Shown here: positions 1 through 64,000 of the stretch, in pieces
Numbering within the stretch: the stretch's first letter is position 1
Layout of the letters: each line of letters opens with the position of its first letter
Assembly: GCA_963575745.1 (NCBI GenBank)
Contig: CAUYUJ010000261.1
Coordinates: 1-64,000, forward strand
Source of the DNA: Prorocentrum cordatum
Taxonomy: Eukaryota
Direction of reading: 5' to 3'
Length of the DNA stretch: 64,000 bases
Translations under genes and position numbers: made by a program
Notes under the pieces: generated by a model
Told to the model about the DNA's origin: nothing
Database searches by the model: none
The model's input: the letters and a program-made list of their open reading frames with translations, nothing else

Positions 1-428
1 CTTGCGGATTCGTGCGAAACCCAACACTTTTTAATCATTTCTGTCAAACGGGCTTTTGCGAGCAACTTTTTCGAACTTCTGCAACAACGGTTGCGCACCT
101 GCCAGGGCCATCATCCCTGTCAAATAATACCATGCGGGACACATTCGTTTTTTGCGCGCGCACGCCGAAATCTCCAAAAACCATTGGGTTCTTAAGAATT
201 TTAGCACCGCGCATGTGTACCCACGCCAGTGTAGTAGCCACGGTCGTCCGCACGCCACGAAGTGAAGTGTCCCAACGTCATAGGGCGGGAAGCTGGGTTT
301 GGGTGGTCGCGAAGAGTCGATTGGATATTTGGTAGAGCTTGTAATGCCCCCCCACGAAGTGGGGGTATTGCCTGGTGTCGTATGAAAACCCTGGCACTGG
401 GGAGAACACCACGCGTTCGGGTAAAATG

Positions 429-482
<54 letters not shown>

Positions 483-1206
483 GAATTCTCACTCCTGAAG
501 AATAATTATGCTTGATCCCCCCCCGCCGGTGCATACTGTTTGTCTCAATCAAAGTGTGCCCCTCGACGCTCGCGCTTTGTTTTTGACAGGGAAAATCTTC
601 CTGCTCAAACTGGGCCCCTGGCCCCCGGGTTGCAACAACAACGGCCCCCGCCTGAGACGTCCTCACAATTTAGCCAGGACCCCCGCTCCCGCCCGAGATT
701 TCCTTTCGTTGTATTCAGGAATCGCGCTCTCGCTTTGGGATTTCCTTACAATGTATTCAGGAGTCGCTCTCCCGGCGCTCTGGAGTCGCGCTCTCGCTGG
801 AGACTTGCTTGCAATTTACAGAAGAATAGCGTCCTTGCGTTGAAATTTCTTGCAATTTGCTGAAGCGCCGCGCTCCCGACACCCAGGCACCCATGAGTCG
901 CGCCCGTTGTGGCCCCATGTGCATGCCCTTCGTGGCCCCGCTGTCGCCGTTTGTGGCCCCTCCCACTGTCCTACGTGGCCCAGTTGCTACCGTCAGTGGC
1001 CCCATCGTTGCCTTCTGTGGCCCCGCAGTGTTTGCCCTTCGTGGCCCCCGCTCGTTCACGCTCTTCGTGGCCCCATACGCATTCCCTTCGTGTCCATGCT
1101 GTCGGCCTTCGTGGCCTATTTCGTGTCCTTCGTGGCCGTGCTGTCGTTTTATCTCGCTCTCGCTTTCGCTCGTCGTCGCCGTCGTCGTCGTCGCAGTCGT
1201 CGTCGA

Positions 1207-1251
<45 letters not shown>

Positions 1252-4200
1252 GGTCGGTCCCCTGTCCGTCCCTCTTGGGGTCGGGTCGACGGCCCGCGGC
1301 CGCCCAGCCGATCAGCGCTGCCGCTGGCCAGGCCGACGGTCCGCGGCCGCCCCGCCGCTTGCCGGGGCCCGGCCTGCAGGGAAGAAAGGTATACCCCCCA
1401 TCAAGGGGTTCGATCGAAGATGAAGAGGGCGGGTATCGAGGGTTTGGGAAATACTCGTTATTGGACACTCGAGCAGATAAGGGCGAATTGTTTTAAAATG
1501 ATTGTTGGTGTTGGTGTTGTTGTTGTTGTTGTGGTTGTTGTTGTTGTTGAACATTATTAATTCTAAAGAATAATTATTGTTGGGACCCCTGGTGCACGGC
1601 CCCCCCGCCGCGCCTAGGCCGCAGCTACATTTTCATCATTTTTTCGCGAAGCTTCAGAAAAGTGGATGGGGATCCAGATCCGGTTGTTTTGTTGTAATCC
1701 GTTTTCCCTTGCAAAAAACACTATAAAATGACATTTCTTGTTCTAATATAATCAAATTTCAAGAATCCCTTGCAAAAATAAGGTAAAGTGGACATTCGCG
1801 CGCGCAAGACGAAATCCTTCCAAAAGCTTAGTGTTCGGAACGATTTTAACATAAAAACATCAAAAAAACCAATGGTTTCTCAACAAAAAAATGTCAAAAT
1901 CTCATCCCGCGCGCTCTTGCGGATTCGTAGGAAACCCAACACTTTTTAAACATTTCTGTCAAACGGGCTTTTGCGAGCAACTTTTTCGAACTTCTGCGAC
2001 AACGGTTGCGCACCTGCCAGGGCCATCATCCCTGTCAAATAATACCATGCGGGACACATTCGTTTTTTCTTCGCGCGCGCACGCCGTCGTCGTCGGCCGC
2101 GGGGCCCTGAATAGTAGCCACGGTCGTCCGCATGCCACGAAGTGAAGTGTCCGAACGTCATAGGGCGGGAAGCTGGGTGTGGGTGGTGGCGAAGAGTCGT
2201 TTGGAAATTTGGTAGAGCTTGAACCGGCCCCCCCACAAAGTGGGGGTATTGCCCGCCTCCTATGAAAACCCTGGCACTGGTGAGAACGGAGTGTCCCCAC
2301 GTGCTAGTAATTGTTGTTGTTGAACACTATTACTTCTAAAGAATTATTATTGTTGGACCCCCTGGTGCACGCCCCCCGCCCAAAACCTAGGCCGCAGCTA
2401 CATTTTCATCATTTTTCTGCGAAAGCTTCAGAAAAGTGGATTACCCCCGGATCCGGTTTTTTGTTGACGCTCGTTTTCCCTTGCAAAAAACAATAGAAAA
2501 TGAAAATTCTTGTTCTTAGTTGATCAAATTTCAAGAATCCCTTGCAAAAAATAAGGTAAAGTGGACATTCGCGCTCGCAAGACGAAATCCTTCCAAAACC
2601 TTAGGTTTCGTAGCGATTTTAACATAAAAACATCAAAAACCCAATGGTTTTTAAAGAAAAAATGGTCAAAATGTCCTTCCGCGCGCTCTTGCGGATTCAT
2701 AGGAAACACACCACTTTTTAAACATTTCTGTCAAAAGGGTCTTTGCGTGCTACTTCTTCAGGTGCTTTGAACTTCTCCAACAACGGTTGCGCGCCTGCGA
2801 GGGCCACCATCCCTTGCAAAAAATGAGACGAAGTGCACATGCGCGCGGCCGCCGCGCGCGCATGTCGAAATCCTGCCAAACACAATGGGTTTTCAATAAT
2901 TTCAAGATGCGATGTTCAGAAAACATATGAAAACGCACTACTTTCTCATCCGAAAAATCTCGAAATCCATTCGCGGTCTCTTGATGAATCTTTAAAACCC
3001 AAGATGGCCCCAACAGGCGCGCAAGATGGCCCCAAGAGGCGTCCATGAGGCCCAAAGAGGCGCCCAAGATGGTCCCAAGAGGCTTCAAGAGGACTCCAAG
3101 AGGCCCCCAAGAGGTTCCAGAGAGGCTCCAAGGTGGCTCCAAGAGACCCCCAAGATGGCCCCAGGAGGCGTTCTAGAGGCCCCATTCATGCGGAGATCGT
3201 ATCCGGCCTCTCCTACAGGGCCCTGGCCACCTTGGACGTATTCATTGCGTACCACGCGGCCTTCATGGGTACGGACCCGCAGAAAATGGCCCTTTGGAAC
3301 GTATCCCCTGAGGTCGGCACAGAGATCACGTATCCGCGTCAAGACCAGTGGTGGTGGTTGCCCGTATGGCGGTCGTATGGTCAGAGCGACGAGCTTCCGA
3401 ACATGCTCGATTACCAGGCCTTGCCACCGCAGGTCCACAACGTGCTCGCGGTAGCACTGCCGTATGCAAGCACCGGCCTTCCCGCCAGCAGGCGTATCGG
3501 CAATCTCATTGGGCATCTGGGACCGCACGGGTATCAGCCAGGCCCGCACGTGTATCAGCCAGGCAGCCGGGCACCCACGCGCCCGCTCCGCGCCATCGCA
3601 GACGACGATGCGTCGCGCCTTTAGTATGCTTCTGGATGCGAAGACCATTCGGTTGAGTATACCCCTACGTGTGACTGGACCTGTTTGCGAAAGCAGGAGA
3701 AAGTATGGCACCCCTTTGTGTCCAGAGCCGCGCCGTCTGCGTTCTTCCTTTCTCGCTTCTCTCCTTTCCTCCTTGTCCTGCTCCTCCTCCCCCTCTTCCG
3801 CCTTGGAGCCGTATTGGAACTGTCGATGGCCATCTCCCTTTCTCCCTCGCATGTCTGCTTGTACATGCGTATAATTTCAGAACTTACCGTGCATGCGATC
3901 GTTTACAACATGGTGGACCGTGCGTATGTCACGAACCTTGTATACATGTGTTTCTCTCCCTCCGTCTGGCTGTGCACGCGCGCGTTGGGCACTGAGAGTT
4001 AGGATCATAGCGCCATGAGTCTATGAGCAATGCATGCGTCATCCTTGGGACTGTATAACATCAGTGTAACACATGTACTTCTGTAATCGCATCCCCACGA
4101 ATTTGCCCCAAAAATGTGACCAACTATCTTGGCACTGCGTACCATCTCACGTGTACCGTGTACCACATCATATGTAACAGATGTGATCAACCTCTGTGGG

Positions 4201-4416
4201 TGTGTACCCCACGCCAGTGTAGTAGCCAGGGTCGTCCGCACGCCACGAAGTGAAGTGTCCCAACGTCATAGGGCGGGAAGCTGGGTGTGGGTGGTCTCGA
4301 AGAGTCGTTTGGATATTTGGTAGAGCTTGAACGGCCCCCCCACGAAGTGGGGGTATTGGCTGGTGTCGCAAGAAAACCCTGGCACTGGGGAGAACACTGA
4401 GCGTTCGGGTAAAATG

Positions 4417-4461
<45 letters not shown>

Positions 4462-5270
4462 GAACTCTCGCTCTTGAATAATAATTATTGTTGATCCCCC
4501 CCCCACTGGTGCACATTGATTTTTTCAATTGAAGTGCCCCCCCCGGGGCTCGCATTTGGTTTTTTGTCAAGGAAAGTTTTCCTGCTCAAGCTGGCCCCCT
4601 GGCCCCCGGGTTACAACAAAAACGGCTCCCGCTTGAGACTCCCTCACAATGTAGCCAAGACCCCCGCTCCCGCCCGAGACTTCCTCGCATTTTATTCAAG
4701 AATCGCGCTCTCGCTTTGGGATTTCCTTACAATGTATTCAGGAATCGCTCCTCCTGCGCTCTGGAGTCGCGCTTTCGCTGGAGACTTGTTTGCAATTTAC
4801 TGAAGAATAGCGCCATTGCATTGGAACCTCTTGCAATTTACTCCAGCGCCGCGCTCCCGACACCCAGGCACCCAGGAGTCGCGCTCACGCTTAGGACTCC
4901 TTCGCAGATTACCTAGGAATCGGGATCTCGCTGCCTTTCGTGGCCCCGTTGCAGCCCTTCGTGGCCCCTCGTTGTGTTTCGTGGCCCCGTTGCAGCCTTT
5001 CGTGGCCCCCTCGCTTTGTCTCGTGGCCCAGTCGCAGCCCGTCGTGGCCTCCTCGTTGCCCTTCGTGGCCCCGTTGCAGCCCTTCGTGGCCCCCTCGCTT
5101 TGTTTCGTCGTCCCTTTGCAGCCCTTCGTGGCCCCTTCGCTGCCCTTCGTGGCCCCGTTGCAGCCCTTCGTGGCCCCGTTGCAGCCCTTCGTGGCCCCCT
5201 CGCTGTCCTTCGCGGCCCCGTTGCAGCCATTCGTGGGCCCCTCGCTTTGTTTCGTGGCCCCATATACTAG
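1..5270. repeat. Modular dispersed/tandem repeat family A, with (TTG)n tracts and a GTGGCCCC minisatellite
   Basis: Blocks such as cttgcggattcgtaggaaacccaacacttttt (~1, ~1916, ~2686), ccacgaagtgaagtgtcc (~256, ~2136, ~4243) and aagaataattattgttgg recur. The same blocks recur at 25455-28350. The stretch ~3190-4100 is unique. Confidence 0.85.
3184..3624 (+). CDS. Possible coding fragment of unknown function
   Basis: Stop-free, non-repetitive, protein-like stretch (IHAEIVSGLSYRALATLDVF...WWWLPVWRSYGQ...DDDASRL*). No family recognised. Confidence 0.3.
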   Translation: MHAEIVSGLSYRALATLDVFIAYHAAFMGTDPQKMALWNVSPEVGTEITYPRQDQWWWLPVWRSYGQSDELPNMLDYQALPPQVHNVLAVALPYASTGLPASRRIGNLIGHLGPHGYQPGPHVYQPGSRAPTRPLRAIADDDASRL

Positions 5271-5519
5271 CCGGCCGCTCTGCGGTTGATCGGGAGTTTC
5301 TGTATATAGAAGAAGGTGCGTGCGCTTGTTGGCGAGGGTGAGGATGAGGCTCCTCCTCCTCCTCCTCCTCCTCCTCCTCCTCCTCCTCCTCCTCCTCCTC
5401 CATCCTTCTCTTGCCTCCGTCTGTCCTCCTCCACCACGCAGCTCCATCATCTTCTCCTCCTCCTCCTCCTCCTCCTCCTCCTCCTCCTCCTCCTCCTCCT
5501 CCTCCTCCTCCTCATTCCT

Positions 5520-6862
5520 CCTCTGGGCACCTCCCCCGGGGCGCGGATCCACCGGATCTGTCCGGATCTGTCCGGAAACGGTGCCGGAGGCCGATCTGGG
5601 CTCCTCTGGGCACCTCCCCCGGGGCCGGTTTTGTGAGGATGTCTCAAGCGAGGGCGCCGGTTTGGGATTCGTCGGCGGATCCACTGGATCCAGCGGATCT
5701 GTCCGGAAACAATGCCGGAGGCCGCTCTGGGCTCCTCTGGGCACCTCCCCCGGGGCCGGTTTTGTGAGGATGTCTCAAGCGAGGGCGCCGGTTTGGGATT
5801 CGTCGGCGGATCTGTCCCGAAACGGTGCCGGAGGCCGCTCGGGGCTCCTCTGGGCACCTCCCCTGGGGCCGGTTTTGTGAGGATGTCTCAAGCGAGGGCG
5901 CCGGTTTGGGATTCGTCGGCGGATCAACGGCCGCGGAACAGCCGGATCTGTCCGGAAAACGGTGCCGGAGCTGCAAATCTGGATCTGGTCTCTGGCACCG
6001 CCCCCGGGGGTCCGGTTTTGTGAGGATGTCTCAAGCGAGGGCGCCGGTTTGGGATTCGTCACCGGATCCAGCGGATCCACCGGATCTGTCCGGAAACGGT
6101 GCTGGAGGCCGCTCTGGGCTCCTCCTCTGGGCACCTCCCCCGGAGCCGGTTTTGTGAGGATGTCTCAAGCGAGAGGGCGCCGGTTTGGGATTTCGGCCGC
6201 TCTGGGCTCCATATGGGCACCTCCCCCGGGGCCGGTTTTGTGAGGATGTCTCAAGCGAGGGCGACGGTTTGGGATTCGTCACCGGATCCAGCGGATCCAG
6301 CGGATCCAGCGGATCTGTCCGGAAACGGTGCCGGAGGCCGCTCTGGGCTCCTCTGGGCACCTCCCCCGGGGCCGGTTTTGTGAGGATGTCTAAGCGAGGG
6401 CGCCGGTTTGGGATTCGTCACCGGATCCAGCGGATCCAGCGGATCTGTCCGGAAACGGTGCCGGAGGCCGCTCTGGGCTCCTCTGGGCACCTCCCCCGGG
6501 GCCGGTTTTGTGAGGATGTCTCAAGCGAGGGCGCCGGTTTGGGATTCGTCACCGGATCCAGCGGATCCACCGGATCTGTCCGGAAACGGTGCGGGAGGCC
6601 GCTCTGGGCTCCTCTGGGCACCTCCCCCGGGGCCGGTTTTGTGAGGATGTCTCAAGCGAGGGCGCCGGTTCGGGATTCGTCGGCGGATCCAGCGGATCTG
6701 TCCGGAAACGGTGCCGGAGGCCGCTCTGGGCTCCTCTGGGCACCTCCCCCGGGGCCGGTTTTGTGAGGATGTCTCAAGCGAGGGCGCCGGTTTGGGATTC
6801 GTCGGCGGATCCACCGGATCTGTCCGGAAACGGTGCCGGAGGCCGCTCTGGGCTCCTCTGGC
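5520..6862. repeat. ~122-bp tandem satellite, segment 1
   Basis: Unit ctctgggcacctcccccggggccggttttgtgaggatgtctcaagcgagggcgccggtttgggattcgtc...ggatctgtccggaaacggtgccggaggccgctctgggctc, with a variable number of 9-bp ggatccagc/ggatccacc sub-repeats. Confidence 0.97.
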
Positions 6863-7789
6863 TGGATAGGGTCACGGGCATGTCGGGGATCAGATTAAGA
6901 ATGATGAAAATGGTTTTCTCATGGTTCTAGGCCGCTTGCGGGCCGCGCGGTGCTGAAGTTGAAAATGCTTCATGGTGGTTTCGAAAATGGCCGCGCGCGC
7001 GTTTAAAATAGTTTCGGTGTCAAACTAGCAGCTTGGCGCGCCCGCCATTGGAAGGTATGATTACGCGCAACGCGGCCTTCGCTCAGGGGTGCCAGGGCAA
7101 GTGGCGCTTGATCCTCCTTCCCACTCTGCCCTGCAGTAGGCGGTACGAGCCAAGGGCGTTTGAGCCTTCTTCGCGCCTCTTCACATGCAGCCCGAGCTCG
7201 GCCTTTAAGCGCGCGGGTGTCTTTTGTTGGGCTAGTTGGAACTAGAGGTTGCGTCTCGAACCGAAAGAGCCAACATGTTTTGTCCCACCAATTACCGTTG
7301 CTACTGCACGCTGCTGGGGCCGCCGCCCACGAAGGCATCCCCAGGTTCGCGCCGAGTCCGTCACATGTGAAACGTGCTGCGTTTGCAGGCTGGCCCGCGC
7401 CGAGTCCGTGGCATGTGAAGGGTTTGACAACTCGGCGCCGCGCCGAGCAAGCTATCGTGCCCCCCCTACCCTCCTCATCGGCAGAAGCAGGGGCGCGTGC
7501 AACAGGGCACTTGTTTAAGTTGTTGTATGTTTCAAGTTTGTGCCTAGCAGCTCCGCGAAACTACTGCAGCGCGCGCCTGTGCAGTCCATCGTTGTGTGTG
7601 TTGGGTAATTCGTTATTTTCCCTCCCCGCTCTGAGGTCGCCGCCCTGGGCGGCCGAATGACGAGAAACTTTGCTCAAACTTGCGCCGCAGGATGTGGAGT
7701 GAGAAGATATGGTACGATGCGGGATCGATTACACATGTCTGCGGTAACTGCATATGCAAAGGGGACGATTTGGGGAGACTCGTGGCCCG

Positions 7790-8661
7790 TCAAAGGAGGA
7801 GGACCATGAGCAGGAGCAACTGCAACAGGCGTGCGTCTAGGCGCGCGTGGCCCTGGCACTGCGTCAAAGAAAAACCGTGGTGACTATAATGATTATGGAC
7901 GACCGGGGGGGGCAGCTGCTTTGGCATTGGCGGTGCGCGCCGCAGGCATCTGGATATCTGGACAAACCGCGGGTGCAGCTGCAGGAAGTTTTTCCTGCCC
8001 TCACACTTCCGCTCGTTCGCCAGCGAGACCTCCGTGCTTGTTTTGCGTGCTCGGTCGCACCCGTGTTTCATGTTGCCCACAGCCACCTGGCACTCCATCT
8101 GAGAAATGGCCCCGGCCATGTGTCTCTGGAAAACTGTGCATGGGTCCTTGTTGGTGAACAGCCCCGGGATCGAGGCGTGCACCAACTCCAAACCTCGCTT
8201 TTCGCACTCCGCGATCGCCTCTTCCTGCACCATCAAGCGGCGGGCCAGCCGCTTCTCCGTCGGGCACCACGATCCGCTTGATGCCGCGCTTCTCGCACCT
8301 GTCCACGAAGGCGGCCACGCCCGGCCTGGGCAGGAACGGCGTTGAACCTGGGGAAGCAAAAAAAAACTCCACGACAAATTCGGCGTGCGATTTTGCAGTT
8401 ATTCGCCGCGGGGGCGGTGGAAACATGAAGGCGGTGGGGGGGCGCTTGCTGTAGCAATTGCGTAGTGTAGCTTCTGGCACGCCAACAAATCCAGGGTTTC
8501 GTGCCGATGGGCGATGTTACCTTCGGAAGAGGACGCGACGCGCCACATTCCTCATCCAATGCCCCTGCGGTGTGTGGGGGCGTTGTGGCCCCGCCGTCCT
8601 GGGGCGTTCTTCAAGACGAGCGTTTCCTGGACGGTGGGGGGGTGCCGCGTCCCGCGCCCAT
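7790..8661 (-). pseudogene. Serine recombinase (resolvase-like), left-arm copy, degraded
   Basis: GSTPFLPRPGVAAFVDRCEKRGIKRIVVPD, then a frameshift, then KRLARRLMVQEEAIAECEKRGLELVHAS...DPCTVFQRHMAGAISQME...KCEGRK. This matches the resolvase catalytic-domain layout (SG..RPG, VV...RLAR, helix E, GRK). ATG at 8661 follows an SL-like relic; there is an in-frame stop near the N-terminus. Confidence 0.75.
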
Positions 8662-8695
8662 GATAGCGTGTCCAGAAAAAGCTGCCCCCGCGCTG

Positions 8696-8729
8696 CTTGA
8701 GCCCCGAAAAAGCAACGAATGGCTACAGT
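8696..8729 (-). other. Relict spliced-leader-like sequence
   Basis: Minus strand ACTGTAGCCATTCGTTGCTTTTTCGGGGCTCAAG resembles a split or tandem DinoSL, ~35 nt upstream of ATG 8661. Confidence 0.7.
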
Positions 8730-9523
8730 TGGGTGGTCCACGCTTACTTCCTCCGGTTGCCACGGGCCTCCCAGGGATCCCCGCCGGCCCCCGCTGTCAG
8801 TCCGCCGCAGTCTATTTGTGACTTCTGTCGGGCGACACGAACCTCCCCTGGGCCGTCGCCCGTAGGCTGCACGTACTTCCGCGGCCTCCTGCGGGCCGTC
8901 GGCCGGAAGCTGCACGTACTTCCGCCGGCTGCCGCCGACCTCCCGCCAACGTCTGTTGGCAAGAGCGTCCGCCTCTCCGCCAGCTCTGGCGGGCCCTCAG
9001 CCAGTGGGCCCCGCCTACTCCCGCCGACTGCCGCCGACCTGCCGCTTGCTCCTGCCAGCGCAAGAGCCCCCCCTTCGAACGGCCCCCACGGACCGTCGGC
9101 CAACTTCTGGCGCCGGCCGCCGGGCTGTGCCAGAAGTCGGTCCAGGACTGACTTCTGGCGCGGGCCCGCGTCGGAAGTCGGTCCAGGACCGACTTCCGGC
9201 GCGCCCTTCTGTCTCCGCCCCAACCCTCGTCGGCGCCGTCGCCGGCGTTGCCCCTGCCGCCCTCTAACGTTTTCAAGCCTCGGCGGGGGCCGCGCCCCCC
9301 CTCGCGCGTCCTCCTTCCTCCTCACTGCCCCCTCCCCCAGTTTTCCTATTCGCCCCCCTCCTCGCCCCATTCCCCCCTTCCCCCGCGTCCCCATCCACCG
9401 CCTAATTGTATTCCTCCTGCTCCTGCTCCTACTCCTGCTCCTCCTTCCCTCTCCTATCTGCCGCGCCTGCGGCGTTCGGGCACCGCGCAACATATGTTTG
9501 TTTCGTTTTCTGGCGCCCGCGCC

Positions 9524-10488
9524 ATGCCTGCCAAGATGAAGGCGGCTGCCACGACACGCGCGTCGACGATGACGAACGTGGATGGCGCCAGCGTGCCGCG
9601 GCAGAAGGCACAGATAACGAAGGCGGCCAGGGGCACCCCCCCACCGCCCAGGAAACGCTCGTCTTGAAGAACGCCCCAGGACGGCGGGGCCACAACGCCC
9701 CCACACACCGCAAGGGCATTGGATGAGGAATGCGGCGCGTCGCGTCCTCTTCCGAAGGTAACATCGCCCATCGGCGCGAAACCCTGGATTTGTTAGCGTG
9801 CCAGACGCTACGCTACGCAATTGCTACAGCAAGCGCCCCCCCCCCGCCTTCATGTTTCCACCGCTCCCCGCGGCGAAGTACTGCAAAATCGTACGCCGAA
9901 TTTGTCGTAGATTTTTTTTTTGCTTCCCCAGGTTCAACGCCGTTCCTGTCCAGGCCGGGCGTGGCCGCCTTCCTGGACAGGTGCGAGAAGCGCGGCATCA
10001 AGCGGATCGTGGTGCCCGACGAGAAGCGGTTGGCCCGCCGCTTGATGGCGCAGGAAGAGGCGATCGCGGAGTGCGAAAAGCGAGGTTTGGAGTTGGTGCA
10101 CGCCTCGATCCCAGGGATGTTCACCAACAAGGACCCATACACAGTTTTCCAGAGACACATGGCCGGGGCCATTTCTCAGATGGAGTGCCAGGTGGCTGTG
10201 GGCAACATGAAACACGGGCGCGACCGAGCACGCAAAACAAGCAGGGAGGTCTCGCTGGCGAACGAGCGGAAGTGCGAGGGCAGGAAGAATTTCCTGCAGC
10301 TGCAACCGCGGTTTGTCCAGATATCCAGATGCCTGCGGCGCGCACCGCCAATGCCAAAGCAGCTGCCCCCCCCGGTCGTCCATAATCATTATAGTCACCA
10401 CGGTTTTTCTTTGACGCGGTGCCAGGGCCACGCGCGCCTAGACGCACGCCTGTTGCAGTTGCTCCTGCTCATGGTCCTCCTCCTTTGA
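9524..10488 (+). pseudogene. Serine recombinase (resolvase-like), right-arm copy
   Basis: ORF 9730-10488 has PGSTPFLSRPGVAAFLDRCEKRGIKRIVVPDEKRLARRLMAQEE...FQRHMAGAISQME...HGRDRARK...KCEGRKNF. A basic N-terminus MPAKMKAA... starts at 9524. The expected Y-x-R-x-S catalytic motif is at best degenerate (SS*RTP, ~9659-9676). A possible intron ends at ttttgcttccccag (9931). Confidence 0.78.
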
Positions 10489-11420
10489 CGGGCCACGAGT
10501 CTCCCCAAATCGTCCCCTTGTTGCATATGCAGTTACCGCAGACATGTGTAATCGATCCCGCATCGTACCATATCTTCTCACTCCACATCCTGCGGCGCAA
10601 GTTTGAGCAAAGTTTCTCGTCATTCGGCCGCCCGGGGCGGCGACCGCAGAGCGAGGTGGGAAAATAACGAATTACCCAACACACACACAACATCGATGGA
10701 CTGCACAGGCGCGTGCTGCAGTACTTTCGCGGAGCTGCTAGGCACAAACTTGAAAAACTACAACAACTTAAACAAGTGCCCTTTTGCACGCGCCCCTGCT
10801 TCTGCCGATGAGGGGGGTGGGGGCGCGATAGCTTGCTCGGCGCGGCGCCGAGTTGTCAGACCCTTCACATGCCGCGGACTCGGCGCGGGCCAGCCTGCAA
10901 ACGCAGCACGTTTCACATGTGACGGACTCGGCGCGAACCTGGGGATGCCTTCGTGGGCGGCGGCCCCAGCAGCGTGCAGTAGCAACGGTGATTGGTGGGA
11001 CAAAACATGTTGGCTCTTTCGGTTCGAGACGCAACCTCTAGTTCCAACTAGCCCAACAAAAGACACCCGCGCGCTTAAGGGCCGAGCTCGGGTTGCATGT
11101 GAAGAGGCACGGAGAAGGCTCAAACGCCCTTGGCTCGTACCGCCTACTGCAGGGCAGAGTGGGAAGGAGGATCAAGCGCCACTTGCCCTGGCACCCCTGA
11201 GCGAAGGCAGCGTTGCGCGTAATCATACCTTCCAATGGCGGGCGCGCCAAGCTGCTAGTTTGACGCCGAAACTATTTGAAACCCGCGCGCGGCCATTTTC
11301 AAAACCACCATGAACCATTTTCAACTTCAGCACCGCACGGCCCGCAAGCGGCCTAGAACCATGAGAAAACCATTTTCATCATTCTTAATATGATCCCCGA
11401 CATGCCCGTGACCCTATCCA

Positions 11421-11917
11421 CCTCTGGCACCGCCCCCGGGGCCGGTTTTGTGAGGATGTCTCAAGCGAGGGCGCCGGTTTGGGATTCGTCGGCGGATCCA
11501 CCGGATCCACCGGATCTGTCCGGAAACGGTGCCGGAGGCCGCTCTGGGCTCCTCTGGGCAGCTCCCCCGGGGCTGGTTTTGTGAGGATGTCTCAAGCGAG
11601 GGCGCCGGTTTGGGATTCGTCGGCGGATCCACCGGATCTGTCCGGAAACGGTGCCGGAGGCCGCTCTGGGCTCCTCTGGGCACCTCCCCCGGAGCTGGTT
11701 TTGTGAGGATGTCTCAAGCGAGGGCGCCGGTTTGGGATTCGTCACCGGATCCACCGGATCCACCGGATCTGTCCGGAAACGGTGCCGGAGGCCGCTCTGG
11801 GCTCCTCTGCATGGGCACCTCCCCCGGGGCCGGTTTTGTGAGGATGTCTCAAGCGAGGGCGCCGGTTTGGGATTCGTTCCGGCGATCCCACCGGATTGTT
11901 CCCGGAACGGTGCCCGA
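11421..11917. repeat. ~122-bp tandem satellite, segment 2
   Basis: Same unit, lying between the two large insertions. Confidence 0.95.
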
Positions 11918-12885
11918 CCTTGAGCATCCAATACACCAATATATTGCAAACACCAATATATTAGGATTATCTTAAAATCTCCTCCGTTAAGATTTTCTGT
12001 CAAAATTCGCACCCAAGAAAATCCCCCTAGATGAGGGGCGTTGCCTTCTTTGGGCTTTTTTTTCATACTCAGCGCAAGAGACGAACAACAGGCTGCCCCA
12101 TAAACTTCGTCATGCATGCCCTTGAAAACTCAGACGTGTTCGGAGCACCCCCTCTGCGCTTCCCAAACGCCGCAACGGACCCTCCAAAGTCTTCATCTCG
12201 GTAGTTCCAGTGCTTGGACGGTTGTCCTCCAGAAGAACATAATTCCAAAAAATGATGCAGCTTGGGTTTAATGCGAAATATGTTATCATGCGCCGTCGCC
12301 AAAGCAGTGAAGTGTTGAGCAAAACGCACAGAATGCTCCAGCATCGTGTCTTTCGTAAATGGGAAAGACCCTGCAAGCGCAGCGTAGCAGCGTGATAAAC
12401 TCTGCATGCAAAAATACATAGAAGACTCCACGGGGTCATTCCTGTCGCAGAACTGTTCCGCAAGTTCCATACCCCACGGTATTAGATGCCGAACCATGCC
12501 AGCGCTACATCTGAGCTTGGGATAGCTGTTTGATTTGCCTTTCACAACCCCAATGCTCAAGTGAGGAAGCCTGTTCGGCGCGCCGTTCGGAGGTTGTCTA
12601 TCGTAAAACCCCTGCATCAAAAGGTGCATCTCTCGCATGCGCTGCTTCTGCGTGCCGCCTGGGACTTTCCTCTTGACGACGCAATACCAGATCAGAGAGC
12701 CCATAAAATCTGCAGCTACACCTAAATCCGCGCAGCGCAGCCAATCCAACATCAAAAGTTCGCATGCTGACAAACGGAACCATCAACAAAGGGCATACTC
12801 GATGTCCAGAACCCAGGATTTTCATCAAAAGTTCTTGCCATGATCTGCGGTCCGTGCGCCAGGGCGCGTCGTGGCCGATCTCGGT

Positions 12886-13619
12886 AGAGACCGTGCGGGC
12901 ATCGAAAACTTCGCTTTACCATCCTCCCTCTCCTGTTCTGCCTCTGCCTCCTCCGCCTGCTCCTCGGCTTGCCCACCCTCCTCGACGCCCCCGTCACTTG
13001 GGGCCCCGCCCTCCCCTCCTCCCCAGCGCATCGCTCCTCCCCCTCCAATATGATTTCCCGTTGCGTGCCTCCTCGTCGTCGTCGTCGTCCTCCTCCTCCC
13101 CTCACCTCCTCCTCTTCCTCCTGCTGCTCCTCCTCACTTGCCCTCCTCTCCTCACTCTCCTCCTCCTCCTCCTCCTCCTCCTCCGTCTCCTCCTCGCATC
13201 CCTCCTCTCTCTCCTCTCCTCCTCCTCCTCCTCCTCCACTCCTCCTCCTCCTCCTCCTCCTCCTCCTCCTCCTCCTCCTCCTCCTCCTTCTTCTCCTATC
13301 CGTCTCGTGTTATTGATTTGCTTATGCGCGTTGCCATCCCTTTCCTCCATTCCCCTCTCCCCCTCCCCTTGCCTCCTCCAGCTAATGGTCCGCGCCCCAC
13401 CTCTCAACTCGCCCTGCTGGCCCCGCGCGCAGCGTTGATGGCCCTCCCCCGCTTCTTGGGCGAGCGCCCCCTAGCGACAGGGGATGGCCTTTGCAACGTC
13501 AGCGCGGGGGGCGCGCAACTTTCGCGCCGGGGCCCCCCTCCTCAGGCAGCGCAGGGGGGGCGGGGCGTTGGGGCAGGGGTCGGTGGAGGCAGAACTGGGT
13601 TGGCTATGTGCTTTTCCTT
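12886..13619. other. Microsatellite-rich insert or intron inside the transposase
   Basis: Flanked by a GT direct repeat. Removal restores LPEV-TEIGHD. Alternatively a minus-strand GT-AG intron at 13624-12880 gives LPE-IGHD in frame. Confidence 0.65.
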
Positions 13620-14350
13620 GTGACCTCGGGCAGCTTGATCTTGCACTGGAAGCAGCGCTCCGCGTCCTGCCACCCTGGCAGCTTCAGCACCTCCTTGAAC
13701 ATCTTCCAGTCGCCCTTGATCTGGCAAACAACGCCCCTGAGAGGGAGTCGCCCTCTCTCGCTATGCTGTTTGGCCCTCCACTTGTCGCTCTTCCCGAATG
13801 GCGATCCATCGTGTCTGCACGATGGCCACGTTTTGGTTGCGAGGTGCGCGAATGACCAGCGGACAATTTCAAAAATGTCATCCAGGGTGTTTGGGGACAA
13901 CTGGTTCTTCAGCAAGCATGCGATGGGCACGCGGAGGATCGCGTAGCGCTCCTCTAAGCCAGGCAACAGGAGCGAAACAATGTCAGCGGTCACGCTGCGG
14001 TCCCAGTTACAAGGCACACCGTCTTGCCAGATGCCGCATGGGACCGTGTCGGAGTCGCCGAGGGACGACGCTGCACGGTTGAACTGCTCCAGCGAAACGG
14101 GATCTAACCCAGACGTGCCAGTCATAACATCTGCGTGGCCGAAGAACGCCAAACGATCCAAAATCTCGTGGGGCAGCATTATATGTATTTTCTGCAGCTC
14201 CTCCACCTGCCTTTTAGTGTTCCACACCCGCTCGTCGCACACGTACAAGGGTGGCCAACCGTTCTTTCTGATAATCTGGCGAAAGAAACTCGGAGCATTG
14301 CCCGGGCATTTTTCTGATGGTACTAAATCAGCAACGCCTGTGGCACCAGA

Positions 14351-16119
14351 TCAGTTGAGCGGAAGATCGGGACAAATCGGAACCGGGACAAATCGGAACC
14401 AGAGATTCTGGGAGAGCTCCAGAGAAAAATAGAACGTCGATTTGTGGAGCGTCGCGCGCGCATTCGCAGAAGTTCCCAAAGAGTGTTCGAGGGCTTGAGG
14501 AGCCCAAGTAACACATGGGCGCTCAATTAAACTGTTGAGGGCGGGCAGAAAATCTGGTGTGCACGAGCATTGTGAGCGGGTGCGCGGCTTGCACGGGGGG
14601 CGCAGTAGGTTTGCGTTTTCAGGGACTTGGGCGCCGGCCAATGCGCTGATGGGGGGCCCGAGAATGCGTCGCACATATTACGCCTGTGGCGCCATGGAGG
14701 CCGCGCTTGCGGTTGCCGGTGGGCGGGCGCCCCGCCGCGCGCACCGTGGCGACAGCTCTCTTGGGCGCCCGCCCGCCGCCGTGGACGTAGTGGACCAAGC
14801 TAGTCTCTCGGTCGGCGCGCGGCGGGTCGGCAGCCACGACGCTGGCGGCCTGAAAATGCTTCGAAAGTGTTTCTCCCCGAGCCCGGGGCTATTGTACGAT
14901 TTCGGTGGCACGCGCAGCTCGGAGAAAAATCGCCTTGTCCGTCGGCGGCCAGTTGGCTGTCGTCGCGCAGAAGTACCGGCGGATGGCGCGGTCCACGCTC
15001 AGCGCAGAGAGCGTGTCCATGAGCGTGGACTCGTCGAGGGGCAGGAGGAAGGACCTCGCGGTCGGGACCATCGCGGCCCGCGATGTCCACGGCCTCCACC
15101 CTGGGCGCGCGAGGACCTGCTGGGCGCCGCCGCAGCGCGATCTCAGAGGATCTCGGAACCAGAAATCCGGGCGCGCCAAATTTCGCGGGCCGGAAAACTC
15201 TCAGAAAGTTTCGGCCAGCTCCGAGGTTTTGGGTTTATGGGAATATTTCACGCGGGGTGGCTAGTCCAGAGATTTTCAGAGATTCTCAGAGAAGTTCGGA
15301 CGCGAGAATTTGGCGCGCCCCGGTTTCTGGTTCTGTGAATCTCTGAAAAGCGGTTCCTTAGGTTTTACGGGGTCTCCAGGCGTCCTACTGTCAGCCAGAG
15401 ACGAGCGACTGGCTGGCGCTGCGCCCGATGCTTCCGGAGTTGCGAACTCGGTCTTCGATTCCCTGGGGCCCGCGGTCCCCTGGGCCAATTGCGAGGTTGC
15501 CGAGCCCCCCAGGCGGTTGCGCGCGATTGTCTCGGAAACCGGAGTTGGGCATCCATGGTGGACGCCCGCGCGCACGCGCTCGGTGTCCGCGAGATTGTTC
15601 GGTGGCGGATCTTGCATGGCGCGGGGATTTTCTAAAGACTTTCCGGGGTGTTCTCTACGGTTATTTCGGCGCGTTTCAGGAACCTTGGGGCGGCGCGGGG
15701 AAGTCGCCTGGCCGCGCGCGTGACTTCTTTTCCAATGCCGTCTTGGGCATTATCGCGGTGTTGCTTGGCCGAAGAGGTCACTGAGTAACGCGATGTTTGA
15801 CATTTTCGTGTTTTTTCGTTGCGTTGGTTGCGCGATTGCTTTGGCGGTCCGCCTCCTTGGGGCCCCCTTTGGGCCTCAAGTTTGTTTTGTTGACGTCGGG
15901 TCTTCTGGAGTGAAAGGCGCTTGGCGCTGAATTCCCTCGGTCGTGCGCGTGGCCAAATACGCGCCGTGGCTTCATCCGCGCCGGGGCGCTTTTCTTCCCT
16001 CGCGAAGCCGATGGCGCCCAAGGCGTGGCAGGCCCGTTCGGCGGCGCCCCCGGTGATTTGAAAAACCGAGCATGATTTTTATCCCGGTCAAATTTTGCCC
16101 CGATCCCGGCTTCGTCTTA
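14351..16119. mobile_element. Nested non-autonomous TIR element, 1769 bp, 5-bp TSD
   Basis: CCAGA is duplicated at 14346-14350 and 16120-16124. Degenerate TIRs (gatcgggacaaatcggaaccgggacaaatc vs gatcggggcaaaatttgaccgggataaaatc). Removal restores the transposase frame. Confidence 0.8.
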
Positions 16120-16280
16120 CCAGAGCGGTGGATGTCGTTTGCCAATTGGAGCCCCCTGGCGCCCGACACGAAGTTGCGCGACACGAAGTCAGCGACATTC
16201 GCCCTCAGGCGTTTGTCTGCTGGCAGCGCGCGCCTGTCATAAGGCAGCGCGCGTTTGGACAGCATGCTGCGGCGACCTCT

Positions 16281-16325
16281 CTCGAGCCAAAGGCCACGGT
16301 CGTCCCTCGAGCCAAAAGCTACGGA
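16281..16325 (-). other. Two tandem relict spliced-leader-like sequences 5' of the transposase
   Basis: TCCGTAGCTTTTGGCTCGAG (16325-16306) and ACCGTGGCCTTTGGCTCGAG (16300-16281); ATG at 16265. Confidence 0.85.
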
Positions 16326-16482
16326 CGTATCTTGCGCACTGGCGCGCCCTACAACAGGGCCACCCCTGCAGGATAGGGGCGACGAGAAGATGCGAAGGTT
16401 CCCCTCGAGAAGGGGTCGCGCTGGATACCGGGCGAGGCGGCGAAAGGGGGGTGGAACAGCAGAGGGAGAAAAGGAGAGAACG

Positions 16483-16564
<82 letters not shown>

Positions 16565-16821
16565 AGAACAGACGAACGTGAGTGAGAGCGAGAAGCAACG
16601 AACGGACAGACAAACAGACAGACAGACAGGAAACAGACAGACAGACAGACAGAGATAGGCAGAGACAGACAGGGGCAGACAGACAGAGAGCCCCTATCAA
16701 GGTATGCGCGCATTTTTTCTTGTTGGAGCGTCGCCTTGCGCCTCCATCTCTAGCGTCTGCGCGCCGAGGGAATGATATGGATGTAACTCAGGGGGCTACG
16801 AACATGATATGGAAACGCCAC

Positions 16822-18019
16822 TCACTCCACGTAGCGCGAGAACCTCTTGACCGCCAGTTCGATGCCGTCCAGGTGGTGCTCTGCGGTGGACTTCATGGCT
16901 ACGAGATCCTTGTTCAGATTGGCATAATCATCTTTCTTCTCGTTCGTCTCGTGAGTGATTCCCGTCTTCTCGATCAGGAGCTCCACCGCCTCCTCGTGAT
17001 CAGTCGCGCTCTTGAGGGTCTTGTCAGCCTCCTTTGCCCAGGTGTCATATCGGCCTTTGTCACTGTCCTTGGCAGTCTTGGCGAGATTGTGGAGCTTCGC
17101 GCGGAGCGTCTTCAGCTTCTTCATCTCAGCCTGGTACTTCGACAGGGTAGACCTAAGCGCAAGAAGAGGGAGGGGGGGGGGCGTCTGTGAGGGGAGTGAG
17201 CAGGAAGACGAGGGAGAGGAGAGATTGCTGAGGCGATGGCGTGATCGAATCCTTGTTCGCCTGGATGTTCGGCCACAGCGGGTTCTCCAGCTTCACTGGG
17301 TTCGCGCTCGCACTGCTGCTGCCACTGCGCAGCTCCCCCATCCTGGCTGCTGCCCATTCCAGCGCTTTTGCCGACTTGACGTTTCCCTCGCCCGTAAACT
17401 TTTTCTTGTCAGACGTCTCCAAGCTGTCCTCAGACATCTGTGGGAAAATGAAATAGAACTCGTGCCACAATATGCGGTCCTTCTTGTCGTACTTCACTGG
17501 AAACGCCTCCTTCGTATTGCACGTCTGCGAATTATCCTCCCACCACTCCTGGACGAACTCGAGAGCCAGCTTATGACCCTTAAAATCTGACAATGAAAGG
17601 TTCTGTTCTTTCAAAGCTTGCGGAACTGTGACGTACCCCTTCTTGGCCCATTCCCTATGTTTTTCTGCATTTTCGCATTCTTCGTGAAACGTATGCACCC
17701 AGTCCAAGTTCTTGCTCTTATCCTTCTGGACGCTCTCCAAGAACATCTTGCGCTCTGAAGGGCTCTTGCAACTCGACCAAACTGCCTGCGCTTCCGCTGC
17801 CTTCTTCTGCAAATCTGCATCAGTGCCCGAGGAATTGAGCTTGAGCCAGTTGCGCATCTTTGTGGCCTCCTTCGGGTCGACCCCCTCCCCCTTAGAAGCC
17901 TTGCATCTCTTAGGAGCGGGGCCAGAGTCGTCGCCTTTCTCCCCGCACACCATCGACGAACAAAGAATCATCATCGGCACGACATACGCGAAGCAAGAAA
18001 CCGCGGCGGGAGGAGGCAT
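16822..18019 (-). CDS. Transposon accessory gene 2, unknown helical protein, two exons
   Basis: ATG 18019 (MPPPAAV...NPLWPNIQ). A predicted GC-AG intron 17260-17131 (ccag|gc at both ends) joins in frame to AEMKKLKTLRAKL...RFSRYVE*. Confidence 0.7.
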
Positions 18020-18092
18020 GCTGTCGAACCGTACAAGGATCCAACACTCGCAAATGTAAATATGACAATCAGCGCGCCGAAAACAAGCAGAC

Positions 18093-18115
18093 CTTGAGCC
18101 GAAAAGCACTTACGG
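18093..18115 (-). other. Relict spliced-leader-like sequence
   Basis: CCGTAAGTGCTTTTCGGCTCAAG, 5' of ATG 18019. Confidence 0.7.
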
Positions 18116-18806
18116 GATGCATGCTGCCCCCTCCCCCCTTTGGCCCTACCTGCCTCCTTCCTCGTCGGTCCTTCCTTGCCGTAGCGTCCTGATCCACAGA
18201 AATCCGCCATGCTCATCCTGCCCCCCAGAAAGCCCCTACAGTAGGGGCACGAACCAAGAGGACACTGAGATCTAGGCTAGATACCCCTATCAAGGGGTGA
18301 TCACGGACTGCGAGCGAATGGTAAGCATTTGCACTACCGCTATTAAGCTGATCAGAGTGTAGGGTCAGAAGCCCCGTGGTCAAACCACCCGTCTTTGTTC
18401 GGAAGTGTTGGTTTCATCAGGCAACGCAAAGTGAACCAATCTGCAGCTAGAAAGCGGGCAATCTCGTTTCTGAAATTCTATTACATAGAATTTCTATTTA
18501 ATAGAATGTGGGTTTTGTTTGATACTTCCTTCAATTCTATTCAATAGAATTTCTATTTAATAAAATCGGGTGTGTCTTCTGTGGCCCAGCTGAGCGGGCT
18601 TCCAGTCGCAGCCAGCGTGCAACGACTGTCGTAGATATGGATGTGAAACCCACCGCGGGTCTCAGGCCTCCTTCGCGCCGCACACGAGGAAGTCGTCCTC
18701 TGGGAGGGGGGGTGGGCGGGGGGAGGGGCGCGCAAGTGCAATGTGTGGGAGGGAGACAGACCCACTACAGAAGTGGTGACGGCTCCCAAGGAAACGCATC
18801 GCGGTC

Positions 18807-21276
18807 CTAGTTCCCCTTGCGGCCGCCCTTCTTGCCGTCCTTCTTGCCCCCGCCCTTCTTCGCCTGGGCGTCCTCGTCTTTCTTCCGCTTCTCCTCCTCG
18901 TCTTTCTTCCGCTGGTCCTCCTCGCGTTTCTTCCGTTCCTCCTCCGCCTTCCGATCGGAATCCTCTCTCTGCTTCCTCTCGGCTTCTGCCCTCGCGTCGT
19001 CCTCTTCCTTCTTATTCCTCTCTTCCGCTGCTGTGCGGGCCTGCTCTGCTTGCGCCAGTCTCCGCTCCTCTGCAGCCTTCCTGTCGTTCTCCTCTTTCTG
19101 CAGCCTCTCTGCGTCAGCCCTCTCCTGCTCCGCAGCAGCCGTGGCCATAGAAGCCGCCGTCGCCACCTCCAGCGGACTCGCAGTGCTTGCGCAACTGCCC
19201 CCGCCTCCCCCGCGCCTGGCGTCAGCTCTCTTTTTCTTGCGTTCTCGCTCGTGGCGCCTGTCCTCTCCCTGCTTGCGCTTCCGACTTTCTTCGGTTGCGC
19301 TCCTGGATTCCTCCTCTTGCAGCCTCATCGCCGCAGCCTCCTCTTCTTCCTGTTGCCTCTGTTTTTCACGCTCCTCCGCCTCTTTTCGATCCTGCTCGAT
19401 TCGTTGGAAAGCTTCGGCTGATCTGCTAGCGACGCTCACCTCTGCTTGCTCCAAGACGCGCAGGACTTGCCTCGTCATCTCTGCTCTCCTCCTCCTCTCG
19501 TCGGCCTTCGCTTGAATCTCCCTTTCTTCCGCCTGCCTGGCTGCTTCCTTCCTCTCTTCCTCTTGTCGCCGAAGAGCTGCTTCCTCGCGTCGTCGGGCTG
19601 CTTCCTCGTCCCTCCGCGCCTGCTCCTGCAGAGCCCTCCTGTCCATCTCCTCGCGTGAAGCCGTTCTCTCGCGCCTCCTCCTCCTCAGCCTCTTCGGGAT
19701 TTCGCGCCCTCTCTTGTTGAGATCCTCCGTCTCAGCGCCGCTAGCGTCGTCTGCGTCCGCCTCTGGGCTGAGCGGGGCCCCCTCGGAGGTCTCGGTCTGC
19801 ATTCCTGCCTCCTGCGTCGCAGGCTGCGTCGCTGGATGCGCGCCTGCAGCTCATGCTTCCGCGCCTCCTCCACCTGCTTCCGCGCCTCCTCCTGCTCCCT
19901 CGGCCAAGCCCTGGGGATTGCGGACAATATGCCCCTAGCTGAGGGGTCATTAATACAAGTAGGGATGTTTGCACCCCTAGCAAAGGGGAATCTTATCGTA
20001 GGGCTGTTTTGGCGTCCCCTAGCGCAAGGGTGCTTTATTTCCTGATCCCCATCGCGTCCTCGGTGGCGTTCGCGAGAGCTTGCTCGTTCCTGTCCATCCT
20101 CTGCTGCTGCCACCTGGGAGGGGGAAAGGGGGGGGGGGAGCAGGAGGAGGAGACGGTGGAGGAGGAGGAGGGGGGGGGGGAGGATGGAGGAGGAGGAAGA
20201 GAAAGGAGGGGAAAGGAGGAGGCAGGAGGGAGGAGGCGGAGGAGGAGGAGAAAAGAAAACGGATGTGAAGAGGGAGAAGGGGGGAGGGAGGGAGGGAGGG
20301 GGGGAGGAGGAGGAGGAGGAGGATGAGGAGGAGGAGGAGGAAGAGAAGGGGGAGGAGGAAGAGGAGGAGAAGGAAGGAGAGGAGGAGGAAGAAGGGAAGG
20401 AGGAGGAGAAAGAGGAGGAGGAGGAGGAGGAGGAGGAGGAGGAGGAAGAACCCTGCAAGAACAGGAACTCGGATTGAAAAACTGCGAAAAGTTTTTCATA
20501 CCAAACTCTGGTGACAAGAAAGGTTTATCATGTCAAACTTAGGTTTCCAGTGGGCGCGCAGCGCAATGGGTTCCCATGGGGGCCACCTGGCGCGCTCGGC
20601 CTCCGACTTGCGGCCGCGATAGCGGCGACCTCCTGTGGAGACGAAGCCCCGCTCCGTACACCAGCGAGAGGCGTGGTGCTCCTGGCAGGAACGCGACACG
20701 CACGTGAAGACCCACGTGCGCCTGCTGCACTTATTGCACAGCTGGATCTTGTCCGTGCGCAAGAACGGCCTTGTTGGGGCCCTCGTGTACCGCTTCTCCC
20801 TGATATCCCTCAGCATCTCAGCCTCATCCTCCTCCTCCTCGTCTGAGACGGCGGTCGCGTCGTCCTATAGGGGAGGAAAGGGGGGGAGACGAAACAAATT
20901 CTTTATTGAAGAGGCGTCCCCTAGCAAGGGGTAAGCTTTTGCATCCGACCCAGCGTCCTTCGCGTCATCGAGATGACGCTTCCGCGGAGGATCGCCCCAC
21001 TGGTCGCCGCCGCTGCCTCCCGGAGCAGATCCGCTGCCAGCGATCATCGCCTGAGGGATGGGGGGGGGGAGGGTTGGCGCGCGCCCTCGCTCTTCTCTGG
21101 CTCTACCCAAGGAGTTCCTGGAGGGAGAAGGCTTCTCTTAGAAAACTTTGGTTTCTGAATTCCCTGATCCCCATCTCGCCCCTGACATCCGAACCTCCTG
21201 ATTTGTTTCCAAGACTCGCGGCCTCCGCCCCCTGCGAAGCGAGCCATGCGGCGAGCGCCGCGAGCGCAAGAGCCAT
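18807..21276 (-). CDS. Transposon accessory gene 3: multi-exon, Cys-containing segment plus long charged coiled coil
   Basis: AG|G acceptors at ~21050, ~20864 and ~20113. One exon has LCNKC...CVSRSC. The terminal region 19802-18807 is E/R/K/A-rich and ends KKGGGKKDGKKGGRKGN*. Exact exon structure and start (21276 or 21247) are uncertain. Confidence 0.55.
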
Positions 21277-21341
21277 GCGGCGAGCGCCGCGAGCACAAGA
21301 GCGGCACAAGGCCTTCTCGCGAGCCTCGCGGGCTCGATCGC

Positions 21342-21363
21342 CTTGAGCCGCAAACGGCTGCAC
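21342..21363 (-). other. Relict spliced-leader-like sequence
   Basis: GTGCAGCCGTTTGCGGCTCAAG, 5' of ATG 21276/21247. Confidence 0.65.
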
Positions 21364-21589
21364 TGAACGTAAACAATCGAAATCTCTTGCTGTGGTTCCC
21401 CCGAATGAAGGGGCGCGTCCCCTAACAAGGGGTTCGTGACGCCCCTGGTGGAGGGGATGTAAACATTATATAATAGCGTGAAGAGATGAGATGGCGAGCC
21501 CCTGACAGAGGGGAAGTGCTGCGTAAGATGACGATGTGTGCTGATGATGGTGATGATGATCGTGATGATGAGGAGGAGGGGGAGGATGA

Positions 21590-23088
21590 GGGTAATTCCA
21601 TCGATCAGCTCCTCCATCAGAGCGTCCGCAGCGCCCCGCGCAACATCCTTCCTCTCAGCAATCGCGCCCTCCTTGAGCTGCTCGCACACCTGCCTGCCGA
21701 TGTCGAGCAGCTCCTCCTTCGACACCTTGTCCCTCGCAGCGGCGCCTCCGAACGAGCATAGCTGATTCTTCTCCCCGTGCAGCAGTTTGATCCCCACCCT
21801 GTAGTCCCTCTTGTACCAGTCAAGGTGATAATCGCGCCCGTCGACAGCGCCTCCAACTGCTTCGTCGGCTAGCTCGTCCTCCGCCTCGTCGTCGCCACCG
21901 CCTCCCGCGTCCTGCTGCTCCTCCTCCTCCTCCTCCTTCGTCTTCCTGCCCGCCGCCTTCTTCTCCGTCCGAAGCCTCGCTGGCAGCCTTCGCGTGGGCA
22001 GGGCGCTTCCTGGGAGGTCCCTTCATCGCTGCAGCAGGGCGCTTCCTGGCTGCTTTCATACACTTTTTCTTCATTGTTTTTTGTCAGGTTTCGTCAGCGC
22101 CCCCTTCTCTTGGGCCTCCCGCTTCTTCCGCCCCTCAGCATGGGCAGCGAGCAAGGCGTTGGACTGGTCTGTCTCGATCTTGTCCCCACCAGGCGCGCGT
22201 GCGATCAAGAAACCCATCTCGCCTGCTGACAGCGGCATGCGCGTCTCCTGGCCCGACTCATCAGCAACGACCATGGACGGCGGGTCGGAGTTCCAGTCGT
22301 ACCACGTCACCTGTGATAAAGAAGACGGATGAGTTGGACGGATAGAAGAGGATGATCACAGCAGGAGAAGTTAGCAGGCAGCAGAAAGGGATGGAGAGGA
22401 GGTGAAAAGTGACCTTCTTCGCAGAGCTAGAAGCGGCAGGTGCAGCGGAAGGGCGCGCAGGTGACTCCATCACCTCCTGGCTGGAGAAAACGACGAGCGG
22501 GCTGTGCACTTCGTCCTTTTTGGTCTTCGCCTTGGGCGGTGGAGAAATCCCATTTAGCTCCTTGATCAGCTTGTGCCTTGCGTCTGCTGGACTGCGTGGT
22601 GCACTCGCGGCTGGGGCCGAGCTCTCGGCACGAGTGTCATCCGCGGAGGTGCTCTCGACGACGTTATCACTGCGTGGCGTCCCCTTCTTTTTGCCAGAAG
22701 AAGTACGACCGCACTCCAAGTTCATCGCCTGTCCGAGGGTCCTCGTGTAGTGATCCAGCTTCTCCGCGGTCACGGCGCTCCTGAACTTGTTCACTACGTA
22801 GCTGACGCACCTGCTCATCTCAGTGGCCCAGCGCTTCGCTTCCTCTGCCGCGAGGTGCGTCTTCTGCGAAATGATGGCCTTCGTGAGCGCTGTGGAGCTC
22901 AAGCGCTGCGACGCCTGGCACGCATCCAACAAGAACGGCATGTTATCTTTGATGATCTGCTCCGTTGTGCCATTGATGTAGTTCTTCTCGATCAATGACA
23001 CGCGCTGCTTCGCCAAGTCAACCATGGCCTCATCGCCGAGCTGGCAAGTGCGGTAGAGGCGCGGCTTCTCCTTAGAAGCGCCCCCCAT
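21590..23088 (-). CDS. Transposon accessory gene 4, unknown; basic MK/KRPA-rich linker; frameshifted
   Basis: ATG 23088 (MGGASKEKPRLY...SSSAKK). A GT-AG intron 22413-22311 joins in frame to VTWYDWNSD.... Then MKKKCMKAARKRPAAAMKGPPRKRPA and a C-terminal WYK...GIKLLHGEKNQLCSFGG...LLDIGRQVCEQLKEG in shifted frames. Confidence 0.65.
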
Positions 23089-23116
23089 CTCAACGCAATG
23101 CCTGCTGCCACTCGCG

Positions 23117-23136
23117 TTTGAGCAAATGGCTACAGA
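23117..23136 (-). other. Relict spliced-leader-like sequence
   Basis: TCTGTAGCCATTTGCTCAAA, 28 nt upstream of ATG 23088. Confidence 0.8.
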
Positions 23137-23367
23137 AAAAAATGGTAAACGAAAAGGAAGTGCCCCTAAATTTGAAGGGGTCCCAGGAAGCTCTTCCCCT
23201 AGCAAGGGGTGACGTCGCGCAACCATGAGGGATCATGTCGAACACAACATAGGAAAGCGTACTTAATATATTGGCGCCCGCCGCGAGCGAATATATTCGA
23301 ACATGGGTTCTCGCTAAGAGCAAATATTTTGGTGTTTGCAATATATTGGTGTATTGGATACTCAAGG

Positions 23368-25430
23368 GAGGCCGCTCTGGGCTCCTCTGGGCACCGCCCC
23401 CGGGGCCGGTTTTGTGAGGATGTCTCAAGCGAGGGCGCCGGTTTGGGATTCGTCGGCGGATCCAGCGGATCTGTCCGGAAACGGTGCCGGAGGCCGCTCT
23501 GGGCTCCTCTGGGCACCTCCCCCGGGGCCGGTTTTGTGAGGATGTCTCAAGCGAGGGCGCCGGTTTGGGATTCGTCACCGGATCCAGGATCCACCGGATC
23601 TGTCCGGAAACGGTGCCGGAGGCCGCTCTGGGCTCCTCTGGGCACCTCCCCCGGGGCCGGTTTTGTGAGGATGTCTCAAGCGAGGGCGCCGGTTTGGGAT
23701 TCGTCACCGGATCCAGCGGATCCACCGGATCCACCGGATGTCCGGAAACGGTGCCGGAGGCCGCTCTGGGCTCCTCTGGGCACCTCCCCCGGGGCCGGTT
23801 TTGTGAGGATGTCTCAAGCGAGGGCGCCGGTTTGGGATTCGTCACCGGATCCACCGGATCTGTCCGGAAACGGTGCCAGAGGCCGCTCTGGGCTCCTCTG
23901 GGCACCTCCCCCGGGGCCGGTTTTGTGAGGATGTCTCAAGCGAGGGCGCCGGTTTGGGATTCGTCACCGGATCCAGCGGATCTGTCCGGAAACGGTGCCG
24001 AGACCGCTCTGGGCTCCTCTGGGCACCTCCCCCGGGGCCGGTTTTGTGAGGATGTCTCAAGCGAGGGCGCCGGTTTGGGATTCGTCACCGGATCCAGCGG
24101 ATCCGTCCGGAAACGGTGCCGGAGGCCGCTCTGGGCTCCTCTGGGCACCTCCCCCGGGGCCGGTTTTGCGAGGATTTCTCAAGCGAGGGCGCCGGTTTGG
24201 GATTCGTCACCGGATCCAGCGGATCCGTCCGGAAACGGTGCCGGAGGCCGCTCTGGGCTCCTCTGGGCACCTCCCCCGGGGCCGGTTTTGCGAGGATGTC
24301 TCAAGCGAGGGCGCCGGTTTGGGATTCGTCACCGGATCCAGCGGATCCGTCCGGAAACGTTGCCGGAGGCCGCTCTGGCTTGGGCACCTCCCCCGGGGGC
24401 CTTTGCGAGGATGTCTCAAGCGAATGCCGCCGTTTGGGGTTTCGTCCCCGATCCAGCGGATCCGTCCGGAAACGGTGCCGGAGGCCGCTCTGGGCTCCTT
24501 GGCAACCTCCCCCGGGGCCTATGTTGCGGGATGTCTCACGCGACCACGCGAGGGGCGCCGGTTTGGGATTCGTCACCGGATCCACCGGATCCAGCGGATC
24601 CGTCCGGAAACGGTGCCGGAGGCCGCTCTGGCTGGGCTCCTCTGGGCACCTCCCCCGGGGCCGGTTTTGTGAGGATGTCTCCAGGTCGAGGGCGCCAGGT
24701 TTGGGATTCGTCATCCGGATCCAGCGGATCCCGTCTCACGCAGAAAATGGTACCGGAGGCCGATCTGGGCTCCTCTGGCACCTCCCCCGGGCCGGTTTCG
24801 CGATTGATGTCTCAAGCGAGGGCGTCGGTTTGGGATTCCCCCCCCCGCCCGACCCGGGCGATCCGCCGAAATCGGTGGCCGGAGTCCGCTCTGGGCTCCT
24901 CTGGGCACCTCCCCCGGGGCCGGTTTTGCGAGGATGTCGCAAGCGAGGGCGCTGGTTTGGGATTCGTCGGCGGATCCACCAGATCCAGCGGATCTGTCTG
25001 GAAACGGTGCCGGAGGCTGATCTGGGCTCCTTTGGGTACCTCCCCCGGGGCCGGTTTTGTGAGGATGTCTCAAGCGAGGGCGCCGGTTTGGGATTCGTCG
25101 GCGGATCCACCGGATCCAGCGGATCTGTCCGGAAACGGTGCCGGAGGCCGCTCTGGGCTCCTCTGGGCACCTCCCACCGGGGCCGTTTTGCGAGATGTCT
25201 CAGGGCGCCGGTTTTTGGGATTCGTCACCGGATCCAGCGGATCCGTCCGAAACTGTGTCCGGAGGCCGCTCTGGGCTCCTCTGGGCACTCCTCCTCGGGC
25301 GGTTTTAGCGAGGATGTCTCAAGCCAGCGCGCCGGGGGATTCGTCACCGGATTCCAGCGGATCCGTCCAAGGAAACGTAGCCGAGGCCGCTCTGGAACCT
25401 TGTTGCTCTTCCGCGCGCGGGGTGAGGATG
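23368..25430. repeat. ~122-bp tandem satellite, segment 3
   Basis: Same unit; increasingly divergent or noisy after ~24360. Confidence 0.95.
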
Positions 25431-25454
25431 ACGTGAGTTCCACAGAAATTACCT

Positions 25455-25950
25455 CAAAATATGTATGCCCTTCGTGGCCCCCGCTCGTTCGCGCCCGTGG
25501 TGGCCCCATATGCATGCCCTTCGTGGCCCCGCTGTCGCCCTTCGTGGCGCCCTCGCTGCCCTTCGTGTCCCCGTTGCTGCCCTCAGTGGCCCCGTCCGTA
25601 CCCTCCGCGGCCCAACATACGTATGCCCTTCGTGGCCCCCGCTCGTTCGCGCCCGTTGTGGCCCCATGCGCATGCCCTTCGTGGCCCCGCTGTCGCCGTT
25701 TGTGGCCCCCTCATTGTCCTACGTGGCCCAGGTGCTACCCTCAGTGGCCCCATCGTTGCCTTCTGTGGCCCCGCATTATCTGCACTTCGTGGCCCACGCT
25801 CGTTCGCGCTCTTCGTGGCCCCATACGTATTCCCTTCGTGTCCCCGCTATCGCCCTTCGTGGCATACTTCGTGTCCTTCGTGGCTCTGCTGTCGTTCTCT
25901 CTCGCTCTCGCTTTCGCTCGTCGTCGTCGTCGTCGCCGTCGCCGTCGTTG

Positions 25951-25983
<33 letters not shown>

Positions 25984-27161
25984 GTCCCCTGTCCGTCCCT
26001 CTTGGGGTCGGGTCGACGGTCCGCGGCCGCCCCGCCGATCAGCGCTGCGGCTGGCCAGGCCGACGGTCCGCGGCCGCCCCGCCGCTTGCCGGGGCCCGGC
26101 ATGCAGGGAAGAAAGGTATACCCCCCAAAAGGGGTTCGATCGAAGACGAAAAGGGCGGGTATCGAGGGTTTGGGAAATTCGCGTTATTCGACGCTCGAGC
26201 AGATAAGGACGAACAGTCTTAAAATGATTGTTGTTGCTGTTGCTGCTGTTGTTGTTGGTGGTGTTGGTGTTGGTGTTGTTGTTGTTGTTGTTGTGGTTGT
26301 TGTTGTTGTTGTTGCTGCTGATGTTGTTGTTGTTGTTGCTGCTGCTGCTGTTGCTGCTGCTGTTGTTGTTGTTGTTGGTGTTGTTGTTGTTGTTGTTGTT
26401 GTTGAACATTATTACTTCTAAAGAATAATTATTGTTGGGGCCCCTGGTGCACGACCCCCCCGCCGCGCCTAGGCCGCAGCCACATTTTCATCATTTTCGT
26501 GAGGAAGTCTCAGGCAAAACGGGTTGGTCCGGATCCGGTTGTTTTGTTACGCCCGCTTTCCCTTGCAAAAAATAAGCTAAAGTGGACATTTCTTGTTCTA
26601 ACATAACCAAACTTCAAGAATCCCTTGCAAAAAATAAGGTAAAGTGGACATTCGCGCGCGCAAGACGAAATCCTTCCAAAACCTTAGTTTTCGTAGCGAT
26701 TTTAACATAAAAACATCAAAAAACCAATGGTTTTTCAAAAAAAATTGTCAAATTTCATCCCGCGCGCTCTTGCGGATTCGTAGGAAACCCAACACTTTTT
26801 AATCATTTCTGTCAAACGGGCTTTTGCGAGCAACTTTTTCGAACTTCTGCAACAACGGTTGCGCACCTGCCAGGGCCATCATCCCTGTCAAATAATACCA
26901 TGCGGGACACATTCGTTTTTTCTTCGCGCGCGCACGCCGTCGTCGTCGGCCGCGGGGCCCTGAATAGTAGCCACGGTCGTCCGCATGCCACGAAGTGAAG
27001 TGTCCGAACGTCATAGGGCGGGAAGCTGGGTGTGGGTGGTGGCGAAGAGTCGTTTGGAAATTTGGTAGAGCTTGAACCGCCCCCCCACAAAGTGGGGGTA
27101 TTGCCCGCCTCCTATGAAAACCCTGGCACTGGTGAGAACGGAGTGTCCCCACGTGCTAGTA

Positions 27162-27224
<63 letters not shown>

Positions 27225-28268
27225 GAACATTATTTATTCTAAAGAATAATTATTGTTGGGCCCCCTGGTGCGCGCCCCCCCTGCCGCGCCTAGGCCGCAG
27301 CTACATTTTCATCATTTTCGTGAGGAAGCCTCAGAAAACGATGGGATCCAGATCCGGTTGTTTTGTTGTAATCCGTTTTCCCTTGCAAAAAACACTATAA
27401 AATGACATTTCTTGTTCTAATATAATCAAATTTCAAGAATCCCTTGCAAAAAATAAGGTAAAGTGGACATTCGCGCGCGCAAGACGAAATCCTTCCAAAA
27501 GCTTAGTGTTCGGAGCGATTTTAACATAAAAACATCAAAAAACCAATGGTTTTTCAACAAAAAATGTCAAAATCTCATCCCGCGCGCTCTTGCGGATTCG
27601 TAGGAAAACCAACACTTTTTAAACATTTCTGTCAAACGGGCTTTTGCGAGCAACTTTTTCGAACTTCTGCGACAACGGTTGCGCACCTGCCAGGGCCATC
27701 ATCCCTGTCAAATAATACCATGCGGGACACATTCGTTTTTTGCGCGCGCACGCCGAAATCCTTAAAAAAAATATTATCCCCACATCCGCCCAGGAATTCC
27801 ACAAATGTGACCAACTATCTTGCGAGTACGTATCATCTCATGTGTGTCGTGCACACTATCAAATGTAACAGAGTTGTGTATTCCCATCATCCCAGGAACT
27901 TGACCCAAAAATGTGACCAACTCCGCTCTCTCTGTCTCTCTCTCTGTCTGCTCTCTGTCTCTCTCTCTGTCTCTCTGTATTATGTATTGTATGGCACAAT
28001 TGCACCATGCTGGGCACATGCGCGCCCCGAATAAGTGACCAAGTTCTGTGGGTGTGTACCCCACGCCAGTGTAGTAGCCACGGTCGTCCGCACGCCACGA
28101 AGTGAAGTGTCCCAACGTCATAGGGCGGGAAGCTGGGTTTGGGTGGTCGCGAAGAGTCGTTTGGATATTTGGTAGAGCTTGTAATGCCCCCCCACGAAGT
28201 GGGGGTATTGCCTGGTGTCGTATGAAAACCCTGGCACTGGGGAGAACACCACGCGTTCGGGTAAAATG

Positions 28269-28350
<82 letters not shown>
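25455..28350. repeat. Repeat family A, second block
   Basis: GTGGCCCC minisatellite, (CGT)n, (TTG)n and the same modules in the same order as 890-2700 and 200-480. Confidence 0.85.
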
Positions 28351-28353
<3 letters not shown>

Positions 28354-29929
28354 GGGGGCCGGTATGGGCGGTCCCCCAAAACGCTTGAGAGTGAGCCTCA
28401 TTTTCAATGAAAATGCAGCTGGCGCCTCGGCGAGAGCGCCAGGGCGCCTGTAAGAGGTCCAATAATACAAATTGTTTAGCAATTAATATTCAACAACAGC
28501 AACAACGCAACAAGCAGAATCCTCACCACGGATCCCGACTTCAGCCACGCACCCAGGGACCATGAAGGACCGTTCGGCCTCCTCACTCACCTTCAACCTT
28601 TCGTCCAGAATCCGCTTGTAGGGGGGACATGTCCCACCGTTGCCCCTCAGCCCCCAGAGCGCTCCTGTGACGGGTCCCGAGCGCACGCGCCACGCCGATG
28701 TGCCTGTCCTGCGAGCGCCGGTCGTCACGGCCCTGGCGGGCCCCTGTCCGACGGGCGCGCTCGGAGGACGAGCGGTGCTCCGAACGGGAGGCACACCGAG
28801 GAAGAAGTCGACCTGCCGACGAGTGCCCCGCGCTTCTCGTCTCCCGATGGGCCCACAGGAGCCCTGGGGCACCGCACGAGGTTCAGGGACGGCGAAGGAT
28901 GCGCCCCTGGAGCTCTTACGGGATGATGTCTCACAGTCAACCCGCATGGTAAGGCTGGGCAACCTTCCCAAGGGTGCCCTTGCATCCTTGCCTCCTCGGC
29001 CCATCCATGGCCACTTTCGTTGTCCGTGCCACACTCGAGAAGCTTCGAAATCGGCGTCCAAGGCGCTTGCATCCTTATCGCGCATCTTTCTGATACGGGC
29101 CGAATGTATCCTGTATGATTCGGCGCTGGCCGAAATTTGGATCGAGATAGATCACACAGGGGACGTCGTGGTCGCCGTTTTGGGCGGGTATGCCGATGTT
29201 TCGGCCGGACCTGGGGCCCCGGAGGGGCTCTAAAGCCCCGGTGCTCCGAGTGGTCTTCAAGGAACGTGCCAACTTTGAATTGCGGGGGAGGGGGGGAGTG
29301 TTGCTTAAATTCTTCCCTCAACCGTAGCGTTCACGGCGGATGGTGCAGCGTGCACAGGACGCGCTTCACTGGCCTGTGCATCCCGAGCGCGCCTCCGCTG
29401 GCGCGGTCCCAGTTAGCGGTGACAGGCCCGAGCCGCTCCCGTTGTCACGGCCATGGCGTTCTCGCTCATCGGTGCTGGGCCTCGTCCCTGCGCTGCCCTA
29501 CTGGGCGTGGTGGAGGCACTGAGGCGGGAGGAGGATGAGCAGCCCCTCCTTCGTTGTCCAGGGGATTCCGCGGCGGAGGGGAGTCCTCCGACTAAATTTT
29601 CTGCCCTGGCGGCCAGTCCCTGGCAGTCCTCTGACCTTGGTGCCAATCCACAGGCGCGCCCCCGCCTCGGCGCCGCTAGGCGGGCGGGATGGATTGCTCT
29701 TCCTGCGCGGGTCTCCTGCACTGCTCCCGTCCTGCTCGTCTCCCTCCCTCCCCTTCCTCGTCCTGTTCCTCCTCGTCCGTTCTCGTTGTCTCAGTCGACC
29801 TCCACCTGTTCCCTGCACCCTCCTTCCTCCTGTGTCTCCTCCGCCTCTCCTCCTTCGCGTCCTCCTCCTCCTCCTCCTCCTCATTCTCCTGCTTCTCCTC
29901 CTTACCCTCCACTCTCTCCTTCTCCTCCT

Positions 29930-30032
29930 ACTCATCATCCTTCGCCTCCTCCGCATCAGAGTCATCATCGTCAGTGTCATCACCATCATCAGCATTACCA
30001 TCCTCAGCACCAGCATGGTCATCATCATCGCA

Positions 30033-30072
<40 letters not shown>

Positions 30073-30190
30073 ACATCATCATCATCACCGCCACCATCAT
30101 CATCATCATCATCATCATCAGTATCATCATCATCGTCATTAACATCATCACCACCAACATCATCATCACCGCCACCATCATCATCATCAG

Positions 30191-30259
<69 letters not shown>

Positions 30260-30369
30260 TATATGCATCGAAATCATCAGCATCATCAACATCATCAGCA
30301 TCATCACCATCACCACCATCATCATCAGTATCATAAGCATCATCAGCATCATCACTACCATCATCATAG

Positions 30370-30400
<31 letters not shown>

Positions 30401-30401
30401 A

Positions 30402-30432
<31 letters not shown>

Positions 30433-30547
30433 TCAGCATCCGCATCATCATCACCATCACCATCATCATCACCATCAACATCATCATCACCGCCACCATC
30501 ATCATCAGCATCATCATCATTATCATTATCATTATCACCATCATCAC

Positions 30548-30582
<35 letters not shown>

Positions 30583-30615
30583 CCATCGTTGTGACCAGCA
30601 TCACCATCATTATCT
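29930..30615. repeat. (CAT/CAC/CAG)n microsatellite mosaic
   Basis: Direct inspection. Confidence 0.95.
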
Positions 30616-31289
30616 CCATCCTTCCCTTCTTCCCTCTCGTGGACGGAGGCCGCTGGAAGCACCAGGAGGGCCCAGGTAGCCACCGGTGGTTCCAAAAGTC
30701 CCACGGGATACCTCATGCGAGATCCGCGGTGCCCTGGAGGCCTTGGGGAGTCACCCTGAGGGCACAGGGCGAACCAGGAGATTTCTGGAGGATTTGGGAG
30801 CAGCCAGGAGCCCCCAAGGACGAGATGTTAAGTCAGCTGCGAGCACCAGGCGGCACAGCAGTTTGTGAACGCAGGGCTACCACGGCAGCAGCACGCTGGC
30901 AACACGGCTTCCCAATCACTCCTTGGCGTGTGGCCCAGCGGCCTTACAAGAGGGCCCCATTGGTGGCCTCAGCTGCCCACGGCAGGCCCACGATGTGACT
31001 GCGGTGTTGAGGACGGGAGCCTCTCCGTCGAGAGTGTGGGGGACAACTCCTTTCTCGGAACTTCAGGGAAGGGTCCGCCAGCACCGCCAAAGATGACTCC
31101 CATCTGCGCGGGGCTTCCTGATCTTCCTGCCTCCGTGACTCTTCCCCCTTTCTCTCTCGGGTCGTTGAGTCGATCTGCCCTTCCTAGCCGACCGCGTCCT
31201 GCCCCCAGTGGATACCGGAAAGTGTGGAGAACAAGCGGCAGCATCTCACTTTCGACTGCCCCGAGGGAGCATGCGCACTCATATCCCTG

Positions 31290-31823
31290 AGATCCGACGT
31301 TGCCCAAAAAGTTGCAACATCACAGAAAATCACGCCCCGACCTCCGGACTCCATCTTTCTGCGTCACTGTTTCGAGCCAGATCGGTCTGTGAAGGTCCTG
31401 GGCCGCGAAACCGAGCGAAAACGGCCGTTGCGAAAGAGTTGCGGCGTCAGGATCTCAGGCATTGGCACTTGTCACACCGCGGGGGGCGCCGGCGGACTCG
31501 TCGGCCGTGCTCCCGTCCTCTTCCGTGTGCCGCGGTCGGCGTTCTGGGGGGGAGCCCGCCCCGGGTTCGCGAGCGGACATCGTGGCCCCGAAGGAGGGGG
31601 GGGGGGGGCCAGACCCTCGTGCTCCCCGCCGTCGCCCCGCCGAACCGCCGAACTCCGGGGCAGCGTTAGGGTTAAGTCGGGCGTGTCCCCCTACAGGAGG
31701 AACATTCCAAAATAGTCAAAACATCGGGGGACGATGTTTCTACTATTTGCGAATATGTTCGAGCACTTCTTGACTGTTGCCAGTTTTTCTTCCAAAATCC
31801 GCCTGTAGGAGGACATGCCCGAC
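31290..31823. repeat. Dispersed repeat family B, ending in a ~150-bp MITE-like unit
   Basis: gagatccgacgttgc...cagaaaatcacgccc also occurs at ~54790 and ~55787. An internal inverted pair gtcgggcgtgtccccctacagg (~31676) / cctgtaggaggacatgcccgac (~31802). Confidence 0.75.
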
Positions 31824-32072
31824 CTGGGGATGGGCTCAAGGGGGGGGCGCATCGGCACCCGATCGCCCACTCATCGCCGACAGAGGCCTGACGGCCCATC
31901 CCACCAAGGAGCGTGCGGACTTGCGATCGGGGCCCAGCGCCGATCTGTCGGCGATGTGTCGCCGATTCCGGGTCCCCCCTGTCGTTGCCCCTGACGAGCA
32001 CCACCGACGTCGAGCGCGCGCATGCTGCAGCGACAGAGTTGGAGTGCTGATTGTCCCATCAGACGCGCCCAG

Positions 32073-32280
32073 GATGGTGGATACCGATGGCGATGGGGCG
32101 ATATCTATGCCTGAGCTTGCCGCGTCACCCTTGATGCTGGCAGAGATTTTACCAGCAAGGTGGTTGGTGGCGAACTTTTGCATGGTCTTGTCTGCCACGA
32201 TAGTCCAGACTATCTCGCCGGAGCCGTACACAAAGGAGTCATTCGTCTACAGTATCTGCTGGAGCCTGATTCTCTCCCAG
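32073..32280 (+). CDS. Isolated candidate exon with an EF-hand loop
   Basis: cccag|g acceptor at 32072/32073, followed by DTDGDGAISMPE (canonical D-x-D-x-D-G-x-I-x-x-x-E) and a hydrophobic stretch. The 3' boundary is uncertain. Confidence 0.5.
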
Positions 32281-34748
32281 GACCGTGCTGCGCGAAGCCT
32301 CTCTGAACGCAGTCGGCAAACGCCCTCTCGCTGGGCTCTCGCTCGCACCGTCGTCACGTTCCAGTGAAAGCGGGCCCTCTGGGGCCTAGATGTATCCATA
32401 TCCACCGCCCGCTGGGGTCCCAGAGGGTCGGTTCCACAGGCGGTGGATATGGACATATCCCCGCCTCGCACTCGTAGGTTGTAGATACTTCGCGAGGGGT
32501 CTTCAACCACCTCACGAGGCCTGCCAAGGCTCTCAGGTCTGTGGATGCATCAGTGATCACCGAAGGAGGCTCCCGCACTCCTTGGGCAGGGGTCGACCTA
32601 AACGGTGTGTTGGCGATTTCGTGGGCCGTTTTCGTTTCGATCCCGTTTTGCAGCAGCGGCGGATTAGAGACAAACGAGGGACAACGAAAACAAAACGAAA
32701 ACGAAGAACACTGTTTTGGTCCAGCCCTGCTCTCGGGGCCCCCCAAAGCGGTGACCACGCCGTGTGGTGAGTCAGCGGGGATTCGGGGTGATCGCACGGT
32801 TTTGGGACTCGTGCCGCTCTCCGAGGACGTCTCGGGCGACTGAGGCCTCCGAGGCCCCAAAACGGTACGGTGACGGACCGTGCGGTGAGGCCGCTGTGCA
32901 ATCCCAGGTCACCGCACGGTTTGTCGCACCACCGTTCTGGGACCCCTCAGATGCTGCCTCCGTCCGTCGATCCATGTCGATCCATCCGTCCTCCCTCCCT
33001 CACATCCCTCCCTGGGGCATCGGGCGCCCCAACCGAGCCGGCTTCAGGCGGCAACGGGGTGTCTGTATCGGGCGGGGCCAGGACCTGGAACGCTCTCATA
33101 GCGTTCCGGAGCGCTCTGGAACGGCTGCGGCGCCCGATGCATCTTCCTGAAGCGTCGGATCTCAGAGATGCCCGAGTCGTCTTGGTCCGATGTTGTCCAG
33201 ATTCTGGCTTCGCCAGTGCGAACCCAGACATCCGATGTCTTTCTACTGTACGGGTTTCCCTGGAGCTCTGGACCACTTCCCGGGGACTGGTTCTTCGTCC
33301 CAGATCGTTTGTTGTCAGTCCTGGGGCACTGCGACGGCCCCGAGGCGCCCAAACCATCGAAAAAAAATCCGCCCAGATTTGTTTCAATACAGTGGAGACC
33401 CATGCCAAGAAACACCCTGCTTGTCTCCAGTGTGCCCTGGGTTTCGATGGTTTTGCGATGGAAAGCGTGGCGTTTCTACACCAAGAATCAATGCACATCC
33501 TGGGGTTCCAGGGTTGGGTTTCTTGTGGAAGGTTTCTTGTGTTCGAAGTCATACTGTACGTACTTCGCCGAAGGTTTGGCCAAAATTCAACTCGCTCCGT
33601 TCGGCGGTGGAGCCCCGGCGCAGCGTTGTCAGCGTAGGACGTTCCGAGAGGGGCCCGTCAGGCGATGGGGCCCCAGGAAGTACAATGTTGCCAGGGTTCG
33701 TGTCGTTGTTTCGTGCAGCGACTAAACATTTTCACGCAGTTTGGATTTCGGACCAGGGAGTTTCGTCATCGGTCGAACACGCTCCTCCGGAGAAATTCGG
33801 GGCGGAATCGCCATTTCGACTTCCGGCCGACGGTTTTTTCCACATCAGGTCGGATTCGTTTGCCCGAGGACGTCGCAAGCGAAAAACACATGTCCGACTT
33901 TTCGGGGTACCCGATAATTTGAAGTGACAAACGGACTGCCCGAGTCGAAACGAAGATTCCGCTTGAGGGCTTTCTCGAAAAAGAACATGTCGACCGAAGT
34001 CGAAATCGTCGGGTTCGAAGTCCACATGGCAATTCCGCCGCATACGCCCTTCAAAACAGAAGTCGAAGCCCATTCGGTTCAAATGCGAAACGGCGATTCC
34101 GCCCGGGATTTCTTCCAAATCTCAATGCGAACCATTTCGGGTTCGAAGTCGACATGGGCGCCTTGCTGCTCGCAGTCTCTGCCGCTCAATGGCGTGATGG
34201 TCCCTGCCCACCAAGGAGGAGGAGGAGGAGGAGGAGGAGGAGGAGGAGGAGGAGGAGGAGGAGGGGGAGGAGGAGGAGGAGGGGGAGGAGGAGGAGCAGC
34301 AGGAGGAGGAGGAGGAGGAGGAGGAGGAGGCGGAGGAGGAGCAGCAGGAGCAGCAGGAGCAGCAGGAGCAGGAGCCGGGCCACAGCGGGCCACAGCGCGA
34401 CGGTCGTGGACCTCCCTCGGGCTGTGGGCACGCCGAGGAGGCCGCGGCCCGGATGGCCCCCGAACGCGACAGGCGGAGCTGCTGGCCGCCAGCAGGTGGC
34501 CCGCTGGGGCGTGGCGGGGCTCAAGAGACGGGGGGGAATCGTTCATCCAGACCCAGGGGCCCCTCGCGGTGTGAACAAAATCACGACGGGCGGTTTTTCG
34601 CTCTTTTCGGCGTCGGGGGGCCCTTCCCTGGCCTCGGGGCCGTCAAAAAACGACTCCGGATGGAAAACCGGTCCCGGGGAAGGGGTCCAGACCCTTGGGG
34701 GTCGACGTTGTGAAAATCACGACGTCGGAGGTCAGAGGACGGGGGCTA

Positions 34749-34890
34749 GTCAGAGCGCCGGATCTTGCAGGATCCTGCAGAGCCAGGGGCGCATTGACCC
34801 GGGCTTGGGCGCAGGATCCTGCAGGACCCTGCAGGATCTTGCAGGACCCTGCAGGATCCTGCAAAGCCCGACTGATCCAGGTTTGGATTG
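34749..34890. repeat. Dispersed repeat family C with gcaggatcct sub-repeats
   Basis: gtcagagcgccggatcttgcaggatcctgcag...gcattgacccgggc also occurs at 54504-54610. Confidence 0.75.
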
Positions 34891-35799
34891 GCCCAGGTCC
34901 CCGAGCGTGGTGGAGGACGGACGGCTGCCGGTTCTTGGTCACCTCGGCGGTGCATTGGTCGTGCCGCGATTTGCAACGGAGTGCGAGTGTACAGTGGTGC
35001 TGCGTCGCAGTCGTCCCCTCAGTGCTCCTCCTTCCCAAAAGTCAGGAGGGGGAAAACACACACACACACAACTAAACGTCGGCTTCCATAGAAATATACG
35101 AAAATATGGGAAGTGAGGGGGGGGAAAGACGAAGACCCAGAAAACATTGGAAATACGGGGAATCCTGGGATTTGTGTTAACTTATCTGCGGCGCCACTAT
35201 CGTATCGCGTTCGGCCATCGGGGGGCCCGAGTGGGCCCGCACCAGAGGTCACTCCGGCGAAGGGTCGCTCTCACGTCCAGTCGAGTCCCCAGCGGCCCCC
35301 CGAGGGGCCTCGGTCGAGGCCCCCCCCCCGCGCCGCCGGGGCGACGCGCAGCTGGCGCCCGCCGCCGGCGGTGGCTGCCCGACCCCGCAGGCGCGGGCAG
35401 GCTCCCCGCCCCCACGCGCCGAGCGATGCGGCCGCGAGGAGGCCCTGCGACCCCAGCGGCCCCCCCGGAAGGGCCCCTCGGCCGACCCTGCGACGCGGGG
35501 CGCTGCAGCGCTTTCCACACCGGGCGCGTGGCACGGGGGGGGGGCTCGCGCTCGGGGGCCACGGGCCCCGAGGAGGACGTCTCCGAGAGCGCCGGCCACG
35601 GGAGGGGCCTGCGCGTCCCCAGGAGGAGGAGGAGGAGGAGGAGGAGGAGGAGAAGGAGGAGGAGGAGGAGGAGGAGGAGGAGGAGGAGGAGGAGGAGGCG
35701 GAGGAGGCGGAGGAGGAGGCGGAGAAGGGGAGGAGGAGGAGGAGAGGAGGAGGAGGAGGAGGGAGGAGGAGGAGGACGAGGAGGAGGAGGAGGCGGAGC

Positions 35800-36400
35800 T
35801 GCCTGCGCCCGCGGGCGCCAGCGCCACCTGCCTCCGGCGCCGGGAGGACGGCGCCCTCTGCAGGGCCGACCTGGCCGCGACGCGGGGGCACTGCCTGGGC
35901 TGCCACGTCGGCGGCGGCACGAGCCACCGCCACGACGGCGTCAGGGACTGGCTCGCCGGCTGGCTGCAGGCCCGGGGCGCAACGGGCGCTGGCACGGGGC
36001 AGTTCGTGCCCGCCTGGGACCGGGCTCGGGCGGACGGCTCTGTCGAGGCAACCCGCCTCGACGTGGTCTTCACCGACCCCGCGGCCGGCGTGTCCTACGT
36101 CGACGTGGTGGTCACGGACGCCGCCCTGGGCGCAGACGCCGGCGGGCCGGAGCCGAGCCGTCCGGGACGGCGCGGTCGCGGCAGCCGGAGAGGAGCGCAA
36201 ACACAGGCGCTACCCGGGCCTGGCTCTTACGGCCTTCGCGCTGGAGGCGCTGGGGCGCGCTGGGGCGGAGGCGCAGGCGCTCCTCCGCACTTGGGCGCGC
36301 GGCGACGCCGCCGTGCTGGCGGCGGCTCGCCACAGCCTCGCGGCGACGCTGCAGCGCGGGAACGCGGAGGCCTTCCGCTCCGCCTGCCTGGCCGCGCGCG
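35800..36400 (+). mobile_element. 3' remnant of an RLE-type (CRE/R2-group-like) non-LTR retrotransposon
   Basis: C-x9-C-x9-H-x3-C knuckle, GG...RHDGVRDWLA, RLDVVF...YVDVVV, a frameshift, then EERKHRRYP...FALEALGR...LQRGNA. This is the order of the restriction-like endonuclease domain. No RT domain is visible. Confidence 0.8.
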
Positions 36401-37004
36401 GGGTGACGCGCCGCGGGGCGGGCGGCGCCGAGCCGGCGCCCCGTCGCGCGCGCGCGAGCTGAGCGCGGGGGAGCGGCTCCAGCTGAGCTGGCGGCTGGCG
36501 CCGGGGGCGCGCGCCGAGCGGCTGGCGGGCGCGCCGCTGCAGCTGGGGCTCGGGCGCCGCGCCGCGGGCGCTGGGCGCGCGCCGAGGCGGCTGGACAACT
36601 GCGGCGCGGCGGCGGGGCCAGCGGCGCAGCGCAGCGCCGCCCGCGCGGCTCGGAGGGGCGCTGGCAGGCGCGGCGCTGCTGCCGCTGCTGCTCCAGCGGG
36701 GAACTGGGCGGGCCGCGGCCGCGGGGCCCGGGGCGCCGGGTCACCGGGGCCCCGACGGCGGCCGGCGCGAGCAGAGCTGCGGGCGGCGCCGGGGGCGGGC
36801 GACCGGCGCTCGCACTCGGCTGCACCTAGCTGGGCGTCGCCGCCGTGCTCCCGTGTATGCGAGGTAGTAGAGGCCCCGGTCGGCGCGCCCCCTCGGCTCC
36901 GGGGCTTGCTCGCCGCTGAGCGGCGTGCTTGTCCTGGGGTCGGGGGGTTGCGCCAGCGCCCGATCAATGTGCTCCCGGCGCGCGGCAGACACGTGGCCGC
37001 CGCG

Positions 37005-37572
37005 GGAGGAGGAGGAGGAGGAGGAGGAGGAGGAGGAGGAGGAGGAGGAGGAGGAGGAGGGGGAGGAGGAGGAGGAGGAGGAGGAGGAGGAGGAGGAGGA
37101 GGAGGAGGGGGAGGAAGGGGGAGGAAGGGAGGAAGGGGGAGGAGGAGGAGGAGGAGGAGGAGGAGGAGGAGGAGGAAGAGGAGGAGGAGGAGGAGGAGGA
37201 GGGGCGGAGGAGGAGGCGGAGAAGGGGAGGGGGAGGAGGAAGAGGAGAGGAGGAGGAGGAGGAGGAGGAGGAGAAGAGGAGGAGGAGAAGGAGGAGGACG
37301 AGGAGGACGAGGGGGAGGAGGAGGAGGAGAGGAGGAGGAGGCGGATAATGGGGGAGGATGAGGAGGAGGAGGAGGAGGAGAGGAGGAGGAGGAGGAGGAA
37401 AGGAGGAGGAGGAGGAGGACGGAGGAGGGAGGGGAGAGGAGGACGAGGGGGAGGAAGAGGATGAGGAGGAGGCGGAGAATGGGGGGAGGATGGAGGAGGG
37501 GAGGAGGAGGAGGAGGAGAGGAGGAGGAGGATGGAGGAGGAGGAGGAGGAGGAGGAGGAGGAGGAGGAGGAG
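37005..37572. repeat. (GGA)n microsatellite mosaic
   Basis: Direct inspection; similar tracts at 34214, 35621, 47035, 47831 and 49050. Confidence 0.95.
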
Positions 37573-37967
37573 AGCACCCGCTTGAACGGAGACTCCAGTG
37601 GGTAAACCCCCGAGGTCTGGCGTCGCCGTTTCCCGCTTTCTCGGTGAGCGCACCAAGTTTGCGCAGGATTTTTCGTCGCCGTTTTTTTCTCAGGGGGTCC
37701 TCGGCATTTTTTGGGGCGCGTGATGCGGACCGCGGCTTGTTCGCGGGCCCCCTTGGGGCGCGCGGTCTTTTGGGGGGCGCCGCCGAAGGCCCCTGTGTCA
37801 AGGTTCACATGTGTCCCCTGGCAAATGTGGGTACACACACACATCGCACAGTTCGTGGCCCCATAGGGAGCTCCACCGACAGCTTCAATAGCAGGGCTCA
37901 CATGCGTCCCAAATAGAGTCGAAGGGGCTGCGCGAGTGTTTTCTTATACATGTAACGGCGCACCGGG

Positions 37968-38997
37968 TCCGGGGGCCCGGGGCCGGGACCCCGACCACAA
38001 ATGTGGGCTCCGGGGGGCCCGGAGGCTCGTCGGACCGCCGGACGCCGTCCAAGCTCGTTCGCAGGCGGCTTCGAAACGCGCTCCGATGGCTCCAGATGCC
38101 TTCCAAGACGCCTGTCATGACACCAAGAAGGTCCCAGAAGCCTCCAAGACGCTCCGAGAGGCAGCCCAAGAGAGGCCCAGAGCGAAAATCGTGCCATTCC
38201 CATGGGAAAACGTATATTTTTCGCATGTTCGCCTCCTGGGTTTTCACCGCGTCCAAGACGGCCCAAGAGACGCCCAAGACGGTCTACGAGGCCTCCGGGA
38301 GCGCTCCAAGGCTGCGCACGAGTGTCCCAGGACGGCCCCAAGACGGCCGAAGAGAGCCCCAAGACGAGTTCGAGAGGGGTCGCCCAAGACGTTCCGAGAG
38401 GCACCCCAAGAGGTCCAAGAAACAAAAATCGTGCCATTCCTGTGGGAAAAACGTATACTTTTCGCATGTTCGCATCTTGGGCTTTCACCGCGTCCAAGAC
38501 GGCCCAAGAGGCCTCCAAGACCGCGCCCCAGGACAGCCCAAGAGGGCCCCAAGACGGCCCAAGAGGCGCCTAAGATGGCCCAAGAGGGCCCCAAGACGGG
38601 CCCAAGAGGGGGCCCAGAGGGGGACCACGAACCGCAAGCTCGAGCCTTCCGCCCCAAGAGGCCGCCAGGAGGCCCCAAGGAGGCCCCTCAAGAGGCCCCA
38701 GGAGACCCCCAAGAGGCCCAAAGGAGGCCCCGAGAAGCCCCAAATCGGCCCCCAAAATGCTTCGAACCTGCTTCCAGGAGGCCCCCGACAGGTTCAGAGG
38801 CTCCCGAGAAGCTACGTCAAACTCCCAGCGAGCGGCCGGACGAGGCCCCCCACAAAATCACAAGAGGGTTCCAGCATTTGTATCCTTCAGCGCTCTCTGG
38901 CCTTCTTCCCCCTGCCCCCTTCCCTGCGACTTTCGTTGACTCAAGCTCGCCTCCTAGCTAGAACCTGAGCGCGCGCGAAGCGCGCGCGTGGTTCTAG
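37968..38997 (+). mobile_element. Helitron-like non-autonomous copy (GGCCCCAAGA-rich)
   Basis: Same 3' end as 41471-45963: gcgcgcgc-gaa-gcgcgcgc hairpin, then gtggttCTAG|T. The 5' boundary is approximate. Confidence 0.55.
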
Positions 38998-39394
38998 TTC
39001 AATGTCGCGAGGCATGCGATTCGCATTGTCGTTTATTCGCGCGTGCAAAATACGCCATCACATGCTATCCGTTGTTTGTTTCGTTTCTTTCCTGTCGTCC
39101 AGTACTACATGTTTTGGCGTGTTGTCGTCGTTGTTTTCTCGAAGGGGTTCACTGAATATTTGCATTTTTCGCCGTTTTTTGGTCGGGGTGGGTTTTTTTG
39201 TGGGGCGAGGCACGTCGCCGTTTCTCGGTGATACTCGGTAAGCGTGCAGGAATTCGATGTTCTTCGCTGGTCTCCCTAAGCGGATGGCCAAGAATAAAGG
39301 GGAGTGACAGGAGGAGGAGGAGCAAGAGGAGGAAGAGAGGAGGAGGAAGGAGGGAGGAGGGAGGAGGGAGGAGGGAGGAGGAGGGAGGAGGAGG

Positions 39395-39451
39395 GATGAT
39401 GATGATCATGATCATGATCATGATGATGATCATGATAATGATGATGATGGC

Positions 39452-39541
<90 letters not shown>

Positions 39542-39582
39542 ACTGAAGCTGGTACTGATGATGACGATGATGATGGTGATGG

Positions 39583-39653
<71 letters not shown>

Positions 39654-40201
39654 GTGATTACGAGACGACGACGAGGAGAAGGAGGAGGAGGAGGAGGAGG
39701 GAGTAGGAGGGCGGCAGCGGCGGGAGCAGAGGAAAGTGTCCGCCGAGCCCCAGGCCTTTCCCCCGCCGCTCACGCCGCTGCCGCCGCTCGCCATTCCCGT
39801 TGCCGTTTTGGCCGTATTCTGCCTCGGCCGCATTCTGCCAGCAGCATCTTCAGCATCAGCATTTTCAGCATTAGCATCATCAATCGCCTCCGCCTCCGCA
39901 TCACAATCATCATCCTCATCATCCTCATCATCATAATCAGCATAATCATCAGCATCATCATCAGCAGCATCAGCAGCAGCATCAGCATCAGCATCAGCAC
40001 CATCAGCAGCATGATCAGCATCGCCATCATCGTCGTCATGGTCATCATCATCACCACCATCAGCATCAACATCATCATCATCATGAGCATCATCATAATC
40101 AACATCAATAGCATCATCACCACCATCACCGTCATGACAATAAGCATCAACACCAGCATCATCATCGCCATCATCATCGTGATCATCGACATCACCATTG
40201 T

Positions 40202-40248
<47 letters not shown>

Positions 40249-40430
40249 ACCATCATCAGCATCAGCGTGAGCATTGCCATCACCATAATCGTAGTGACGC
40301 CAACACCATCACCATTCATCACCATCACCATCATCATCATCATCACAATCCTCCTCGTCCGCCTCCACTTCCTCCTCTTCATCATCATCATCAGCAGCAT
40401 CACCATCACCTTCATCATCATGATAAGCAT
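39395..40430. repeat. (GAT)n and (CAT/CAG)n microsatellite mosaics
   Basis: Direct inspection. Confidence 0.9.
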
Positions 40431-41437
40431 AAGCACTGTTCCACCCATCTTGCTGCTCTTCCTCCTTCTCCTACTCCATAACCTCCTCGTCCTCCTTCTT
40501 CTCGCCCTTCTTCCTCTTCGCTGGGTCCTTCTCGCACTTCTCCTCCCCCTCCTGCTCTTCCTTTTCCTGTTCCTCCCCCTCGCCCATCATCCTCCTCCCC
40601 CTACCCCACATGCTTCGGCCCCAGGCCGTGTCCCAGTTCCTGTACAGCTCCATGCGTCGCGGGGAGGAGCTCGCGGGCTGGCAGTCTACGTTTGCGGCGG
40701 CGACCGCTTCCGCAGCGAGCACGGGATAGGGGAGAGGAGGAACAGCAACAGGATGAGGATCACCACGGTTCCTTCGGTGCTCATTGCAGTACTGATTGGG
40801 CGCCCCCTTCCCCCGTCGCCGTCATTTTGAACTGATTTTGGCCGGCGAGCCTGCCGCCATTTTGTTGTCGCCTAGTTTCGGTTGCGGTTGCGCCCGCGGG
40901 CGGGTTGAAATGTATCGCTTGGCTGGCAATTGAAAAGCATCGTCATTCCGCATCACGCGGCACGCCCTTTAATAGAATTGTAAATCTTTCTCTGGAGAGT
41001 CGCGTTGCACGGTATGCTCTTCAAGGGAACTCAAAAGTTTTCTTTTTGAGAGAATCATATGATCAGCATTCTCTCTTAATGCGGACAAGTCTTAATTGTC
41101 TTGTTTGTTTTGACGTCCCGTCCGTTTTTTTTATACATATATTACGTGTTCATGTTATCACGATGATTATTTGAATTCAGATTTGTTTGATACATTCCTT
41201 GTAGCTTTCTTCAATTGATTGCAACATGCAGCCCGCCATAATAATTCCGCACTGGTTGCAAGACGATTTGCCGCCAGCTTTTTATGTGGAGTTCCAACTG
41301 ACTAACATTCGTTGTTTTGCCTCGCCACCGTTGTCTTGTCGATACGTCAGTGACTGTTTCAGGTTTTTCCCCGCCGCCCGCTTATTTTCTGACATTGAGT
41401 ATTTCATACTGCTTCCGGTGTGATGAATGAGGTGGAC

Positions 41438-41470
<33 letters not shown>

Positions 41471-41475
<5 letters not shown>

Positions 41476-44400
41476 GGGGGCGAGGCCGGGGGCCCCAGGA
41501 CAGGTGCCCATGTCGGGACCGGGGCTCATTTTCCATGTGTTTTTACAAGGTTTCCGCGTCCTGGGCCTCGGAGGCCGCCGCCTCCGACCCCCCATGGGCC
41601 AGGAGGGCCTCCAGAGGCTCCCAAGACGGCCCAAGCGGGCCCCGAGTCGCCGAAAGACCGCTCCAGGACGCCCAAGATAGGCCCAAGACGGCCCGAGAGG
41701 CGCCCCAAGGCACTCCACGACGCTTCAAGACGCCTCTCCAGAGCGCTTCCAGAGGCCGAAATCGTTTATTTTACGAAGGTTTTCGACCGATTTTGGCCTT
41801 CCAGCCTTTTCGGCTGTCCGACGTTCCAAGATGGCTCAATAGGCCCCCAAGAGCGCCCCAAGACGGCCCAAGAGGGCCCCAAGACGGCCCCAGAGTCGCC
41901 CAAGACAGCCCAACAGAGCCCCAAGACGGCCCCAAGATGCGCCCAAGAGGGGGACCACGACTCCAAAATTCGACCCTCCGGCTTGAAGAGTGCCCCAGGA
42001 GGCCCCAAGGAGCCCCCAAGAGGCCCCAGGATGCCCCCAACAGGCACCCAGGAGGCCCAAACGATGCCTACAGAGGCCACAAAACAGCCCCGAGGAGGCC
42101 CCACAACGGTCCCAAAACGGCTACCGAGAAGCTGCGAAACTGCCTTCACGACGTCCCCGACAGGCCAACCACGAGATCCAAACCAACACCCATGAGGCCT
42201 CTGACCCACCACCCAGGGCACGGTGGCGGCAGCAGTGACAGCACTTGTGCACAGCATGTTCCGGCGGGAGCCTTCCAGAACACGCTGCAGGAGGAGGAGG
42301 AAGATCAGGAGGAGAGAGAGCTGGAGTGGGAGGAGGAGGAGGAGGGGGACGAGGAGGAGGAAGAGGCCTCCCAGACAGCTCCAAGATAGCCGAAGAGGCT
42401 TCCAAGAGGGCCCTGGGCGGCCCACGAGGGCCCCAAGGCGGTGCCTGAGGCGCCCAAGACGGCCCGAGAGGGCCCCAAGACGGCCCCAAGAGAGGCCCAA
42501 GAAGGGAAACACGAACCGAGAATCCGAGCTTTCTACCCCGAGAGGGTCTCGGGAAGTCCCAAGAGGCCCCCAATCGGATCCAAGAGGCCCCCAAGAAGCT
42601 CCCAAGAGGGCCGACGAGGTTCCAAGAGATCTCCCAAGGTGGCCCCAAGAGGCACAACTCATTGTTTTACGATTGGGCTTTGACGGGTTTTATTTTTTTC
42701 TGCCTTTTGGCATCCCGATGCTCCAAGACGGCCCAAGAGGCTTCCAATACCGCTCCCATATAGAGGAAGAGGCCTCCAAGAGGGCCCCAAGACGGCCCGC
42801 GAGGGCCCCAAGACGGTGCTTGAGGCGCCCAAGACGGCCCGAGAGGGCCCCAAGAGCCCCAAGAGAGGCCCAAGAAGGGGAACGCGACCCAACAGCAGAG
42901 CGGTCCCCCCACAAGGCCCACAGGAGGCCGCAAGAGGCCCCCAAGTGGTCCGACGAGGACCCCAAAAGCTTCCCCGAGGGCCTAAAAGGCCACCAGGAGA
43001 CGTCCAAGAGGCTTTCACATAGCCCAAGAGTACCCTCGATGCGTCAAAACTGCTTCCAGGAGGCCCCTGGGAGGCTTCCGGATTGCCTCAATCTGGCCGC
43101 AGGTGGCCTCAAGTCGGGCCTCCACGCAGCCAAGACGGCCAATGACGGCTTCAGATTGCAGAACCGATGCCCCCAAGGGACCCTCAGACGCCCCCCCAAG
43201 AGGCACCCAAGAGGTGCCTCCAACAGCCAGTTGACGAAGCATGCGGAACACCCCAGAAGATCCTCAGATGCCGTCGCGCGCCTGTGCTTGATAGCGTTGT
43301 CCAAGATCGTCCAGCGCCCCCCGGCCTGGGCTAGAACCTGAGCGCGCGCGAAGCGCGCGCGATGGTTCTAACCCAGGGGCCCGAAAACAGCTGCCCGACT
43401 CTCCATGCGCGTACCGGGGCCCATTTTCGCTGTGTTTTCACGGGGTTTCGGCGTCCCGGGCCTCGGAGGCCGCCGCGATGGTCCCGTACATTTTCCAGAT
43501 CCTCGGCGCGGGCTCCAAGACCATTCCGCAGAGGGCTCCAACAGGCTCCAGGGCAGCCCAAGAGGGCTCCAAGACGGCTCCAGGAACGACTGCAGGGTCT
43601 CATTTTTTTGTTTTCTGCAAGACGGCTCCAGGAAGACTGCATGTCTTCTGAGGATGGCTTCCGCCTCTTGCCCCGAGCATCCCAAACTGCCTGAACGGTT
43701 CCCACTCGCCTTACTCAAACCCAGCGCTTGCCCAAGCGCGTTCCAGACGGTCTTCGCCGGAACGCGCTGGAATGATCACGCGCTGCGGTTTCCCATGCCA
43801 ACGTCCTCGGACGTGGGCGCCCTGCCACGAGCGCGTTCCGGGAAGATGCTCCTGGAACGCGCCGAAAAGATATGGCCACATCTCGGGGGCGCTCCCGGCA
43901 CTGCTGCCCCAGCCTTTCTGGGCAGCCTCCACAGCGCTCCAGGAGGGCCCAAGACGCTCCCGAGCAGCCCAAGTAACAGTAGCCTTCCGACGGCTCTCGA
44001 GGCTCCCAAGTGGCCTCCAAGAGACCCCAAGAAGTCTGATAGGTATCGCGGTACGGCCCGGAGAAGCCAATGTTCTTTTCAATGTTTTTGGCTTCTCGAG
44101 TTTTCGAGCTCCCATCGGTCCAAGAGCGCCGAAAAGCCTCCATGGGGGTACTGGGGCTCATTTTCCCTGTGTTTAAAAGGGTTTCCGCGTCCTGGGCCTC
44201 GGAGGGCGCCGCCTCCGACCCCCCACGGGAGGAGGGGCGGCCGGGGAGGTCCAAAATAATCCAGGAGGGCCTCCAGAGGCTCCCAAGACGGCCCAAGCGG
44301 GCCCCGAGTCGCCGAAAGACCGCTCCAGGACGCCCAAGATAGGCCCAAGACCGCCCGAGAGGCGCCCCAAGGCACTCCACGACGCTTCAAGACGCCTCCC

Positions 44401-45962
44401 CAGAGCGCTTCCAGAGGCCGAAATCGTTTATTTTACTAAGGTTTTCGACCGATTTTGGCCTTCCAGCCTTTTCGGCTGTCCGACGTTCCAAGATGGCTCA
44501 ATAGGCCCCCAAGAGCGCCCCAAGACGGCCCAAGAGGGCCCCAAGACGACCCCAGAGTCGCCCAAGACAGCCCAACAGAGCCCCAAGATGGCCCCAAGAT
44601 GCGCCCAAGAGGGGGACCACGACTCCAAAATTCGACCCAGCCGCCTGAAGAGTGCCCCAGGAGGCCCCAAGGAGCCCCCAAGAGGCCCCAGGAGGCCCCC
44701 AAGAGGCACCCAGGAGGCCCAAACGAGGCCTAAAGAGGCCACAAAGCAGCCCGAGGAGGCCCCACAACGGTCCCAAAACGGCTACCGAGAAGCTGCGAAA
44801 CTGCCTTCACGACGTCCCCGACAGGCCAACCACGAGATCCAAACCAACACCCATGAGGCCTCTGACCCACCACCCAGGGCACGGTGGCGGCAGCAGTGAC
44901 AGCACTTGTGCACAGCATGTTCCGGCGGGAGCCTTCCGGAACACGCTGCAGGAGGAGGAAGATCAGGAGGAGAGAGAGAGCTGGACTGGGAGGAGGAGGA
45001 GGGGGACGAGGAGGAAGCTCCAAGATAGCCGAAGAGGCTTCCAAGAGGGCCCTGGGCGGCCCACGAGGGCCCCAAGGCGGTGCCTGAGGCGCCCAAGACG
45101 GCCCGAGAGGGCCCCAAGACGGCCCCAAGAGAGGCCCAAGAAGGGAAACATGAACCGAGAATCCGAGCTTTCTACCCCGAGAGGGTCTCGGGAAGTCCCA
45201 GGAGGCCCCCAATCGGATCCAAGAGGCCCCCAAGAAGCTCCCAAGAGGGCCGACAAGGCTCCAAGAGATCTCCCAAGGTGGCCCCAAGAGGCACAACTCA
45301 TTGTTTTACGATTGGGCTTTGACGTATTTTTTTTCTGCCTTTTGGCATCCCGATGCTCCAAGACGGCCCCAAAGGCTTCCAATACCGTTCCCACATAGAG
45401 GAAGAGGCCTCCAAGAGGGCCCCAAGACGGCCCGAGAGGGCCCCAAGAGCCCCAAGAGAGGCCCGAGAAGGGGAACGCGACCCAACAGCAGAGCGGCCCC
45501 CCACAAGGCCCACAGGAGACTGCAAGAGGCCCCAAAGTGGTCCGACGAGGACCCCAAAAGCTCCCCGAGGACCCAAAAGGCCCCTGGGAGACGTCCAAGA
45601 GGTTTGAAAATAGCCCAAGAGTGCCCCAAATGCATCAAAACTGCTTCCAGGAGGCCCCCGGGAGGCTTCCGGATTGCCTCCATCTGGCCGCAGGTGGCCT
45701 CAAGTCGGGCCTCCACGCAGCCAAGACGGCCAATGACGGCTTCAGATTGCAGAACCGATGCCCCCAAGGGACCCTCAGACGCCCCCCCAAGAAGCACCCA
45801 AGAGGTGCCTCCAACAGCCAGTTGACGAAGCATGCGGAACACCCCAGAAGCTCCTCAGATGCCGTCGCGCGCCTGTGCTTGATAGCGTTGTCCAAGATCG
45901 TCCAGCGCCCCCCCGGCCTGGGCTAGAACCTGAGCGCGCGCGAAGCGCGCGCGATGGTTCTA

Positions 45963-45963
<1 letters not shown>
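41471..45963 (+). mobile_element. Head-to-tail Helitron-like non-autonomous elements inserted in (TA)n
   Basis: Starts A|TC at 41471 and ends with a hairpin plus gatggttCTAG|T at 45963, with (TA)n on both sides and no TIR. An internal terminus (hairpin plus CTAA) lies at ~43371. The stretch ~41595-43370 is repeated at ~44260-45963. No Rep/helicase ORF. Confidence 0.75.
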
Positions 45964-46003
<40 letters not shown>

Positions 46004-46540
46004 TATATATGTATATGTATATATTATATCTATACACAGATATACAGAGACAGAGAGTGAGAGGGAGAGAATAAGAGACAGCGATAGAGACAGATAGAGA
46101 GAGAGAGAGAAGTAGAGAGAGAGAGAGAGAGCGAGAAAGAGGAAGAGAGGGAGAGAGAGAGAGAGAGAGAGAGAAAAAAAAAAAACAGTCAACGCGCATA
46201 ATAGGGACGTGTAGGGATGAGCAACTTTCCAAGGCTACCCTTGCTTCCTTCCCGTTCGGCCCATCCACCGAGGGAAGAAGATATTGGTCTCGGTGACGGT
46301 GGTAATATTCCAGCTCCCAAGGTGGCCGAAATATTACCACCACCGAAATCTAGGATCATCTCCCCCCTGTGGGGGCAACCCCCTGTGTTGGTGTTGGTGC
46401 AAATTTCCAGGCCTCCACGCAACGGCTTTCTTCTTGTTGCCGGCACGTGCGGCAGCCGAGTGCCCAGGAAGCAGGCCTTTCCCCAAGGCCTCGAGGGTCT
46501 GCCCCCGCTGCGCTGCCGGACTGGCGTCGGCAGGGTCCTC

Positions 46541-46690
<150 letters not shown>

Positions 46691-49329
46691 AAGTCCGCTC
46701 ATATCGCCATTAGGTCCACATATGCTGCTGCCGTCTCGGTTCAGGTACTGGAAACAGGTACAGCGCCGCCTGCCCGCGGCGCATGGGAAAAAGGGATCGC
46801 TACCCTCTCCCTTGCCTTCCTCTACCTACGGCAACCCTTGTAGGCTCGACTCATTGGTCGTCAACCTGCATACACACGCAGGGCGCGGAGCTGGGAGCTG
46901 GCGACCGCGCCACAGCTCGCGCAGTGCCATGGGCGGCACGGCGCGCGCGGGAAAGCAGAGCGTGGGAGGGACGAGACGTGAAACGTCCAAGGTCGAGTGA
47001 CAGGCTCACGGTGCTTGGAGAACGACGCGGAGGGGGAGGAGGAGGAGGAGGATGAGGAGGAGGAGGAGGAGGAGGAGGACCAGGATTTGGCGAAGAAGGA
47101 GGAGGAGGCATGGATCATCGTGACAGCCTGCAGCGCAGCGTAGGAGAAGGAGGAGGAGGAGGAGGAGGAGGAGGAAGAGGCGGAGCAAGACGAGGAGGAG
47201 GAAGAGGAGGAGGAGGAGGAGAAACATAATAATGATGAGGAAAAGGAGGACGAGAAGGAACAGAAAGAGGACAACCAGGAGAACCAGGAGGAGCAAAAAC
47301 GGAAGGGGCAGGAGGAGGAGGAGGAGGAAGGAGCAAGCGGCAATGATCACCCTGACAGGACCTTCGTTACAGCGCAGTAGGAGGCCGAGCAAAACGAGGA
47401 GGAAAAGGACGGCGAGGAGGAAGAGGAGGAGGAGGAGGAGGAGGAGGAGGAGGAAAAGGAGGGCGAGGAGGAGGAGGACGAGGAAGAGGAGGAGGAGAAG
47501 ATGGAGGAGCTGGAGGAGCATAAGGGGCAGGAGGGGACACTTAGGAGGAGCAGGAGGACCCAGAGCACGGAACAGCACGAGGAGCAGCAGGAGACCACAC
47601 CCTTAGAAAGCGGCACCACCTCGCTCCACAACGCCGCGCCGACCGACGGCGCGTCCACCCGCGTCTCCGTCGCGGACGCACAGCCCGGACGACGACAAAG
47701 AGGACGGAAACGAGAGAGGAGGATTGGTTTACGGCAAGGGATCTTCCAGGAAGCTACGGGTGCATCTTATGGAAGTGTGTTTCCACGAGTTGCCCCACAG
47801 TCAAGGTTCTTGCCAGGGTGCACGCCCAGATGAGGGGAGGAAGAGGAGGAGGAGGAGGAGGAGGAGGAGGAGGAGGAGGAGGAGGAGGAGGAGGAGGAGG
47901 AGGAGGAGGAGGAGGAGGCGTGAAAAAGGAGGGAGGGAGGAGGGAGGAGGAGGAGGAGGAGGAGGAGGAGGAGGAAGAAGAAGAGGAGAAAGAGGAGGAG
48001 AAGGATGAGGAGGAGGAGGAGGAGCAGAAGGAGAAGGACGGGGGCCAGCGAGGACGAGGAGGATGGCCACGGGCTTCGCAGAGATCTTGCTGCTCCTCTC
48101 CTCTTAGGCGAGCAACGGCGTGACGATGACGATCACGATGTAGACAACACTAGTTTTCCGCTGCTGCTGCGACCAGCCCGTGTCAGAGTGGTGGAGTGGT
48201 GGTCGGCTCACTCTCGGCCGTAGCTTGATTCAGTTTTAGCACGGAATGCTGTGGCCACGGCTCCGCGGCAGAATCAGACAGGCTATCGGAAGACTACTTT
48301 TGAAAGTAGAACTTGTTTAAGCCATCGCGGCCACGGACGGAGAGGGAGGATGAAGCGGGAAAAAAAGCAGAGGCGAGAGGGGAAAGGAGAGGGAGGACAA
48401 CGACAAGCATGTGCTGCATTGCTGCAGCATGGCTTCTAAGACGGAACATCAGAGATATACCTCGGAGATCCAGCGAACAGTTCACATGCAAAAGCATGTT
48501 TTGATATACCAAGTTCCTTGAGATAAGCTCGTGAGTGTACACGTATGATGTATGATGTTTTTCATATCCGCCGGACCCAGAAACGAAATTGAATCAGACC
48601 GTCTAGCTGTTGCTTCACCTCTGGGGGGCAGGGACACAAGCTGCGACACCCGGCTCGAAAGGCAATTTTGCATTCAGACGGCCAGCCGACCTTGCTGGAG
48701 CTGTAGGGCTGACCCTCATCATCACGATGTCTGCCGTGCCGTGTCCAAGGGCCCAGGGCGGCTCACAGAACAGCCCGCCTCGAACCCCGCACGCGTGCGA
48801 GGCACGCCCCAGAGATGAGCATGAGCACAGCGCGCGGAGACCCTCGGCCGCTTGGCCCCGCAGCTGCTGCCTGGTAGGCGTGACCAGCCAAAATGGTGCC
48901 CGCCTGCGTGGGCATGTCCTGCTGCCTGGCACTGGCGGCATCTTCGAGAGCCATCGCGCCCGTTGCACCCACGAGGCGACTCAGCTGCCGACGCAGCCAG
49001 GAGCGAGAAGGAAAGGGAGGGAGGGGCAGGGAGAGGAGGCGAGGGGACGGGGGAGGAGGAGGAGGAGGAGGAGGAGGAGGAGGAGGAGGAGGAGGATCAG
49101 GATCAGGAGGAGGAGGAGGAGGAGGAGGACGAGAAGGAGGAGGAGGAAGAGGAGGAGGAGGAGGGAGGACGAGGAGAAGGACGAGGAGGACGAGGAGGAG
49201 GACGAGAGGAGGAGGAGAGGAGGAAGAGGAGGAGGAGGAGGAGGATGAGGATGAGGAGGAGGAGGAGGAGGAGGAGGAGGAGGAGGGGGGCAATGCCAGG
49301 ACGAGAAGGCTCTCAGAAGCTGCGTTTAC

Positions 49330-50030
49330 TCACGCCCGCTGCTCCGGCGGTGTCACTGGCAGCCTCACTGTGGCCAAACGCGTCCTCCAAGTCTTCAACC
49401 AGAGGAGGTTCCTGGAAGTCGCACTCACACATGTCCGCCGCCTCGGCGGCGGACCCTCAAGCGTCATTGCCCCAACGCCAGTCGCTTAGCAACGACCCCT
49501 GTCCCGACAGGGCGTCCATGCACGCACCAACGATGAGCGTCGAGACTCCCGGCCAGAGGGACCCATCGAATCCCAGTCAAACTCCGGCCACTATGCCCAT
49601 AGCGATTTCCATCGGGATGGGAAGCAATACTTCTGGGCAACGCTGCAAGACGAGTGGCGCAAGATGCCACGATCCTGCCGCCGTGCCAGCACGCGCGGGC
49701 CGTCTCCACACTCGCGGGGGTGCTCACGGAGGGCTGTCTTGCAGAGGAGCGGCCGCCCATCCCCCCAGCAAGTTCAGACGCGCATGCAGAGACTTCCCCA
49801 TGACTTCCCTGTCTGGGTCGTTCGGCAGGGCCTCGCCGCGAAGCAGTGCCAACTTGTCGCGCCACTGCTGCTCCGACCGCACCTTGGCGATCTCCCACCA
49901 CCAGATGTCGTGGTCCAACGGCAGCCTGCCCCTGAGGGCCACGCATCCCCGAGGGCGGTGTTTCAGAGCCTTCGCTCTGCTCCTGCCCCCGAAGAGGGCG
50001 AGAGCCCAGTCGTGCCTCTGTTAGGCGGGG
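49330..50030 (-). pseudogene. Possible degraded coding segment, unknown
   Basis: Protein-like reading LRGRLPLDHDIWWWEIAKVRSEQQWRDKLALLRGE...LVLQRCPEVLLPIPMEIAMG..., with internal stops. Confidence 0.3.
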
Positions 50031-50464
50031 CCTCAGGTGATATTCCGACCAGGTTCCCGTCTCTGCGTGCTGGCGTCCCCCACCGCCGTCAGACTTCCCG
50101 CATTCGGTGGAGGCGAGCGCGTGAGCTCGAAAGAACAGTCCCTCCAGGCGACGGTGAAGCCAAGGCGCCTGCGCGGCAGGGTTGCGCGTGCCCCCGTCCA
50201 CGACGGCCGAAAACGGAGGCCCTGGCTGCGCTGGAGCGGTCGCACCGTCACCCCCGCCAGGCGCCGCCCCGCCTGCCGACCTGGGGCAGGGGCGGGGGGC
50301 CTCCCTGGAGCAGGATGCGCTTGTCTCGAGCAGGGGGACCGATTGCAGAATCGATTCACCCAGAAATTTGCTTACTCGTCGAATCAACGAAAATCGCGCA
50401 GAATGTTCCGTAGCTCGGCGAACATGCTACGTATTTCTCGCAAGTTCGACGAGACGATCCATGT

Positions 50465-50660
50465 GGGGGGGTACCTGCAGTCTGGGAACGCTTGTTCACG
50501 CGTCAACGCTTGCGTGGATGAAGTCCAGGGGGGGGAGGTACCTGTAGTCTGGGGGGGGACCTCTAGTCCAGGGGGCGGGGTACCTGTAGTCCAGGGAGGG
50601 GTACATGTAGTCCGGGGAGAGGGTATTTGTAGTCCGGGGAGTACTTGTAGTCCGGGGGCC
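50465..50660. repeat. ~18-20-bp minisatellite GGGGTACCTGTAGTCC
   Basis: About seven to eight degenerate copies. Confidence 0.8.
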
Positions 50661-51327
50661 CAGAACTATTGAGGGACACGAGGTAGTCGATCCCCCAATC
50701 GAGTGGTATCCTCCGCGTGCCTGTCCGTCCGCTTCCCACGCCCTCCAGCGTGGACAGCCGGCTGCGGGTGTCCGAGGCGTCCACGCCCAGGGACCGGACC
50801 TGGGCCGCCGTCTTGAAGGCCTCGCTGGCGGCGAGGCGCTGCTCGACAGTGCCGCCCTCCCCTGCGGAGGGCCCGCGCGCTGAGCCGCCGCTGCCGGCGC
50901 CGGGCACCACGCCTGCAGCGCTCCCCGACGCCGTGCGCCGGATGGCCTGCTTCGTGCGAGTGCCGTCGTCTGCTCCTCGCCTGGCTGCGCCGGCCGGGCA
51001 GGCGCGCCGCGGCCCAGGCGGAGGGCCTCCGCGAGGGTCTCCGCGAACGACGCCCCCGACGGCGAGGCGGAGGAGAACTCGAAGAGGAGAAAGACGGCAT
51101 GCGCGAAGCGCCAAAAGTTTATGTTTAATTAGGGCGTCTTTCTTCTTCCGTGAGGCAGATCTTCATCGTCCTTGCAGGGTGCGGCAGGCGCCCGAGGCGG
51201 TGCTGCAGGGGGCGAGGCTGGAGTGCCTCCTCGGCGAGTCCCTTGTGCAGCAGTTCTAGGGGGGCAGCTTGACGCCTGGCATCCTGTCGGCCCTCATCCG
51301 CACCCCGGTGCGCCCCTCTGATTACGG

Positions 51328-51522
51328 AAGAAGAAAAAGCGCCATTGACATAAACTTGTGGCGCTCCGCGCGGATTTCTTGGATCGGCGCTGGGCCCCCC
51401 CTAGCGGCGCCTCCGGCGCCGCCCCTGGCGCGCTCCGCGCGCAGGGGAGGGGGGTCCGGGGCAGATCCAAGAAATCCGCACGGAGCGCCAAAAATTGATG
51501 CTTATGGCGTCTTTTTCTACTT
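51328..51522. mobile_element. MITE-like fold-back, ~200 bp
   Basis: ~70-bp imperfect inverted arms (agaaaaagcgccat...tggcgctccgcgcggatttcttggatc / gatccaagaaatccgcacggagcgcca...atggcgtctttttct). Confidence 0.7.
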
Positions 51523-53144
51523 CTAGTATATCCTGATTCTCCCGCGCTTGCCCCTGGCACGCCGGTTGGTTGCTGAGTTGGCTGCTGCTGAGGCGGCGGC
51601 TGGCGCATTGCCCTGGAGGGCCTTCATGCCCTCGTTGAGCTGCTGTCTCGATTGTAAGAGAGGGTTCCTGGACACCGCCAGATACTGCTGGTGTGGCGTT
51701 TGGCTCCAGCGTTGCTCCCTGCGAAGGTCGTGGTCTCCCTTGCCACGTTGGTAGACATGTGGTGTGTGAAGGATGTGCGTGTATGAAACGCACGTCGCAC
51801 CAACACGATTGAAGGTGTGATAATGTCGTAAGAGCTAGAAGGAGGGAGGATATGACACTACACGCGTACTACAGATGCCCACGTATATCATGGACGAACC
51901 GTGTGTAACATTTCAAAGCAAACGAAAACCATAACATTGAAGTCAGCGGTTCCAGTGATACCCCACCTGGGTAGTTTCCCTTTCAACTCAGATTTCATGG
52001 ACAACAGGGCAGCTTTCGGGAAGGTCGACGTCGGGGGATGCTATGTTTTTCGATCGGGGCGGGGCCCCTGGAGAAGATGTACCCCCGCTCTTGTGCGCCA
52101 CGTAGAAGGACGCCCCGTCACAGCTGAAATGGATATACACATCCAGACTATTTTGTGTAATAGTGATGCTACCTATGTTAAATCCTCGCCGACCTCGAAA
52201 TCGACGCGCCCTCGCATGTTTCTCTCAAAACCTGCAAGAGACACGCCTGGCAACACGTGGGCGAAAACAAAGCCAAGTTGTCGATGTACCTGGCCGCTGC
52301 GATCTCTTATCCCCTGTTTTCGGAGTGACTCGCGCGAACGGGCCACAACTTATCTGCCAAGCATTCGTTTACTGAGAGGACAATGGGGAGAATGCTGTCA
52401 CCCAGAGGCCCCCCAATCGGGGCCCCGTTATTCTGGACAACGAAAAAATTCCCGAGCCTGAACATTCGCATCCCCATGAAGCACTCCAAGCACCGACGGA
52501 TTGTGCATCGATGAAGCACTCAAAGCAATTCAGCTACTCCCCTTTTCCTCGTCCTCGCCCCCCTTCGCATTCTTCCCTCCTACTCCCCCTGCTCCCATTC
52601 CGTCTTCCTCACCCTGCTCCTTGGCAGGCGTGTAAATGACGCCGGCCTTGCCGAGCTTGCCAGCTTCTCTCCGAAAACCCTTCTGCTCTCTCAAAAGGCT
52701 ATTTGGGAAACGAACCTGGTTATGGTAGGTTCGTGCGGCGTTGGCGCACCAGCGACGCCGGCGAAGGCGTTCAAGGTTGAATTCTGTGACGCGGAAGCAC
52801 CGATGGACACGGTAACGCCCCTGGACTCGATTGAGTTCAATTTTGAGTGATTTGGGCCGCGATCGATTCAAGGTTGAACGATCGGCGCGGTGTCAAAAAC
52901 TTTTGCGCGTGCCGACGCCACACGAACTTGCCGTAGCAGCGCCCTGCTGCGCGGGCGCGCGACCTGTGCGCGAGCTGCCTGGGAGCTGTGCACCTCTTCC
53001 CTTCGCCCTCGTCGGCCTCCCCGCTTAGGTGATCTACGGGCCCTCTCTTTACTTTTACACGCACGGCATCGCCTTGGTCATCGCGGTCGTTTTCCACAAG
53101 CATCAGGGCGCGGAGCACCCGCCCACGCTCATCAAGGCGGCGAG

Positions 53145-53146
<2 letters not shown>

Positions 53147-53214
<68 letters not shown>

Positions 53215-53282
53215 TATGAATATGAATATGAATATGAATATGAATATGAATATGAATATGAATATGAATATGATGATGATTT

Positions 53283-53330
<48 letters not shown>

Positions 53331-53468
53331 TGACGAGGAGGAGGAGGAGGAGGAGGACCACAGTAAGCCCAGCATGGCCCATGGTGCTTATCATTATGAT
53401 GGTGGCGCTGATGCTGATGCTGATGCTGATGCTGATGCTGATGCTGATGCTGATGCTGATGCTGATGC

Positions 53469-53536
<68 letters not shown>

Positions 53537-54029
53537 GGGGAGGATAAGACACTTCTGCGGCGGAGGACGACGACGACGAGGAGGCTGGGGGGAGGAGAGT
53601 GAGCACGACAAGGAGGAGTAGGAACAGGAGGGGGGATAATTAGGAGGAGGACGAGGAGGAGGAGGAGGAGGAGGAGGAGGAGGACGAGGACGAGGATGAG
53701 GACGAGGACAAGGAGAAAGAATAGGAGAAGGAGAGAGAGAAGCCCATGGCATTGGCCTCAACGGTCATTGGCGGGCGCCGGAGCTATGAAAGGGGCGATG
53801 CGGGACGAAGAGCGACCCGTGCGGTGCAGGGCTTCTTTTCCATCAGAGCGACCGCGGCTTTCCGATGGCGCAGGTCTCCCGATAACCCTGGTCCCTTGAT
53901 ATTAAACCCCTGGTGATAATGAACTTCGGGGTCCAGGGGGGGATACTAAACGATTTCCCAGCAGGAGGATGATAAGGATGGTGATGATGATGATGGTGAT
54001 GATGATGATTATGGTGATGATGATGATGA

Positions 54030-54090
<61 letters not shown>

Positions 54091-54121
54091 GTGATGGTGA
54101 TGGTGGTGGTGGTGGTGGTTG

Positions 54122-54181
<60 letters not shown>

Positions 54182-54185
54182 CGAC
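53147..54185. repeat. (GAT)n, (GAATAT)n, (GCTGAT)n and (GGA)n microsatellite cluster
   Basis: Direct inspection. Confidence 0.9.
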
Positions 54186-54789
54186 GAGGATGGTAATAAA
54201 CTCTCAGGCGGGAAGGGGGGGTCTCCTTTCTTATCCGGGGGGGGGGTAATCCACGGCCTCCGAGCTGCTGGCGGCGCTCAACCTCGAAAGCTCTTCGCCT
54301 GGGCCGCCGCCGCCGCGGTCTGGGCCAGAGCGGCTGCCGCTCTCCGAGGAGGCGGCGCGAGGGCGGGCCCGGGCCGCGCCTCGCGCAGCGCGATGCGTGA
54401 AGTTACGGTCGGCAGCTTTTGGTTGGCGTGTCGTTCCGCCGGCTCCGGCCCACCAGGCTTCGGTCGGGGCTCGAGAGGCGGGGGTCCGCGCAAGCGGGGG
54501 TCAGTCAGAGCGCCGGATCTTGCAGGATCCTGCAGTGCAGGGCCAGGGGTGCATTGACCCGGGCGTGGGATCTCGCAGGACCCAGGCCTGATTGACCCGG
54601 GTTTGGACTGACCCGGGTCGGAAGATCCCCGATTCGGCGCGACACGCTATCCACGTCCCAGCTCCTAGGCGTCAGCGCCCGAGCCTTTCTCAGGGTCCCG
54701 CCCCGCGGAGCGGAGCGACACGCTATCCGCTCGCATGGCATGAGCGTGTCGCCAGGGCCGCCCCTGGACGCTGTGCTCCACCCATCCCC

Positions 54790-55266
54790 GAGATCCGACG
54801 TTGCAACAATGCTGCAGCATCGCAGAAAATCACGCCCGAACCCCCCCATCCCCATCTTTCTGCGTCATTGCTCGAGCCGGATCGACCTGGGAGGGCCCCG
54901 GGGCCCGGAGCCGAGCGAAAACGCCCGTGGCGACAAGCTTGCAGCGCCAGGACCTCGGGGGCCCCTCCCCCTCTGCGGGAGCAGCCCCGCTTGCCCGACG
55001 CAGCCCCGCGGCCGGGCGCAGCGCGAGCGGCGGCCTCTGCTCTGCACCTTTTTCGGCGGGGCCCGCAGAGCGGGCGGAGTGTGCACACGCACCGCTCCTG
55101 GCGGGGCTCAAGTCGGGCCTGTCCCTCTGCAGGGGAGTGTTCCAAAATAGTCCAACGAAAATAGTCTGGGGACGATTTTGGCGTATTTCTGAGCACTTTT
55201 TGAACATTTGCTCGACAATGTTTGATTTTTCCTGCAACATCAGCCTGTAGGGGGACAGGCCCGACC
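54790..55266. repeat. Repeat family B, second copy (partial third at ~55787-55960)
   Basis: Colinear with 31290-31823, including the inverted pair at ~55112 and ~55244. Confidence 0.75.
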
Positions 55267-56364
55267 TAAGGCTGGGCTCAGGCTGCACCTGCTCTGGATC
55301 GGTGCATGTGCACACGGTCCTTTGGGAGCGTTCGTGAGGGAATGTGCCCAGGAGGCTTCAGAGCCTGGAGGATCCCTCATCTGATGAGGGCGGCGGTGAT
55401 ACCCTGATTGGTGTTCCGTTGGCTTCCGGAGTCCAAATTCCCCACCTACTAAGGGAATGCCCTCTGAGGGCATTCCCTCAGATGAGGTGTTCTTGGCATT
55501 TCCAAGCCCGCGGCCTCTAAGCGTCGCCATTCGGCTCCCCTTGGCACAGGTGCTTGCGCGCCAGTAACATCCGAGCGCGCGGACGCAGCGGACCGAAACA
55601 AAATCTTACGATCAAGGGGCACGGGGTCGCTTCCACAGATAGGCGTGCCGGCCCTCACCGTAGTTCCCGCTCACAGTAAATCCGCATCCTTCCCCTCCGG
55701 CCCACCCCGTGGCCGCTTTCACTGGCCGCGCCCCGTTCGCAAAGTGCCGACAGTGCCTTCCAAGGCCCTAGCATCTAGTTCCCCTGAGATCCGACGTTGC
55801 AGCACAAATTGCAACATATCGCAGAAAATCACGCCCAGACCTCCGGACCCCATTTTTCTGCGCCATTGCTCGATCGATCTGGACAGGTCCCGGGGCCCGA
55901 AACCGAGCGAAAACGCCCGTCGCGAGCAAAACTGCAACGCCAGGACTTCTGGGGCAGTGCCCTTCTCCTCTCGAAAGCTGGCCTCCCGGGGCCCGAGGCC
56001 GCGAGCGGGGAGCCCAGAGCCTCTCTGCGTCCCCCGCGGCCGGCGGCGGGCCCCGGCGGGCGCCCGCCAGCGCGTCCTGTCGGCGAGCTCGGCCCGCGTT
56101 CTCTGCGCTGCCGGTGGTGCCTGTCTCCTGCGCTGCCGGTGGTGCCTTAAAAGCGGGGCCCGAGGGAGAGGGTACTTTCTGAGACGGGCGGTGCCGAAGT
56201 CTCGAGTCCGCTCGGTTTGGCCCGCAAGGTCGTCGCACGACGCTCACACTCGCACGTCGAAGTCTCAGATGCAACGCCGCGGCCTCAGAAGTCCCTGTCG
56301 CTGGCGTCCCTTTAGGAGACGCATCATCGTCTGCCGCGGCGGCGCGGCGGTCGAGGTTCGCCGT

Positions 56365-56732
56365 GGGCGAAGGGGGTCCTGAGGGAGACGGGTCCTGAGG
56401 TTTTCAGGCGATCGCAGACGTAGATCAAGGGGGCGTGGATCAGCGACGGGCCCCGTTTCCCGGGGAAATCGCGGATTTCTGCCGCTGGGCGAGGCGGCAC
56501 CAGCCGCACTGTGGGGAGGGCACCTCTCCCGATCCATGGATTTGGCGACCGCGCGCCAAATCCATGGATCGCTAATCCATGTTTGCGCGTCCCCGAGGTG
56601 TGTCGCCGTGTTCGGGCTTTCGGGGCCCTCCACGGGCCCCGGGACCGCCAGGGAATGACTCAGGATGAAACACGCCGTCCTGGAGGATGGCCCCAGGGTC
56701 CAGGACCCGTTTCCCTCAGGACCCGCTTCCCC
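56365..56732. mobile_element. MITE-like palindromic element, ~370 bp
   Basis: TIR gggtcctgagggagacgggtcctg / caggacccgtttccctcaggaccc, and a central perfect 17-bp stem gatccatggatttggcg / cgccaaatccatggatc (56531-56570). Confidence 0.7.
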
Positions 56733-59409
56733 CATGCTAATAGGTGGTGAACGTGCTGAGGAAGGCGGATCCCATGTACATGCTTCAGGCTGGTGGCGCC
56801 CGGTTCATGGAGAGGGAGAAGGAGGGGGGGGGGGGGGAAGAGAGAGAGAGAGAGCGAGATATTTGTGCACATGTAACTACACGGAGAGAGAGGGAGAGAG
56901 AGGCAGCGAGAGAGAGGAGAGAGAGAGAGGAGAGAGAGAGGAAAGAGAGAAGAGAGAGAAGAGGGATAGACACGAGGGAGAGAAAGAGAGAGAGAGAGAG
57001 ACAAAAGAGAGATGGGGAGAGAGAGAGAGAGAAAGACAAAAGAGAGAGCGTTCCCAGACCATGGCGAGTGTACCACGCGCGTCCTGCAAGAATTCACGAA
57101 TGTGCGGCTGCTGGTGACGGAGAGGCCAGTGGCGTGCTCTTGGAGCCAAGCAGCTCTTATGGCGCGAACACTGCTTAGTAGCTTTGCAAGCTGACGAACG
57201 GTTCGGGTTGGTAGATTATCTCGCTTCGCGCAGCATCTGGCCGCGGACTGGACGGGAGCGCTTGCGGAGGTGTGTGCACATCAATTTGCGTTGCCACACA
57301 TATCCGCCTCCGCTGCGGTTGGGGGGGGCGGCTGCGGAGAGGTGTCAGGGGCTCGATGGGATGGATGTGGGATTATCCCGCCCCCCACCGTAGGCTTCGC
57401 CTTTCTCATTTTTGTTTGTCGGAGGGCCGAGAACATTTGAGGGCCTGGGGCAGAACGAACGGACGCGGACGCGTGTTGTCGCGTGTTGGCGCGTGCTCTC
57501 GAGCGCCTCGGGAGCAGGAGGGAGAGGGTCAGGAGGCGGAGCGAAGGGTGCCCGCGACCTCTGGCGAACCCTGCCAACCCTGCAGGTCCACTCGACGCTG
57601 GGGCATCGGGCACCCCCGCTGGGGCGCACCTGGCTGCAGGCATCCTTCGGATTCTGGGCTCCGGCCAGTCTGTCAGAAATCTGTGGGGAGAGTCCACATT
57701 CGGAGGTTGATAGACCTCCTACCCTGACACGTCGATTCGCGAATTGGCCGTTTTCGGTTTGCGAGAGGGAGTCGCGTCCGTCGTTTTTTCGGGTCCAGGT
57801 CCGTCAGTTTCGGTCCGGTCCTAGGCCGTTTTCATTACAGGGAGGTTTACGAAACGGGAGGTTTGTCCACCACCGACACACGTGGCTGCCAAAGGGTGAG
57901 CCTGAGTGAGCACGGTAGGTGCGCGTCGTGCCGACCGGCGGCGACCCCGACGTTGCTTTCAAAGTTGAACGCCGCAGGCGACCCAGAATCGGTCGACGCT
58001 GAACGAACGGACGTTTCGGAGACGCCCGATCCTTCGAGTTTGAACGATCCTCGGGGTGTCAGGAACCGACGCCAGGCTCGGCACGACACGAATTTGCCGT
58101 AGGATCGCGTTTTCTTCTTACGCCTTTGCCAAAGGGTGAGCATGAGTGAGTACAGTCGGACTCAGGTATAAGATCGAGGTCGGTCTGGGGAGGATACCCT
58201 GGTGTTCTTCGTGTTCGTTGGAGGATCTTGATCACGCTGGGGAGGGTACCCTGGGATGTTCTGCTTGCTTTGGGCCGACGGAGGGCCGCATGCTCTTGAA
58301 GGATGCTCGCCTGGCCTAGGCCCGATGCAGGATGATCAAGGGAGGAAAAACCACCCGGACCGCACAATTGGCGTTTACGAAACGGCCTTTGAGCGTTTAC
58401 TAAACACCCCTGCCCTGCTCGGTTCCTTCAGTGGGGGCGTTTAGTAAACGGCCTCGCTTGTCGGGGTGGTTCTTCTGGGGGGGGGGGATTCTCTGCCCTC
58501 CAGGGAAGGAGGCCGCGTGTCTCCTCTCACGCGAGCCCGCGGAGCCGGCGCCGTGTGGCCGGGCGAGGGGGCGCCTTGTGCGCCCCAGCGGCCGGGAAGG
58601 CTCCCTGGGCTCCGCGCCGCCCCTGCGAGCGGCAGGGCCGCGGCGGGCGCGCACGCCACCCCCCGCCCCCCTCCAGCCAGCGTCTCACTGTCAGTCTCTC
58701 CCACTCCACACCCCTTTTCCTCCTCCTCCTCCTCCGCCTCCTCCTCCTCCACCTCCTCCTCCGCCTCCTCCTCGTCTGCCTCCTCCTCCTCTTCCACCTC
58801 CTCCTCCTCCGCCTCCTCCTCACCCTGCTCCTCCTCCGCCTCCGCCTCCGCCTCCGCCTCCTCCGCCTCCTCCTCCTCCTCCTGCTCCTCCTCCTCCTCC
58901 TCCTCCTCCTCAACCTCGCCGTGCGGTCTCCTGACTCTCGGGCCCTGGCCGATGCGGTGGAAAAAACCCAGACCTCCGATGTCTTCAGTTGTTCAAGACG
59001 GGATCCCCAGAGCTCTGGACCGCTTCCATGGGACCGGCTCTTCTTCCCGGATCGTTTTGAGACGCTCCCCGGGCCTGGCGAGGGCCCCCCAGACGCCGAA
59101 AACGACGGAAAGCCTCAGCCTTCATTTTTCTTCCATGCGATGGAGGTCTGGGCACAGAACAGAGCAAAGTCCACGTCCTCACCGCTGTCCCTGTCAGACA
59201 GCTGCACCCTGGCTCTAAGCCCGCCGTGCGTTGGTTGGTTCTCCGACGGAGCACCTGCGTCGGACATGCATCCCGTAGGAGTAAGTCGGGCCTGTTCCTC
59301 CAACAGGGGGAATATTCAAAAATATCCCGGCAAAGCAACCTAACAGCGATGTGAAAGAGCATATCTGGAAGCACTCAACTTAAGATTCATGTAGGATTCC
59401 TGTTGTAGA

Positions 59410-59880
59410 ACGAACGAGACACTGCTATGAATGGATTTAGTTTCGAACGACTCACTGCTTTCGATAACTGTATCTCCAAACGAGACACTGCGATCAATGG
59501 ATTTACGCTCAAACGAGACACTGCCATCCATGGATTCAGCCCCAAACGAGACACTGCTATCAATGGATTTAGCCCCAAATGAGACACTGCGATCACTGGA
59601 TTTATCTTTGAACGAGACACTGCTATCAATGGATTTAGTTTCGAACGACGAGACACTGCTATCAATGGATTTAATTCCAAACGAGACACTGCCATCAATG
59701 GATTTAGCCCCAAAGGAGACACTGCTACTAATGGGTGTAGCCCCAAATGAGACACTGCGATCACTGGTTTAATCTCCGAACGAGACACTGCTATCAATGG
59801 ATTTAGTTTCCAAGGATTTAGTTTCGAACGACCCACTGCTTCCGAGAACTGTATCTCCAAACGAGACACTTCTATCAATG
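59410..59880. repeat. ~38-bp minisatellite (aacgagacactgctatcaatggattta...)
   Basis: About 12-13 tandem copies with a short variable tail. Confidence 0.9.
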
Positions 59881-59884
59881 AAAC

Positions 59885-61974
59885 ACATGCGCACAAGGAC
59901 CTGCAGGAACATTTTTTCTACATCACGGAGGCTACAGTCCACAGCACGTTGATGAGCACCGCTCACAGCATGCTGAGCAGCAACGCTGTCACAGTGACGA
60001 AACAGTAAAGATTGCAGGTGACTGAAAAGCACCGCCGTGCCCACTGCCAAGATGCAACCACATCTCCCTGCCCTGCAACTCGAAGAGGGAACGCCTGCGC
60101 ACTGCATGAACGTGCAGCCTGCTGCACTAAGACCTCACCATGCTGAGGAGCAACGCTGGTACGGAGGTCCCTCACACGGCGTCTCGCCCACACACTACAC
60201 ATTCACAAAGGATCTCCCTCGATAACTGAATGGGCCGGACATCCAAGTATTTCAGCGGAGCGGTGATTTGCGCCAAAGCGCTGACACCAGAAGTGGTGAT
60301 CTTCGCGCAATCCCGCAACTTCAAGATCGATAAACTAGAGCTGTGATGCACAAGGGATTGTGCCGCTGCATCAGTCAGCTGACAGCACAAGCTTGTATCT
60401 AGCTCTTTCAGCAAGGGCAACCGATAGCCACTGCTTGTATGGCTGCGTCGGTCAGAGACTCCAGCTAACACAGCCCAAGGATTTCAATGTGCGGGCACTG
60501 CTGCGCAAGGGCACAGATGGCGGTGTCGGTAACTTCTGGCCTCCGCAGACGGTCTGTGCATGGCGAGGAACTCCAGATGATCTATGAACGCAACCGTGGA
60601 CAACCCTGCGCAACTGCGAGGAAAGCCGCATCTGTCAGATTTGCACATTCGTCCACACTCAATTCTTCTATTCGGGCGCACCTTTGCGGCACCGCTTGTA
60701 TGGCAACATCACCAATGCCACTATCTTGGACGTCGAGGCTCTCCAGGAGAGGACAGGCTTGACTCACAATTTGCAGTGCGCCATCATTGATGTCGTTGCC
60801 CCCAAGGTCTAGTCGCAACAATTGAGGGCAAGCTCGTGCAATTGCTTTGACAGCATAATGCAGGCTCCTTCCATCGAAGAGAGCGCTTTCCACTCTGAAC
60901 TCAGTCAGATTAGGGCAAGCCTTGGCTAGCAGCGCCTACTTCGTAGTTGTGGGAGCATGAATCTTACCGTCTTCTGAATCATGATTGAAACCCAAGCTGC
61001 GCACTGTGCTCGGACTGTCTTTCATAATTTTGTCACAAGCAAAGCAAAGTTCATCCTCGTCCACGCCACTGACGGTGACTACATCTGCACAATGAATTTC
61101 TATGAGCTCCCAGAGGGCATCCGATATCTGTTTCTTGTGAGCAGCGATTCTCTGTGCCAGCCGGTGCTCGCGACGCTGAGGCTCGGTAGTCGGCTTTTTT
61201 TATTTGATGCGGGAGGCGTCCGAAGTACAACACATCTTTCAATCGCTTTTCCACCGCAGGCTCCTGCTGCCCGATGTCGTCCCACAACTTGGACCAGCAC
61301 ACGATGTCTCTGCTAACCTTGGGATAATAGCCGAGATCCTTCGCTGCTTGCATGAGAGCAGCGCTTTTTGCGCGCAGTGTTGCGGGGTCTACTTCTGGAA
61401 GCAAACGCTCAGGGTCACTGGCCTCCGCGACGAGCTGCTCGTCGTCAGCAGGCTGAAAATCACCGCCAGGCGCCCGCAATTCATGCAACACGTCTTTGGG
61501 GATGCTGTCCCGGTGGACTGAGAAACGTTTAGCCAAGCTGTTTTCGGCCCGCTCTTCTTCGGATGTTCCTTTGTTTTGCTTTGGTATCCGGCAGAGCTCC
61601 CGAATCGCATTCACGACCTTTTGCGCGGCGCGCGACTCTGAGGGCAAAGCACCGTCAAGGGCCCGCAATTCCTGCAAAACGTCTTTGGGGATGCTGTCGC
61701 AATGGTCCGAGAAACGTTTGGCCAACTTGTTTTCGGCCCGTTCTTGTTCGGACGTTCCTTTCTTTCGCTTCGGTATCCGGCCGAACTGCTTCACGTCCTC
61801 GACGAGCGTTTGCAGAGGACCGTTCAATGCAGCAGGCTGAGGAGCACCGCTGTTCAACGCAGCAGGCTGGGGAGCGCCGCTGTTCAATGCAGCAGGCTGA
61901 GGAGCACCGCTGTTCAATGCAGCAGGCTGAGGAGCACCACCGCTGGACTGAGAACGACCAGCATGTCCTGGCAT
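59885..61974 (-). pseudogene. Intronless gene: GAPQPAALNS repeats, helical HA-like repeats and cysteine-containing LRRs; has stops and frameshifts
   Basis: VKQFGRIPKR...ERAENKLAKRF twice, plus degenerate copies. After a frameshift at ~61195 the frame continues through one TAG into ACPNLTEF...ACPQLLRLDLGGNDINDGALQIVSQACPLLESLDV...CANLTDAAFLAVAQGCPRL (FBXL/AMN1-type LRR). Confidence 0.75.
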
Positions 61975-62031
61975 TAAGGTGCGCAGTAGGCGCTGCGCAG
62001 TTCCTTGGAAAGGAAATCTTCGAAAGCAGGG

Positions 62032-62053
62032 CTCTAGCCAAGAAGGCTACGGA
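62032..62053 (-). other. Relict spliced-leader-like sequence
   Basis: TCCGTAGCCTTCTTGGCTAGAG, 57 nt upstream of ATG 61974. Confidence 0.8.
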
Positions 62054-62054
62054 G

Positions 62055-62085
<31 letters not shown>

Positions 62086-62289
62086 GGAGGAGGAGGAGGA
62101 GGAGGAGGATAGTAGCAGCAGCAGCGCCAGTAGCAGCAGCAGTTGCCTGTGTCTGTGATTGGTTGTACAGGGAGCCGTAGAGGGGGCCGTACAGGGAGCC
62201 AGTCACAGGCACAAGGCACAGGCGACCAGTCACGTATATGTATATGTGCACGTGCATGTACATGTATATGTATATGTGTTCAGTCTGTC

Positions 62290-62731
62290 TTCAGCTTCGG
62301 CCTCAGCCTCCGCCTGCCTCAGCCTCAGCCTGCATCAGCCTCAGCCTCAGCCTCAGCCTGCCTCAGCCTCAGCCTGCCTCAGCGTCTGCCTCAGCCTGCT
62401 TCAGCCTCAGCCTCAGCCTCAGCCTGCTTCAGCCTCAGCTTCATCCTGCCTCAGCCTCAGCCTCAGCCTGCTTCAACCTCAGCTTCAGCCTGCCTCAGCC
62501 TCAGCCTCAGCCTGCTTCAGCCTCAGCCTCAGTCTGCCTTCAGCCTCGGCCTCGGCCTCGGCCTCAGCCTCAGCCTGCCTCAGCCTCAGGCTGCCTCAGC
62601 CTCAGCTTCAGCCTCAGCCTCAGCCTCAGCCTCAGCCTGCCTCAGCCTCAGCCTGCCTCAGCCTCAGCCTGCCTCAGCCTCAGCCTCAGCCTGCCTCAGC
62701 CTCAGCCTCAGCATTCTCAGCCTCAGCATCA
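62290..62731. repeat. (CCTCAG)n microsatellite
   Basis: Direct inspection. Confidence 0.95.
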
Positions 62732-63150
62732 GCATTCAGAATGTGGCCCGGGAGTGAAGTTCTGGGAATTCGACGAGCACGAAGTGGCTTACAGTTGGCC
62801 CCGGGCATTCAAAATGTGGCCCGGGAATGGACTTCTGGGAAGTCGAAGAGCACGAAGTGGCTTACAGTTGGCTCCGGGTATTCAGAATGTGGCCCGGGAA
62901 TGGAGTTCTGGGAACTCGAAGAGCACGAAGTGGCCTACAGCTGATTCCGGGCATTCAAAATGTAGCCAGGGAATGGAATTCTGGGAAGTCGAAGAGCACG
63001 AAGTGGCTTACAGTTGGCTCCGGGCATTCAAAATGTAACCCGGGAATTGAGTTTTGGGGGCTCGAAGAGCACGAAGTGACCTACAGTTGGCTCCGGGCAT
63101 TCAGAATGTGGCCCGGGAATAGAGTTCTGGGGACTCGAAGACCACGAAGT
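62732..63150. repeat. 73-bp tandem repeat, ~5.7 copies
   Basis: Unit starts at 62732, 62805, 62878, 62951, 63024 and 63097. Confidence 0.95.
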
Positions 63151-64000
63151 GTGCAACTGCTTGTTTAAAACGAGCCCGGCCCTCGTCGGGTTCCGCCCGA
63201 TCGGCTGCTCCCCGGATCCTGCCCAGACCCCCTTGGGGAGTCGAGATGCTCTCTTTTGACCCCCCTAGAAACCTATCAGTCTTCGCTGTTAGGTAAATAG
63301 TCGAAACATCGTTTTTTTCGTATGTTTGAATATGTTTGGCGCATTGTTTGATTATTTCTATTATTCTTACAAACTTCGCCTGTAGAGGGACATGCCCGAC
63401 CTAACCGTAGGATGCACAGAAGTAGGGTGGACATGTTGTTCGCCTCGAACAAGTAGGGCAGAAATGTCCGCCATACTTCGGCAGAAAGTTCCGAAATTGT
63501 AACATGTCCACAACATGGCCCACATAGTAGGGCTGACATCCGCGAAAGCAGTGCGGAAGCAGCGACGGCAAATCGATATCAAAGGAGGGCGCCATGGACA
63601 TCAGTGGAGCTTATGGATCACGGCAGATCCGCTCAAAACCGTTCCTTGGTCCCCCATTTGGTGTAGTTTTTCACCCGGATTCATTTTTGACGGTCCAGGG
63701 GCCCGCAAAGCGGCCCCCAGAGGACGAAAGAGGCAAAAGAGGGACGCTCGAACCCAGAACCTCGAACCTCCGTCCTGCTTGCGCATAGTCGTCCAAAGCG
63801 TGGGGCGGATCCGTAGTTGGGACAGCCCCGCAGATTCGGCCATGCGCAGATGGGGGCAGGGGGCAGGGGGAGGGGGGAAGGCTTCTTAGACGCACCCCCG
63901 CACCTACGAGGCCTTCCCACCCCCCATCCCCCGACCCCCCTCTGCACGTGGCCGGGTGGCCTGGGGAAAGGCTTCCTAGGAGCACCCCTGCATCTAGGAG

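Follow-up and report, generated by a model that had tools for sequence, protein, structure and literature searches.

Fold-back and other long-TIR transposons, such as Drosophila FB, Galileo of the P superfamily, and hAT-like elements, have long arms, subterminal repeats, and target site duplications (TSDs) of 7–8 bp, and are typically non-autonomous. TSDs of 8 bp, as in hAT-like elements, also occur outside hAT, whose TIRs are short with a characteristic end motif. The Tn3 family combines a DDE transposase with a serine resolvase and its res site, and has a 5-bp TSD and terminal inverted repeats (TIRs) of ~38 bp, and the crossover sites of serine recombinases are 2 bp. Within the literature covered by our search, serine recombinases reported from eukaryotic nuclear genomes are transposases of the IS607 type, and IS607-like elements of eukaryotes and giant viruses, which encode the serine recombinase TnpA with or without Fanzor/TnpB, are the earlier-described mobile elements of this kind (PMC3627910, PMC3673617). 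IS607-type enzymes have a MerR-type helix-turn-helix (HTH) N-terminal to the catalytic domain (PMC3673617), and the elements have neither TIRs nor TSDs and often carry a TnpB/Fanzor gene (PMC3627910). In diatoms, the plastids likewise contain serC genes that derive from plasmids.

The window, a stretch of 64 kb, contains a palindromic mobile element of 4.6 kb (6863–11420), in which long inverted arms surround a spacer. The arms (6863–8646/8655 and 9623/9632–11420) are ~1.8 kb each and ~96% identical, and seven collinear inverted-repeat blocks with 93–98% complementarity cover 6863–8655 and 9623–11420. In the global alignment of the arms, each 100-column block contains 90–100 matches until ~8654/9628 and then 49 and 31, so that the inner boundary could be placed strictly at 8646/9632, leaving a unique spacer of 985 bp (8647–9631), or leniently at 8655/9623, leaving 967 bp. 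The ends of the element begin with TGGATAGGG, and the window holds exactly two occurrences of the terminal 16-mer, one at each end and in opposite orientations (6863–6878 and 11405–11420), a count of at least two being reached in none of 100 shuffles. Subterminal TGAAAATGS-type motifs are found at 6905–6913 and 6960–6968, with a variant at 6982–6990, on the left, and at 11293–11301, 11315–11323, and 11370–11378 on the right; five of the eight matches in the window lie no more than 130 bp from either end, and eight matches, against 1.2 expected, were reached in 0 of 100 shuffles. The idea that the spacer is itself a degenerate palindrome was rejected by self-blastn on the minus strand, apart from 9100–9203. 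No further copies or fragments of the element were found elsewhere in the 64-kb window.

The insertion lies inside a 122-bp satellite, whose array of 122–131-nt units occupies 5543–6861 on the left (Tandem Repeats Finder, repeat families) and continues at 11421–11914 on the right. An exact 8-bp duplication, CCTCTGGC, was read directly on both sides of the element (6855–6862 and 11421–11428). When compared with the satellite consensus CCTCTGGGC, both copies carry the same G-deletion variant, as expected for a true duplication, and the consensus allows the sequence of the empty site to be reconstructed. The arms, the 985-bp spacer at its strict boundary, and the 8-bp TSD had all been proposed in a first-pass annotation of the sequence and are recovered here.

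Since the same terminus adjoins a different flank in a contig from another data set, the element is mobile. This short-read contig (X3 record 32, 1755 nt) matches 9777–11420 and then runs, exactly from 11420, into 112 nt of unrelated flank beginning GCCGGCAC...; it represents one second insertion site with the right flank only, and the 8-bp length of the TSD is accordingly confirmed at one locus. Three data sets gave many contigs per position, with a maximum of 10 at a single place in X2, although Logan contigs collapse repeats and such counts do not give the copy number or the palindromic state of all copies. An inverted segmental duplication specific to this locus, immobile and derived from a recombinase gene either of the host or acquired horizontally, could account for the single copy in the window and for a left gene copy that is a truncated mirror image, as from fold-back repair. 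We consider it highly improbable, given the exact TSD inside the satellite, the different flank in X3, the number of contigs per position, and a family of protein fragments with 84–97% identity found elsewhere. The combination of TIRs with a TSD (the latter at the one locus) is that of cut-and-paste elements of the TIR class. The terminal 20-mer had no match in metagenome contigs, the seven matches of the terminal 16-mer in viral contigs were all due to chance (25–32 of the first 60 nt identical), and blastn of viral contigs with the element returned nothing.

Palindromes are a known artefact of long reads and the protein family encoded here is mainly prokaryotic, and both points could favour an assembly or fold-back read artefact, or bacterial contamination. 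The palindrome is no chimeric-read artefact. The first-pass annotation had put forward the divergence of the arms and the TSD against this reading, and both arguments hold: 78 substitution sites separate the arms in the global alignment, and short-read contigs also bridge both junctions, that between left arm and spacer (X1 record 1, 8605–9188) and that between spacer and right arm (X2 record 20, 9423–9673), although the runs in question may include the source sample of the window and the contigs could be from the same locus of the same organism. Furthermore, the surroundings are satellite and microsatellite DNA without prokaryotic genes, none of 64 large window ORFs reaching a Pfam cut-off, and the VPDEKRLA motif of the clade to which the recombinase belongs is missing from the recombinases of 185,579 prokaryote species genomes. 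Artefact or contamination is thus already largely refuted, and its probability is close to negligible.

The only recognisable gene in the element is that of a small serine recombinase of the resolvase/invertase type (PF00239), as had been suspected from the sequence at first. The right ORF (9730–10488) reached 46.5 bits against a cut-off of 23.3 (E 5.3e-12, profile positions 45–142 of 145), and the left ORF remained just under the cut-off with 22.7 bits. The relative P0001 maps onto the element in three pieces by tblastn. On the plus strand, an exon-1-like segment at 9524–9631, MPAKMKAAATTRAST..., contains the start codon and the Arg-x-Ser motif and matches P0001 residues 36–70 with 64% identity; its TTRAST motif corresponds in the alignment to ITRTST in P0001 and MRTSS in the bacterial P0003, and is absent in the left copy. 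A run of seven C (9636–9642) breaks the reading frame, with 11 nt where relatives have 12, and the same run length is found in the left arm and, with 0 gaps, in short-read contig X2 record 20. It is followed by an exon-2-like segment TAQETLVLKNAPG (9643–9681, P0001 residues 75–87), by an interruption of 246 nt (9682–9927) flanked by the 7-nt direct repeat CCCCAGG, and by the main recombinase exon or ORF (PGSTPF...KCEGRKNFLQL...), which runs from 9928 to the stop codon at 10488 and was identified by both Pfam and tblastn. The length of a C8 run at 10366–10373 varies among copies (+CC variant).

The left copy is a pseudogene on the minus strand (7790–8635), identified by tblastn with P0001 and P0002, Pfam, and sequence comparison, with homology at 8597–8635, 8259–8351, and 7955–8263; one extra base near 8262–8266 shifts its frame, and the same 246-nt interruption is present. 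Since the catalytic Arg-x-Ser exon exists once, in the spacer, and belongs to the right copy only, the left copy is 5′-truncated. The described divergent orientation stands, both copies reading outward from the centre; the placement of a recombinase gene in both arms stands in so far as each arm has a homologous copy, and fails for the catalytic exon. No recognisable HTH was found after ~10330; in the element, an HMM of the relatives' C-termini detected only the CEGRK..FV part (next match at E ≥1.2), and the same HMM located no C-terminal HTH exon elsewhere in the arms. With the C7 frame break, the 246-nt interruption, and the extra base in the left copy, neither arm offers an uninterrupted frame for the whole enzyme. 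Between the arms, the gene shows eight non-synonymous and five synonymous changes, a dN/dS of 0.49 that is below 1 and that, with 13 changes, does not settle whether the gene has been under constraint. The best reading is that this copy is dead, a decayed remnant that does not move the element.

The first-pass annotation had further supposed a possible intron and a spliced-leader head, neither of which is borne out. The interruption at 9682–9927 sits where the proteins of relatives run on and contains one in-frame TGA; its 3′ end is T10GCTTCCCCAG|G, and its only frame-keeping 5′ end is GA, so that the sole frame-keeping pair is GA..AG rather than the spliceosomal GT/GC..AG. No spliced joint across it was found in four short-read runs, none of them RNA on record; run X10, guessed to be RNA, covers only 10067–10343 and 10819–11289 of the element. 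The dinoflagellate spliced leader, searched in 21-mer and 16-mer versions and allowing for three mismatches at most, gave no match, and among labelled sequences the nearest relatives come from the green alga Pyramimonas.

These closest labelled relatives, P0018 and P0019 (92% and 84% identical), are transcriptome peptides of Pyramimonas sp. CCMP1952 in EukProt, indicating that near-identical copies are transcribed and that some copies at least are expressed; intact relatives lie on transcript-sized contigs. In the tree, the recombinase falls into a clade of 15 members on a branch of length 0.92 with an SH-aLRT of 100; the other 107 small recombinases, most of them unlabelled, lie outside this clade. 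The clade is a real and distinct family of serine recombinases, a little-known branch met in data from marine eukaryotes; we read it as probably eukaryotic, the eukaryote label being on only two short peptides, which the tree does not include. Above the Pfam cut-off, the window ORFs and P0001, P0021, P0022, and P0170 contain no family other than PF00239. Members are 229–288 aa long, and in relatives the KCEGRK motif is followed by a C-terminal helical tail predicted to bind DNA, which in P0001, P0021, and P0022 aligns with bacterial HTHs and is helical in the structure model. The model of the family has the catalytic fold of serine recombinases (TP901-1 at E 1.3e-6 and TMt 0.69, Sin at TMt 0.71), and the ESM Atlas gives 'small serine recombinase' for P0001. 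A protein search with P0001 by itself recovered P0001 and P0002 only. The alignment of relatives (A2) found one locus (L008, 33% identity) in metagenome contigs and none in viral contigs or prokaryote genomes. Phage records held no match, and plasmids gave four records at ≤31% identity.

Pfam searches of the element, arm, and spacer ORFs found no TnpB/Fanzor or DDE domain, in line with the earlier statement that no such ORF is visible, PF00239 being the sole domain in the element ORFs. Since the element encodes no transposase, one would have acted in trans. Mobilisation in trans, which had been suggested from the outset, is also our best reading, given the TIRs, the 8-bp TSD, the second insertion site, and the broken state of the only gene. 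We thus think that the element is probably an old, multi-copy, non-autonomous DNA transposon with long TIRs, fold-back-like in form, that was moved in trans by a transposase making staggered cuts, and that its recombinase gene survives only as a decayed remnant. The TSD and TIRs suggest that the partner may have been of the DDE type.

The rival reading in which the family's transposase or integrase is the serine recombinase, moving a circle by site-specific recombination with the 8-bp repeat as a shared core and not a TSD, draws on the recombinase being the only recognisable gene, and on the perfect inverted repeat around an 8-bp core, similar to a recombinase site, that the joined ends would give. 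It is quite unlikely, since the flank GCCGGCAC... directly after 11420 in the second copy shows that the flanking 8 bp are no constant core, and the short-read contig over the C7 run has the same frameshift. Moreover, the known serine transposases, those of the IS607 family, produce no TIRs and no TSDs (PMC6188088, PMC3627910).

Under the preferred reading of mobilisation in trans, one end of a parent element might have been converted into a two-ended unit. This end would have carried a small serine recombinase gene of the resolvase/invertase type reading towards the terminus, possibly as an accessory gene of the parent, and an inverted duplication from the terminus to ~9632 of the gene would have left one full 5′ end and one 5′-truncated mirror copy. 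The unit would have inserted into the 122-bp satellite of a nuclear genome, judged by the closest labelled relatives that of a Pyramimonas-like green alga, by a cut-and-paste type reaction with target cuts staggered by 8 bp. The arms were presumably identical or nearly so at insertion and have each since come to differ by ~1.7–2% from the family consensus. Among the variant letters listed from other data sets, 29 of 33 equal the base of the left arm, which implies that each arm carries its own private changes.

The spacer also contains two related 29-nt palindromes (9130–9158 and 9171–9199), with the palindrome CGCGGGCCCGCG between them. They are 41 bp apart and 325–394 bp upstream of the recombinase ATG; the four palindrome matches in the window, against 0.73 expected, all lie at 9130–9199, and the DNA fold z-score is −7.8. 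No tRNAs were found, and Rfam gave only a far sub-threshold match to an miRNA hairpin, on these palindromes. They are no more than candidate res sites, Tn3-type res having several dimer-binding sites. The parent could accordingly be imagined as a eukaryotic counterpart of Tn3, in which a transposase performs strand transfer and the serine recombinase, acting at a res-like site, resolves cointegrates or dimers or inverts the spacer, the present copy having no transposase and keeping res and a decayed resolvase. Such a parent agrees with the twin palindromes, strongly folding and confined to the region just upstream of the ATG, with a recombinase whose catalytic domain is N-terminal and whose relatives have an HTH at the C-terminus, and with TIRs and a TSD that imply a separate transposase. 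Nevertheless, we hold it to be unlikely, as the searches revealed no transposase, the TSD has 8 bp where the Tn3 family has 5 bp, the odd centre of the palindromes does not suit 2-bp crossover sites, and the palindromes may be plain hairpins.

A broader proposal is slightly less doubtful, and we offer it tentatively. The element could be the relic of an undescribed kind of eukaryotic element, the founders of which would combine a transposase and a serine recombinase, the latter eukaryote-specific, of the resolvase rather than the IS607 type, and acting on twin palindromes upstream of its own gene, as an analogue of Tn3, and the intact transcribed relatives of the clade could be active in marine protists. 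Since the window copy is dead, its value is that of a pointer to the family: here a eukaryotic transposon that has both TIRs and a TSD carries an enzyme of the resolvase/invertase type from a distinct clade. Should the clade prove to be eukaryotic and active, it would represent a second route of serine recombinases into eukaryotic mobile DNA and would provide small recombinases already adapted to the eukaryotic nucleus.

Compared with the small serine recombinases (Tn3/gamma-delta resolvase, Sin, Gin/Hin), the element shares an N-terminal PF00239 domain with Arg-x-Ser, relatives of ~230–290 aa, and, in the family model, a predicted catalytic-domain fold matching Sin, Gin, and TP901-1. The family is nonetheless very divergent, since a single-sequence PDB search gave nothing at E 0.01 and the profile only Gin (E 7e-4), and the Asp of the bacterial DRxxR is Lys in its alignment (EKRLAR); furthermore, the window copy is broken and without an HTH, and the host appears eukaryotic. 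Nearest outside the clade, at ~31–36% identity, are bacterial recombinase family proteins or Pin-like invertases of ~225 aa, found for example on Methylobacterium and Bradyrhizobium plasmids, which agree with it in the catalytic RTSS motif, in KCEGRK, and in the layout of the HTH but are without the VPDEKRLA signature and are separated from the clade by a long, fully supported branch. IS607 membership would call for an N-terminal MerR HTH and the absence of TIRs and TSD, whereas here the protein begins with the catalytic domain, neither a MerR domain nor TnpB/Fanzor was found, and 1.8-kb TIRs and an 8-bp TSD are present. Large serine recombinases (phage integrases, TnpX/TndX) are characterised by PF07508, a zinc-ribbon extension, and >400 aa, and here no PF07508 was found and the members are 229–288 aa. 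With Tn3, the element shares TIRs and a TSD, a serine recombinase of the resolvase type, and palindromes lying upstream of the recombinase gene, but it differs in having no transposase, a TSD of 8 instead of 5 bp, TIRs of 1.8 kb instead of ~38 bp, and an apparently eukaryotic host. The 8-bp TSD CCTCTGGC on both sides has the length found in hAT, and the ends TGGATAGGG depart from the hAT end motif at position 1. The element is like FB, Galileo, and hAT-like elements in its very long arms for its length, its subterminal short repeats, and its 8-bp TSD, whereas its arms, unlike those of fold-back elements, carry a recombinase gene in place of arrays of short repeats.

The palindromic fold-back element at 6863..11420 consists of two inverted arms of about 1.8 kb around a spacer, as the first-pass annotation had described it. 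The arms, 6863-8655 and 9623-11420, are covered by seven collinear inverted-repeat blocks with 93-98% complementarity, and in their global alignment each block of 100 columns holds 90-100 matches until about 8654/9628, after which the count falls to 49 and 31. The spacer measures 985 bp, the length originally given, with strict homology limits (8646/9632) and 967 bp with lenient limits. The 64 kb contain the terminal 16-mer just twice, once at each element end and on opposite strands (two or more matches in 0 of 100 shuffles). The window also has eight matches to the subterminal repeat TGAAAATGS (1.2 expected), five of them within 130 bp of the element ends. The insertion target is a GC-rich satellite of 122-131 nt, found at 5543-6861, 11421-11914 and 23367-25395 (at least two arrays). 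The 8-bp sequence CCTCTGGC borders the element on both sides, and both copies represent a variant of the satellite consensus shorter by one G; the identical variant in both flanks fits a true 8-bp target-site duplication (TSD), in line with the original proposal.

Logan contigs from four public runs, none recorded as RNA, were placed on 8450-11450, which includes one arm only; in these contigs repeats are collapsed, rare variants are dropped and depth does not equal copy number, and some of the runs may contain the window's own organism. A chimeric read or assembly error could in principle create such a palindrome, but short-read contigs span both spacer junctions (record 1 of run X1 at the left arm, 8605-9188; record 20 of run X2 at the right arm, 9423-9673), and the artefact is rejected. 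In record 32 of run X3 (1755 nt), the match to the right arm begins at 9777 and stops precisely at 11420, beyond which come 112 nt of unrelated sequence, indicating the same terminus at another locus; the element is mobile. Among the 33 variant letters listed for the runs, 29 equal the left-arm base at the homologous position, so that the left arm mostly retains the common letter where the right arm departs from other copies, and the 57 arm differences within 9777-11420 therefore divide roughly evenly into private changes per arm. At the time of insertion the two arms resembled each other closely; each has since drifted by about 1.7-2%.

The resolvase identity proposed for the arm genes was borne out by PF00239, which matched the right ORF 9730-10488(+) over profile positions 45-142 of 145 with a score of 46.5 bits (cut-off 23.3), while the left ORF 7790-8377(-) reached 22.7 bits against the same cut-off. 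P0001, a 288-aa protein from a 952-nt contig and the best full-length relative, contains the whole domain (positions 2-143) and aligns to the window in three plus-strand pieces: residues 36-70 at 9524-9631 (MPAKMKAAATTRAST..., with the catalytic Arg-x-Ser), residues 75-87 at 9643-9681 in a different frame, and residues 86-217 at 9928-10323. Copies are present in both arms as claimed, but the catalytic piece occurs once, within the spacer, so that the left copy is a 5'-truncated mirror image and no second gene; it also carries an additional one-base insertion near 8262-8266. Between the first two pieces, a stretch with a C7 run (9636-9642) measures 11 nt against 12 nt in relatives. Since the C7 length is identical in the left arm and in the gap-free record 20 of X2, the frameshift is genuine and not a long-read error.

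The second and third pieces are separated by 246 nt with the direct repeat CCCCAGG at both edges. The suggestion that the gene contains an intron is favoured by the 3' end of this interruption, T10GCTTCCCCAG/G, which resembles a splice acceptor, but the sole frame-keeping 5' end is GA and the contigs of the four runs showed no spliced joint; the intron stays unproven. The relatives' C-terminal helical tail aligns with a bacterial helix-turn-helix (HTH), and an HMM of this tail detects in the element no more than the CEGRK..FV segment. The tail of the window's own recombinase contains a C8 run (10366-10373) whose length differs between copies (contigs from X1, X2 and X3 have +CC), shifting the C-terminal reading frame, in agreement with the divergent C-terminus of the Pyramimonas peptide P0018. 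In the main exon, the arms differ by eight non-synonymous and five synonymous changes (ratio 0.49), 13 changes that are indistinguishable from neutral drift. With neither a whole enzyme nor the HTH, this copy is a dead relic.

Strand exchange by serine recombinases proceeds without DNA synthesis. The serine transposases described in eukaryotes belong to a single family, IS607, which produces neither terminal inverted repeats (TIRs) nor TSDs (PMC6188088, PMC3627910). The exact 8-bp TSD, the different flank at a second locus, the precise inverted termini and the subterminal repeats point to a transposase making staggered target cuts, which would have been provided in trans because the element's sole gene is broken; the same break is found in the short-read contig covering the frameshift site. 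Mobilisation in trans, as first suggested, is likely. The mirror copy ends 4 nt before the C7 run, and a parent-element fragment with a single end may have become two-ended through fold-back (inverted) duplication, which would have yielded a mobilisable palindrome. The annotation's observation was confirmed overall and its interpretation was partly right.

An exhaustive profile-free protein search returned 665 proteins with E-values no higher than 1e-3, the top dozen having in common the signatures RTSS..G.S..RQK, GVSGT.PF..RPG, VPDEKRLARRL and KxEGRK. In a tree from a quick IQ-TREE run on 122 rows (the window, 11 signature proteins and, taken in id order, 110 of the 182 other hits of 170-300 aa, with ten short or redundant rows excluded), the window and 14 others formed one clade (SH-aLRT 100, stem 0.92), separate from the remaining 107 rows, most of them without an organism label. 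P0047, P0050 and P0072 fell within this clade without being pre-labelled and bear the same signatures. P0169 is 97% identical to the window recombinase on a 934-nt contig, and the closest labelled sequences are two EukProt peptides of Pyramimonas sp. CCMP1952, P0018 (92%) and P0019 (84%). Nearest outside the clade are "recombinase family proteins" of about 225 aa of the Methylobacterium/Bradyrhizobium type (31-36% identity), and no prokaryote species genome had VPDEKRLA in a recombinase (five pattern matches, none confirmed). Within the clade, only this window and the Pyramimonas pair carry taxon labels, so eukaryote specificity of the clade is supported but not demonstrated. A PDB sequence search at E 0.01 returned nothing, a PDB profile search found Gin invertase (E 7e-4), and the AlphaFold model (pLDDT 74.6) resembles serine-recombinase catalytic domains (TP901-1, E 1.3e-6, TMt 0.69; Sin, TMt 0.71). 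P0050 ceases to follow its family's alignment after ...LDHDVKV, where low-complexity text (YIYIYRERERERD) takes over; this resembles readthrough of an unspliced intron and hints at relatives in intron-bearing genomes. The interest lies in the recombinase clade and the parent element rather than in this copy.

Near the element centre, 325-394 bp upstream of the recombinase ATG, lies a related pair of 29-nt palindromes (9130-9158 and 9171-9199), 41 bp apart with the palindrome CGCGGGCCCGCG between them. All four matches to their motif in the 64 kb lie within 9130-9199, and the DNA fold has z = -7.8. Tn3-type res sites occupy the same kind of position upstream of their gene, and by this analogy the twin palindromes might be candidate res-like sites, a possible lead although an improbable one. 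Short-read contigs from three runs break within 9130-9199.

Repeats and non-coding DNA appear to make up nearly the whole window, which is rich in satellites and microsatellites; 0 of its 64 stop-to-stop frames of at least about 200 aa reached a Pfam cut-off (two sub-threshold matches). The dinoflagellate spliced leader was absent, contrary to the idea of a leader-headed gene. To the right of the element, at a distance of about 650 bp and just beyond the satellite, a 237-aa open frame (12072-12782, minus strand) had no Pfam match; its ESM Atlas scores were 0.96-0.98 for unnamed clusters and 0.87 for clusters of Plavaka (CACTA/KDZ-like transposase). It may represent part of a different DNA transposon. 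For the CTC/CCT microsatellite in the spacer (9359-9459), k-mer depths in the four runs sum to between about 1,000 and 145,000, indicating that this simple repeat is extremely abundant in these data sets. Comparable CTC/CCT/GGA arrays occur at 5350-5523, 13068-13297 and 20137-20446. Tandem repeats with a common CCCTTCGTGGCCCC core (4927-5245, periods 21/84; 25455-25863, period 158) adjoin both satellite arrays, pointing to a larger, duplicated repeat block.

Searches of full-text literature (outside Repbase reports, subscription journals and supplements) yielded no description of a nuclear TIR transposon of eukaryotes that carries a resolvase-type serine recombinase. By mode of action as well as by domain, the enzyme belongs to the small resolvase/invertase-type serine recombinases, whereas the HTH of its relatives is missing in this copy. 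Unlike IS607-type elements, the element has TIRs and a TSD and lacks both a MerR HTH and TnpB/Fanzor, so that IS607-type identity is rejected; the arm and spacer ORFs contain no Pfam domain besides PF00239, consistent with the earlier statement that TnpB/Fanzor is absent. An 8-bp TSD fits hAT-like and several further superfamilies, so the superfamily is not assignable from it without a transposase; in architecture, the element is similar to fold-back/long-TIR DNA transposons.
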